NCBI GenBank assembly: GCA_937921735.1
Contig: CAKZTQ010000018.1
Span: 1-47,815, forward strand
Length of the DNA stretch: 47,815 nucleotides
DNA from: an uncultured archaeon
Lineage (GTDB): Archaea; Hadarchaeota; Hadarchaeia; Hadarchaeales; Hadarchaeaceae
Direction: 5' to 3'
In this document: one piece after another, positions 1 through 47,815 of the stretch
Layout of the letters: each line of letters begins with the position of its first letter
How positions within the stretch are numbered: position 1 is the first letter of the stretch
Notes under the pieces: model-generated
What the model was told of the DNA's origin: nothing
The model's input: the letters and a program-made list of their open reading frames with translations, nothing else
Database searches by the model: none
Made by a program: the position numbers and the translations under genes

Positions 1-734
1 TTCACCCTTTGGCCTAGCCCGAGCTCGAAGTCGAGCAAGTCCTCGACGTCGTTCCTGAGGAGGACGATCATCCCGAGCAGCCTCCCGTACCTAGCGAGCG
101 CCTCCACCTGCTCCTCGCTCCCCCCGCCCAGCATCGCCCCCACGCGCGTGCAGGCCTCGACGTCCGCCGCCTTCTTCCTCACCACCTCGAGGTACTCCTC
201 CGGCTTGACGTCGGTACGCCCCCGGAACCTCAGCTCCAGCGCCTCGCCGTCGAACATCTCGAAGTACAGCTCCTTCACCGCTCGAACTATGGCCAGCTTC
301 CTCTCGAGCGGCAGGTCCAGCCTCGCCAGACCCTCGAAGAGCTCCTGGAAACCCTTGAAGATCAGCGCGTCCCCGGCCATCAGGGAGAGGTCGACGCCGA
401 ACTTGCCCAAGACGGTCTGGCCCCATTCCTTCTCCTTCGTTTGATCTATGATGTCGTCGTGTATGTCCGTCGCGCCGCTAAGGAAGCTGAGCGCCCTACC
501 TATGGGCTCAGCGACCGAGGGGTCGCCGCCGACCGCTTCACAAGCTAGCGAGACGAGCGAGGGCCTCACGAGGTCGTGCCACTTCGACATGAAGTAGGTA
601 AGCGCCTCCTTCGCCTCGGAGCACTCGAGTCTCTCGGCCGCGACGCTCGCCTCGGCTTCCTTCACCGCCTTAGAGGCCCTTCCCTCGAAGAGCCTCCTAA
701 CCTCCTCCACCGCCCTCTCGTACTCGTCGCCCAT
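1..734 (-). CDS. Divergent polyprenyl synthetase / isoprenyl diphosphate synthase family protein (3' end runs off the window)
   Basis: Not in the ORF track; hand-translated from ATG at 734: MGDEYERAVEEVRRLFEG...HDLVRPSLVSLACEAVGG...TDIHDDIID...FGVDLSLMAGDALIFKGF...GEALEL...EYLEVVRKKAA...YGRLLGMIVLLRNDVEDL. First DDxxD motif, AGD motif and an NDxxD second motif. Confidence 0.85.
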   Translation of the reverse strand, partial: MGDEYERAVEEVRRLFEGRASKAVKEAEASVAAERLECSEAKEALTYFMSKWHDLVRPSLVSLACEAVGGDPSVAEPIGRALSFLSGATDIHDDIIDQTKEKEWGQTVLGKFGVDLSLMAGDALIFKGFQELFEGLARLDLPLERKLAIVRAVKELYFEMFDGEALELRFRGRTDVKPEEYLEVVRKKAADVEACTRVGAMLGGGSEEQVEALARYGRLLGMIVLLRNDVEDLLDFELGLGQRV

Positions 735-842
735 CTTTGCCCGCCCTTGACCTCTCCTCTCAGCCATAAGTATTTTGCCGCCGTTTGAGACGGCTGCCGT
801 CACGCCTTATAAATGACCGTCCCTCAAAGGCTCAGCGGGACC

Positions 843-1133
843 TTGAGGAAAACGGCGAACGTTCGCTACTACGTAATCTACGATTTCAAGGGGAAGGCCC
901 CTCGAAGCCATTACCGCCTGCGGAAGCGCCTAGAATCTTCGGGCTTGGCCAAGTGGGTCCAGTTCGGCGTGGCGATGGTCGAGCGGCTTGACATCGCCCT
1001 TCAAATAGCAAACCTTTCGCTCGACAAGGGGGCAAGGTCAAAATCATCCGTGGGATCGAGCGCTGTTAGGTGGCGAACGTTCGCCACCCAAAGCCATATA
1101 CTTGAGAGTGAGACCTTCATCGGGAGGGGATGA
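843..1133 (+). CDS. Small Cas2/VapD-like ferredoxin-fold protein, possibly frameshifted near its 3' end
   Basis: YYVIYDFKG...RLRKRLESSGLAKWVQFGV resembles the Cas2/VapD pattern hhhYD...L...G..xQxSV. Start could be 813 (ATG) or 843 (TTG). Confidence 0.5.
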   Translation: MRKTANVRYYVIYDFKGKAPRSHYRLRKRLESSGLAKWVQFGVAMVERLDIALQIANLSLDKGARSKSSVGSSAVRWRTFATQSHILESETFIGRG

Positions 1134-2110
1134 GGGAGGATATCGTACAACATCTTCGGTGCCCCAGCTGCGGGAGCCCGAACTTGAGCTACGAAGCCCG
1201 CGAGCGGAGAGGTCCAGAGATATGGCGCGGGTGGCTGCGCTGCGAGGGGTGCGCGGGCGATTATGAGATCATCGAGGGCATCCCAGTGCTCGAGGTCGCC
1301 CCGCCGAGGAGGGCCATGCCATGCGAGCGATGCGGGCGACGCGTCGAGGCCATCTTGGAGCCTTGGCCATCTTTCGTGGGGCTTAAGGGCGGGCTCGCGC
1401 TCTGCCCGCGCTGCGGCGAGGTCCTCGAGGAGCTGAAATGCGAGGAGCTGGCACCGGAGGAGGAGAACTACATCCGCAAGAAGTTCGTGGAGGAGGACTT
1501 CGCTGGAACGGCCTTCATGTACGAGTGGGGGAGGTTGATCGTCCCCACCCTCGTCTACGGCTTCTCGTATCGGGCGTTGGCTAGGGTCACGGCGAGGAGG
1601 ATGGGGACGGGGGCTGGGCTATTCCTCGACGTCGCCACCGGCACGGGGATGGTCGCGATCGAGCTGGGCAGGCTCGTCCCCCAGCGGCGAATATTCGGGG
1701 TGGACCTAGCCCTGGAGATGCTCAAAATAGGTAGGAGGAAAGCCGAGCGGAGAGGTTTGAAAAATCTCGCGTTCATCAAGGGAGATGCGGAGAGGCTGCC
1801 CTTCAGGGATCAAACCTTCGACGGCGTGACTTGCCAGGCATCCTTCAACTTGTTTCCCCAGCCCGAGGTGGCCCTAGCCGAGATGTGGAGGGTCATGAAG
1901 CGTGGCTCCAAGCTCGCGATGAGCGTCGTCTGCCTACCGCCAAGGCCGAACCCCCTGCTGAGGGCCTTCCTCTACGTGGGCGAGAAGGTGGGGCACCAAG
2001 CCAGGTTCTTCAGCGGCAGCGAGGTCCGGGAGATGCTCGGAAAACACGGCTTTAAGGAGATCGATGCCGAGTGGCACGGCGCGGCGATGTTGATCGAGGC
2101 GAAGAAATAA
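1130..2110 (+). CDS. Class I SAM-dependent methyltransferase (UbiE/MenG-like) with N-terminal Trm112-like Zn-binding domain and an extra CxxC...CxxC module
   Basis: LRCPSC...LRCEGC...YEIIEGIPVL (Trm112-like), then CERC...CPRC, LDVATGTG (motif I), GVD and GDAERLPF. Confidence 0.85.
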   Translation: MREDIVQHLRCPSCGSPNLSYEARERRGPEIWRGWLRCEGCAGDYEIIEGIPVLEVAPPRRAMPCERCGRRVEAILEPWPSFVGLKGGLALCPRCGEVLEELKCEELAPEEENYIRKKFVEEDFAGTAFMYEWGRLIVPTLVYGFSYRALARVTARRMGTGAGLFLDVATGTGMVAIELGRLVPQRRIFGVDLALEMLKIGRRKAERRGLKNLAFIKGDAERLPFRDQTFDGVTCQASFNLFPQPEVALAEMWRVMKRGSKLAMSVVCLPPRPNPLLRAFLYVGEKVGHQARFFSGSEVREMLGKHGFKEIDAEWHGAAMLIEAKK

Positions 2111-2111
2111 A

Positions 2112-2615
2112 TTACCCCGCGGCGCCCTCGTGCGACGTCCCGCGCCCAAGGACGATGGAGCCCGTCTCCTTCTCCGTCTTCAGCACGACCAGGGTGCGGG
2201 TGCTGCTCACGCCCGGGATCCTGTCGATCTCGTGCAGGAGCTCGTTGAGCCTGAGCGTGTCCTCGGTGATCAGCTTCACGAACAGATCGTGCTCCCCCGC
2301 CACCTCGTGGATCTCCAGCACCTCCGGATGCTCCGCCAGCTTCGCTATCACCTCCCCACAGGTTCCCGGCGAGGTAGAGATGCCTATGAACGCCTTCAGC
2401 TTCTTGCCGACCGACGAGGGCTCGACGACCGCCACGAACTTCTTGATAACCCCCGTTTCTACCAACCTCCTCACCCTCTTGTGGACGCCCGAAGAGCTTA
2501 TGCCCAAGCTCTCGGCCAACTGGGCGTAGGGCAGCTTCGCGTCCGCCTGGAGCAGGTCCAGCAATTTTCTATCGATTTCGTCCAGCTGCAAATCCTCCAC
2601 CGCCTCGGCGCCCAA
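2112..2615 (-). CDS. Lrp/AsnC family transcriptional regulator
   Basis: LDEIDRKLLDLLQADAK.PYAQLAESLGIS...VHKRVRRL...GVI HTH and RAM domain with VAGEHD. Confidence 0.95.
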   Translation of the reverse strand: MGAEAVEDLQLDEIDRKLLDLLQADAKLPYAQLAESLGISSSGVHKRVRRLVETGVIKKFVAVVEPSSVGKKLKAFIGISTSPGTCGEVIAKLAEHPEVLEIHEVAGEHDLFVKLITEDTLRLNELLHEIDRIPGVSSTRTLVVLKTEKETGSIVLGRGTSHEGAAG

Positions 2616-2741
2616 CCCTTGTCATTTTCCTCTCGTGAAAACTATTTATAGTTTTCGCAAAAATGATAAATAAAATTTCCAATTACCAAAATTTAGTAAA
2701 ATTTATATACCAGGAAGCGGATTTTTGCAAGGTGATCAGGG
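2616..2741. promoter_or_regulatory. AT-rich divergent promoter between lrp and the DUF1152-his operon
   Basis: AGTAAA-ATTTATATAC (BRE/TATA, 2695-2710) and AGGTGA RBS before ATG 2742; TATAAAG on the minus strand near 2644-2650. Confidence 0.7.
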
Positions 2742-3713
2742 ATGCCGAAGTCGCTGGAGGCGCTCGTGGACGAGTCGAGCTTCGCCTTGGTCATAGGGAT
2801 AGGCGGCGGTGGCGACGTCGTCGGCACGCTACCTACTTCGCGTTACCTCCGCTGGCTGGGCCTCAAGACCATGGTAGGCGGTCTCACCTGGGAACGATAC
2901 GTGGTCGACCCCGAGCCGGGCCCCAGACGGATGGACGAGATCGTAAACATCGAGCTCCTCTCGGAGACCGTCGGGCTGGCCGACGCGAGCACGAGGACGA
3001 AGAAGGGGATAAGGTTCACCGAGTCCATCGTCGCCGAGGTGCTCAACGAGAGGACCCTGCTTATAGACCCCAACCTGGGCGTGCAGGGCATCGCCTCGGG
3101 CCTGAGGCGGGCGATGAGGAAGCTCGGCGCCGACCTGTTCGTGGGCATAGACGTGGGGGGCGACGTGCTGGCGGAGGGCACCGAGCAAGGCCTGCACAGC
3201 ATGCTCGCGGACAGCATGATGCTCGCCGCCATGGTCAACCTCGACTCGCCGTCGGTGCTGGGTGTGCTGGGCTACGGGAGCGACGGCGAGCTTGGGTTCG
3301 AGAAGCTAAGCGAGAACATCTCCCGCGTGGCCAGCTATGGCGGCTTCCTAGGCGCCCGAGGCCTTACACCGGAAGACTTGACAATGCTGGACGAGGTCAT
3401 CGCCAAGACCAAGACGGAGGCGACGGCGCTCGCGGTGGCGGCTGCGAGGGGGAAGAGCGGCGAGGTGGAGATCAGGGGAGGCTACCGCAAGGTCCTTCTC
3501 ACCCCGGCGTCCGCGATCACCTTCTACTTCGACCCGCTGGTGGTGTTCGAGCGCATAAGCAAGGTGGCCAAGGAGCTCGTGCGGACGAAAAGCCTGGACG
3601 AGGCGCAGGAGGTGCTCGAGCGCCTAGGCGTGCCCAGCGAGCTCACCTTCGAGCGCAACTACGAGTGGAAGAAGTACGCCTCGAGCGACAGGCTCTACGG
3701 GGGTAACGGATGA
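2742..3713 (+). CDS. DUF1152 family protein
   Basis: GIGGGGDVV N-terminal motif and VGIDVGGDVLAEGTE.GL.S.LADS motif typical of DUF1152. Confidence 0.8.
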   Translation: MPKSLEALVDESSFALVIGIGGGGDVVGTLPTSRYLRWLGLKTMVGGLTWERYVVDPEPGPRRMDEIVNIELLSETVGLADASTRTKKGIRFTESIVAEVLNERTLLIDPNLGVQGIASGLRRAMRKLGADLFVGIDVGGDVLAEGTEQGLHSMLADSMMLAAMVNLDSPSVLGVLGYGSDGELGFEKLSENISRVASYGGFLGARGLTPEDLTMLDEVIAKTKTEATALAVAAARGKSGEVEIRGGYRKVLLTPASAITFYFDPLVVFERISKVAKELVRTKSLDEAQEVLERLGVPSELTFERNYEWKKYASSDRLYGGNG

Positions 3714-4366
3714 GGCGCATAGACCTGCACACGCACTCGCTGCTCAGCGACGGCGAGCTCCTGCCCAGCGAGCTCGCGCGCAGGGCGGAAAGGCTTGGCC
3801 ACGAGGCGATCGCGATAACCGACCACGTCGACCTCTCCAACATCGACCTAGTGGTGCCGAGGCTCGCGAAGGTCGCGGGGGAGCTCAACCGCTACCTTGA
3901 AGCCAGAGTGGTGCCCGGCGCTGAGCTCACGCACGTGCCGGTGAAAAGCATGCAAAGGCTGGTCAAGCTCGCTCGCAGGTTGGGTGCCGAGCTGGTGCTC
4001 GTACACGGCGAGACCATCGTCGAACCGGTCCACGAGGGCACCAACGACGCTGCCCTCGCGTGCTCGGACGTCGACATCCTCGCGCACCCCGGTTTCCTCA
4101 CGCCGGAGCAGGCGGACAAAGCTAGGGAGGCGGACATCTACCTCGAGCTCACCTCGAGGCGGGGGCATTGCATCGCCAACGGCTGGGTCGCGCGCATCGC
4201 GATGGAGAGCAGGGCGAAGTTGCTGGTGAACACGGACGCCCACTCGCCCGAGGAGCTGCTGACGCTCGAGGAGGCGATGAGGGTCGCGAAGGGTGCCGGC
4301 CTCGGCGAGGAGGCGGCCGCCAAAGCCGTCGGCGAAAACCCCAAGCAACTGCTGAGGAGATTGTGA
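3710..4366 (+). CDS. PHP-family histidinol-phosphate phosphatase-like protein
   Basis: DLHTHS..SDG, ITDH, AELTH, VHGET, LAHPG, NTDAH; ATGA-coupled within the his operon. Confidence 0.85.
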   Translation: MRRIDLHTHSLLSDGELLPSELARRAERLGHEAIAITDHVDLSNIDLVVPRLAKVAGELNRYLEARVVPGAELTHVPVKSMQRLVKLARRLGAELVLVHGETIVEPVHEGTNDAALACSDVDILAHPGFLTPEQADKAREADIYLELTSRRGHCIANGWVARIAMESRAKLLVNTDAHSPEELLTLEEAMRVAKGAGLGEEAAAKAVGENPKQLLRRL

Positions 4367-5457
4367 TGGGAGAAGGGCGATCGATGCTGTCCAGAAGGGT
4401 GAGCGAGGCATTGGCCGCGGGCATCTCCTACCCGCTCGCGGCGGAGTACGACGTCGGAGCGAGGGTCAAGCTCAGCTCCAACGAGAGCCCGCTCGGTCCC
4501 TCGCCCAAGGTGATCGAAGCTGTGAAGCGAGAAGCGAGGCGACTGAGCAGATACCCCGATCCGCAAGCTAAGGAGCTAAAGCTGGCGATCTCCGAATACC
4601 TAAAGGTGGACGTCGATTGCATAACCATCGGAAACGGCTCCGACGAGCTGTTGGATCTCGTCTGCAAGGCCTTCCTCGACCCAGGCGACCGAGCGGTGAT
4701 CCCGGTGCCCACGTTCGCGATGTACGAGATAGCCTGCCGCGTGAACGGGGGGGTGCCGAAGTTCGTGGAGCTCGAGGGCTTCGGGTGGGATGCCTCCGCG
4801 CTCGTCGATGCGCTGGCGAACGCCAAGCTGGCCTTCATCGGGAGGCCGAACAACCCCACGGGCAACGGCCCGAGCTCAAAGCAGGTGCGCAGGCTATTGG
4901 CGAGCGGCAAGCTCGTAGTGGTCGACGAGGCATACGCGGAGTTCGCGGGTTACACGCTAGCAGGCCTCGCGGCGAGAGAGGAGAACTTGCTCGTGCTCCG
5001 CACCTTTTCAAAGGCCTTCGGGCTCGCGGGCCTTCGAGTGGGGTACGCGATAGGCACGCCCGAAGTCGTCAAAGTCCTCGAGAGCATCAGGATGCCGTTC
5101 AACGTCAACCGCTTGGCCCAGGCCGCTGCGGTCGCGGCCCTACGCGACCTCCGCCATATGCGAAGGGTGGTCGCCCTGGTGCGGAGGGGTCGCGAGTACC
5201 TGCGCCGGGAGCTGTCGAAGCTCGGCTTGCGCGTCCTGCCGTCGGAGGCCAACTTCCTGATGGCGGACGTGAGGCCCATAGGTGCCAGCGCGCCTGAGCT
5301 CTGCAGGTTCCTAGCGGGGCGCGGCATCCTCATCAGGGATCTTTCCGGCTTCAGGGGCGCGGGCGAGGGCTACGTCAGGATAAGCGTGGGCACTCGCGAG
5401 GAGAACGAGCAATTGGTTGGGGGGATAAAACAATTCAAGGAGGTGGTTGGGCTATGA
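4366..5457 (+). CDS. hisC: Histidinol-phosphate aminotransferase
   Basis: KLSSNESPLGP, GNGSDE, PNNPTG, DEAY, RTFSKAFGLAGLRVGY. Start re-assigned to ATG 4366, which overlaps the previous stop (alternative 4384). Confidence 0.95.
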   Translation: MGEGRSMLSRRVSEALAAGISYPLAAEYDVGARVKLSSNESPLGPSPKVIEAVKREARRLSRYPDPQAKELKLAISEYLKVDVDCITIGNGSDELLDLVCKAFLDPGDRAVIPVPTFAMYEIACRVNGGVPKFVELEGFGWDASALVDALANAKLAFIGRPNNPTGNGPSSKQVRRLLASGKLVVVDEAYAEFAGYTLAGLAAREENLLVLRTFSKAFGLAGLRVGYAIGTPEVVKVLESIRMPFNVNRLAQAAAVAALRDLRHMRRVVALVRRGREYLRRELSKLGLRVLPSEANFLMADVRPIGASAPELCRFLAGRGILIRDLSGFRGAGEGYVRISVGTREENEQLVGGIKQFKEVVGL

Positions 5458-6311
5458 TAAAGATCGCCGTCCCCAAGGGACACTTGGAGGAACAGACCGT
5501 CCGACTGCTGGAGGACTCGGGCATAGGGGTGCTGGGCAGGGACGCGCGCCAGCTCTTCGCCCGCACTTACGACCCAGACATAGAGCTGGTGTTCGTAAGG
5601 GCTCAAGACATCGCCGACCTGGTGGCAAAGGGAGCGACCGACCTGGGCATCACCGGCTACGACCTCGTGCGCGAAAGCGGAAGCGACGTCGTGGAGCTCC
5701 TCGACCTCGGCTATGGCTCGACAAGGCTGGTGGTGGCGGCACACGAGAAGTCGGGCATAAAATCCGTCGAGGACATAAAGCCCGGCATGAGGGTGGCGAC
5801 GGAGTTCCCGAACGTCGCCAAGCAGTACTTCGCGGAGCAGGGGATAGCGGTCGAGGTGGTGCGCGTCACGGGCGCGGCGGAGATAACCCCGCTCATAGGC
5901 GTGGCCGACCTGATAGTCGACGTGACGAGCACGGGCACGACGCTCCGCACGCACGGCCTGCGCGTCGTCGGCACCATACTAGAGAGCACCGCGAGGCTGA
6001 TCGCGAACCCCCGAAGCCTGCAGGAGAAGAGGGCGAAGATCGAGGACATAGTGACAGCCATCGGAAGTGTCCTCAGGGCGAGGGGGAGGAAGTTGGTGTT
6101 GATGAACGTCCCGGAGGAGAAGCTGCCGGAGATCAAGCTGATAATGCCTGGCATGGCCGGCCCGACGGTCTCTAGGGTCGAGGCAGCAGAGCCGATGCTC
6201 GCGGTGCAGGCGGTCGTCGAGGAGAAGGACGTGTACGAGGTGGTGAAGCGGGCGAAGCGTGCGGGGGCGAGGGATATACTGGTCGTGCCCATCGAGCGGA
6301 TCCTCCCATGA
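5454..6311 (+). CDS. hisG: ATP phosphoribosyltransferase (long form)
   Basis: IAVPKGHL, RAQDI, DLGITGYD, DVTSTGTTL; C-terminal regulatory domain PG..GPTV...GARDILV. Confidence 0.97.
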   Translation: MIKIAVPKGHLEEQTVRLLEDSGIGVLGRDARQLFARTYDPDIELVFVRAQDIADLVAKGATDLGITGYDLVRESGSDVVELLDLGYGSTRLVVAAHEKSGIKSVEDIKPGMRVATEFPNVAKQYFAEQGIAVEVVRVTGAAEITPLIGVADLIVDVTSTGTTLRTHGLRVVGTILESTARLIANPRSLQEKRAKIEDIVTAIGSVLRARGRKLVLMNVPEEKLPEIKLIMPGMAGPTVSRVEAAEPMLAVQAVVEEKDVYEVVKRAKRAGARDILVVPIERILP

Positions 6312-6326
6312 AGGAGGCGAGCAAAA

Positions 6327-7037
6327 ATGCTGGTGATCCCGAGCGTGGACATCAGGAAGGGAAGGTGCGTTCAGCTCGTCGGGGGAAGGCCCGAGGGCGA
6401 GAGGGTCTACGGTAGCCCCGTGGAGATGGCCCAGAGGTGGGTAGCGGAGGGGGCCCGTTACCTGCACATCATCGACCTCGACGCCGCGATGGGCACTGGG
6501 GACAACTTTAACGTGGTGGCGGAGGTGCTCGCGAACGTCCACGTCGGCGCCCAAGTCGGGGGAGGGGTCAGGAACTTGGAGCGGGCCTGCGAGCTGCTCG
6601 GGATAGGGGCCGAAAGGGTCATCCTGAGCACCGCGGCCATAGAGAAACCGGAACTCGTTCGAGAGCTGGTGGAGCTTGCGGGGAGCGCTAGGGTTATGGC
6701 AGCCGTCGACGCCAAGGCGGGAAGGGCGGTGATAAGGGGCTGGACGACGCCGACGCGATTGACCGCCGTGGAGGCGGCGAGGGAGTTCGAGCGCATGGGG
6801 GTCGGCTCCCTGCTGTTCACCAACGTCGACGTCGAGGGGAGGATGGCCGGCGTGGACGCCGACGCCATCCGCCAAGTAGTGGAGGCCGTTGGCATACCCG
6901 TCTTCGCGGCCGGCGGAGTCGCGACGCTCGAGGACGTGCGAAGGGCGAAGGAAGCCGGGGCGGCGGGGTTGGTGATAGGGATGGCGCTCTACGAGGGCAG
7001 GCTTTCGCTCAAGCAGGCGATGGAGGTGGCTGAATGA
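6327..7037 (+). CDS. hisA: ProFAR isomerase
   Basis: IPSVDIRKGRCVQL, LHIIDLD, QVGGGVR, AGGV. Confidence 0.95.
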   Translation: MLVIPSVDIRKGRCVQLVGGRPEGERVYGSPVEMAQRWVAEGARYLHIIDLDAAMGTGDNFNVVAEVLANVHVGAQVGGGVRNLERACELLGIGAERVILSTAAIEKPELVRELVELAGSARVMAAVDAKAGRAVIRGWTTPTRLTAVEAAREFERMGVGSLLFTNVDVEGRMAGVDADAIRQVVEAVGIPVFAAGGVATLEDVRRAKEAGAAGLVIGMALYEGRLSLKQAMEVAE

Positions 7038-7609
7038 GGATGGGGGAAGTCCGGAGGAGAACCAAGGAGACGGACGTTAGGGTGAAGTTGAACTTGGACG
7101 GTTCTGGCGAGGCAAGGGTGGACACGGGTATCAAGTTCCTCGACCACCTGCTTGCCGCCCTGGCGAAGCATGGTTGCTTCGATCTCGAGGTGAGCGCGCG
7201 TGGCGACCTCGAACACCACGTCGCCGAGGACGTGATGATAGCACTTGGCTCCGCCCTGGAGAAGGCGCTGGGCGAAAAGACAGGCATACGCAGGACGGGC
7301 GACGCCGTTCTACCCATGGACGACGCGCTGGTGTTGGTGGCAGTGGACCTCAGCGGACGAGCGTACGCCGACATCGACGTCAAGTTCGCGAAGAAGCGGT
7401 TGGACGACCTGAGCTCGGACCTGATAGAACACCTACTCCAAACTCTAGCCGCGAACGGCAAGCTGAACCTCCACGCGCAGATCCTGCGCGGGCGGAACGA
7501 CCACCACAAGGCCGAGGCGATGTTCAAGGCCCTGGGCGTGGCGCTCGCGGAGGCCGCGAGCGAGGAGCCTAGGAGGCGAGGCGTGCCAAGCACGAAGGGG
7601 GTGCTGTAA
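7034..7609 (+). CDS. hisB: Imidazoleglycerol-phosphate dehydratase
   Basis: RRTKET, FLDHLL, HHVAED, PMDD, NDHHKAEAMFKA, PSTKG. Confidence 0.97.
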   Translation: MRMGEVRRRTKETDVRVKLNLDGSGEARVDTGIKFLDHLLAALAKHGCFDLEVSARGDLEHHVAEDVMIALGSALEKALGEKTGIRRTGDAVLPMDDALVLVAVDLSGRAYADIDVKFAKKRLDDLSSDLIEHLLQTLAANGKLNLHAQILRGRNDHHKAEAMFKALGVALAEAASEEPRRRGVPSTKGVL

Positions 7610-8368
7610 ATGCTGACGAAGCGGATAATACCATGCCTCGACGTCCTCAACGGACGCGTGGTCAAGGGTACGAGGTTCAAACAGCTTCAAGAGGCCGGCG
7701 ACCCAGCGGAGCTCGCTAAGCGGTACGACGAGCAGGGAGCGGACGAGGTGGTGTTCCTCGACATAGGGGCGTCGCCGGAGGGTAGGGAAGCGATGTACGG
7801 CGTAGTCGAGCGCACCGCCAAGCAGCTCTCCGTCCCCTTGACGGTCGGTGGAGGGATCCGTTCGCTCCAGCACATTGAGCGCATGCTCCGCTCCGGGGCA
7901 GACAAGGTGGCCATAAACACCGCCGCCGTCGAGGAGCCAGAGCTCGTGCGGGCGGCGGCACAGCGCTTCGGGAACCAATGCATAGTCGTGGCCATCGACG
8001 CCAAGCTGGTGGGACCAAAGAAATGGGAGGTCTATATCTACGGCGCCAGAAGGCCCACGGGCTTAGACGCGCTGCAGTGGGCGAGGAGGGTGGAGGAGCT
8101 CGGCGCCGGCGAGATCCTCCTGACAAGCATTGACGCCGACGGCACGCGCGCGGGCTACGACCTCGAGCTCACGCGCGCGGTGGCGGAGGCGGTGGACCTG
8201 CCGGTGATAGCCTCCGGCGGAGCGGGAAATCCGCAGCACATCTACGAGGTCCTCACCGAGGGCAAGGCGGATGCCGCGCTGGCCGCAGGCATCTTCCACT
8301 TTGGCCTCTACACGATCCAAGACGTCAAGCGCTACCTGCATGAGCGGGGGGTGCCGGTGCGGCTTTGA
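7610..8368 (+). CDS. hisF: Imidazole glycerol phosphate synthase cyclase subunit
   Basis: [39 protein letters not shown]. Confidence 0.98.
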
Positions 8369-8381
8369 TGCGGCGGGAGCG

Positions 8382-9689
8382 ATGATCATGCCCTTAAAGC
8401 CAGTGCGCCTGTGGGAATGCTCGCGCGAGGAGAGGGAGCGCTTGCTGAGGCGTTCGGAGCTGGACGTCGCCTCGGTTGCCACCCAAGTAAGACAAATAGT
8501 GGAGGAGGTGCGCGAGAAAGGCGATGAGGCCGTGATCCACTACACCGAGCTCTTCGACGGCGTGAGGCTAGACCCCCTGCGGCTCCGCGTGAGCGAGGAG
8601 GAGCTCCGTGAGGCTTACGAGCGAGTGAGCGCGGACGTAGTCAAAGCCATGAAATCGGCCGCGAGGGCGATCAGAAAGTTCCATCTCAAACAATTGCCCC
8701 GCGAATGGATGGTGCAACTGCAGCCAGGCATAAAGGCGGGACAGCTCGTTCGACCTTTGGCTAGCGTGGGCATCTACGCTCCGGGCGGACTGGCGAGGTA
8801 CCCCTCGAGCGTGCTGATGGCCGCGATCCCGGCGAAGGTGGCGGGCGTCGAGAGGGTCATCATGTGCACCCCTCCCAGCCGCGATGGCGAGGTTGACCCG
8901 GCTATGCTCGTCGCGGCCGACCTCGCCGGCGTTGAGGCTGTGTTCAGGATCGGCGGCGCCCAGGCGATAGCGGCGATGGCGTACGGCACGCAGACCGTCC
9001 CCAAGGTGGACAAGGTGGTGGGCCCGGGCAACGTCTACGTCGTGGCTGCCAAGCAAGCGGTCGCGACTGAGGTCGAGGTCGACTTCGCTGCAGGACCCAG
9101 CGAGGTGCTCATCCTAGCCGACTCGTCTGCTAACGCAAACTACGTGGCGGCCGACATGATGGCGCAGGCAGAGCATGACCCTGCCGCGGCGGCCGTACTG
9201 GTGACCGTTTCCGAGGAGCTCGCCTCGAAGGTTCTCGCGCTGCTTCAGCGGGAGCTCGGGGAAGCCCCCCGCCGGGAGATCGTTAGTAGATCGTTGGAGA
9301 AGTACGGGAGCATCGTGCTAGCCCGCAACTTGGCGGAAGCCGTCGAATTCGTGAACGCGTACGCACCGGAGCACCTTCAGCTTATGGTCAAGCACCCCCA
9401 GCGAGTGCTCAAAGAGGTGAAGAACGCCGGCGCGATCTTCATAGGGCCGTACTCCCCCGTCGCGGCGGGAGACTTCGCCATCGGGCCCAACCACATCTTG
9501 CCCACCGGCGGGGCCGCGCGTGGGCGCTCGGGAATATCGGTGATGGATTTCCTGAAGCTCCCGACCGTGCAAGCGCTCACGAGGAGGGGTCTGAAGCAAG
9601 TGGCGGGAATCGTCGAGAAGCTGGCGGAGGTCGAGGGATTGCCCAACCACGCGAGAAGCGTGAGGGTAAGGTTGGGGGAAGAGAGGTAA
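8382..9689 (+). CDS. hisD: Histidinol dehydrogenase
   Basis: GIYAPGG, GGAQAIAAMAYG, VGPGN.YV, AGPSE, QAEHD, APEHL, GPNHILPT. Start re-assigned to ATG 8382 (or 8388). Confidence 0.97.
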   Translation: MIMPLKPVRLWECSREERERLLRRSELDVASVATQVRQIVEEVREKGDEAVIHYTELFDGVRLDPLRLRVSEEELREAYERVSADVVKAMKSAARAIRKFHLKQLPREWMVQLQPGIKAGQLVRPLASVGIYAPGGLARYPSSVLMAAIPAKVAGVERVIMCTPPSRDGEVDPAMLVAADLAGVEAVFRIGGAQAIAAMAYGTQTVPKVDKVVGPGNVYVVAAKQAVATEVEVDFAAGPSEVLILADSSANANYVAADMMAQAEHDPAAAAVLVTVSEELASKVLALLQRELGEAPRREIVSRSLEKYGSIVLARNLAEAVEFVNAYAPEHLQLMVKHPQRVLKEVKNAGAIFIGPYSPVAAGDFAIGPNHILPTGGAARGRSGISVMDFLKLPTVQALTRRGLKQVAGIVEKLAEVEGLPNHARSVRVRLGEER

Positions 9690-9693
9690 AAAC

Positions 9694-10302
9694 GTGGTGA
9701 AGGTGGCGATATTGAACTACGGCGTGGGCAACTTGCACAGCATCCGCCAGGGGCTCGAGCGGGTCGGCGCCAGAGTGGTGATCACGGACGAGCCAGAAGA
9801 AATCGAAAGAGCCGATGCACTCGTGCTGCCCGGCGTCGGGACGCTAAGGGGCGCCATCGAACGATTATCCGACAAAAGGGGAGCGATCTGGAAGGCAGCT
9901 TTTGAGGACAAGCCATTGCTAGGGATTTGCTTGGGCTTGCAGCTACTGTTCGACCGGAGCGAGGAGGGGAATTCAAAGGGGCTGGGCCTCATGCGTGGGG
10001 AGGTGGTCAGACTACCCCGCGGGCTCAAGGTACCTCACATGGGCTGGAACTACCTAAGGGTGAAACGCTCGCACCCCATCGTCCGCGACGTCCCCTCGGG
10101 AAGCTATGTGTACTTCATGCACTCCTACTACGTACACCCTGAGGATCGAGACGCGGTCGTAGCCACCACAAGTTATGGCCCGGAGTTCCCATCCGTTGTA
10201 GCCTCTGGCTCGATCGTGGGCGTACAATTCCACCCCGAGAGGAGTGGCGAGCCAGGGATGCGGACGCTTCGCAACTTCGTGGAAATGGTGGGATCGGCGT
10301 GA
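9694..10302 (+). CDS. hisH: Imidazole glycerol phosphate synthase glutaminase subunit
   Basis: YGVGNLHS, LPGVG, GICLGLQ, VPHMGWN, QFHPE. Confidence 0.97.
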   Translation: MVKVAILNYGVGNLHSIRQGLERVGARVVITDEPEEIERADALVLPGVGTLRGAIERLSDKRGAIWKAAFEDKPLLGICLGLQLLFDRSEEGNSKGLGLMRGEVVRLPRGLKVPHMGWNYLRVKRSHPIVRDVPSGSYVYFMHSYYVHPEDRDAVVATTSYGPEFPSVVASGSIVGVQFHPERSGEPGMRTLRNFVEMVGSA

Positions 10303-10697
10303 AGCTATCAATGGATCGAGCACGTGAGATCGCCAAGGCGCTGAAGTTCAAGGACGGCCTGATCACCGCCATCGCGCGGGACTTCAGAAGCAAGGACGTG
10401 CTGATGGTCGCGAACATGAACGAGGAGGCCCTGCTCAAGACCCTGACGACTGGTCTGATGCACTACTGGAGCCGCTCCCGTAAGCGACTTTGGCTTAAAG
10501 GCGAGACCTCAGGGCACTACCAGCGCGTGCGCGGGGTTTGGGTGGACTGCGACGGCGACGCGGCCGTGTTCGACGTGGAGCAGGTGGGCGCGGCATGCCA
10601 CGAGGGCTACTACTCCTGCTTCTACCGCAAGCTCAGGCGAGGCAAGCTCGTGACCGCGCTGAAGCGAAAGTTCGACCCAAAGAAAGTGTACGGGTAG
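10299..10697 (+). CDS. hisI: Phosphoribosyl-AMP cyclohydrolase (monofunctional)
   Basis: YWSRSR..LW.KGETSGH.Q, DCDGD, ACHEG..SCF. Confidence 0.96.
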   Translation: MKLSMDRAREIAKALKFKDGLITAIARDFRSKDVLMVANMNEEALLKTLTTGLMHYWSRSRKRLWLKGETSGHYQRVRGVWVDCDGDAAVFDVEQVGAACHEGYYSCFYRKLRRGKLVTALKRKFDPKKVYG

Positions 10698-10754
10698 CAC
10701 ACCTCTACAACAGAAAATCTTTTGAACCCAAACCCTCAAGATAGAAAAGGTGCA

Positions 10755-11033
10755 ATGATGCGAGAACCTCCACAGTACATGGAGGAAGAAGAGGAGGAAG
10801 AGGAGGAGTACTGGCCCCTGAACATAAGATTTGAACTCATCGAGTACATCTTGCGCCGCTACGGCAGCTTGCAAGCGAAGGACATCGCACAGATCTTGGG
10901 CTGCGGGACCGACGAGGTTCGCCGAATGCTGCGGGAACTGGAGCGCTCTGGTAGGGTCAGAAGGGCAAAGCTCGGCAAAAACTACGTTTGGACCCCCGTT
11001 GAGGAGCCGCACCTGAACTTCATGTATTATTGA
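10755..11033 (+). CDS. Small winged-helix DNA-binding protein with N-terminal poly-Glu tract
   Basis: LQAKDIAQILG....EVRRMLRELERSGRV HTH/wing; AGGTG RBS before ATG 10755. Confidence 0.75.
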   Translation: MMREPPQYMEEEEEEEEEYWPLNIRFELIEYILRRYGSLQAKDIAQILGCGTDEVRRMLRELERSGRVRRAKLGKNYVWTPVEEPHLNFMYY

Positions 11034-11176
11034 TCGTTCCATCCCATCGCATTGACCGCTAGCTGGATATGCTTGAGTCCCCGAAGAACTAGGGGTTCAT
11101 GTCCCTCCCTTGGTCCCTTCCGCACGAGGTCAAGAATTTAATAAGCAAGTTCCGTTCAATAATTCGGCGTGAACAG

Positions 11177-11611
11177 ATGGCCCACATGGTCGACGTTGGC
11201 GCGAAGCCCGAGGTCCCCAGATCGGCGACGGCTACCGGATTCATTCGCCTGAGGGGCAGCACCATCGAGAAGATCAAGGCAGGCGAAGTACCCAAAGGTG
11301 ATGTGCTCACTGTAGCGCAGACCGCTGCCATCTTGGCGGTCAAGCGCACCCCCGAGCTCATACCCCTCACCCATCCGATACCCATAACAGGTGTGGACGT
11401 GTGGCTTGAGTTGGAGGACGAGGGCGTCCGCGCGAGGGTAGAGGTCAGGAGTACGGGACAGACGGGCGTCGAGATGGAGGCGCTGGCGGGGGTCGCGGCC
11501 GCCCTGCTGACGGTTTGGGACATGGTGAAGGGTCTGGAGAAGGACGAGGCCGGCCAATATCCAACGACGGAGATTACCGATATCAGGGTGGAGAGGAAGG
11601 TGAAGGGATGA
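11177..11611 (+). CDS. moaC: Cyclic pyranopterin monophosphate synthase MoaC
   Basis: MVDVG.K, KGDVL, LIPLTHP, TGVEMEAL, WDMVK. Start re-assigned to ATG 11177; TATA-like AATTTAATAAG at about 11135. Confidence 0.96.
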   Translation: MAHMVDVGAKPEVPRSATATGFIRLRGSTIEKIKAGEVPKGDVLTVAQTAAILAVKRTPELIPLTHPIPITGVDVWLELEDEGVRARVEVRSTGQTGVEMEALAGVAAALLTVWDMVKGLEKDEAGQYPTTEITDIRVERKVKG

Positions 11612-12123
11612 GCGGGATAGAACACAAAAAGGATGTGCCGCAGCACCTGAGGGTCGCGGTGCTCACGATAAGCGACAGCCGTGCGGCGGCGATGCACGAG
11701 GGGAGAGACGAGGACGTCTCCGGGAAGCTCATCGAGCGTAGACTACAAGAGGCGGGCCATTCGTCCATCAGGTTGATCTTGCCAGACGAGACGGAGGAGA
11801 TACGGGCCGCCATCGAGAGGTTTTCCTCCGACCCGGAGACGGATGTCATAATAACCACGGGAGGCACTGGCATAACCAGGCGGGACGTCACCATAGAGAC
11901 GATAGCCCCCCTTCTGGAGAAGGAGCTGCCTGGGTTCGGTGAACTCCTTCGGCGCATCGGCTACGAGAAGGTTGGAGGCCCCGCCATCCTGACGAGGGCC
12001 ACCGCCGGGGTGATAAGGAGGAAGCCGGTGTTCTGCCTGCCTGGCGCACCCAACGCGGTCGAGGTGGCGATGGACCTCATCCTTCCTGAACTCGGGCACA
12101 TCGTCAAACACGCGCGTGAATGA
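11608..12123 (+). CDS. moaB: Molybdopterin adenylyltransferase MoaB/MogA
   Basis: LTISD, D.SG, TTGGTGI..RDVT, PGFGE, LPGAP. Start re-assigned to ATG 11608. Confidence 0.95.
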   Translation: MSGIEHKKDVPQHLRVAVLTISDSRAAAMHEGRDEDVSGKLIERRLQEAGHSSIRLILPDETEEIRAAIERFSSDPETDVIITTGGTGITRRDVTIETIAPLLEKELPGFGELLRRIGYEKVGGPAILTRATAGVIRRKPVFCLPGAPNAVEVAMDLILPELGHIVKHARE

Positions 12124-13369
12124 GATGTCCGTCCGAATGCGTGGCTTCACCAGCTACACCAAGCTTGCGGATGCGCTTGAGATGGTGCTCTCGAGGGTCA
12201 AGCAGCTGGAGCCGGAAGTGGTGCCCTTCGAGCGAGCCCTCAACAGGGCTCTGGCGGAGGACGTGATCTCGAGGGTGGACCTCCCCCCCTTCGACCGCGC
12301 GGCCGTCGACGGGTACGCGGTTCGGGCGGCGGACACGTTTGGGGCCACCGAATCCAAGCCGGTGAAGCTGAGGGTGGTCGGCTCCGTGGGCGTGGGGTCG
12401 GCGGCGAGGCTGGAGGTGGGTAGAGGGGAGGCCGCGAAGGTAGCGACGGGCGCCCCCATGCCTAGGGGGGCCGACGCGGTGGTGATGGTGGAACAAACTA
12501 AGACGGAGGGTGAACACGTCTTTATCTTCGCGAAGCTCCCGCCCGGCAAAAACGTGTCCGCCAAGGGCGAGGACGTGAGGAGGGGCGAGGTGATCCTCGA
12601 GAAGGGAAGGTTGCTGAGACCGCAGGAGGTGGGCATGCTAGCTGCCACGGGAAACGTGAAGGTAAAGGTGGCCCGAAGGCCTAAGGTCGCGATCCTAGCG
12701 ACGGGCGAGGAACTCAGGCCGCCAGGGGCGAGGCTGAGGGAAGGGGAGATAATCGATGCCAACAGCTACTCCCTAGCGGCGGCAGTTGAAAGCTGTGGGG
12801 GCCTGCCACGTCGCCTCGGGATGGTCCCCGACGACGCGCGGTCGCTGAGGCGAGCCTTGAGGAAAGCATCCGGATACGACATGGCCTTGATATCCGGCGG
12901 CAGCTCCGTCGGCGAGCAGGACTTGGTGCCAGACGTGATCGCCGAGCTGGGGGAGCTATTGTTCCATGGCGTGGCCATTCGCCCAGGAGGCCCTACGGCT
13001 TTCGGCGTGGTGGGAGGAAAGCCCTTCTTCGGGCTCCCAGGCTTCCCCGTCAGCGCGCTCGTCGCCTTTGACATGCTGGTGCGTCCCGCGCTCCGCCGCA
13101 TGCAGGGCCTGCCGGCGGATCGGGGCTATCCCAAGGTTCGCGCGCGGTTGGCGAGGAAGGTTAGCTCGACGCTTGGGCGAATGGGAATCGTGAGGGTGCG
13201 GGTCCGCGAGCAAGCGGGTGAGCTCGTGGCCGAGCCCATCCGAGTAGCCGGCTCAGGGATACTGAGCTCGATGACCCGCGCCGACGGATTTCTAACGGTG
13301 CCCGAGGATGTGGAGGGGCTGAAGGAGGGGAGTCTGGTCGAGGTGGAGCTCTACCGATGGCCGATGTAG
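12116..13369 (+). CDS. moeA: Molybdopterin metal insertase MoeA (paralog 1)
   Basis: PPFDRAAVDGYAV, TGAPMP.GADAVVMVE, TGEEL, SGGSSVG..D, GLPGFP. Confidence 0.96.
   Translation: MNEMSVRMRGFTSYTKLADALEMVLSRVKQLEPEVVPFERALNRALAEDVISRVDLPPFDRAAVDGYAVRAADTFGATESKPVKLRVVGSVGVGSAARLEVGRGEAAKVATGAPMPRGADAVVMVEQTKTEGEHVFIFAKLPPGKNVSAKGEDVRRGEVILEKGRLLRPQEVGMLAATGNVKVKVARRPKVAILATGEELRPPGARLREGEIIDANSYSLAAAVESCGGLPRRLGMVPDDARSLRRALRKASGYDMALISGGSSVGEQDLVPDVIAELGELLFHGVAIRPGGPTAFGVVGGKPFFGLPGFPVSALVAFDMLVRPALRRMQGLPADRGYPKVRARLARKVSSTLGRMGIVRVRVREQAGELVAEPIRVAGSGILSSMTRADGFLTVPEDVEGLKEGSLVEVELYRWPM
12254..12339 (+). repeat. 86-bp near-identical direct repeat, copy 1 (copy 2 at 13519-13604)
   Basis: GCGGAGGACGTG(A/G)TCTCGAGGGTGGACCTCCCCCCCTTCGACC...GGACACGTT, with one mismatch between copies. 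Confidence 0.9.
12443..12495 (+). repeat. 53-bp identical direct repeat, copy 1 (copy 2 at 13708-13760)
   Basis: GCGACGGGCGCCCCCATGCCTAGGGGGGCCGACGCGGTGGTGATGGTGGAACA is identical in moeA1 and moeA2. Confidence 0.9.
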
Positions 13370-14643
13370 GCGGGGGCTTGGGATTGACGAACGATTGGAC
13401 GGCGGGATTTCTTCGCGTGAGGACCCTAGAGGAAGCAAAGCGTTTGTTGGAGGAACACTGGCGTCCCAAGCCCAGCGTGGCCGAGGTACCCCTCGAGAGG
13501 GCAGGGGGGCGAATACTTGCGGAGGACGTGGTCTCGAGGGTGGACCTCCCCCCCTTCGACCGCGCGGCCGTCGACGGGTACGCGGTTCGGGCGGCGGACA
13601 CGTTCGGCGCGGACGAGGAAACACCCATCGAGCTCCTTTGCGTGGGGCGCATACGAGCCGGTGATTGGCCGAAGCTGAGGGTGGGCAGGGGGAGGTGCGC
13701 TGAGATCGCGACGGGCGCCCCCATGCCTAGGGGGGCCGACGCGGTGGTGATGGTGGAACACGCTATCGCGGAAAAAAATGCCGTGAGGGTCTACCGCGCG
13801 GTCGCCCCGGGCGAGAACGTGGTGCAGCGAGCGTCCGAGGTCAAGCGCGGCGAGGTGGTCCTACCCGCGGGAAGGAGGCTGACCCCACAGCTCATCGGGA
13901 CCCTAGCTGCGGTCGGCGTAGGGAGGGTCAAGGTCTTCGAGCGGCCTCGGGTAGCGGTCATCTCCAGCGGCGCCGAGCTCACGAGGCCTGGCGGTAGGCT
14001 TGGACGTGGGAAGGTTTACGACATCAACGGGCCTGCGATATGCGAGGCCGTTAGAACCTGCGGCTGCGAACCGGTGTACCTCGGCATCGTGCGCGACGAG
14101 CCAGCGCGGGTGAGGTCCGCGATCGAGAAGGGCCTCGCTTCCTGCGAGGTGGTCATCATCTCCGGTGGCTCGTCAGCGGGCAGGGGGGACCTGGTGCCCA
14201 ACGTGGTGAGTGACATGGGGGAGCCTGGACTGTTAGTACATGGGCTCGCGATGAAGCCAGGAAAGCCGACCTTCGTGGCGGTGGTGAGCGGCAAGCCCGT
14301 ATTCGGGCTTCCGGGCTACCCGGTGTCCGCGTTCATGGTGTTTGACCAGCTCGTGGCGCCTTACCTGAGGGAGTTAGCGGGAGATCGGCAGGTCAAGCGG
14401 GAAAGGGCTGTGGCGAGGCTGAGCAGGAGGATATTATCGGCGAAGGGGAGGCGGGAGCTGGTGCCGGTTAAGCTACTTCGCCGAGACGGAGAGCTTTTAG
14501 CCGAGCCGCTCCTAAAGGGCTCTGGGGCGATCACGTCGCTTTCGATGGCGGACGGCTACATCGAGGTGCCGTTGGGGCGGGAGATGGTCGAGGAGGGGGA
14601 AATCGTCGAAGTCGTGATCTTTGGGGGCGCGGACGTTGCTTAG
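13357..14643 (+). CDS. moeA: Molybdopterin metal insertase MoeA (paralog 2)
   Basis: Same core motifs, plus SSGAEL, YDING, SGGSSAG..D, KPGKPT, GLPGYP, KGSGAITSL. Confidence 0.95.
   Translation: MADVGGGLGLTNDWTAGFLRVRTLEEAKRLLEEHWRPKPSVAEVPLERAGGRILAEDVVSRVDLPPFDRAAVDGYAVRAADTFGADEETPIELLCVGRIRAGDWPKLRVGRGRCAEIATGAPMPRGADAVVMVEHAIAEKNAVRVYRAVAPGENVVQRASEVKRGEVVLPAGRRLTPQLIGTLAAVGVGRVKVFERPRVAVISSGAELTRPGGRLGRGKVYDINGPAICEAVRTCGCEPVYLGIVRDEPARVRSAIEKGLASCEVVIISGGSSAGRGDLVPNVVSDMGEPGLLVHGLAMKPGKPTFVAVVSGKPVFGLPGYPVSAFMVFDQLVAPYLRELAGDRQVKRERAVARLSRRILSAKGRRELVPVKLLRRDGELLAEPLLKGSGAITSLSMADGYIEVPLGREMVEEGEIVEVVIFGGADVA
13519..13604 (+). repeat. 86-bp near-identical direct repeat, copy 2
   Basis: Matches 12254-12339 at 85/86 positions. 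Confidence 0.9.
13708..13760 (+). repeat. 53-bp identical direct repeat, copy 2
   Basis: Matches 12443-12495 exactly. Confidence 0.9.
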
Positions 14644-15370
14644 GGCGGTCGCGGTGGTGGGCTACAGGAAGTCGGGCAAGACCACCATCGTCGAGGGTCT
14701 CGTGAAGGAGCTCGTGAGGCGGGGGTACAAGGTGGGGACGGTAAAACACATCCGCGAGAAGGACTTCAGCATCGACCAACGGGGCAAGGACACCTGGCGA
14801 CACGCGCAGGCGGGTGCCAGCACCGTGATCTGCATCGCCCCCCGCGAGGTCGCCACCATAAGTCGGCGCCGCACGAAGCTGGAGGAGGTCCTGCGCGCGC
14901 TCCGGGGGTTAGATTTCGTGATCATAGAGGGCTTCAGGAGGGCGAGCGGGATACCGAAGGTGGCGGTGGCTCGAAGCGTCGGCGAGGCGAAAGAACTTGC
15001 GGACGAATTCACGGTCGCGTGCGTTGGGCATCGCAAGCCTTGGCTGCCCCTATTTAAGCACGATGAGGCCGGGAAGCTCGCGGACCTCCTCGAGCAAAGG
15101 GTCCCGCCTTTGCTGCCGGGGATCGACTGTAGGCGCTGCGGCTACCAAAGCTGCAAGGAGTTCTCGCTGGCCGTAATCGCCGGGCGCGAGCGCTGGAACG
15201 GATGCCCAGCGCTGCGGGAGCGCGTGGTCCTCACCGTGGACGGCAAACGGGTACATCTAAACCCTTTCATCCAAGAACTCATCTCCGGGACGCTGGATGG
15301 GATGCTGTCCGCCCTGAAGGGGGTCAAGGGCAAGGAGATCGAGCTAAAGGTGAGGAGGCGTGCGCGATAG
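14636..15370 (+). CDS. mobB: MobB protein with C-terminal Fe-S domain
   Basis: VVGYRKSGKTT P-loop, VKH, GKDTWRH..AGA, IIEGF, DCRRCGYQSC...C. Start taken as TTG 14636 (alternative 14621). Confidence 0.9.
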   Translation: MLRAVAVVGYRKSGKTTIVEGLVKELVRRGYKVGTVKHIREKDFSIDQRGKDTWRHAQAGASTVICIAPREVATISRRRTKLEEVLRALRGLDFVIIEGFRRASGIPKVAVARSVGEAKELADEFTVACVGHRKPWLPLFKHDEAGKLADLLEQRVPPLLPGIDCRRCGYQSCKEFSLAVIAGRERWNGCPALRERVVLTVDGKRVHLNPFIQELISGTLDGMLSALKGVKGKEIELKVRRRAR

Positions 15371-16271
15371 GTTCGGGAGGTCGCTCACGGGCTTGCGGAT
15401 ATCGGTCACCGACGATTGCAACTTGAACTGCTTTTACTGCCACCGGGAGGGATGCCCAGCGGGCTCTAGACGGATGTCGCCGGAGGAGATCGGACGGATC
15501 GCGGGGCTCGCCGCGGAGTTCGGCGTGCGCAAGGTAAAGCTAACCGGAGGCGAGCCATTGATGCGCAAGGACATCACGGACGTAATCAGGTCGATCGCTG
15601 AGACCGAGGTCTCCGAGATATCGATGACGACCAATGGAACGCTGCTGGCGGATGTCGCGGTAGAGCTGGCGGACGCTGGCCTTGACCGCGTGAACATCAG
15701 CCTCGATACCTTGAACAACGAGACCTACCGCAGGATAACTGGCGAGGACATGCTCGAGAACGTGCTTTCCGGCATCGAAGCTGCGATAGCTGCCGACCTC
15801 ACCCCGGTGAAGATAAACATGGTGGTGCTCGCCGGCATAAACGATGGGGAGATAGAGCGCATGATATCCTATGCCTTCCGGCAAGGGGCCATCCTCCAGC
15901 TGATAGAACTCATAGATGTGGGTGGAGGAGGTCCATCGCCCTACCACCACGACTTGGCCGAGGTGGAGCGGGAGCTGAGCCGGCGAGCCCTCGCCGTGGA
16001 GACGCGTGAGCACATGAACGCACGCAAGAAGTTCATCTTGCCCGACGGCGAAGTGGAGGTGGTTAGGCCCATGCACAACTCCGAATTTTGCATGCACTGC
16101 ACGCGCCTACGCTTGACGTCGGGCGGCTATCTCAAACCATGTCTGATGCGCAACGATAATTTGGTGGATGTCCTCACCCCGCTACGCGAGGGAATGATGG
16201 ACGAGGCGAGGGAGGCATTTAGAAGGGCGGTAGCGCTTCGAGAACCCTACTTCAAGCCCATGGGGGGTTAG
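15360..16271 (+). CDS. moaA: GTP 3',8-cyclase MoaA (radical SAM)
   Basis: DRFGR...LRISVT..CNLNCFYC, TGGEP, FCMHC.RLRL..G.LKPCL, C-terminal GG. Confidence 0.96.
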   Translation: MRDRFGRSLTGLRISVTDDCNLNCFYCHREGCPAGSRRMSPEEIGRIAGLAAEFGVRKVKLTGGEPLMRKDITDVIRSIAETEVSEISMTTNGTLLADVAVELADAGLDRVNISLDTLNNETYRRITGEDMLENVLSGIEAAIAADLTPVKINMVVLAGINDGEIERMISYAFRQGAILQLIELIDVGGGGPSPYHHDLAEVERELSRRALAVETREHMNARKKFILPDGEVEVVRPMHNSEFCMHCTRLRLTSGGYLKPCLMRNDNLVDVLTPLREGMMDEAREAFRRAVALREPYFKPMGG

Positions 16272-16273
16272 CG

Positions 16274-16978
16274 GTGTTAGCGGAACATCTGACATGGAAA
16301 CGGGTAGAAGAGTACCTTAGGAGGAGGGACGATGTGATAATTCCGGTGGGCTCGACCGAGGAGCACGGGTACCATTTGCCCCTTTCCACGGATACGATAA
16401 TAGCATTTGAGCTGGCAAAAGTGGTCGGCGAGAGGCTTGGGATCTTGGTGATGCCCTCAATCCCCTACGGCGTGTGCAGGCACACTGCCTCCTACCCGGG
16501 GACCACGGGCGTTGGTTTCGATTCCTTGAGGGATTTCGTCCAGGATATCCTCGACGATCTGTGGGGCAAGGGGTTCAAGGTTTTTTATTTGATCACCGGC
16601 CACGCGGGGAGCGCACACAAAGTTGCCCTTAGGGAGGCCGGCAGGAGCCTAGTGGTTAAAGGTGCGGAGGTTTATGTGATAGACCCCTATGAGTTAAAAA
16701 TTTCGGACCTCTTGGAGGAGAAGGCACCTTCATTTCCGGGACACGCGGACGAAGTGGAAACTTCGCTCATGCTTTACTTGAGGCGAGAATTCGTGGATGA
16801 GAAAAAAATCGCGGATGAGTTGCCTGAGCTGGAACGCTTTAGGTTAACTGAGGAGAGGCCGACGGCGTCCGGCGTATTCGGAAGGCCTACGCTCGCCTCA
16901 AGGGAAAAGGGCGAGAGGATCTTCAACAGGATGGTCGATGAAGTAATCAAGATAATCAGATCCCGCGAGACAAGCTAA
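16274..16978 (+). CDS. Creatininase / ArfB-like amidohydrolase
   Basis: PVGSTEEHGYHLP..TD, GHAG, HADEVETS, SGVFG.P..AS.EKG. Confidence 0.88.
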   Translation: MLAEHLTWKRVEEYLRRRDDVIIPVGSTEEHGYHLPLSTDTIIAFELAKVVGERLGILVMPSIPYGVCRHTASYPGTTGVGFDSLRDFVQDILDDLWGKGFKVFYLITGHAGSAHKVALREAGRSLVVKGAEVYVIDPYELKISDLLEEKAPSFPGHADEVETSLMLYLRREFVDEKKIADELPELERFRLTEERPTASGVFGRPTLASREKGERIFNRMVDEVIKIIRSRETS

Positions 16979-16982
16979 GCCC

Positions 16983-17798
16983 GTGAGATTCATGAGGTAC
17001 GCGTTTTTGGTCGCGTACGATGGGACGGGCTACTATGGGTTCGCCAGACAACCCAACTTGCCCACCGTCGAGGAAGAGCTGCTGAAGGCCTTTCAGAGAT
17101 TCGGGCTGTACCACGAACTCTCTAATGCGAGGTATTGCGCGGCGGCTCGAACCGATAGAGGTGCAAGTGCCCTCGGACAAGTCGTGGCACTAGATGTGCT
17201 GAAGCTACCGGATATCCCGGCGCTCAACGCCATCCTGCCGCCGGACATCGCTATCTTGGAAGCAAGGGAGATGGATCACTCCTTCGACCCTAGGCGCCAT
17301 GCCATACGTAAATGCTACCGTTACATCTGTAAAGCGCCGAGGGATTTCGACCTGGGAAGGGCAAAGGAAGCGGCTAAGCTTTTTGAGGGTAAGCATGACT
17401 TCAAAAATTTTTGTAAGAGGGAAAAAGGCAGGCACACATGGGCGGAGATAATAAGGGCCCAAGTCGATGGCGACGAGGTTCTGACTCTCAACTTTGAAGC
17501 GAGAGCTTTTCTATGGCAACAAGCTCGCCGTCTCGTAAATGCCATCTTGGCGGTGGGCACCGGTGAGCTCAGCATAGAGAAATTGAAGGAACTGCTTGAT
17601 GGACAATTGGACTCTCCTATCGCGCCAGCCCCACCGGAGGGTCTAATCTTGATGAAGGTCGAGTACACCGACGTGAAGCTAGAACCTAATCCGAATTTAG
17701 CTCAAAAATTCATCGAACACCTGAACAAAAAGCTGGCATTTCATTCGCAGCGAGCCGCAGTTTATAAGAATATCTTAAGCACGATAACGAACACATAG
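16983..17798 (+). CDS. truA: tRNA pseudouridine(38-40) synthase
   Basis: YDGT.YYGF.RQP, RTD.G.SA.GQV, GKHDF.NF, FLWQQ.R, APPEGL.L. Confidence 0.93.
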   Translation: MRFMRYAFLVAYDGTGYYGFARQPNLPTVEEELLKAFQRFGLYHELSNARYCAAARTDRGASALGQVVALDVLKLPDIPALNAILPPDIAILEAREMDHSFDPRRHAIRKCYRYICKAPRDFDLGRAKEAAKLFEGKHDFKNFCKREKGRHTWAEIIRAQVDGDEVLTLNFEARAFLWQQARRLVNAILAVGTGELSIEKLKELLDGQLDSPIAPAPPEGLILMKVEYTDVKLEPNPNLAQKFIEHLNKKLAFHSQRAAVYKNILSTITNT

Positions 17799-17821
17799 AT
17801 AAATCATTTGGGTTGAAGTAC

Positions 17822-18964
17822 ATGCCTGAGCTATCCGAGAAAAGGATGAGGGAAATAGCCAGAGCGTTTGTAACACGTTCGATGAGGATAGGAAGAAGAC
17901 CAGGAGGGAGGTATGACTCAGTCAGGATCACCTACAATCCAACCGACCCTACCTGCGAGAAATTTGCCTTAATGGTGGAGGAGGAATGCTGGCGCCGGGG
18001 AGCCCATACCTTGTTGCTAACTCATCGCTCGTGGAGGGAGAGGAGAAGATACCAGTTAAAGCCAAAGGCATCGCTCAGCCAAATGAGCCCCTTCGCGGAG
18101 GCGATAGCGAGGAAAGCGGATGCGCTCATATTCATAGGAGAAGAAGATGAACCGAGTTGGGCCAAAGGGTTGCACGAGAAGATCAAGCTCACAGCACCCA
18201 TTCGTCAAAAACTGCGTGAGATAACCGATCGAAGAAAGATCAAATGGGCATATTTCGGCTGGCCTCTACCCGCTACGGCCAAAGCCTACGGGTGCCCTGT
18301 GGAGAAGTTTAGGGAGATTTTCTTCAGGAGTATAGAAAACACCTTCACGAAGAGGTTGCTAGATATCTGCAGGTACTATCGAGCCGCGCTAGCGGGCAAG
18401 GACGAGGTTCAGATAACAGCCGATGACGGGACAAACCTAACGCTTCGCATTCGAGGAAGACCGATCCTAGTGGACGATGGCATAATTTCGGACGAAGACA
18501 TGAAAAGGGGTGATGTGGGGGTAAATATACCGGCTGGAGAAGTCTTCGTGGCACCGCTAGAGACCTCGGCCGAAGGCGAAATCTTCTTCGAGAAAGTTGC
18601 AATCCCGGGCTTCGGAAAATTGGAACATCTACGGCTAAAATTCAACAAGGGGAAAATCGCTAGCTACAAAGCGGAAAGAGGGGAGGAAAACTTTAGAAGA
18701 TTCCTCGAGGCCAATACCGGCGAAAAAGACAGGATCGCCGAGCTGGGCTTCGGCTGCAACCCAGGAGCTGAGTACACGGGCGGAAGCATAATCGTCGACG
18801 AAAAGATATTCGGGACGATACACGTAGCGATAGGAAATAACCGAGGCGCCTATCACGGCAGGAACAGGGCATCCAGCCATTTAGACCTAATCAAGGACAT
18901 GTCGAGGGGACAGGTATTCGTGGACGGAAAGGTTATCATGAGCCGCGGGAAGCCCTTGTTGTGA
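17822..18964 (+). CDS. Aminopeptidase, M29 (thermophilic metallopeptidase) family
   Basis: NIPAGEVF.AP, AELGFG.N, DEKIFGT.H.AIG, SHLD. Confidence 0.88.
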   Translation: MPELSEKRMREIARAFVTRSMRIGRRPGGRYDSVRITYNPTDPTCEKFALMVEEECWRRGAHTLLLTHRSWRERRRYQLKPKASLSQMSPFAEAIARKADALIFIGEEDEPSWAKGLHEKIKLTAPIRQKLREITDRRKIKWAYFGWPLPATAKAYGCPVEKFREIFFRSIENTFTKRLLDICRYYRAALAGKDEVQITADDGTNLTLRIRGRPILVDDGIISDEDMKRGDVGVNIPAGEVFVAPLETSAEGEIFFEKVAIPGFGKLEHLRLKFNKGKIASYKAERGEENFRRFLEANTGEKDRIAELGFGCNPGAEYTGGSIIVDEKIFGTIHVAIGNNRGAYHGRNRASSHLDLIKDMSRGQVFVDGKVIMSRGKPLL

Positions 18965-20180
18965 GACCCGCGAGATAGTCTATCTCCTTCTCCGTCAGCT
19001 CGAGTTGGGCTGCTATCCTAGATGCGGTTTTTTTATCGCGGGCAAAGATTATGCTCAAATAGGGGATGAAGTACTTCCTCGCCTCTTTGCTTGAGATGTG
19101 GCAATACCTAGCGATCTTTTGGGCGATGCCGTCGCGTAGCGCCCTTGCACCCCTCGTCTTAGCGTAAAGTAGACCAGAGCTCGGGACTTGAAACCGAACG
19201 TGCCTCATCTCACCCTCTCGTGCCACCGCGACACCACAGGTCATCAGGTCGCTCGCGTAACCCCACATCCCGTAGGCCTGCCTCTTTCGAGTCCGGCCGA
19301 GAAAGATGTCGGCGCGTGAAAGCGCCTCATAGACCCGCGCGAGGTCGGAGGGCTCTAAAAGCATCCTAGGCACATTTTCGCTTATCCAATCTATGGCATC
19401 ATCGGGGGGGCGATCGAGTGCCCAGAGGATTTCCCTCGCCTCCTTGCAGGTGGTCGCGTGGAGGAGCCGCGAGAGCACCTCGAATATGTTGGCCTCGCGA
19501 TCGCGTCTGTAGACGATCACATCTTTAATCGTCAGGCGACGTTTGCCGGTCGCCACGGCTTGAAGGTCGTTTATCGCGGATCGCAGGTCGCCTCTCGCTG
19601 CTTCGGCTATAACTTTAAGCGCCAAGGGTTCCGCCTCAATCCCCTCGGCACGAGATATCCGCTCCAAGGCCTTGACTATTGAATCCTCAGCGAGGCGTCG
19701 AAAGTTTACCGCAAAGCAGGCGGACCTGATATCAGCGGGTATGGCGTATTGATCGTTCGCGATGAGCACGATTGGATTTTGAGCTTGCTCGAGTAGTTCA
19801 CCTATCGCGCGATAGCCGCCTCGATCCACGGTGCCGTGGATGTTATCGGCTTCATCGAGAACGATGAGGCGTTTACCCACCACGCCCGCAAATAACGTCC
19901 CGCTGGTAGCGGCTGTGCCAGCGACCTGTTTGATCACTTCGAACGTGCGTTTGTCGCTCGCGTTGAGCTCTATGAGATCCCAACCCATCTCCCGCGCTAA
20001 AGCCCTAGCGGCGACGGTTTTACCGGTACCGGCAGGCCCATAGAGTAAAAGCGCGCGCCTCTTAGGCTTGCCTCTTTTCCATTCGTCTGCCCACTCGAGA
20101 ATGGATTTTATCGCTTGGGGCTGTCCGATCACCTCGCTCAGCTTGCGTGGAGCGTACTTCTCCACCCATGGCTCGGTCAT
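18936..20180 (-). CDS. rfcL: Replication factor C large subunit
   Basis: PWVEKYAP, GPAGTGKT, ELNASD.R, LDEAD, GDLRSAINDLQ, WISEN, LSRAD.FL.R. Confidence 0.95.
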   Translation of the reverse strand: MTEPWVEKYAPRKLSEVIGQPQAIKSILEWADEWKRGKPKRRALLLYGPAGTGKTVAARALAREMGWDLIELNASDKRTFEVIKQVAGTAATSGTLFAGVVGKRLIVLDEADNIHGTVDRGGYRAIGELLEQAQNPIVLIANDQYAIPADIRSACFAVNFRRLAEDSIVKALERISRAEGIEAEPLALKVIAEAARGDLRSAINDLQAVATGKRRLTIKDVIVYRRDREANIFEVLSRLLHATTCKEAREILWALDRPPDDAIDWISENVPRMLLEPSDLARVYEALSRADIFLGRTRKRQAYGMWGYASDLMTCGVAVAREGEMRHVRFQVPSSGLLYAKTRGARALRDGIAQKIARYCHISSKEARKYFIPYLSIIFARDKKTASRIAAQLELTEKEIDYLAGLTTRASRGS

Positions 20181-20326
20181 CTGAATACCAAAAAGAAGTA
20201 AGACTTGGCGGTTAAAGCTTTGATGACAAGGGCTTATCGAACAAATCTACGACATAGAAAATTTTAAAAATCCGCACCCAAGAAAATCTTCTGCAAAAGG
20301 AGGATGAAAGATAAAGGAGGCTGGAC

Positions 20327-20509
20327 ATGAGGGTTAGGGGACTCCTTCACGATGAGGCCGCCGTGGAGCCGCTCGTGATGAAGCTGCTGGCCGCGGTCGC
20401 GCTGCTCATCGTGGGCCTGGGCATAGGGATCGGCCTTTATAAGAGAGCCGGTGCTGCTGCCGAGAGCATGTTGGAGAACGCGATAGAAAACCTCGCCAAG
20501 GGAGCATAG
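20327..20509 (+). CDS. Small pilin-like protein (putative class III signal peptide)
   Basis: HDEAA|VEPL followed by a long hydrophobic helix; AAAGGAGG RBS. Confidence 0.55.
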   Translation: MRVRGLLHDEAAVEPLVMKLLAAVALLIVGLGIGIGLYKRAGAAAESMLENAIENLAKGA

Positions 20510-20512
20510 AGT

Positions 20513-20866
20513 GTGCCGGCGCTGAGGATGCTGGCCTCGGTCATCTTCGCTTCCTTGACCGTCCTGACCTTCGCCATGGCCTACAAATACGCTGGAGCTC
20601 TAGCAAGGGTGCGAGATGCGAGGGAGGCCGCTTTAGAGGTTGATGCTGCAGTGCGGGCGGTCATCGCGACGGGAGATCAAAGAAAGGTCAACGTTAGGAT
20701 ACCCGAAGGCTACGTGCTGAGCTTCGGGGATAACCGAATAACGATCGATGGCATAACCCTGCCGGAGGACGGTTATCCATTGCCCATCGTCGGGCCGGAA
20801 CTCGGATCTGGCACATACGTTTTGACCATCTCCTTCGAAAACGGAGCGATCTTGGTATCCACATGA
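20513..20866 (+). CDS. N-terminally anchored pilin-like/exported protein
   Basis: Hydrophobic N-terminal helix, long amphipathic helix, then beta-rich domain; operon context. Confidence 0.55.
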   Translation: MPALRMLASVIFASLTVLTFAMAYKYAGALARVRDAREAALEVDAAVRAVIATGDQRKVNVRIPEGYVLSFGDNRITIDGITLPEDGYPLPIVGPELGSGTYVLTISFENGAILVST

Positions 20867-21294
20867 ACCTCACGCAGGTGTTCAAGACCCTGATCGTGTG
20901 CATCTTCGCGATCGCGCTCGTTTTGGCGAGCGCCTCAGCCTACCGGAGGCACCGAGCACTTACGAAGTTAGCGGAGCTCAGCGATGCAACTTCTGCAATC
21001 GTGGTCCACTTGACGGCCAATAAACTCGCTTACGTCGATGCCCTCGGCAACAAGCTAAATTATGTGATCGACCCGACCAAGTTTGAGGATCTAGATTTCA
21101 CCCTCAAGATAGGAGGCCAAAACTTCGGCTTCCAAGTGCAAGTGCAGGATTTAAAGGATGGATACTCCCTCGGCCCCTTCGGCCCAGTACCTCCAAGCAA
21201 TAGAGAGACTTGTTCTTTGGCAGTGGCATGCTCGCTGAGGTTGGATGGCCGATACGTGCCAGCTAAGTTGAGTGTGGTAGCGTGGTACGCTTAA
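20863..21294 (+). CDS. N-terminally anchored pilin-like/exported protein
   Basis: N-terminal TM helix and C-terminal beta strands (LSVVAW); ATGA-coupled. Confidence 0.55.
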   Translation: MNLTQVFKTLIVCIFAIALVLASASAYRRHRALTKLAELSDATSAIVVHLTANKLAYVDALGNKLNYVIDPTKFEDLDFTLKIGGQNFGFQVQVQDLKDGYSLGPFGPVPPSNRETCSLAVACSLRLDGRYVPAKLSVVAWYA

Positions 21295-21761
21295 CCGAGA
21301 GGGGCATCTCCGACGTGCTTTCAATCGCATTCATGTTCATCATCCTCATCGTGGGCAGCGCTATCATGCACGCTTATAGCTTGAGACCCCTTCAAGCCGC
21401 TACGGCGCGACAGCTCGAGCTCAAGTGCGAACATCTGTACGGAATGCTGGAAACATCATGGGTCGAGCCCTACTCGATCGGTATCTTGAAAGCGGCTGCT
21501 GAACAAATAGTGCTTGAATCGCCCGCGGTACCGGACCAGTACCTGCGCTCGTACGTGAGGGCAACACTTAACCACTTACGACCGCCTGGCTACGGCGTGG
21601 TCGTGCTACTAAGCCAAGGCGGCAAAACTTGGACGCTCACTTGTCCTGAAAATGCCCATGAGACCGACGAGCAATTCCTCGCGCGCGGGCAGATTTCCAT
21701 CACGAAAGCGGGCGGAGAAGTGGTAACGCTATCCGTAGAAGTTAAGCTCTTCAAGATTTAG
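21282..21761 (+). CDS. Archaeal pilin-like protein with class III signal peptide
   Basis: TERG|ISDVLSIAFMFIILIV matches the archaeal prepilin [KR]G| cleavage motif followed by a hydrophobic helix. Confidence 0.65.
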   Translation: MVRLTERGISDVLSIAFMFIILIVGSAIMHAYSLRPLQAATARQLELKCEHLYGMLETSWVEPYSIGILKAAAEQIVLESPAVPDQYLRSYVRATLNHLRPPGYGVVVLLSQGGKTWTLTCPENAHETDEQFLARGQISITKAGGEVVTLSVEVKLFKI

Positions 21762-21766
21762 ATGCC

Positions 21767-24163
21767 TCAAAAACTTTGTGGAACCACTACCTGTTCTATT
21801 CTGGTCGGTTGATCGTTGTCCTTGTCCCGATGGAAGCGGTATAGATACCCACTGACCGCTGCCTCCAATCGCTCCTCATGCGTTATGAGCAGCACCTGGC
21901 GGACTATTTCCGGGACTCGCTCGCGCAGGGCAGTCGCGAGTTCCTGGATTCCCTCCGCGTCCAAGTTGTGGGTGGGCTCGTCCAACACCAACCAGCTGAG
22001 GGTCGGCGCCAGCACGATCGCGAACGCTATCCTTAACGCCAAGCAGGCGCAGGTTCGCTCGCCGCCGCTCGCAATGCCCTCCACCGGCAACCAATTGCCA
22101 AACCTGTCGCGCAGCTGCAGGACATAGTCCCCCTTGCCTTCTCCCTCCACGGCAAGCCTTATGCTAGTGAGGTCACCGTAGGGATAGATATCCCCCCACA
22201 GTTCAGCCATCGCCTCATTTACGGCCTCGATGAAGTTGCGGCGGAGCGATACCTGCGTCCTGGAAAGGGCTACCTGGATCGTCTGAAGGGCCTCCACCGC
22301 CTGTTGGAGATATTTGAGCTCAACCTCGTAGCGGGCGATCATGGCTTTTTTCTCCCGAAGGCTTTCGATGAGTTTGCGCCTCTCGGCTATCAACTGTTCC
22401 TTACCCGCCAGCTCAGCCTTGAGACGTTCATGCGTCCTGATCAACTCCTCCCAGCGGGCTTGCAACTCCCTGGCTCTCGCTTCGTCGTAGGTTCGCCTCA
22501 ACTGCCAGTGCTCGCGGCGCGCCCGCAGGCTCTCCGCGAGCTTTCGCTTGTGCTCCGACTCGAGTCTGTCCAATTCCTCGCGGAAGTGTAGGAGCTGCTT
22601 TAGCTCCTGAAGCCGTTCCCGCAGCTTTTCCAACTCTCGGCGCTGGCGGTCTACTTCGGATCGGAGCCCCTCCATTTCCACCCGCGCGTTCGTCAGCTCC
22701 TCGTTTAGGCTGAGGATCTCTTGCTCCACCCTCGAGCGCTCAGCTTCTAGCGCCTGAAGGCCCTCGACCTCCTTAGCGATCAACATGGCGCGCCTCTGTA
22801 GTTCTAACTTTTGGTTCAAGAACTCCTGTAGCTCAGATAAACGCTTCTCCAGCCGAGCGGCCAGCCTGCGATAATCCTCGATTCTTGCCCCACGATCCTC
22901 AAGCAATCGCTGTTTTCTATCCTCAGACAATGGGCTTTCGCACACGGGACAGATGGAACCCGCCATCGCAAGCTCATTAGACGCCTGTTCCAAGTCCTGT
23001 AGACGCGCGCGAGTTGCTGCTAACTCGTCGCCGACATCCCTGATCTCCACTTGCAGCCTTCCAATGGAATCGGTCAGTTCCTGTGTTCTCAAGCTTTCCA
23101 GCTCGCCGCGCAACCTGTGCTTGGCTTCTATTTCGCTCGAAATTTTTTCCAAGCGGTCGCTGTACATCTTTATCTTCGTCTCCAACTCGCGGACCCACGA
23201 GGTTGAGGAGGTCAGCTTTGAGCTCAAATCCTCCACCTTGCTTGAGGCCTCCCTGAATTCCCGTTCCGCATTTGCAACCTGTTTCCTCAGCTCCTCGCTT
23301 TCGATCCCCATCGCCCCGCCGAGCCTGGCCTTTACATCTTCCAATCGTTGGTTAAGCTGTGTTATTTCACCTTCGAGCTCCTTGAGGGATTTCTCGAGTT
23401 GCGCCAACCTTTGCTCAACCTCCCGCAACTGTTGCAGCTCCCTTTGGACGCTCTCGAGCTCTGGCTGCAGTTGTTTTAATCGCGCATGAATCCCTTGCTT
23501 CGAGAGCTCCAGCTCGTTCAACCCTTGTTCCAGGGCCGGCAGGGCCGCCAGAGCTGCGTCCTGCCTGAGCTCATTTAGAGCAGCCCGTCGGTCATCGATG
23601 CGCTCTTGGATGCGATGAACCAATGTGCCCATATTTTTGCGCGCAAGCTCTAGCTTATCTATGCTCAACAACTCGTCGATGCTCTCCATACGCTTCCCCC
23701 TCGGCAACGTCAGAAAATAATCCAGCCGATTTTGCTCGGAGTACACCGCTCGCTCAAAGAGATCATAATCGAGCTTTAGTATGGATTGAATTGCTTCGCT
23801 CACGCGCGTGGCGCTCGGACTTTCGATCAACTCGCCGCTCGCCTTGCGTAGCTCGGAAAAAGTCGTGCCGCTTCCCCGCTCGATCACGCGCTTGACTATA
23901 TACTCCTCCCCGTCCGGAGCGATGAAGCTCACTTCCACCTCCGCCGAGCCCATTTGCTTTGGCCTGTTCATGATGAGTTCATCCAGCTTGATCCTACGCG
24001 TTTGCACCTGGGGTAGGGTACCGAAGAGCGCGTAAGTTATGGCCTCGAGGACCGCCGACTTGCCAGCCCCCATCATCCCAACAAGCACGTTCGTGCCATC
24101 GCCGAATTTTATTTCGCTGTCGAGGTGCGTTTTCCACCCCTTTAGCTTGACGCGCGTTATCAT
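21767..24163 (-). CDS. rad50: DNA double-strand break repair ATPase Rad50
   Basis: Walker A GMMGAGKS, coiled coils, Zn hook CPVC, signature SGGE, LDEPT, ITH. Confidence 0.95.
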   Translation of the reverse strand: MITRVKLKGWKTHLDSEIKFGDGTNVLVGMMGAGKSAVLEAITYALFGTLPQVQTRRIKLDELIMNRPKQMGSAEVEVSFIAPDGEEYIVKRVIERGSGTTFSELRKASGELIESPSATRVSEAIQSILKLDYDLFERAVYSEQNRLDYFLTLPRGKRMESIDELLSIDKLELARKNMGTLVHRIQERIDDRRAALNELRQDAALAALPALEQGLNELELSKQGIHARLKQLQPELESVQRELQQLREVEQRLAQLEKSLKELEGEITQLNQRLEDVKARLGGAMGIESEELRKQVANAEREFREASSKVEDLSSKLTSSTSWVRELETKIKMYSDRLEKISSEIEAKHRLRGELESLRTQELTDSIGRLQVEIRDVGDELAATRARLQDLEQASNELAMAGSICPVCESPLSEDRKQRLLEDRGARIEDYRRLAARLEKRLSELQEFLNQKLELQRRAMLIAKEVEGLQALEAERSRVEQEILSLNEELTNARVEMEGLRSEVDRQRRELEKLRERLQELKQLLHFREELDRLESEHKRKLAESLRARREHWQLRRTYDEARARELQARWEELIRTHERLKAELAGKEQLIAERRKLIESLREKKAMIARYEVELKYLQQAVEALQTIQVALSRTQVSLRRNFIEAVNEAMAELWGDIYPYGDLTSIRLAVEGEGKGDYVLQLRDRFGNWLPVEGIASGGERTCACLALRIAFAIVLAPTLSWLVLDEPTHNLDAEGIQELATALRERVPEIVRQVLLITHEERLEAAVSGYLYRFHRDKDNDQPTRIEQVVVPQSF

Positions 24164-25461
24164 CGCCTCCCTCCCCTGAGTTCAGCCTCGATCTGTTTCC
24201 CTACCACTTCCAGTACCTTCTCCAGTGCCTCCTCGGTCCTATCCTCCGCCAAAAGATCGTAGAGCGTCCGCATATCGAACACCTGCGCATATCCGATCTC
24301 GTGGAGGTGGGCTTCGAGCAATCTCATGGCTATCTCGTCCACGGGCAATCTATGCTCGCGCAACTCGCGTAGAAATCGTACCTTTTCCTGAAGTCCTGGC
24401 GCCGTAAGCTCGTCCTTATTTATCGCCACCAGCGCTTTATCGGCAAACTCTTGGACGATCGCCTCTTGATCGAAATCCCCCCGCGATGCATCTTTGGCGA
24501 GCGTTCCTCGTAGCCTAAGCCTTATCAAGGGGAGCTTATCCGGATTCCTCCTGGGCCTCGCGAGCAATTCGTGTAGCTTTTGCCTGATCGCATCGTTCAG
24601 CTGGGGTATGCCAACGTTATCGAATACCATTTCCTCGTAGAAAAAGTCACGCGTGCAGCGAAGTTCTACGAACTCATACCTCACCTCCTCCCCCAGGTCT
24701 AATAAATAGAAGCCCTTGGGCACCTGCGCTTCTATCGGAAGGAGCTGCGTGCGTTCCGTGCTACCCGGAAAAAGTAACGGCCTTCCATGTACCCTCGCCT
24801 CGGCATGATAATGGATATGCCCACAAATGTAAAGATCGAAACCTAACGGCAGATCTTCGAGGTCTATAGTTGGACTTTCCTCGCCAGAGAACACGAACTG
24901 TCCCACAGCTTGGTGCAGCATGAGGATGTTAAATGCCCCATTTACCGGTTTAGGGTTCCAAGCGCTGAGAACGCTCTTAGCGTAGCGCTCGGGCACGTTG
25001 CTCATGCCATGGATGGCCAACTTCCCGGCTGGGGTCTCCAAGATCAATGTATTGGTATGGAGGTGAACGAGAAAACCTGCCGCCTCGAGCGCCTCCACCG
25101 GATTGACCAACCCCTTAACTCGCCGCTCGTGATTTCCGTGTAGCGCCACGATCGGCACTCCCTTGAAGGCTACCGAGGAAATATCGTCCGGATTTTTATC
25201 GACGGTCCCGCTGAGCTTGACGTCCTTTTGTTCCCTCGCCAGCGCCGAAGCTAAAATCCGCATCGCGCGCGACCAGATTTCCTGTCTGGGTATACGTGTG
25301 TCGAAAATATCTCCCGGCATAAGGATGAGCTGAGCCCCAAGCTGAAGCGCTCGCTCCAGAGCCTCTTGAGCTTGGTCAAATGGATCCTGTTGTCGTGGGG
25401 TGCCCCACTTGGTCCCCAAATGAGTATCAGAGATGACGGCTATTTTCAATTCATTTCCCAC
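24160..25461 (-). CDS. mre11: DNA double-strand break repair nuclease Mre11
   Basis: SDTHLG, GDIFD, GNHE, HQ, GHIH, PGS; coupled to rad50. Confidence 0.93.
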   Translation of the reverse strand: MGNELKIAVISDTHLGTKWGTPRQQDPFDQAQEALERALQLGAQLILMPGDIFDTRIPRQEIWSRAMRILASALAREQKDVKLSGTVDKNPDDISSVAFKGVPIVALHGNHERRVKGLVNPVEALEAAGFLVHLHTNTLILETPAGKLAIHGMSNVPERYAKSVLSAWNPKPVNGAFNILMLHQAVGQFVFSGEESPTIDLEDLPLGFDLYICGHIHYHAEARVHGRPLLFPGSTERTQLLPIEAQVPKGFYLLDLGEEVRYEFVELRCTRDFFYEEMVFDNVGIPQLNDAIRQKLHELLARPRRNPDKLPLIRLRLRGTLAKDASRGDFDQEAIVQEFADKALVAINKDELTAPGLQEKVRFLRELREHRLPVDEIAMRLLEAHLHEIGYAQVFDMRTLYDLLAEDRTEEALEKVLEVVGKQIEAELRGGRR

Positions 25462-27550
25462 CTGAGTCCCGCGCGACTTCAGGCTTCCTTTTCCCCCAAT
25501 CCTCTTTGCTGGGGCATCTGGGGTCTAAGCACATGCGATACGGCCTCATGCCTTGGCGGTTCACTTGGATCATCGGCGCACCGCATCTCTCGCAAGTTTT
25601 GTCCATTGGGATTATGGAGCCATTTTGGGGCAGGGGGAAGGAATTCTTACATCCCTTTTGGTAATTCGAACATCCAACGAATCTCTTGTGCGTCCTGCGG
25701 GAGACGATTACCTTTAGCTGACCCCCGCACATCGGACATGTTCCTAAGGTCTTCTGAAGCTGTTTCGTCCTCCTGTACGCTTCGCCGAGTTCCTCGCCTA
25801 TCTCAAGTTGATGCTGTCGGAACTTCTTGAAAATTTCGTCCAATTTCTCCTTGGCCTTTTCTATCACTTCTCGACTGCTGCGCTTCCCCTGTTGGATCGC
25901 CTCCATCTCCTTCTCGAAGTGAGCGGTGAGCTCCTCGCTGACTATCTCCGGGCAGTACTTGCTCAGCGTGTTGACCACTACGATGCCCAGCTCGGTCACG
26001 GAGATCTGATTGCCGAAAATGTAACCCCGATCGTACAACGTTTGAATGATGGGCGCCCTCGTGGCCTTAGTACCGAGGTTTCTCTTTTCGAGCTCCTTGA
26101 CAACGGACGCCGGATTGTAGCGTGGGGGAGGTTGCGTCTCCTTCTCCTCAAAGATCACCTGCTTCGGCATGAGCGTCTGTCCTTCGGAGAGCTGCGGCAG
26201 GATCACCTCCTCCGTCGCACCGTAGGGGCCATAATAGACCAGCCAGCCATCCTCGAGGATGCGGCGCCCCCTCAGGTAAAACTTCTGTCCCGCGACATCG
26301 AGTTCAACTTTAATGCTTTCCTTCAGCGCCGGCACACCGAAGACCGAGAAGAAACGCCTCACGATTAAGTCGTAGAGCTTTTGCTGTGGGCCCGTCAGCT
26401 TCTCTGGCTTTTCGCCGGTGGGGTGGCAGGAGGGATGAGCTGGGTCCACCTTTGGTCCCTCATTCGGCTTGAGCTCGGGCATCGCTAGGAGGCTCTCGGC
26501 GAGCTTGCGGTACCTTGGGATTTCGCCCAGGCGTTCGATTATCTCGGCGTAGTTTATCGTCGGGGGCAATTTCTGGGAGGATGTGCGCGGGTAGGTTATC
26601 AAGCCGGCGAGGTATAAGTTCTGGGCGAGCTGCTGCGTGCGCATGGGCGTGTAGCCGAAACAGCGGTAGGCCTCAGCTTGGAGAAGCCCTAGATCGAAAG
26701 GCACGGGTGGCGGTTGCCTATACTGGCGGGTTTGAATCGAAGTTATCAGGGCCGGTTTGCCTTGGCATAAGTCCCTGACCCTTTCGGCCTCCGCCTTGAC
26801 CGTAAATTTAGGCACCGCGTGCTCTGCCCTGAGCTCCTTGCCTTCGAGCTCGATGAGCAATCCTACTACCCAAAAAGGCTCCGGCTTGAAGGCCTTGATC
26901 TGCAGTTCGCGCTCCACCAATATCTTGAGAGCTGGGCTTTGCACCCGTCCAGCTGAAAGTTTCGCAAATCTTTGGTGAGCGGCCTCGACGGCCGAGCTTA
27001 AGGCCTTTGAGGTATTCATACCCCAGTACCAGTCTAGCACGTGTCTAGCGATGCCCGAATCCACCATTTCAAAACTCAGTTGGGGAAGCATGTTCTCATA
27101 CGCCCGGCGAAGGTCTTGGGCGGTGAGGGCTGAGAATTTCATTCGCTTGGCCGTCTTCACCGCGTGCTCGCCGCACAGGAACCTGAGAACGTTGAAGCCG
27201 ATGAGTTCGCCCTCGAGATCGAAGTCGCAACCGCAGATAAACTCATCCGCTCCCTTCGCAAGTTCCCTGATCGCCTCGGCAAATGCCCTAGCCCTCTCCG
27301 CTCTGCGGTTCACCTCATACGTCGGTACCCAATCTACATCGTAGACAGGATAATCGTGCATGGGCCTTACATTTTTAAGCGTGAAGAGATGTCCCAAGGC
27401 CGGAACTACGATCATCTGCTTTCCATCGCGCTCGAACTCGTAATACGGTATACCATTCAGCTCCCGCTTCACGGGCTTTCCTTCGGCGAGCGCCGAGGCT
27501 ATCTTTACTGCGGCGCTTGGCTTCTCGCAAATGATGAGGGCCCTACTCAT
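25451..27550 (-). CDS. topA: Type IA DNA topoisomerase (archaeal TopA) with C-terminal Zn ribbons
   Basis: ICEKPS, GH, D.DLEGE, SAGRVQ, catalytic ITYPRT, GTKATR, C-terminal CxxC ribbons. Confidence 0.96.
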   Translation of the reverse strand: MSRALIICEKPSAAVKIASALAEGKPVKRELNGIPYYEFERDGKQMIVVPALGHLFTLKNVRPMHDYPVYDVDWVPTYEVNRRAERARAFAEAIRELAKGADEFICGCDFDLEGELIGFNVLRFLCGEHAVKTAKRMKFSALTAQDLRRAYENMLPQLSFEMVDSGIARHVLDWYWGMNTSKALSSAVEAAHQRFAKLSAGRVQSPALKILVERELQIKAFKPEPFWVVGLLIELEGKELRAEHAVPKFTVKAEAERVRDLCQGKPALITSIQTRQYRQPPPVPFDLGLLQAEAYRCFGYTPMRTQQLAQNLYLAGLITYPRTSSQKLPPTINYAEIIERLGEIPRYRKLAESLLAMPELKPNEGPKVDPAHPSCHPTGEKPEKLTGPQQKLYDLIVRRFFSVFGVPALKESIKVELDVAGQKFYLRGRRILEDGWLVYYGPYGATEEVILPQLSEGQTLMPKQVIFEEKETQPPPRYNPASVVKELEKRNLGTKATRAPIIQTLYDRGYIFGNQISVTELGIVVVNTLSKYCPEIVSEELTAHFEKEMEAIQQGKRSSREVIEKAKEKLDEIFKKFRQHQLEIGEELGEAYRRTKQLQKTLGTCPMCGGQLKVIVSRRTHKRFVGCSNYQKGCKNSFPLPQNGSIIPMDKTCERCGAPMIQVNRQGMRPYRMCLDPRCPSKEDWGKRKPEVARDSGGK

Positions 27551-27668
27551 AATCTACCAACACCTCTAAGGGGCAGAGCTTCTTTTTATCGATTCTGTGA
27601 ACTTAGGGGACATTATTATATATTGCTTAACCACAGAGGTCTCCGAAAGTAACCTCCTCGGCGTCAAA

Positions 27669-30515
27669 ATGAGCGTTTTCGATGAGCTGAACGAACGGGT
27701 ATCGCTCGCTGCGAAGGAGTTCTCGCTGAACGAGCCCACAAAGCCCCAGCAGCTTGCGATCCCCAAGATGCTGGAAGGTAAACACGTGCTCATCATCGCC
27801 CCGACCGGCACGGGGAAAACCGAGGCGGCGCTACTACCCATCTTCAGCATGTACCTTTCGCAGGAGCGGCCCCTCGGGATAAAGATCCTCTATATCGCGC
27901 CGCTCAGGGCCCTGAACCGGGACATGTTAACCCGTCTCACGCGGTGGGCTGAGGCGCTTGGGCTCACCATAGCGGTGAGGCACGGCGACACCGCCGTCCG
28001 CGAGCGAGAGCTGCAAGCCAAGCAACCGCCAGACATGCTCATCACCACCCCAGAGACCCTTCAGGCGATCATGCCTGGGAAGCGAATGAGGGAACACCTC
28101 AGGACCGTCAGATGGGTGATCGTGGACGAAATCCACGAGCTAGCTGAGGACAAGCGTGGGGCGCAGCTCTCGATAGGGCTCGAGAGGCTGGCCGAGCTAG
28201 CTGGCGAATACCAGCGCGTGGGACTCTCAGCGACGATCGGGAGTCCTCGTGAGGTAGCGAAGTTTCTCGTGGGCAGCTCTCGTGATGTAGAGATCGTCGA
28301 CGCATCCGACATCAAGGGGATGAAGATCTCGGTGGAATGCCCAATACCCACGCGGGGCGACGTGGAGCTCGCCGAGAAACTGTTTACGGGGCCAGCGATG
28401 GCCGCAAGGCTTAGGCGCTTGCGTGAACTGATGAACAAACGTGGCTCGACGCTGATCTTCGTGAACACCAGGGAGATGGCCGAGATCTTGGGCTCACGCC
28501 TTAGGCTGCTGGACCCTAGCTGCTCGGTGGGCGTTCACCACGGCTCGCTTTCCAAGGAAGTGAGGACCGAGGCGGAGGAGAGTTTCAGGAGCGAGAGACT
28601 GAAGGGCTTGATTTGTACCAGCTCTATGGAACTGGGCATAGATATAGGGACCGTCGACTTGGTCGTCCAATATATGTCCCCGCGCCAAGTCACTCGCTTG
28701 GCACAGCGGGTGGGACGCTCCGGACACCGCGTCGGTGAGCTTTCAGTTGGGGCGATCTTGGCCACCGATCCCGATGATATCATGGAGGCTGCCGCGATCT
28801 CCAGGCGAACGCTGGAGGGGGCTTTGGAATCGAGCAAGGTGCACGAGGGCGCTTTGGATGTATTAGCTCACCAACTCGTTGGGCTCTCTTTGGATAAGGG
28901 GAGCGTAGAAATCGATGAGGCTTTAGCGTTGGTGAGACGAGCATATCCCTACCGCAACATCTCGAGGGAGGAGTTGGTGAAGGTACTGGAACAGCTCGCT
29001 AGGGAAGGACTCGTGCGCCTCTTGGGCGAGAAGTTCGAGCGCAACAAAGCAGGGTGGAAGTACTACTTCTCAAACCTTTCTATGATCCCCGACGTCAAGA
29101 GATACGCCGTGGACGACCTCGCCTCCAGAAGATCGGTCGGTACTTTGGACGAAGAATTCATCGTTGCCCATGGCGAGCCAGGTGTGTCATTCATCTGTAA
29201 GGGCGAGGCTTGGCAGGTGGTTGAGGTGGACGCTGAGAGGGGGCGAGTGCTTGTGGAACCCGTCGACGACCCGCTGGGCGCGATCCCCGCCTGGGAAGGG
29301 GAGCTTATACCAGTTCCGTTTGAGGTCGCGCAGGAGGTCGGCCTCGTCAGGAAGACCGTCGCCCGACTTTTAAAGCAGGGGGTAAGGATAGAAGAAGTCG
29401 CTGCCAGCTTAGCGGCGAAGTATCCTGTGTCCAAGCAGGCGGCAGGCCTGTTCGTAGAATACATTAGAAAATACCTAGAAGAGGACTTGCCTTTGCCGAC
29501 CGATGATCGCGTAGTCGCAGAAATTTACGAACGGTTCTTGGTCTTGCACGCGTGCTTTGGAAGCTCGGTGAACGAGACCCTCGCTAGGGTATTGGCACCC
29601 CTCTTTTCGGCCAGGTTTGGCGCTAGCATAGCTATTAAGGTCGATCCATACAGGATAGCGTTCAAATTTCCGACGGAGATCGACAAAAGCACGGTGGAGG
29701 AGACTCTAAGGGGTCTCAAGCCTGAGGTGATCGAACCGATACTTACGCTCACGCTCAAAGATAGCCCAACGTATAGATGGCGGCTTGTGCACGTCGCCAA
29801 GCGTTTTGGGGCCATAAGACGAGATGCCGAGCTGACCAAGCTCAACCTGCGGCGCCTCGCAAGGGCCTTCGAAGGTACCCCCATCCACGAGGAGACGATG
29901 CGAGAGATAATGTTCGAGAAGCTGGACATAAACAAGGCTAAGGAGGTGGCGAATCTCTTATGGGAAGGCAGGATCGAGCTGGCTTTCGTTGTGAGGCCAA
30001 GCAGCGCTGGCCCAACTATTATTGGCTGGCCGATACTGAATGAACTATCTGCTGGCGAGCTCGTGGTGCCTAAGAGGGCTGAGAGTGAAATACTACGGGC
30101 GCTCAAACATAGGCTAAATCAGCACCATGTTAGGCTCTTCTGCATGAACTGCCTCGAGTGGTCCGCGCTGACCAAGGTCGAGCGACTGCCGGAGTTGCCC
30201 AAATGCGGGAAATGTGGCGCTAGGCTGCTCACCATACTCCCGCGAGAACATCGTCAATTAATAGAGATCATTCGCAAGCGAGCCGCTAGCAAACGGCTAA
30301 GCGAGGACGAAGGACGGTTGGCCGAGAGGGCTAGACGAATAGCCGATCTCATCTTGGCCTATGGCAAGCGCGCGGTGGTGGCTCTGTGTGGGCGGGGGAT
30401 AGGTCCTAGAACTGCCACTAGGATCCTAGCGATGGAATATAAAGAAGATGACTTTTACCGCGCCATCCTTTACGCTGAAAGACAATTCGCGCGCACAAAA
30501 CAATTTTGGGGCTAG
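27669..30515 (+). CDS. lhr: Lhr-family SF2 DEAD/H helicase with C-terminal Zn finger
   Basis: APTGTGKT, TTPETL, DEIH, SAT, HHGSLS, MELGIDIG, QRVGRSGH, WEGE, CMNC...CGKC. Start re-assigned to ATG 27669. Confidence 0.93.
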   Translation: MSVFDELNERVSLAAKEFSLNEPTKPQQLAIPKMLEGKHVLIIAPTGTGKTEAALLPIFSMYLSQERPLGIKILYIAPLRALNRDMLTRLTRWAEALGLTIAVRHGDTAVRERELQAKQPPDMLITTPETLQAIMPGKRMREHLRTVRWVIVDEIHELAEDKRGAQLSIGLERLAELAGEYQRVGLSATIGSPREVAKFLVGSSRDVEIVDASDIKGMKISVECPIPTRGDVELAEKLFTGPAMAARLRRLRELMNKRGSTLIFVNTREMAEILGSRLRLLDPSCSVGVHHGSLSKEVRTEAEESFRSERLKGLICTSSMELGIDIGTVDLVVQYMSPRQVTRLAQRVGRSGHRVGELSVGAILATDPDDIMEAAAISRRTLEGALESSKVHEGALDVLAHQLVGLSLDKGSVEIDEALALVRRAYPYRNISREELVKVLEQLAREGLVRLLGEKFERNKAGWKYYFSNLSMIPDVKRYAVDDLASRRSVGTLDEEFIVAHGEPGVSFICKGEAWQVVEVDAERGRVLVEPVDDPLGAIPAWEGELIPVPFEVAQEVGLVRKTVARLLKQGVRIEEVAASLAAKYPVSKQAAGLFVEYIRKYLEEDLPLPTDDRVVAEIYERFLVLHACFGSSVNETLARVLAPLFSARFGASIAIKVDPYRIAFKFPTEIDKSTVEETLRGLKPEVIEPILTLTLKDSPTYRWRLVHVAKRFGAIRRDAELTKLNLRRLARAFEGTPIHEETMREIMFEKLDINKAKEVANLLWEGRIELAFVVRPSSAGPTIIGWPILNELSAGELVVPKRAESEILRALKHRLNQHHVRLFCMNCLEWSALTKVERLPELPKCGKCGARLLTILPREHRQLIEIIRKRAASKRLSEDEGRLAERARRIADLILAYGKRAVVALCGRGIGPRTATRILAMEYKEDDFYRAILYAERQFARTKQFWG

Positions 30516-30588
30516 GTTGGGCGAGGGCCAAACTGGGGCAAACCGGCAAAGGTTAAATCGGACGCTGAGCCAAAATTAGCGAGATAAC

Positions 30589-30864
30589 ATGAGGATAAAG
30601 GTCAAGCCTTGGGGAATATTCCAGGAGATCATCGGCGGGCGTGAGCTGGAGGTAAACTTACCTGAACGGGCTAAGTTGAGGGATTTGCTCGATGAACTGA
30701 TCGAACGCTTCGGCGAAAAGCTCGCAAATGAGCTTTTCCAACCGGGCAGGCGGGAGGTCAAGCCATACATCAAGATCTTGCTCAATGGGCATGGCGCCGA
30801 GCTTGGGGCTGAACTCAGGGATGGGGATTCCGTCGCCCTGTTTCCGCCCGTGGGTGGTGGCTGA
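30589..30864 (+). CDS. MoaD/ThiS/SAMP ubiquitin-like protein
   Basis: Beta-grasp pattern, ILLNG, LRDGD.VALFPPVGGG C-terminal di-glycine; BRE/TATA GCAAAGGTTAAAT upstream (about 30546). Confidence 0.92.
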   Translation: MRIKVKPWGIFQEIIGGRELEVNLPERAKLRDLLDELIERFGEKLANELFQPGRREVKPYIKILLNGHGAELGAELRDGDSVALFPPVGGG

Positions 30865-32134
30865 TCCGGTGGAAAAGATCATCCACGATCCGGTATACGG
30901 AAGCATGCGCCTGAGCGGCATCGTGTTGGATCTCGTCGACGTCATGGAGGTCCAAAGGCTTAGGGGCATCAAACAACTTGGCCTAGCACATCTCGTGTTC
31001 CCGGGCGCAAATCACTCTAGGTTTGAACATGCGCTCGGCGTCGCTCATTTGGTGGAGCGCTTGGGACAAGAGCTGGAGCTCCCCAAGGACGAACTCGACC
31101 TGCTTTTGGCGGCTGCCATGCTCCACGACATTGGACATCCCCCCTACTCCCACACCCTTGAGTACCTGATGAAGGATCACCTGGGCAAGGACCACATGGA
31201 GCTCACCGGAGATATCTTGCGGGGGGAAGTGGACCTCTGTGAGCCGAGCGAGCGCAGAGAGCTCAAGCGGATGAACGTACCGCTTGCCAAAGATATGCTC
31301 TCAAAGCATGAGATAAGCGCCGATGAGGTGGCGCGCCTCCTGCTGGGCAAACATCGCATGCCCTACCTAGGCCAGATCATCCACAGCTACATTGACGTGG
31401 ATCAGATGGATTACTTGATGAGGGATGCCCACTTCACGGGAGTGGCGCTGGGGATGATAGATGTTGACCGCCTCATGCGGACCCTCGTCGTATACAAAAA
31501 TCGCTTAGCGATCGCGAGTAAGGGAATTGAAGCGGTGGAGGGATTGCTCACCGCTCGCGCACTCATGTTCACCTCAGTTTACTTCCACCACACCGTTAGG
31601 ATAGCAGAGCTGATGTTGGCGAATGCGGTAGAGTTTGCAATGGAGCGGGGGGGTACGATAACCGAGGATAACTTCTACTTCCTCACGGACGCCCAACTAA
31701 CGGAGCGCCTTAGCTCGATGCAGGGCTATCCGCGTGAGATCGTGATGCGGTTACGCTATCGGAAGCTTTTCAAGACAGCGTACGTCGAGGAGAGGCGTGA
31801 GCTTACCGCCGCCGAGAAAAAACATCTCCTTAAGAGATATGGCGAATGGCATCTCATTCGTGAGTTACAGGACGAAATCGCCGAGGGGGCGGGGGTCCAG
31901 AGCGGATATGTTATCTTAGACGTTCCAATAGTCGATATCTTGCTATCCGAGCCTCGCCTAGAAAAGGTCGAGGTGCCGGTATTGGTGGATGGTAAACTCG
32001 TCAAGTTATCTAAGCTCTCGCCCATCGCCAACGCCCTGAAGAAAAGGCAAACGCCCCGCTATTTGCTGCGCGTGGTGGCCCCAAAGGAGTTCGTCGGTAA
32101 GGTGAAACGAGTAGCTGCGAGGGTTTTAGGCTAG
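30857..32134 (+). CDS. HD-domain phosphohydrolase (SAMHD1/dNTPase-like)
   Basis: IHDPVYG, QRLR.IKQLG, PGANHSRFEH, LHDIGH.PYSH, D.DQMDY..RD, VYFH. Start re-assigned to GTG 30857. Confidence 0.92.
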   Translation: MADPVEKIIHDPVYGSMRLSGIVLDLVDVMEVQRLRGIKQLGLAHLVFPGANHSRFEHALGVAHLVERLGQELELPKDELDLLLAAAMLHDIGHPPYSHTLEYLMKDHLGKDHMELTGDILRGEVDLCEPSERRELKRMNVPLAKDMLSKHEISADEVARLLLGKHRMPYLGQIIHSYIDVDQMDYLMRDAHFTGVALGMIDVDRLMRTLVVYKNRLAIASKGIEAVEGLLTARALMFTSVYFHHTVRIAELMLANAVEFAMERGGTITEDNFYFLTDAQLTERLSSMQGYPREIVMRLRYRKLFKTAYVEERRELTAAEKKHLLKRYGEWHLIRELQDEIAEGAGVQSGYVILDVPIVDILLSEPRLEKVEVPVLVDGKLVKLSKLSPIANALKKRQTPRYLLRVVAPKEFVGKVKRVAARVLG

Positions 32135-32692
32135 CGCTTCGCGACCGAGCTCCGTGGGCCTTAGTCTTTCATCGAGATATCCTAGGACCTGCAACCTCTT
32201 AACGTACTCTTTGGCCATGACTATCGGGATGCCCGCATCTCCCGCCGCGCGCTCGATCGAAAGTTTTGTGTCCAAATCTCGAAGAATTATCCTACCGACC
32301 TCTCCTACAAGGATCTCGTGCGCAAGCTTTCTTTTCACCCTTGGTTCGATTTTAGGATGAGCGGCTAGGATATGATCGAGTAAGCCAGATTTAGCCTCAT
32401 ATTTTTCGGCGAGTATCCTTTGGCAATGGGTAGAGCCGGCCACGGCGGACTTTAGAATTTCAAGTTCTCGCGCCAATGCTTGAACGTTCTCGAGATATCT
32501 AGTCCTCTCTTCTTCTTCTGCCTCGAGTTTACTCCTGAGGGCCTCATTTGCGCCCCGAAGTCGCTCGAGCTCGTTGCGCAGATCATCGACCTGTGCGCGG
32601 AGCTTACGGGTCTTAAACCTTCCCTCGCCAGAGAATAGCATCCACCCGAGTAGGACGAATATTATGAATATCAGAAATGCCTCTGTCCACAT
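32126..32692 (-). CDS. Hypothetical membrane-anchored coiled-coil protein with C-terminal wHTH-like motif
   Basis: N-terminal TM helix, heptad region, AKEYVKRLQVLGYLD..LRPTELG. Confidence 0.65.
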   Translation of the reverse strand: MWTEAFLIFIIFVLLGWMLFSGEGRFKTRKLRAQVDDLRNELERLRGANEALRSKLEAEEEERTRYLENVQALARELEILKSAVAGSTHCQRILAEKYEAKSGLLDHILAAHPKIEPRVKRKLAHEILVGEVGRIILRDLDTKLSIERAAGDAGIPIVMAKEYVKRLQVLGYLDERLRPTELGREALA

Positions 32693-32786
32693 TCGAACAC
32701 CGCCGTCACTTAGCTCCCCTTAATTTAAGTCTATATGCCCTCCTAGCGGCAACGAATCAAAGGCCTTGGATGAATCACGGTTAGGT

Positions 32787-33875
32787 TCAGAACCGCATTG
32801 CCCTCGTGGGGCAAACCGAGACGCAGAGTCCGCAGCCATAACATTTACCTTGGTCGACCCTAGCGATCTTTCCCACCACGCGGACGGCGTTATAGATGCA
32901 ATGTTTCTCGCAGAGCCCACACCCGGTACACTTTGTCGCCAAAACTTCGGGTGGCTTAGCCCACGTGCGTAAGGGTTGCTCAGGCAAGTGCCTCAGGGCT
33001 ATACCCCGAAAGTCCTCGATGGACTCATAGCCCTTGATGCGCATGAACTTGGCGATCTCGTCGGCGATCAACCCGTAGATCTGCGGACCGCGGACGATCG
33101 CGGCCGTACAAACCTGCACGGCGCTTGCACCAGCCATGATGAACTCGATGGCATCGCGGCCATCGCTGATGCCTCCGACGCCGATCACGGGGAGGCGCAC
33201 GGCACGGCAGATGTCGGCGACGCAGCGAAGGGCCAAGGGTTTGATCGCGGGGCCAGAGAGCCACCCATAGCCCTTAGGTCCCCCCATCCACGGCATGGCA
33301 TTCTCTATATCTATCGCCAAGCAGGGACCGAGCGTATTTATCGCCACTAGGCCATCGGCACCCGCCTGCTCAGCGGCCCTAGCGAACTCGGTTATATCTA
33401 ACACGTTTGGGCTCAATTTGACGAACACCGGGATAGTCACAGTTTCCTTCGCGGCCCTGATAGCCTCTACCATTGGCGTCGGGTCGTGTCCCAAGTAGTG
33501 CGTAGAGAGCTCGAGGGCATCGACGCCGGCCTTTTCGACCCTCGGAGCCAACTCCCTGATCTCCTCGGGCTTGTACCCAATGCTCGCGATCAAGGGTAGC
33601 CCGGTCTTCTTGGCCTTTGCATACTCGTACTGCAACCATCGCTCGACCGGCAAGTCCGACCAGAGCTCAGCGTTCAGCAAACCATCCCTGATCTTGGCCA
33701 TGCACGGACGTGGTACTTCTGCCGGCCTTACGCTTACCGTCTTCGCCACAAGCGCGCCAGCACCGTGCTTCGCCGCGGCGACCAAGGCGTCGCCGTCCCT
33801 GACGGTAGGTCCGGCCGCTGGCATGACGGGATTCCGAAGCTTCAGGCCACATATCTCGACCGCTAGACTTACCAC
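32787..33875 (-). CDS. Dihydropyrimidine dehydrogenase PreA-like / DHODH-fold FMN enzyme with C-terminal 2x[4Fe-4S] domain
   Basis: NPVMPAAGP, KT, VKLSPN, AINT, GWLSGPAIKP, GVGGI, AGASAVQV, CTGCGLC...CYGCGLCVSVCP. Confidence 0.85.
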   Translation of the reverse strand: MVSLAVEICGLKLRNPVMPAAGPTVRDGDALVAAAKHGAGALVAKTVSVRPAEVPRPCMAKIRDGLLNAELWSDLPVERWLQYEYAKAKKTGLPLIASIGYKPEEIRELAPRVEKAGVDALELSTHYLGHDPTPMVEAIRAAKETVTIPVFVKLSPNVLDITEFARAAEQAGADGLVAINTLGPCLAIDIENAMPWMGGPKGYGWLSGPAIKPLALRCVADICRAVRLPVIGVGGISDGRDAIEFIMAGASAVQVCTAAIVRGPQIYGLIADEIAKFMRIKGYESIEDFRGIALRHLPEQPLRTWAKPPEVLATKCTGCGLCEKHCIYNAVRVVGKIARVDQGKCYGCGLCVSVCPTRAMRF

Positions 33876-35216
33876 CTAGCTACCCCCCATCGCCCCGAGC
33901 TTCTGCCAAAGCCTTTCCGCTGACCTCCGCGCGATCCGGATGACTTCTTCCTCATCGAGCGTCAGCAACTTGCGCTCGCGCATCACCACGTTGCCCCCCA
34001 CGATCACCGTCTCGACGTCGTCCCCGTCTATGGTATTGACCAGGTGCCCTATCACGCTCTCCGGCCTAACTGGCGTCGGCGCCGTCGACGGGTCTATGAT
34101 GATGATGTCCGCTAACTTACCGGTCTCGAGGGAGCCGAGCTCGCTCTCGAGCCCGTAGAGCTCGGCCCCACGTATGGTCGCCATCTCCAAAACTTCCGTG
34201 GGCGAGATTACTCTAGGGTCACGGAGCATGGCCTTGTGGAGCAGAAAGGCCGCGCGGATATTCTCGAACCCATCGAATATGTAACCATCGTTGCCCAAGC
34301 CCACCGGGATGCCCATCGCCAACATTTTCACCACCGGTGCCACCCCAACCGCGTTCAACATGTTGCTCATCGGATTATGCGCCACCTTTGCGCCAGCGCG
34401 TTTGATCAATGCCAACTCATCGTCGTTCACGTGCACGCAGTGAGCTAGCACCACGTCGGGCCCAAGTAGTCCGGCATCGCTCAAGCGCTCGATCGTGCGC
34501 TTGCCGAATCGCTCGTAGTTGTGATACACGTCCACGAGCCCCTCAGACGTATGGATAGTGATGGGTGCTTTGTAACGGCTCGCGAGCTCCCTGACGTAGT
34601 GGAGGAGTTCATCGGAAACTGTAAACGAAGCGTGTATGCTAAACATCCCTCGAACGCGGGCTCCTTTCTTCACCTTCTTGATAAAGCGCTCGTTCTCCCG
34701 CACTCCGCGCGCGCCCTCGGCATGCGTACGCCTCTCGGTAGCTTCGAAGGCGATTATCCCCCGCATGCCCGATTGCTCCACCGCAGCCGCGATGCGATCG
34801 AGCACGCCAGCTATCGCATTTGGGCCGGAGAAGGTATCCGCGAAGAGGGTTGTGCCCGTCTTTATGAATTCCATGCAGGAAACCAAGGCGCTTGCATACG
34901 CGTCCTCGCGCGTCATGGCCTCGTCCATCGGCCACCAGATTCTAGTGAGGATTTGAGAGAAATCCGTCGGCGGTTCGATCTTTAGCGGCGCCCCCCTCAA
35001 AAGCATGCCGTAGAGATGAGTATGGGAGCATATAAGGCCCGGCATGACGATTTTATGTTTGGCATCGATCGTCTCGGCCGGTTTTTCTCCCGGCTTAATG
35101 CCGCGCCCAATTTCTACGATGCGGCCATCCTCGATGGAAATGGAACCATCGGAGATGATTCGGCGCTCCTTATCCATCGTGACTATCAAACCATTTTTTA
35201 TGAACAGGTCAACCAA
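33876..35216 (-). CDS. Metal-dependent amidohydrolase, SsnA/MtaD-like
   Basis: PGLICSHTHLY, HTSEG, AHCVH, HNP.SN, GNDG, G.LADII. Start re-assigned to TTG 35216 after a GAGGGGGTGG RBS. Confidence 0.88.
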   Translation of the reverse strand: MVDLFIKNGLIVTMDKERRIISDGSISIEDGRIVEIGRGIKPGEKPAETIDAKHKIVMPGLICSHTHLYGMLLRGAPLKIEPPTDFSQILTRIWWPMDEAMTREDAYASALVSCMEFIKTGTTLFADTFSGPNAIAGVLDRIAAAVEQSGMRGIIAFEATERRTHAEGARGVRENERFIKKVKKGARVRGMFSIHASFTVSDELLHYVRELASRYKAPITIHTSEGLVDVYHNYERFGKRTIERLSDAGLLGPDVVLAHCVHVNDDELALIKRAGAKVAHNPMSNMLNAVGVAPVVKMLAMGIPVGLGNDGYIFDGFENIRAAFLLHKAMLRDPRVISPTEVLEMATIRGAELYGLESELGSLETGKLADIIIIDPSTAPTPVRPESVIGHLVNTIDGDDVETVIVGGNVVMRERKLLTLDEEEVIRIARRSAERLWQKLGAMGGS

Positions 35217-35253
35217 CTTCCCACCCCCTCGTAAGGACCAAATGCGGCGATGC

Positions 35254-35307
35254 ATTTAAAAGTTTGGCAAGCGATATCTTCGCAAGCATCTTGACATGTT
35301 TTATAAA
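35254..35307. promoter_or_regulatory. Divergent promoter between the ssnA-like gene and the histone gene
   Basis: Minus-strand CCAAACTTTTAAAT (35254-35267) and palindromic TTTATAAA (35300-35307). Confidence 0.55.
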
Positions 35308-35338
35308 CCATACCACCGATACGGGCGTGAGGGGAAAT

Positions 35339-35551
35339 ATGCCGGAATTCCCGTTGGCTGTTATGGATAGGCTCATCCGCAAGGTAGGAAAGGTTCGCGT
35401 CTCGCGAGGTGCTGCTTTGGAGCTAAGCGCCGTCTTGGAAGCATATGCCACCGATGTAGCTAAAGAAGCGATTAAGTTAGCTGAACATCGAGGGGCCAAG
35501 ACCGTAACTGACATCGACATCAGGGCGGCCGCATCCAGGATAAGAACATAA
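35339..35551 (+). CDS. Archaeal histone (HMf-like)
   Basis: MPEFPLA.MDRLIRK.G..RVS..A...L...LE.YA..VAKEA.KLAEH.G.KTV...DI; 70 aa from ATG 35339. Confidence 0.93.
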   Translation: MPEFPLAVMDRLIRKVGKVRVSRGAALELSAVLEAYATDVAKEAIKLAEHRGAKTVTDIDIRAAASRIRT

Positions 35552-35576
35552 GATATCCTGTGGCCGGGGGTGCCTT

Positions 35577-36911
35577 TTGGCAGACCTCATAATACGGAAC
35601 GCTAGGCTCGTCCTGCCGGAGGGTATCATCCAAGGTGAACTCGCGATCGATGATGGTCTGATCGCCGAGATCTCCAGAGTTAGGTTGCCCAAACGTGCGG
35701 CCGAAATAAACGCTAACGGCAAGCTGGTGATGCCGGGGGTTATAGACGTACATGCCCACATCTACGATCCTCGCTATTTAAAGCGCGAGGACTTTCGCAA
35801 CGGCACCGCCGCTGCGGCCGCTGGAGGGGTGACGAGCGTCATCGTGATGCCGCTAGATACCCCTATGGTGATGGTGGAGGAGCTGCAGAAAGTTATCGAG
35901 GTCGGACAAAAGCATAGCCTGATAGATTTTTCTTTACACGCAGGAAATTTCACCGCCGACGTCCCCGAGCACCTGTGTGCTGCGGCTGGCATTGGGATTA
36001 AGTCGTTCAAGATGTTTACCTGCGCACCGTACCGCGTTAACGAAACAACGTTGGAGAAGTTGATGTCGACCATCAAAAATATAGGTGGCATCGCATTCGT
36101 ACACGCCGAGGACGACAAGATCATCAGCAAAAACACCAAACGCCTGCTTAAAGAGGGGCGGAGAGACCCCCTAGCCCATGTCGAATCTCGTCCGAACGAG
36201 GCGGAGGAAAAAGCTATAAAAAAAATGATCGAGCTCGTCAAGAAAACTGAATGCAACCTGCATTTAGCCCATGTAACAGCCCGTCAGGGTGTTGAACTCG
36301 TGAATAAGGCTAAGTCCAAGCATGTGCGGCTGACGGCCGAAACCTGTCCACACTATCTGATCTTCACCAAGGAGGATATGGAAAAACTTGGACCTTACCT
36401 AAAGGTGAATCCAGCCCTAAAGAGTAGCGAGGACAGGGCCGCGCTATGGGATGGTCTAAGTAATGGAATTATCGACATCGTCGCATCCGATCATGCGCCC
36501 GGTACGCGGGCGGAGAAGGAGGTTGGCTGGAAAGATATTTGGGCGGCTCAAACAGGCGTCCCGGGCATAGAAACCATGCTGCCGCTGATGCTCGGCGAGG
36601 GGTTCGCGCGCGGCAGATTAACGCTCGAAAGGCTTGTCGATGCGCTTTGCACGCGGCCCGCCAAGATCTTTGGCCTTTACCCTAGGAAGGGCATCATCCG
36701 CGAGGGCTCGGATGCCGATTTGGTGATCGTCGATCTAAAGAAGGAGGTCACCATAAGGGCCGAGAAGTTGCACTACAAAGTCGGTTGGACGCCATACGAG
36801 GGGATGAAGATCAAAGGAGCGCCGGTGATGACCATATCTAGAGGCATCGTGATAGCTGAGGATGGCGAGGTACAGGCAAAACCCGGCCGGGGGCTCTTTT
36901 TAAGCCGTTAG
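35577..36911 (+). CDS. Cyclic amidohydrolase (allantoinase/dihydropyrimidinase/dihydroorotase family)
   Basis: PGVIDVHAH, AAAGGVT, FKMF (carbamylated Lys), HAED, AHV, ETCPHYL, SDHAP, G.DADLV. Confidence 0.88.
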   Translation: MADLIIRNARLVLPEGIIQGELAIDDGLIAEISRVRLPKRAAEINANGKLVMPGVIDVHAHIYDPRYLKREDFRNGTAAAAAGGVTSVIVMPLDTPMVMVEELQKVIEVGQKHSLIDFSLHAGNFTADVPEHLCAAAGIGIKSFKMFTCAPYRVNETTLEKLMSTIKNIGGIAFVHAEDDKIISKNTKRLLKEGRRDPLAHVESRPNEAEEKAIKKMIELVKKTECNLHLAHVTARQGVELVNKAKSKHVRLTAETCPHYLIFTKEDMEKLGPYLKVNPALKSSEDRAALWDGLSNGIIDIVASDHAPGTRAEKEVGWKDIWAAQTGVPGIETMLPLMLGEGFARGRLTLERLVDALCTRPAKIFGLYPRKGIIREGSDADLVIVDLKKEVTIRAEKLHYKVGWTPYEGMKIKGAPVMTISRGIVIAEDGEVQAKPGRGLFLSR

Positions 36912-36958
36912 GAAATACGTTGCGATCATTTATCCGGATGCTTAAAAGGTGCCTTGGG

Positions 36959-38383
36959 TCAAGCGAAGAATGTTCGTCTTCGGACATCGCGCAAGCCGTT
37001 GAGGATAACTCGCCTGTCGCCGCTGGTCATGTTTCGCTCTGCTATAAGTTTTCCATACCAGCGAAGCGCTCGTAGAGCTTTGGCACCCCTTTCTGGCAGA
37101 TCGTAAACTGGAATACCGATATCTCGAAGAACATCGCGAACCGCTACGTACCAATCTCCGCCGATAGCTACGTTCACGACGGGCTTTTCCTCCACGCTTT
37201 TTGCGACGTCCGCAAGGAGCCTCATTTCCTCGGGCTCCAGCGGGCAGGAGTCGAACGCGGTGACCACCATTAAACCGTTGACCTGTGGATCCTCCAATAC
37301 CCGCCCCAAGACGAACCCGTAACAATTCGCCCCAGCGTTGGGGGTCAGGTTTATCGGGTTATCGGGGCAGACATCTGGATATCGTCTTTTTATGCTCTTG
37401 ATCACTCCTTCGGACAACCTCGCCAACTCGAAACCCTCGCGGCGGACGGCCTCAGCCGCCAGCATCGCTGGGCCCTCCGCACTGCCAACGATCGCGATGC
37501 TGTCGCTTGCCAAGGGGGGTTGTTTAGCAAGCGCTTCTGCCATGTCGAAGAATTCTTGTATATTCCCGGCCAAAACCGCCCCAGCCTGCTTCAGCGCTGC
37601 GCTGAAGATCCTTCCTCCCCAAATTGAAGGCCTCGCAAGCGTCGACCTCGTCGCGTCGCACCCGAGCGCCACCACTGGCTTTTGCTTTGAGGCCTCACGT
37701 AGGGCCTGTAAAAAACGCCTTCCATCGACGCTCGTCCTCTCCGCGTATACGCAAATGACGCGGGAGCCCTTCTCTTCCGCCAGGTAGCGCACTGTTTCGA
37801 CCGCACCAACGTCTACGCTGCCCTCGGTTACGGCGAACTTGCCCACGCCGATACCGTGCAAATGGGCCCAATCCACCATCGCGGGGCCAACGCCTTGGCC
37901 ACTGACGATAAATGAAGTGGCGCCCCGTCTCGGTATCGCCCGAAGCTTGGGCATCAAGCAAAGTCCATTGGAGGTGTTGACCACACCCACGATACCTGGT
38001 CCGAGCACCCTGATACCTCTTTTAACTGCTGTGCGCGAGAGCTGTTCAGCCTGGTCCTCGGTAAACCCGCTGGAGATCAAGGCCATTGCCTTTACGGCGC
38101 TTCTGTTCAGGAGCTTCCGCACGCAGTTGAGCGCTTGCTTCGGCTGCAGAACTAGGACAGCTAGATCGAGTTTCCTCGGCGCGGCTCTGAGATCTCTCGA
38201 AGTACCGTCTAGCTGGCCGCTGAGGTCCACCACATGCATTTTACCCTTGTAAAATCTTCGCATGGCTTGGACTATGGAGCGAAAAAACGTCGCGTGAACG
38301 TCGGCTTTTCGGACCTCCGAGCAACCTATTAAAATGACGGACTTCGGCTCGAAAATCGCTCTTATGCCATTTTCGGCCATCAA
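36959..38383 (-). CDS. ADP-forming acyl-CoA synthetase alpha-subunit homolog, degenerate
   Basis: FEPKSV..IG.S, SSGF.E, RVLGP..VG, KPVV, KQAG, NPI.L, IPVY..PE. The catalytic SHTG motif is not present. Confidence 0.75.
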   Translation of the reverse strand: MMAENGIRAIFEPKSVILIGCSEVRKADVHATFFRSIVQAMRRFYKGKMHVVDLSGQLDGTSRDLRAAPRKLDLAVLVLQPKQALNCVRKLLNRSAVKAMALISSGFTEDQAEQLSRTAVKRGIRVLGPGIVGVVNTSNGLCLMPKLRAIPRRGATSFIVSGQGVGPAMVDWAHLHGIGVGKFAVTEGSVDVGAVETVRYLAEEKGSRVICVYAERTSVDGRRFLQALREASKQKPVVALGCDATRSTLARPSIWGGRIFSAALKQAGAVLAGNIQEFFDMAEALAKQPPLASDSIAIVGSAEGPAMLAAEAVRREGFELARLSEGVIKSIKRRYPDVCPDNPINLTPNAGANCYGFVLGRVLEDPQVNGLMVVTAFDSCPLEPEEMRLLADVAKSVEEKPVVNVAIGGDWYVAVRDVLRDIGIPVYDLPERGAKALRALRWYGKLIAERNMTSGDRRVILNGLRDVRRRTFFA

Positions 38384-39102
38384 CTGCCCTCCTTGAGTAT
38401 CATCCTAGCGTCGATGGCGATGGCTCCCTTTCCGCGATCGAACGCGAATACTGGATTTAAATCCAGCTCGGCTATTTCTGAAAATTCGCAAGCGAGATCC
38501 CCAACCTTCTGCAGCATGTCGGCGATGGCGTCCAAATCAACCTGCGGCTCGCCCCGCAAGCCGGCCAACACGGGATAGCCCTTGATTTCTCGTATCATCT
38601 CCTTCGCGTCCTCCGCGGTAAGGGGGGCAAGCCTGAAGCTTACGTCCTTCAAAACCTCTACCCATATGCCGCCGAGCCCGAACATCACCGTCGCGCCGAA
38701 GGATGGGTCCTGCATGGCGCCTACTATTACCTCCTTTCCTTGCGGAAGGTACTCCTGCACTGTGACGCCGGCGATGTTCGCGTTAGGCCTGTAGGCTCGA
38801 GCGTTGGCAAGTATCTCATCGAACGCCTGTCTGACCTCAAGCTCGGAGCTCAGTCCCACCCTCACGCCCCCCGCGTCGCTCTTGTGGACGATGTCGGGCG
38901 ATGCTATCTTCATGACCACTGGATATCGGAGCTCCCTCGCGATCCTCACCGCCTCGGAGGCATCTCTCGCCAGCTCGGAGCGAGCGACCGGTATTCCCCA
39001 AGCAGAGAGCACCTGCTTTGCCTCGTGCTCCAATAGCACTCGCCGACCCTGCCTTCTGGTCGACGCCAAAATTTCCGCGACCTTCTTCCGATCGGTCGCC
39101 AT
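38380..39102 (-). CDS. ADP-forming acyl-CoA synthetase beta subunit (ATP-grasp)
   Basis: LLEHEAK..L..WGIP, YPVVMKIASPDIVHKSDAGGV, D..FG..VMFGLGG..VE..KD, ELDLNP, DAR. Confidence 0.93.
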   Translation of the reverse strand: MATDRKKVAEILASTRRQGRRVLLEHEAKQVLSAWGIPVARSELARDASEAVRIARELRYPVVMKIASPDIVHKSDAGGVRVGLSSELEVRQAFDEILANARAYRPNANIAGVTVQEYLPQGKEVIVGAMQDPSFGATVMFGLGGIWVEVLKDVSFRLAPLTAEDAKEMIREIKGYPVLAGLRGEPQVDLDAIADMLQKVGDLACEFSEIAELDLNPVFAFDRGKGAIAIDARMILKEGS

Positions 39103-39376
39103 ATAATCACGGGTTATTTACATTGGTCATTTTTATTATTTAAATTTTCCAAGCCCTTGCTACAAGTTTTGGGGATTTTTCTTTCTCCTTTTTAGATTTT
39201 CTGCATTTAAAAAGACGATTAATAAGTTTTAGGAAAGATAAAGATCTGTTTTTGGTTTAACACACCTATTCTTCCCCAACTAATCGGCCTACGTCTTTTG
39301 CCGAATTTTAAAGATGAAGCCCCCCTCAAAACTTAAAAATCGTGCGGGGCTATGGTTAATAGCCCGTGGTGATACG
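39103..39376. promoter_or_regulatory. Long AT-rich divergent regulatory region
   Basis: About 270 bp of visibly AT-rich non-coding DNA with several TATA-like boxes (TTTAAA, AAAACTTAAAAAT) between the acd beta gene and carbamate kinase. Confidence 0.6.
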
Positions 39377-40333
39377 GTGGCCAAGACAAAGACTAGAGTC
39401 GTAGTGGCGCTGGGTGGGAATGCGATCCTCCAGAGGGGGGAAAGGGGAACATACGAAGAACAGCTCGCGAACGTGAGAAAGACGGCGGAGCAAATAGGTA
39501 AGATGATCTTGAGCGGAAAGTATCAAGTCGTCATAACCCACGGTAACGGTCCGCAGGTAGGTGCGATACTCCTCCAGAACGACGCCGGACAGAAGTATGG
39601 TATACCGGCGATGCCAATGGACGTCTGCGGCGCCGAGAGCCAAGGGCTGATAGGGTATATGATACAGCAGTGCCTCCGCGAGGTTTTCGTCAAGGCCGGA
39701 AGACCGGATATACCCGTTGCCACGGTGATAACCCAAGTTATCGTCGACAAAAACGACCCCGCCTTCCAAAACCCCACCAAACCGGTCGGCCCGTTCTACA
39801 CCGAAGAGGAGGCGAAAAGGTTGGCCAAGGAGAAGGGGTGGGTCGTGGTAGACGATGCCGGCCGCGGCTGGAGGCGCGTGGTGCCATCGCCCGACCCAAA
39901 GGACATCGCCGAGAAGGAGGCTATAAGATGTCTCCTCGACGCGCACGTCGTCCCCATAGCCTCGGGGGGTGGTGGAATACCCGTGATCGAGGAGGACGGG
40001 AAATTGAAGGGTGTGGAGGCGGTGATAGACAAGGACTTGGCGGGCGAGAGGCTGGCCGAAGCGGTGGACGCGGACGTGCTGCTGATATTGACCGACGTAG
40101 ACGGGGTGGCGATAAACTACAGGAAGCCCAATGAGCGGTGGCTGAGGAGGATGACGGTGCAGGAGGCGAAGCGATACTTGGAGGAGGGCCAGTTCGCGGC
40201 GGGCAGCATGGAGCCGAAGGTGAGGGCCGCCGTGAGGTTCATCGAGTGGGGAGGGAAACGGGCGATCATCGCATCGCTGGACCGGGCCCTAGAGGCCCTC
40301 GAGGGAGAGGCGGGCACGGAAATAGTAAGATGA
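39377..40333 (+). CDS. arcC: Carbamate kinase
   Basis: [61 protein letters not shown]. Start re-assigned to GTG 39377. Confidence 0.97.
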
Positions 40334-40401
40334 TCCATCAAAGAAACCTTTTTTCGGAATCGATTTTTAGATGCGAACCTTAAATTTCCTTTTGGGATGA
40401 G

Positions 40402-41478
40402 ATGGCCAAAATCCCTCGAGAACTTGAAGGACTACTCGAACTTCCCACCGTCAGACCCGCTCTGCTTTGGGAAAAGGTCCAAGATAGCGAGGTAAAGTGT
40501 AGTCTTTGCGAGAGGCGATGCCAGATAAAGGAGGGATCGACCGGTTTTTGTGGGACGAGGGTCAACATCGGCGGTCAACTTTACACGATGGTCTACGGCG
40601 ATATATCCTCCCTCTCCGCCAACCCAGCGGAGAAAAAGCCCTTTTACCATTTTTATCCGGGCAAGCTTTTCCTGACGGCGGGCACGTATGGATGCACGTT
40701 TCGATGCCCATGGTGTCAAAACGCGTCCATAAGTCAAGTTTCTCCAGATCCACGCGAGGCCAACTACATAAGCCCGGAGCACTTCGTCAAGATCTCCTTA
40801 GAAGAGGGGTGCGTCGGGACCAGCCTGAGCTTCAACGAGCCCACCTTGCTCTTCGAATACGCGCTTGACCTGTTCCCCCTAGCGCACGAGAAGGGCCTAG
40901 TGAATACCTTCGTCTCGAACGGTTACATGACGCTCGAAGCGCTCCGGATGTTGCGCGACGCTGGCTTGGACGCCATCAACATCGATGTCAAAGGAGATGC
41001 CCAAGCGGTTCGGAAATATTGCGCGGCGAGGGTCGAGCCCGTTTGGCGAAACGTGCGGGAGGCCAAGCGCCTTGGGCTGCATGTGGAGGTGGTCAACCTC
41101 GTGATACCTGGGGTCAACGATCGCGAGGAGCAATTTAGGGAACTGGCGAGGCGCCACCTCCAAGAGGCCGGGGATGAAACGCCCCTGCACTTCACGGCCT
41201 ATTATCCCGCTTACAGGTTCGATGCCCCGCCTACCCCCGTCGCGACCCTCGAGCGAGCCCACGACGTGGCGGTGGCGGAGGGCTTAAAGTTCGTCTACGT
41301 GGGCAATGTGCCCGGACACCGCTACGAGAACACCTATTGCCCGAACTGTGGCAGACTGCTCATCGGTCGCTACGGGCTCGAGCTCATAAAGGTGGACCTC
41401 GAGGACCATCGATGCCCGAGCTGCGGGCGGGAGATCTCCATCGTGACGAAAAGTGGGACGAGGAGGCGGGCGAGGTGA
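40402..41478 (+). CDS. amrS: AmmeMemoRadiSam-type (PFL-AE-like) radical SAM enzyme
   Basis: CSLC..RC...G.CG.R.N, P.EKKP.YHF.PG, GCTFRCPWCQN, FNEP, YVGNVPG..YENTYCPNCG. Confidence 0.9.
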   Translation: MAKIPRELEGLLELPTVRPALLWEKVQDSEVKCSLCERRCQIKEGSTGFCGTRVNIGGQLYTMVYGDISSLSANPAEKKPFYHFYPGKLFLTAGTYGCTFRCPWCQNASISQVSPDPREANYISPEHFVKISLEEGCVGTSLSFNEPTLLFEYALDLFPLAHEKGLVNTFVSNGYMTLEALRMLRDAGLDAINIDVKGDAQAVRKYCAARVEPVWRNVREAKRLGLHVEVVNLVIPGVNDREEQFRELARRHLQEAGDETPLHFTAYYPAYRFDAPPTPVATLERAHDVAVAEGLKFVYVGNVPGHRYENTYCPNCGRLLIGRYGLELIKVDLEDHRCPSCGREISIVTKSGTRRRAR

Positions 41479-42254
41479 CGATCGTCGTAGTCGTCAGGGG
41501 AGACCGGCCCGAGACGGTGGTGCCGCTCGCCTTGAAGGAACTGGGCATCGAGGTCAAAGGGAGAAAGGTGGTGATAAAGCCAAACCTCATCACCAACCGC
41601 CCCTACCCGGTGATCACTCCGCCCGAAACCGTGGGGGCCCTCCTCGATTATTTCAGGGAGGGCAACGAGCTCATCGTGGCCGAGGGCTCTGGCTTCGGCG
41701 ATACTAGGGAGATATTCAGGGATCAGGGTTACGAGGCGCTCGCCGAGCGTTATGGGGCGAGGCTCGTCGACCTCAATCGGGATAAATTTGAGTTACTCGA
41801 GCTACCGGAAGTCAGGGTGCTGAGGAGGTTCGAGCTGCCATCGACCCTCAAGGGTGCTTACCTCATCTCGGCCGCGGTCCTAAAGCGGCACTCGATAACG
41901 AAGGTGACGCTCTCGGTCAAGAACATGCTCGGCGCCACCATCGGGAGGGACAAGGGAAGGTTCCACAGGCTGGGCATAGACGAGAGCATCGTCGACATCT
42001 GCCTCTACCGAAAACCGGACCTCGCGGTCATCGACGGCAGGCTGGGCTTGAGCTCCGAGCTCGGAGGGGAAGCTAGGAAATTTGGGGTGATGATCTTCTC
42101 CGAGGACCCGGTCGCCGCGGATGCTGTAGGGTCGAAAATTCTTGGGGTCGAGCCCTCAAGCGTGCGACACCTGAAGTTGGCGCAGGAAGCGGGACTTGGG
42201 GTATGCGATCTCAAGAGGATCGAGGTGCGCGAGCTAAGCGCGGGCAGCACTTAA
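41475..42254 (+). CDS. DUF362 family protein
   Basis: VVIKPN, VAEG, LK.H....TLSVKN.LG, K..FH, IDG, DPVAAD. Start re-assigned to GTG 41475, overlapping the amrS stop. Confidence 0.85.
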   Translation: MTIVVVVRGDRPETVVPLALKELGIEVKGRKVVIKPNLITNRPYPVITPPETVGALLDYFREGNELIVAEGSGFGDTREIFRDQGYEALAERYGARLVDLNRDKFELLELPEVRVLRRFELPSTLKGAYLISAAVLKRHSITKVTLSVKNMLGATIGRDKGRFHRLGIDESIVDICLYRKPDLAVIDGRLGLSSELGGEARKFGVMIFSEDPVAADAVGSKILGVEPSSVRHLKLAQEAGLGVCDLKRIEVRELSAGST

Positions 42255-43012
42255 CGAACGGGCTTGACCTCGCTGGAAATCGCGTCGTAGCCCTCTAGGA
42301 CCCTTTCAAAACTTATCCTTTTGCCCCCTACGATCTTGAGCTCAACATCTAGCGAGCCCCGCTCCACCCTTATGATGTTGTAGGAGTTGGCGAAGAACCC
42401 CCTCAGCCTCCTGCAGGAAACGCTGCCGGCGTGCACTATCGGCAAGCCATCGACGCTCAGCCTCCAAGGCCTGTGCTTGTGGCCGCAGAGTACCAAGTTG
42501 GCCTTGCCGGCTATAAGCGTGCGCAGGGCGTCTCCAGCGTCGACGACTATGTTGGGCCTAGTGCCGGTGTCGGGGATGGGTACCAAGTGATGGTGGAGGG
42601 CGACTATCTTGAACTTGTCCTCGTGCTTCCTCAAGACCTCATCGAACCATACTAGCTGGCGGTAGCCAACCTCACCCGTGTCCCTATCCGGCCTCGCGGT
42701 TCGAAGGTGGGCGATGAGTACCTCGTCGAGCACCAACATCTCAGGGCGAGGGAAGAAGTGATCCCAGAGCAAGAAGCCGGTGTGCTCGTAGTCGTGGTTG
42801 CCGCTGCCCACTAAAACCCTGCTACACCTGAGCTTTCCGATGTACCTCGCCGCTAGCTTGTACTCATCGAAGAGACCGGAGTTTGTGACATCGCCGGTGA
42901 TTATGACCACGTCCGGCTTTAGCGCGTTTATCTCCTTGATGGCCGTAGCTAGCATCTTCGGGGAGAACGTCTCCGCGCCGCAGTGCAGGTCAGATAAGTG
43001 AACGAGAAGCAT
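42251..43012 (-). CDS. Calcineurin-like metallophosphoesterase (CpdA/Icc-like)
   Basis: SDLH, TGDVT, GNHD, HHH, GHKH. Start re-assigned to ATG 43012. Confidence 0.9.
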   Translation of the reverse strand: MLLVHLSDLHCGAETFSPKMLATAIKEINALKPDVVIITGDVTNSGLFDEYKLAARYIGKLRCSRVLVGSGNHDYEHTGFLLWDHFFPRPEMLVLDEVLIAHLRTARPDRDTGEVGYRQLVWFDEVLRKHEDKFKIVALHHHLVPIPDTGTRPNIVVDAGDALRTLIAGKANLVLCGHKHRPWRLSVDGLPIVHAGSVSCRRLRGFFANSYNIIRVERGSLDVELKIVGGKRISFERVLEGYDAISSEVKPVR

Positions 43013-43019
43013 GTTCCCC

Positions 43020-44042
43020 CTATAGCTCGACTTCCTTGCACATGGTGAGGGCGAGCACCGCCATCTTGGCGAAGAAGTTGTCGTCGGCCTGCTCGTAGAT
43101 GACCGAGTTGGGCCCATCCATCACCTCGTCCGTCGCCTCCTCGCCCCTCATCACTGGCAGCACGTGGGTGACGATCGCCGGCCTGCCCATGAGGTCGTCG
43201 ACGTGGTGCTGCTCCAGCCTCCAATCTCGATATCTGTTGTAGATGGCGACCTCCCTGTCGACGCCAAACGCCGTTGCACCCACCCTCAGAAATTCCGCCG
43301 TCGCCCAATTCCTCGGAAAGACCACGTTTGCGCCTCGGAGCCCCTCCTCGAAGTCGTTGCTCACCTCGAAGCTCCCGCCGCTCTCCTCGGCGTTCCTTTT
43401 GGCGGCCTCGATTATCTTGGGGTCTATCTCGAAGCCCGGCGGGTGAACCAACGTCACATCCATGCCGAAGCGGGTAGCGATGAGCACCTCCTCTTGGATG
43501 CTGCATCTCCCGCGTGGCTTGCTTGAGTACGCCCAGGTCACGGCGTACTTCTTTCCCCTCACATCGCCGAGCTTGGCTTGGATCGTCATCATGTCCCCTA
43601 TCGCTTGCGTTGGGTGATAGGTGCAACAGGCCATGTTGATCACCGGCACCTTTGCAACCCTCGCGAATTCCTCGACCACCCTTCTCCCCGCGCCATAGAC
43701 GAAGTCTATAGCCTTGTCCAATATCCTTACTCCTATCCCGTCCGCGTAAGAGTCGTACATCTTCGCTGCGTCCTTCACCGCCTCCTCCATCCTCATCGTC
43801 GAGACATCGATGAAGGCCGGGTGTCCGCCTAGCATGGCGGTCGCGGCCTCGAAGGCGCCGCGCGTGCGCGTCGAGGGCGCGTAGAACACCATGAAGAAGT
43901 TCTTCCGATCGAGGAGCCTGGGTGGACGGCCCCCTCCCCTGACGATCGCCCTCAGCTTCCTGGCCAGGTCTATGGTTGCTTGGATCTCGTCGATGCTCCA
44001 ATCTTGAGTAGTTATCAGGTCGCGACCGTAGAGCTCAGCCAT
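43020..44042 (-). CDS. Carbamoyltransferase of the YgeW / N-acetylornithine carbamoyltransferase ('knotted') group
   Basis: STRTR, HPTQ, TWAYSSKP, FPRNW, HVLPV.RG.E, QA.D. Start re-assigned to ATG 44042. Confidence 0.85.
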   Translation of the reverse strand: MAELYGRDLITTQDWSIDEIQATIDLARKLRAIVRGGGRPPRLLDRKNFFMVFYAPSTRTRGAFEAATAMLGGHPAFIDVSTMRMEEAVKDAAKMYDSYADGIGVRILDKAIDFVYGAGRRVVEEFARVAKVPVINMACCTYHPTQAIGDMMTIQAKLGDVRGKKYAVTWAYSSKPRGRCSIQEEVLIATRFGMDVTLVHPPGFEIDPKIIEAAKRNAEESGGSFEVSNDFEEGLRGANVVFPRNWATAEFLRVGATAFGVDREVAIYNRYRDWRLEQHHVDDLMGRPAIVTHVLPVMRGEEATDEVMDGPNSVIYEQADDNFFAKMAVLALTMCKEVEL

Positions 44043-44099
44043 CCGGACTCCCCAAAGTAATTTGCGCACGTGTTTTTAACTTTGTGGGGGCTGTAAACC

Positions 44100-44230
44100 C
44101 AACCGACCCCATTTTTCCCGAGCAAGGCATCATCTCTCCTGCCCACGTCGAAGTTTATGTTATCATTGGCAAGGACCCCAAGAAAGCGCTTAACGATGGC
44201 CCCCACCTACGACTATTTCACCGGACCCAT
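44100..44230 (-). pseudogene. Relic of the 5' end of a sugar/nucleoside ABC transporter ATPase gene
   Basis: IVKRFLGVLANDNINFDVGRRDDALLGKNGVG resembles the CUT2-family start ITKRFPGVxANDxVxFxV..GEIHALLGENGAGKST. In-frame TAG codons lie upstream and the Walker A is broken. Confidence 0.65.
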
Positions 44231-44249
44231 GCCCCGCATAACATCGATC

Positions 44250-46199
44250 CTAAGGACGTTTCTTAAATGCGACCCTTCCGTACTTCGCTAGGTCCTCAGC
44301 GACATCCACCAGCCCCAGCCCCTCCAACGTCTCTCTATACTGTAGACCCGTCTCTATGTCCCAGCCGCGTTCGGCATAATACTCGTCCAGCATGGGTTTT
44401 AGATCCACCACCATCCCCTTCGCCGGCCCATCGGGCATCGGCTCCTTGAGGAAGCGCTCCGGCAAAGTGTCGTCCTTGCGGTCGAGGCCCAGCCTGGCGT
44501 TGAAGGCTCGCTTCAAGTTAACGATCCGCTCGGCCGCCGCCCTGACTTCCTCTACCCTCGAGAACTCCCGGATACCGGTGACGGCCGGCAAGATCCTCGC
44601 GTAGTCGTCGAAGTAAAAGGCGGGAGGCCACATCGTACCATACTTACAGGTGATGAGGGAGTCGACGACAGCGTAGAGGTCCTCGACGTCCTTGATCAAC
44701 ATGCCCTTGTACTTCGTCGAGAGCCTGTCACCTATATCCTTAGCCTTCTCCTCACCATATCTCTTGGCTATCGTCTCCCTGTAATCTAGCTCGTCGAGCG
44801 ACGAAAGCGCCCTGAGGTGCGCCCCGCCTATGACCGAGATCGCATGGGTTAGGCCTACCGATTGATGTGCCCTGCCGTCTTGTCCCGAGACCTCGAGCCC
44901 CTTCACGTGGATCGCCCAGCGCTCCGAGCCCTTGCCAATGCGCCGCGCTGCCTCCCGAACCCCCTCCGCCAAGACATCGCCGATCCCCTCGCGCGAGGCT
45001 ACCATCTCGACTAGCCTGACCATGGCATCGCCGTCGCCCCATCGCAGGGGCATGCCTAACTCTTGCTCCGTCAGGACACCCCGCTCGAAGCATTCCATCG
45101 CGAAGCTCACCGTGCCCCCGCAGCTTATCGTGTCCATGCCGTGCAAGTTGCAGAGTAGGTTGGCCCTCATTATCGCGGGAAAGTCGCTGACCAAGCAATT
45201 GGAGCCCAAGGCGACGATGGTCTCGTACTCAGGCCCCTCGCTGAGGGTGCCGGCGTACGGGCCGGAGCGCACGTGGCTCACCTTCTTGCACTGGATGCGG
45301 CAGTTCATGCAGGAGCGGCGGTGGACGATGAACTCCCGCTCGAACCTATCGGGCCCTATGTCATCGGCATGCTCGAAGACCCCCGTGGAGTGTCCCTTCG
45401 TCGGCAGCCTACCTATCTCGTTCTCCCACGCGACCAGCCCCGGCGTGCCGAAGCGGTAAAGAGCGTCGTGGGAGGCCTTCCCCCACTCGCCTCGCGTGTA
45501 GCGTTCGTGGGCCTCCTCCGCCAGCTCCCACGTGCGGTCGAAGTCGGCAACCTCGATGTCCCCGCTCCCCCGCACGGCCACCGCCTTAAGGCGCTTGCTG
45601 CCCATTACCGCTCCCACGCCCGTCCTGCCGGCGGCGCGCGCGCGATCGTTTATGATGCAGGCGAACTTCACGAGGCGCTCGCCGGCCTTGCCTATGCACG
45701 CGACCCTAACGCTCGGATCGCCGAACTCCTCCTCGATCATGTCCGTGGTCTCGGCGGTGGTCCTCCCCCAGAGCCCCTCCGCACTTCTGAGCTCAGCCCT
45801 GCCTTCGTCTATTGCCAAGTAGACCGGCTTTTCAGACCTCCCCTGGATCACCACGAGGTCGTAGCCAGCATACTTCAGCTCTGGGCCGAAGTAGCCGCCG
45901 GAGTGCGACTCACCCCAGATGCCGGTCAGCGGGGACCTCGTCACCACGCAGTATCTCCCGGACGGTGGGTAAACCGTGCCGGTGATGGGCCCTGTAGCGA
46001 AGATCAACAGGTTCTCGGGCGATAGCGGCTCGACCTCCGGCGTCACCTCGTCGTAGAGGATGCGCGCGGCCATCCCGCTGCCGCCGATGTAGTACCTCGC
46101 CCACTCCTCGCGGAGGGGGAGTTCGACGATCTTGCCGCGGGTGAGGTCGACGCGCAAGTACTTGCCGGTGTAGCCCTTGTAGGCGAAGACCACCTCCAT
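44250..46199 (-). CDS. Tungsten-containing aldehyde:ferredoxin oxidoreductase family catalytic subunit
   Basis: GYTGK.LRVDL, SPLTG...ES.SGG, AAGR.G.GAVMGSK.LKA, C..C.I.C, EGPEYET, DTIS, D.LPERF, YY..RGW. Start re-assigned to ATG 46199. Confidence 0.95.
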   Translation of the reverse strand: MEVVFAYKGYTGKYLRVDLTRGKIVELPLREEWARYYIGGSGMAARILYDEVTPEVEPLSPENLLIFATGPITGTVYPPSGRYCVVTRSPLTGIWGESHSGGYFGPELKYAGYDLVVIQGRSEKPVYLAIDEGRAELRSAEGLWGRTTAETTDMIEEEFGDPSVRVACIGKAGERLVKFACIINDRARAAGRTGVGAVMGSKRLKAVAVRGSGDIEVADFDRTWELAEEAHERYTRGEWGKASHDALYRFGTPGLVAWENEIGRLPTKGHSTGVFEHADDIGPDRFEREFIVHRRSCMNCRIQCKKVSHVRSGPYAGTLSEGPEYETIVALGSNCLVSDFPAIMRANLLCNLHGMDTISCGGTVSFAMECFERGVLTEQELGMPLRWGDGDAMVRLVEMVASREGIGDVLAEGVREAARRIGKGSERWAIHVKGLEVSGQDGRAHQSVGLTHAISVIGGAHLRALSSLDELDYRETIAKRYGEEKAKDIGDRLSTKYKGMLIKDVEDLYAVVDSLITCKYGTMWPPAFYFDDYARILPAVTGIREFSRVEEVRAAAERIVNLKRAFNARLGLDRKDDTLPERFLKEPMPDGPAKGMVVDLKPMLDEYYAERGWDIETGLQYRETLEGLGLVDVAEDLAKYGRVAFKKRP

Positions 46200-46660
46200 C
46201 ACCTCAAGAGGGACCTCGGGCGCACAGCTTGGGCGATCGCCAGTCGCTTCTCGGCCGCCACTTGTCCTGGCTCGATCAGCCTGAGCGCCTCGGGCATGCA
46301 CAGCCTCACGCAGGCCGGGTCGCCGCCACAAAGGTCGCACTTGGCCGCCTTGCCCTCGATGATGGAGATCGCTCCGAAGGGGCAGGCCTCAACGCAGAGG
46401 GAGCAACCTATGCAGCGCGCCACGTCGACCTCGACCACCCCGGCTTTCGTCCGCCGGATGGCGCCGCTTGGACAGGCCCTCATACAGGGCGGGTCAGCAC
46501 ACTGCCGACAAGTGAGCGCGACGTCGATGGCCGGCTCCCGCCTTACCACGCGGATGCGGGATTTTTTTGGATTGAAAACCTTCTCGTGAACCCCCGAGCA
46601 GACCAGCTCGCATGTCCTGCAGCCCGTGCACTTTTCAAGGTCACAGAACACGTAGGGCAC
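46199..46660 (-). CDS. 4Fe-4S dicluster (polyferredoxin) subunit of the AOR
   Basis: CTGCRTCELVC, CRQC..PPC..ACP, CIGCSLCVEACP, KCDLC.GDPACV..C; overlaps the AOR start. Confidence 0.93.
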   Translation of the reverse strand: MPYVFCDLEKCTGCRTCELVCSGVHEKVFNPKKSRIRVVRREPAIDVALTCRQCADPPCMRACPSGAIRRTKAGVVEVDVARCIGCSLCVEACPFGAISIIEGKAAKCDLCGGDPACVRLCMPEALRLIEPGQVAAEKRLAIAQAVRPRSLLR

Positions 46661-46728
46661 GTTCTTACCTCGACCAAGGGGGGTTCACTGACATCAAATA
46701 AAAATTTTACCCCCAAACCCAAACCCAA

Positions 46729-46740
46729 GAAAGTATAAAA
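46729..46740 (+). promoter_or_regulatory. BRE/TATA promoter of the sms-like gene (probably leaderless)
   Basis: GAAAGTATAAAA about 24 nt upstream of ATG 46765. Confidence 0.55.
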
Positions 46741-46764
46741 ATCGCCTTACCCTAGTATTGAACA

Positions 46765-47815
46765 ATGCCTAAGTTCGATGAAATTCCGCTCTCGGAATTG
46801 CGGGAGATTTCACTTGGAAGAACCTCTTGGCTTTTGGACCTTATCAAGTTCGTAGAGGGTGGGACATACTTGTTAGCTGGTGAACCCGGGATAGGAAAAA
46901 CCACCCTTGCCCTCCAGGTTGGCTGCGATGTGGCCGAACAGGGGGAAAAAGTTCTTTATCTCACATCAGAACAGTCCCCCTCCGATCTGAAGTCGACAAT
47001 TTTGCGTTTGTTCGGTTCTGAGGGCGTTCCCCAAGGGGTGATTGATAACCTAATCATAGAGCCCCTCGTCAGGCTGGAGGATCTTGAGCTATGGCGGAGC
47101 CACCTCGTCGAGGCGGGCGTGGGGGAGTACCGCAACGTGAAGCTACTGATCTTGGATTCAATCCAAGCTGGTGGGATCTCGCCCACTGCTAGAAAGCCCT
47201 ACCGAGATCTAATTAGATTTACCACGGTTCTGAAAAACAGGGGCATCAGCTCGCTTCTCATTTCTCACGTGACAAAGGCGGGTCTTATCGCTGGACCGAA
47301 GGACATAGAGCACCACGTGGATTGCATCCTCCAGTATCGAAAGGCGTTCAAGCTTCGCCCGCTCTTCGTGCCCAAAAACAGGTTCGGGCCAGCGAGATTA
47401 GATCCGTTTGTGCTCGAGATGGGAGAGAGGGGCTTAGTTCCATCTCCTCACATTGCGCCGATGGGCTCAAAGATTCACGGGTTCGATCTATCGTCAGCTG
47501 TGGATGCGGAGGTGCAGGTAAAGGTCCAGATACCAAAGTGGGGCGAGAGACCCGGCTTGAGAGCTCCCTATCTTCCCGGCGAAAAAATCGAACAGCTAGT
47601 CGCCGCTGTGTGCGAAATCCCCGGCATCGATGCCTCCGCTTTGACTTATCTCATCCGCTGTTACGTGCCTGGGGCGCCCATAACATACGAGTTCGGGTTG
47701 GATTTGGCCGTGGTGGTTGGCCTATTGTCCTCCTACCTGCAACGGGAGGTTCCTAACACGTATGGTTTTTATGGTGAGGTCGACCTCATGGGTTCTGTGC
47801 GGTCGGCATCAGGAC
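46765..47815 (+). CDS. RadA/Sms-like ATPase (RecA fold plus Lon-like C-terminal domain) lacking the N-terminal Zn finger; runs off the window
   Basis: Not in the ORF track; hand-translated: MPKFDEIPLSELREI...LLAGEPGIGKTTLALQ...VLYLTSEQS...LILDSIQ...ISHVTKAGLIAGPKDIEHHVD...KNRFGP...LDLAVVVGLLSS...YGEVDLMGSVR. Confidence 0.88.
   Translation, partial: MPKFDEIPLSELREISLGRTSWLLDLIKFVEGGTYLLAGEPGIGKTTLALQVGCDVAEQGEKVLYLTSEQSPSDLKSTILRLFGSEGVPQGVIDNLIIEPLVRLEDLELWRSHLVEAGVGEYRNVKLLILDSIQAGGISPTARKPYRDLIRFTTVLKNRGISSLLISHVTKAGLIAGPKDIEHHVDCILQYRKAFKLRPLFVPKNRFGPARLDPFVLEMGERGLVPSPHIAPMGSKIHGFDLSSAVDAEVQVKVQIPKWGERPGLRAPYLPGEKIEQLVAAVCEIPGIDASALTYLIRCYVPGAPITYEFGLDLAVVVGLLSSYLQREVPNTYGFYGEVDLMGSVRSASG

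Follow-up and report, generated by a model that had tools for sequence, protein, structure and literature searches.

A candidate ferredoxin-type variant of reductive purine degradation in a hot-spring archaeon of the Hadarchaeales

The reductive purine pathway was worked out in 2025, in gut bacteria only, and a contig from a hot-spring archaeon (Hadarchaeales; genome assembly 83% complete, 1.06 Mb) raises the question of whether archaea have a version of their own. The window (the whole stretch of DNA analysed, 47,815 nucleotides) had been proposed in an initial annotation to contain a ~14-kb anaerobic nucleobase degradation system coupled to ATP synthesis. All eight items listed there are present (Table 1), the genes being identified by Pfam and NCBIfam profile searches; three further genes code for a metallophosphoesterase, a DUF362 protein, and a radical-SAM enzyme. 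The parts are thus present, but they do not form a single operon: they fall into two or three transcription units, between which unrelated genes lie. The core is a translationally coupled UacX-like reductase and SsnA-like amidohydrolase, with a hydantoinase-type amidohydrolase transcribed divergently; a second conserved operon (polyferredoxin, AOR, carbamoyltransferase, and phosphoesterase) lies, with carbamate kinase, 4–11 kb from the core.

We consider it reasonably probable, judging from gene content and context, that the genes here specify reductive purine (urate/2,8-dioxopurine-type) degradation in an archaeal, ferredoxin-type form. This proposal builds on gene identities, conservation, synteny, co-occurrence, and non-identity with biosynthetic enzymes, each of which we demonstrate here. 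As to the initial interpretation, the non-biosynthetic nature of the genes, the conservation of the core trio, the clustering of the same families elsewhere, and the purine context all stand, whereas the YgeW-like label, and 'tungsten-based' if read as tungsten in place of molybdenum, need qualification.

Table 1. Features of the window considered here
Feature	Coordinates	Strand	Remarks
UacX-like ring reductase, 362 aa	32787..33875	-	DHO_dh (147 bits) and two C-terminal 4Fe-4S motifs (Fer4)
SsnA-like amidohydrolase	33876..35255	-	Best family NF005540 SsnA
Hydantoinase/dihydropyrimidinase-type cyclic amidohydrolase (HyuA-like)	35577..36911	+	Passes broad TIGR00857 only
ADP-forming acyl-CoA synthetase alpha	36959..38380	-	Succ_CoA_lig and CoA_binding_2 domains
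ADP-forming acyl-CoA synthetase beta (ATP-grasp)	38380..39102	-	ATP-grasp_5, 291 bits
Carbamate kinase (CK)	39314..40333	+	TIGR00746, 462 bits (cut-off 358)
Radical-SAM (AmmeMemoRadiSam-type) and DUF362 genes	40402..42254	+	Individually 40402-41478 and 41337-42254
Calcineurin-type metallophosphoesterase	42251..43012	-	Metallophos domain; last gene of AOR-CTase operon
Carbamoyltransferase (CTase)	43020..44069	-	OTCace_N and OTCace domains; passes no NCBIfam cut-off
Relic of Bmp/PnrA-type nucleoside ABC-transporter ATPase gene	44102..44197	-	33 codons, between AOR and CTase
AOR-family (tungsten-type) oxidoreductase, catalytic subunit	44250..46199	-	AFOR_N and AFOR_C domains
Polyferredoxin, AorA-like small subunit	46199..46660	-	Fer4 families; four [4Fe-4S] Cys motifs

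The reductase and its two amidohydrolases

The stop codon of the SsnA gene abuts the GTG start of the reductase gene, whose product joins a DHODH-fold FMN domain to two [4Fe-4S] motifs and has no NAD/FAD module. A PF01180 FMN domain with Fe-S motifs, no FAD/NAD(P)H domain, and SsnA adjacent is the arrangement given for UacX in the accessible text of PMC12507026, and we class the protein as UacX-like by this architecture and neighbourhood. It is neither class 1 PyrD nor PreA, scoring below every cut-off (240 versus 269, 231 versus 270, and 220 versus 335 bits); a bona fide PreA is encoded elsewhere in the genome (C45; 443 bits, cut-off 335), together with a hydantoinase of its own. In alignment, the S-C-P loop kept by PreA, whose cysteine we take to be catalytic in PyrD and PreA, is deleted in the UacX-like protein.

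SsnA is the best-scoring family for the adjacent amidohydrolase, at scores below both models (NF005540, 413 versus 444 bits; TIGR03314, 397.5 versus 455.5), and the HxH, H, H, and D ligands are retained. It is also the best match in the genome to Escherichia coli SsnA (31%, 204 bits; the next scores 132; tblastn), and the two fall in one clade of 10 sequences (support 99/96), with four paralogues from the genome (C11, C16, and C21a/b) and E. coli GuaD outside. Within that clade the window group is sister to E. coli SsnA rather than nested with it, E. coli SsnA being a long branch; this genome lacks a second Hadarchaeal SsnA that lies nearer to the E. coli protein. We predict from these comparisons that the window SsnA is the ring-opening partner of the reductase.

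The hydantoinase-type enzyme scores almost equally, and below cut-off, as D-hydantoinase (361 bits; the D-hydantoinase/dihydropyrimidinase model TIGR02033 has a cut-off of 393), allantoinase (361), and dihydroorotase (362). It has 31% identity to E. coli HyuA, with the HxH, carbamylated-Lys, H, H, and D positions all conserved, and 59 of 81 loci have its gene and that of SsnA in divergent orientation. The acyl-CoA synthetase alpha gene, whose ATG overlaps the stop codon of the beta gene, adjoins the hydantoinase gene in 28 further Hadarchaeota loci, and the beta gene is kept in 29.

Carbamoyl transfer and the AOR-polyferredoxin pair

The CTase had been described as YgeW-like, and it is indeed the best match of E. 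coli YgeW in this genome (142 versus 85 bits), but it is not a member of that family: it scores 139-142 bits against YgeW models (TIGR03316 and NF005538) with cut-offs of 453-500, over residues 7-262 only. It is closer to OTCase and AOTCase, and the solved YgeW (3q98) ranks below both. Nor is it an ornithine carbamoyltransferase (187 versus 281 bits); alignment with 1pvv gives NWATAEF for DVWASMG and HVLP for HCLP, with the STRTR and HPxQ motifs retained. We take the SMG loop to bind ornithine and, with HCLP, to be the substrate motifs of OTCases. The genome's own OTCase lies in an arginine cluster (C16; 457 bits, cut-off 306). We regard the window CTase as a candidate enzyme for phosphorolysis of a ureido acid. 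The carbamate kinase, the only copy in the genome, has 52% identity to E. coli YqeA; in most relatives its gene adjoins an OTCase-like gene, not SsnA.

These assignments bear on whether the window genes are simply biosynthetic PyrD, PyrC, and ArgF/PyrB, the case that the initial annotation had named as its own refutation. No PyrD or ATCase scores above cut-off in this assembly, and the hydantoinase scores above the cut-off of the broad dihydroorotase model TIGR00857, as this reading would predict. However, near-complete relatives have a separate pyrD-pyrC-pyrB cluster besides orthologues of the window genes, with G007, G009, G011, and G025 each coding for a separate PyrD (330-347 bits, above cut-off) and PyrC. 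Given also the separate OTCase, the sub-cut-off scores, the Fe-S motifs and deleted catalytic loop of the reductase, and the lack of OTCase substrate motifs in the CTase, the data contradict a biosynthetic role, which we consider extremely improbable.

The AOR and its polyferredoxin resemble AorAB(C) of Aromatoleum aromaticum (8c0z) and the P. furiosus AOR (1aor), which with 9mqx are the solved structures nearest to the window AOR. Equivalents of Thr243, Tyr312, Glu313, and His448 are retained in the same AFOR_N/AFOR_C arrangement, and the gene for the four-cluster polyferredoxin is coupled in translation to the AOR gene, like that for AorA, its stop codon overlapping the AOR start codon; all 16 cysteines of the polyferredoxin are invariant across 17 orthologues. 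Unlike AorAB(C), the window has no AorC-like FAD subunit, Tyr427 is replaced by Gln and Tyr452 by Leu, and the AOR is syntenic with nucleobase-catabolic genes. Thr243, Glu313, Tyr427, and His448 are second-shell residues (PMC12096430); the Gln427/Leu452 state is not diagnostic, because it is common to 26 of 108 sampled AORs. In a phylogenetic tree the window AOR groups with the CTase-linked AORs of relatives G012 and G003 (support 100/100), this Hadarchaeal group joins UacX-linked AORs of Asgard archaea and Nitrososphaeria (95/93), and the other seven AORs of the genome lie outside the window clade. Where AOR identity is at least 70%, the polyferredoxin and this CTase are within 10 kb in 8/8 Hadarchaeota loci, versus 2/72 other AOR loci. 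The AOR clade is thus syntenic with the pathway in three phyla, and we infer that the AOR and polyferredoxin are a lineage-restricted accessory of it.

The nucleoside-type ABC relic that had been reported is real and lies between AOR and CTase: 21 of its 33 codons specify residues identical to ATPase residues 16-48 (tblastn against the window; E 1e-5), with a degenerate Walker A. A same-genus MAG retains 66 codons of it at 79% identity, and in two related MAGs (L113 and L114) an intact Bmp/PnrA-type transporter and an adenine deaminase lie between AOR and CTase. None of the genome's 34 Pfam ABC_tran and two Bmp matches is on this contig.

Conservation across archaea and the genes missing from this genome

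The reductase-SsnA-hydantoinase trio is kept across Hadarchaeota, and the reductase-SsnA pair is seen again in Desulfurococcales, Nitrososphaeria, and Asgard archaea. Of 81 loci, 45 have a gene for a DHODH-family reductase no more than 10 kb from SsnA: 33/35 in Hadarchaeota, 6/8 in Desulfurococcales, 2/4 each in Nitrososphaeria and Asgard archaea, and those of Hecatella and the window, with none in the 25 Bathyarchaeia SsnA loci. The CTase, CK, and AOR/polyferredoxin families are likewise clustered with SsnA in other archaeal phyla. One Desulfurococcales locus (L070) holds a hydantoinase, adenine deaminase, a second SsnA, two CTases, CK, SsnA, UacX, and an M20 enzyme of the YgeY family (350 bits, cut-off 321); that of G036 (L111) has a ThrC-like enzyme, SsnA2, CK, acyl-CoA synthetase beta, hydantoinase, SsnA, and UacX; and in Asgard archaea and Nitrososphaeria, polyferredoxin-AOR-UacX operons adjoin SsnA and CTases. 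In L104 and L117, polyferredoxin-AOR-CTase is accompanied, at a distance of 3-9 kb, by XdhA-like, YgfM-like, MocA-like, and XdhC genes. Because these related clusters include genes for adenine deaminase, for a nucleoside ABC transporter, and for Xdh maturation, we favour purines over pyrimidines.

The initial annotation had offered a pyrimidine as an alternative; here the substrate would be uracil, thymine, or another monocyclic ureide such as a 5-substituted hydantoin, with the CTase replacing beta-ureidopropionase and the AOR oxidizing a semialdehyde. The reductase does share its fold and Fe-S motifs, and the hydantoinase its cyclic amidohydrolase superfamily, with the reductive pyrimidine pathway (PreT/PreA or ferredoxin-dependent PydAc, then dihydropyrimidinase and beta-ureidopropionase); the hydantoinase scores equally well as a dihydropyrimidinase, a semialdehyde would be an ordinary AOR substrate in a redox-neutral route, and a second cluster type in Hadarchaeum (L129 and L150) comprises CTase, hydantoinase, AOR, a PreA-like reductase, and acyl-CoA synthetase. 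Yet a monocycle needs one ring-opening amidohydrolase, and two are conserved together here. The obligatory partner SsnA is, in the accessible text of PMC12507026, a marker of the purine route. Moreover, the reductase falls below the PreA cut-off and lacks the Cys loop, the true PreA stands apart with its own hydantoinase, a CTase takes the place of the hydrolase, the context genes are purine-related, and no aminotransferase is conserved in the clusters. We find a pyrimidine-type substrate distinctly unlikely.

YgeX, YgeY, and Xdh had been noted as absent, and E. coli YgeX, YgeY, XdhA, XdhD, and YgfK queries gave no tblastn match. There is no PF02738 match in the 83%-complete genome, in which none of the molybdenum hydroxylase (XdhD/DOPDH), YgeY, and YgeX of a complete 2,8-dioxopurine pathway was found; the one ThrC-like PLP enzyme that it encodes scores above the threonine-synthase cut-offs and is located elsewhere. 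A same-genus genome (G001) has PF02738 fragments, however, and among 41 Hadarchaeales genomes PF02738 occurs in 14/16 CTase carriers versus 4/25 non-carriers, and carbamate kinase in 14/16 versus 3/25, counts that overstate independence because the relatives are kin. The missing Xdh is thus probably an assembly gap, and 'ferredoxin/tungsten-based', as first proposed, cannot mean tungsten for molybdenum here; an archaeal ferredoxin-type variant remains the best fit. Nor is the AOR an Xdh stand-in in Hadarchaeales, since it co-occurs there with Xdh-family enzymes.

The same data speak to whether the window holds two or three independent neighbouring units, in which SsnA, UacX, and the hydantoinase (with or without the acyl-CoA synthetase) act on one heterocycle, the polyferredoxin-AOR-CTase-phosphoesterase operon serves another ureide or amine route (e.g., oxalurate-, citrulline-, or agmatine-like), and CK serves whichever CTase is active. 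In 30 of 35 Hadarchaeota SsnA loci there is no CTase, AOR, or CK within 10 kb, most relatives have CK next to an OTCase-like gene, the radical-SAM, DUF362, and phosphoesterase genes lie between the units in the window, and with eight AORs in 1.06 Mb an AOR within 10 kb of any gene is not rare. Ten relatives have an SsnA orthologue and no CTase orthologue, one of which (G007, 94% complete) also has no CK or PF02738; the core may therefore work without the ATP-yielding branch, or do something else. Against this, the same families are clustered with SsnA in Desulfurococcales, Asgard archaea, Nitrososphaeria, Hecatella, and G036, the window AOR is orthologous to UacX-linked AORs of other phyla, an SsnA orthologue of at least 58% identity is present in 14 of 16 CTase carriers, with one more assigned by synteny in G036, and the CTase co-occurs with Xdh-family enzymes and adjoins adenine deaminase and nucleoside transporter genes. 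Independent units are a possibility to which we give modest weight.

A proposed pathway and its relation to known systems

For reductive purine degradation, we infer every substrate and the order of steps. The UacX-like protein would reduce an oxopurine, and the co-translated SsnA-like enzyme would open the six-membered ring, pulling the unfavourable reduction; the hydantoinase-type enzyme would then open the five-membered ring to give a diureido acid. The CTase could phosphorolyse a ureido group to carbamoyl phosphate, from which carbamate kinase would form ATP, CO2, and NH3, and the C3 remainder may pass through pyruvate and acetyl-CoA to acetate, with a second ATP from the ADP-forming acyl-CoA synthetase. 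The AOR-polyferredoxin pair most likely either donates low-potential electrons to the Fe-S reductase or accepts them from it, or else oxidizes a pathway aldehyde or hemiaminal. We speculate, while thinking it rather unlikely, that this AOR clade oxidizes no ordinary aldehyde but a carbon at the aldehyde level within the nucleobase pathway itself (in a ring amidine, an acyl-urea, or a hemiaminal) and is wired through the polyferredoxin to the UacX Fe-S clusters, balancing ring reduction without an external donor; if true, tungsten AOR-family enzymes would gain a new class of reaction.

In the accessible bacterial literature, a YgfK or UacX reductase is functional only when coupled to SsnA, with HyuA and then YgeW/YqeA following (Li et al. 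2025, PMC12507026), and the Clostridioides difficile-type urate/2,8-dioxopurine variant comprises XdhD, UacX, SsnA, HyuA, YgeW or UacY, YqeA, YgeY, and YgeX (Li et al. 2025, PMC12507026; Liu et al. 2025, bioRxiv 10.1101/2025.04.24.650524). The window is similar in that a PF01180-type FMN/Fe-S reductase with no NAD/FAD module adjoins SsnA, a hydantoinase-type second ring opener is present, CTase and carbamate kinase can yield ATP, and purine-salvage and Xdh-maturation genes occur in related archaeal clusters. It differs in that its SsnA belongs to a sister clade and its CTase to another subfamily, YgeX and YgeY were not found in this genome, the AOR, its polyferredoxin, and an ADP-forming acyl-CoA synthetase come in addition, and many of the archaeal clusters contain SsnA as two paralogues along with a pair of CTases. 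The accessible text of these two reports mentions neither archaea nor tungsten. The catabolic pairing of CTase and CK also recalls the anaerobic allantoin/oxalurate route described below.

In that route, oxamate carbamoyltransferase and carbamate kinase presumably act together in substrate-level phosphorylation as we propose here; unlike it, the window has no identified allantoinase-specific or ureidoglycolate genes. If the purine reading is right, the core is present in at least five deep-subsurface or hot-spring archaeal lineages, and anaerobic purine fermentation would be a widespread living on dead biomass in energy-poor habitats, the archaeal version having ferredoxin-type electron input, alternative CTases, and up to two substrate-level phosphorylations. 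It would also give one AOR clade a testable physiological context: a 2026 classification (PMC13328260) gives, in its accessible text, a defined physiological role for only 5 of 92 AOR-family (WOR) clades, and the words purine, pyrimidine, carbamoyl, amidohydrolase, dihydroorotate, and nucleobase do not occur in that text.

Membership of the radical-SAM and DUF362 genes in the system is doubtful; no functional link to it is evident, and the radical-SAM gene is convergent to the CTase gene in several relatives. The metallophosphoesterase probably starts at an internal Met, 7 nt past the CTase stop codon, and its gene is also found 3' of the carbamoyltransferase gene in two other loci (G003/L112 and L118).

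The cluster and its conservation among archaea

The genes at 32.8-46.7 kb, called by Pfam and NCBIfam scans, form a real, conserved catabolic gene set on contig C18 of G000, a genome of 1.06 Mb that is 83% complete, and the nearest public relatives of the window are Hadarchaeales MAGs. The DHODH-fold reductase (here UacX, after its Clostridioides difficile namesake) starts immediately after the SsnA stop, the polyferredoxin stop overlaps the start of the tungsten-type oxidoreductase (AOR), and the synthetase beta stop overlaps the alpha start; these three junctions indicate translational coupling. Alignments place the AOR start at 46199 and the phosphoesterase start at about 43012, the initial long ORFs starting too early. 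The gene just downstream of UacX encodes a 188-aa coiled-coil protein that fits no clear family; it is conserved at this position in five Hadarchaeota loci, and also in G036, which is Hadarchaeal but belongs to another family. Elsewhere in the window, a histidine-biosynthesis stretch richer in GC (62-66%) is followed by a tandem pair of MoeA paralogues (pterin metal-insertion enzymes), consistent with a genome carrying eight AOR-family genes.

Coordinates of the cluster genes and of other loci in the same genome
Feature	Contig	Coordinates	Strand	Called by
DHODH-fold protein, two C-terminal CxxCxxCxxxC(P) motifs	C18	32787-33875	-	Pfam/NCBIfam
SsnA-like amidohydrolase	C18	33876-35255	-	Pfam/NCBIfam
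Hydantoinase/dihydropyrimidinase-type amidohydrolase	C18	35577-36911	+	Pfam/NCBIfam
ADP-forming acyl-CoA synthetase, both subunits	C18	36959-39102	-	Pfam/NCBIfam
Carbamate kinase	C18	39314-40333	+	Pfam/NCBIfam
Radical-SAM enzyme	C18	40402-41478	+	Pfam/NCBIfam
DUF362 protein	C18	41337-42254	+	Pfam/NCBIfam
Polyferredoxin, AOR, carbamoyltransferase, metallophosphoesterase (run)	C18	42251-46660	-	Pfam/NCBIfam
Coiled-coil protein	C18	32126-32692	-	
Tandem MoeA paralogues	C18	12116-14643	+	
Second paralogous cluster (L093)	C21	10635-26000		
Hydantoinase paralogue, ORF, and PreA (L094)	C45	40974-44052		
Threonine-synthase-like PLP enzyme (L098)	C15	10297-12046		

Conservation of the cluster across archaea was raised as a check in the initial annotation. 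Among 81 loci (the window and 80 retrieved with its SsnA protein), a hydantoinase is present in 59, a DHODH-family reductase in 45, and the two synthetase subunits in 29-30, the last in Hadarchaeota only; in the underlying ORF clustering, the carbamoyltransferase-cluster count omits the window's own gene, in whose place a shadow ORF (42949-44001) was picked. Gene families that the window scatters across 14 kb recur in clusters with SsnA in distant archaea. Asgard archaea, Nitrososphaeria, and Hecatella have a second SsnA-family paralogue and two carbamoyltransferases next to SsnA, often with a threonine-synthase-like PLP enzyme; in the first two groups SsnA also neighbours polyferredoxin-AOR-reductase operons. 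One Desulfurococcales locus also has an adenine deaminase, a carbamate kinase, and a YgeY-family hydrolase, and G036 has a carbamate kinase and a PLP enzyme within its SsnA cluster.

Other arrangements were also seen. Many Hadarchaeota loci (L014, L028, L079, and others) carry a second set 1-5 kb downstream of UacX, between it and the coiled-coil gene, composed of an SsnA paralogue nearer to E. coli SsnA, a PreA-type reductase, and a PreT-like Fer4_20/Pyr_redox_2 protein; this set is missing from that site in the window and in a same-genus MAG. Two Hadarchaeum loci (L129 and L150) represent a different cluster type with a carbamoyltransferase, hydantoinase, PreA-like reductase, acyl-CoA synthetase, and an AOR from another clade (41-43% identity), with an MtmB-like gene upstream. 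Bathyarchaeia loci (e.g., L056) combine SsnA with a hydantoinase and have a DHODH-type reductase in 0/25 cases; their SsnA neighbours include a MobA/MocA-like transferase, a NUDIX-IF2B fusion (ribose-1,5-bisphosphate-isomerase-like), an MFS transporter, and a conserved 127-aa protein of no family.

Biosynthetic enzymes and the bacterial reductive purine pathway

The initial annotation allowed that these genes might prove to be biosynthetic PyrD, PyrC, and ArgF orthologs, and this is contradicted by failed cut-offs, by separate pyrimidine genes in relatives, and by the genome's own ornithine carbamoyltransferase (OTCase). The window reductase scores below every PyrD and PreA cut-off, and among 53 aligned sequences it and 45 others lack the 12-residue loop bearing the S-C-P cysteine of E. 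coli PreA, which is kept in seven PreA-type sequences including the bona fide PreA of G000. The carbamoyltransferase falls below all family cut-offs, retaining the carbamoyl-phosphate motifs and not the OTCase substrate motifs; the true OTCase sits in an arginine cluster on contig C16. Four relatives (G007, G009, G011, and G025; 94-95% complete) each hold, besides orthologues of the window genes, a distinct PyrC and a distinct PyrD that exceeds its cut-off, in three of them within a few kb of an ATCase-like match. The pyr cluster was simply missed in the G000 assembly.

Two 2025 studies, by Li et al. (PMC12507026) and Liu et al. (bioRxiv), established the bacterial route: XdhD/DOPDH converts urate to 2,8-dioxopurine, and YgfK (in C. 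difficile, UacX) reduces this in a step coupled with SsnA; HyuA then acts, YgeW and carbamate kinase yield ATP, and YgeY with YgeX yields pyruvate. The best G000 match of E. coli SsnA, YgeW, and YqeA is the window gene in each case, and HyuA hits three paralogues with similar strength. YgeX, YgeY, and Xdh homologs had been reported absent from the window, and this extends to the whole 83%-complete genome, where E. coli YgeX, YgeY, XdhA, XdhD, and YgfK have no match. A weak M20 match on contig C51 was rejected as YgeY (23.5 bits, below cut-off, with no tblastn match to the E. coli protein). The c25 PALP enzyme of other archaeal clusters, a candidate YgeX equivalent, passes threonine-synthase cut-offs. 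The G000 genome has a threonine-synthase-like PLP enzyme that is extended at its N-terminus (L098); it adjoins a ThiS/MoaD-like gene and shares 38% identity with the PLP enzyme that other archaea carry within their SsnA clusters.

A tree of 21 rows joins the SsnA clade of the window to E. coli SsnA at 99/96 support and leaves four SsnA-family paralogues of G000 outside this group. Within it, E. coli SsnA pairs with a second Hadarchaeal SsnA, accompanied by PreT-like and PreA-like reductases and absent from G000, and not with the window copy; the window SsnA/reductase pair thus places as a sister system of the bacterial one rather than a strict orthologue.

We also scored co-occurrence in 41 Hadarchaeales genomes, which are kin, so that counts are not independent. 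Orthologues of SsnA (at least 58% identity) are present in 24, of the carbamoyltransferase (at least 45%) in 16, and of the AOR (at least 72%) in six; carbamate kinase is found in 17 and a PF02738 (Xdh-family) molybdenum hydroxylase in 18. Carbamate kinase accompanies 14/16 carbamoyltransferase carriers versus 3/25 non-carriers, and PF02738 14/16 versus 4/25, linking the carbamoyltransferase with purine hydroxylases; SsnA is present in 14 of the 16. All six AOR carriers also have the carbamoyltransferase, and the five other than G000 all have PF02738. As relatives carry PF02738, including fragments in the same-genus genome, the missing Xdh in G000 is probably an assembly gap. The same-genus genome, G001, also has a second carbamoyltransferase. 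Counting against a straightforward reading, the carbamoyltransferase is missing from ten SsnA carriers, and G007 (94% complete) has SsnA, the reductase, and the hydantoinase yet lacks a carbamoyltransferase orthologue, carbamate kinase, and PF02738.

From these sequence comparisons, we consider it rather probable that the gene set is an archaeal variant of the reductive purine pathway, in which energy would be conserved through carbamoyl phosphate and acyl-CoA. We found no archaeal or tungsten-linked version in the literature: PMC11291895 and PMC6469976 are unrelated in their accessible text, and Li et al. (2025) and Liu et al. (2025) mention neither archaea nor tungsten, although their supplements might hold archaeal rows.

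The tungsten oxidoreductase and a transporter remnant

The solved structures nearest to the window AOR are canonical AORs (9mqx, 1aor, and 8c0z). A 23-row tree places it with the carbamoyltransferase-linked AORs of two related genomes (G012 and G003) at 100/100, and next, at 95/93, with Asgard and Nitrososphaeria AORs from polyferredoxin-AOR-reductase operons; the seven other AORs of G000 fall outside the window group. Among 80 loci fetched with the window AOR, all eight Hadarchaeota loci with at least 70% AOR identity have polyferredoxin and carbamoyltransferase within 10 kb (directly adjacent in six), and a carbamoyltransferase is present in only two of the remaining 72. This synteny argues for a pathway-specific role. 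The AOR as a stand-in for xanthine dehydrogenase was rejected for Hadarchaeales, where PF02738 co-occurs with it, so the proposed tungsten-based variant cannot mean that tungsten replaces molybdenum here.

As to function, electron exchange with the Fe-S reductase is the leading though tentative suggestion; that the AOR oxidises an aldehyde or hemiaminal of the pathway seems unlikely, that it acts directly on a carbon of a ring or acyl-urea is similarly doubtful, and a role other than these three is no more probable than either. Of the second-shell residues named in a 2025 review (PMC12096430), all but Tyr427 (Gln) and Tyr452 (Leu) are conserved. Gln at position 427 was rejected as a marker of a new substrate, being common to 26/108 sampled AORs, pathway-unlinked paralogues included. 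The terms purine, pyrimidine, carbamoyl, amidohydrolase, dihydroorotate, and nucleobase do not occur in a 2026 WOR classification.

The nucleoside-type ABC relic noted initially was correctly recognised, although Pfam models detect no ABC or Bmp domain on the window contig. In two related MAGs (L113 and L114), a complete Bmp/PnrA-type transporter (double-ABC ATPase, two permeases, and binding protein), followed by an adenine deaminase, lies between the orthologous AOR and carbamoyltransferase. The 180-bp window spacer between these genes still codes for 33 residues of the transporter ATPase (21/33 identical to the L113/L114 type, E 1e-5, Walker A degenerate), and the same-genus MAG retains 66 residues (79% identity). 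The remnant thus records a deletion of roughly 7 kb. Intact transporter homologues are present elsewhere in G000 (C51 and C45), as is an adenine deaminase homologue (C32, 66%).

Paralogous clusters in the same genome

The L094 locus holds a hydantoinase paralogue, an 87-aa ORF, and the bona fide PreA (443 bits, cut-off 335), for which we found no PreT in G000; it is a candidate separate pyrimidine module. The L093 cluster carries an ECF-type ABC transporter, a Mer-like LLM enzyme, two AORs, a hydantoinase paralogue, an arginase-family enzyme, and a 298-aa DHODH-like protein without Fe-S motifs, flanked by two SsnA-family amidohydrolases. A reading of its LLM-class enzyme as the F420-type reductase proposed for Chloroflexota is not supported, as the enzyme passes a Mer model (282 bits, cut-off 276).
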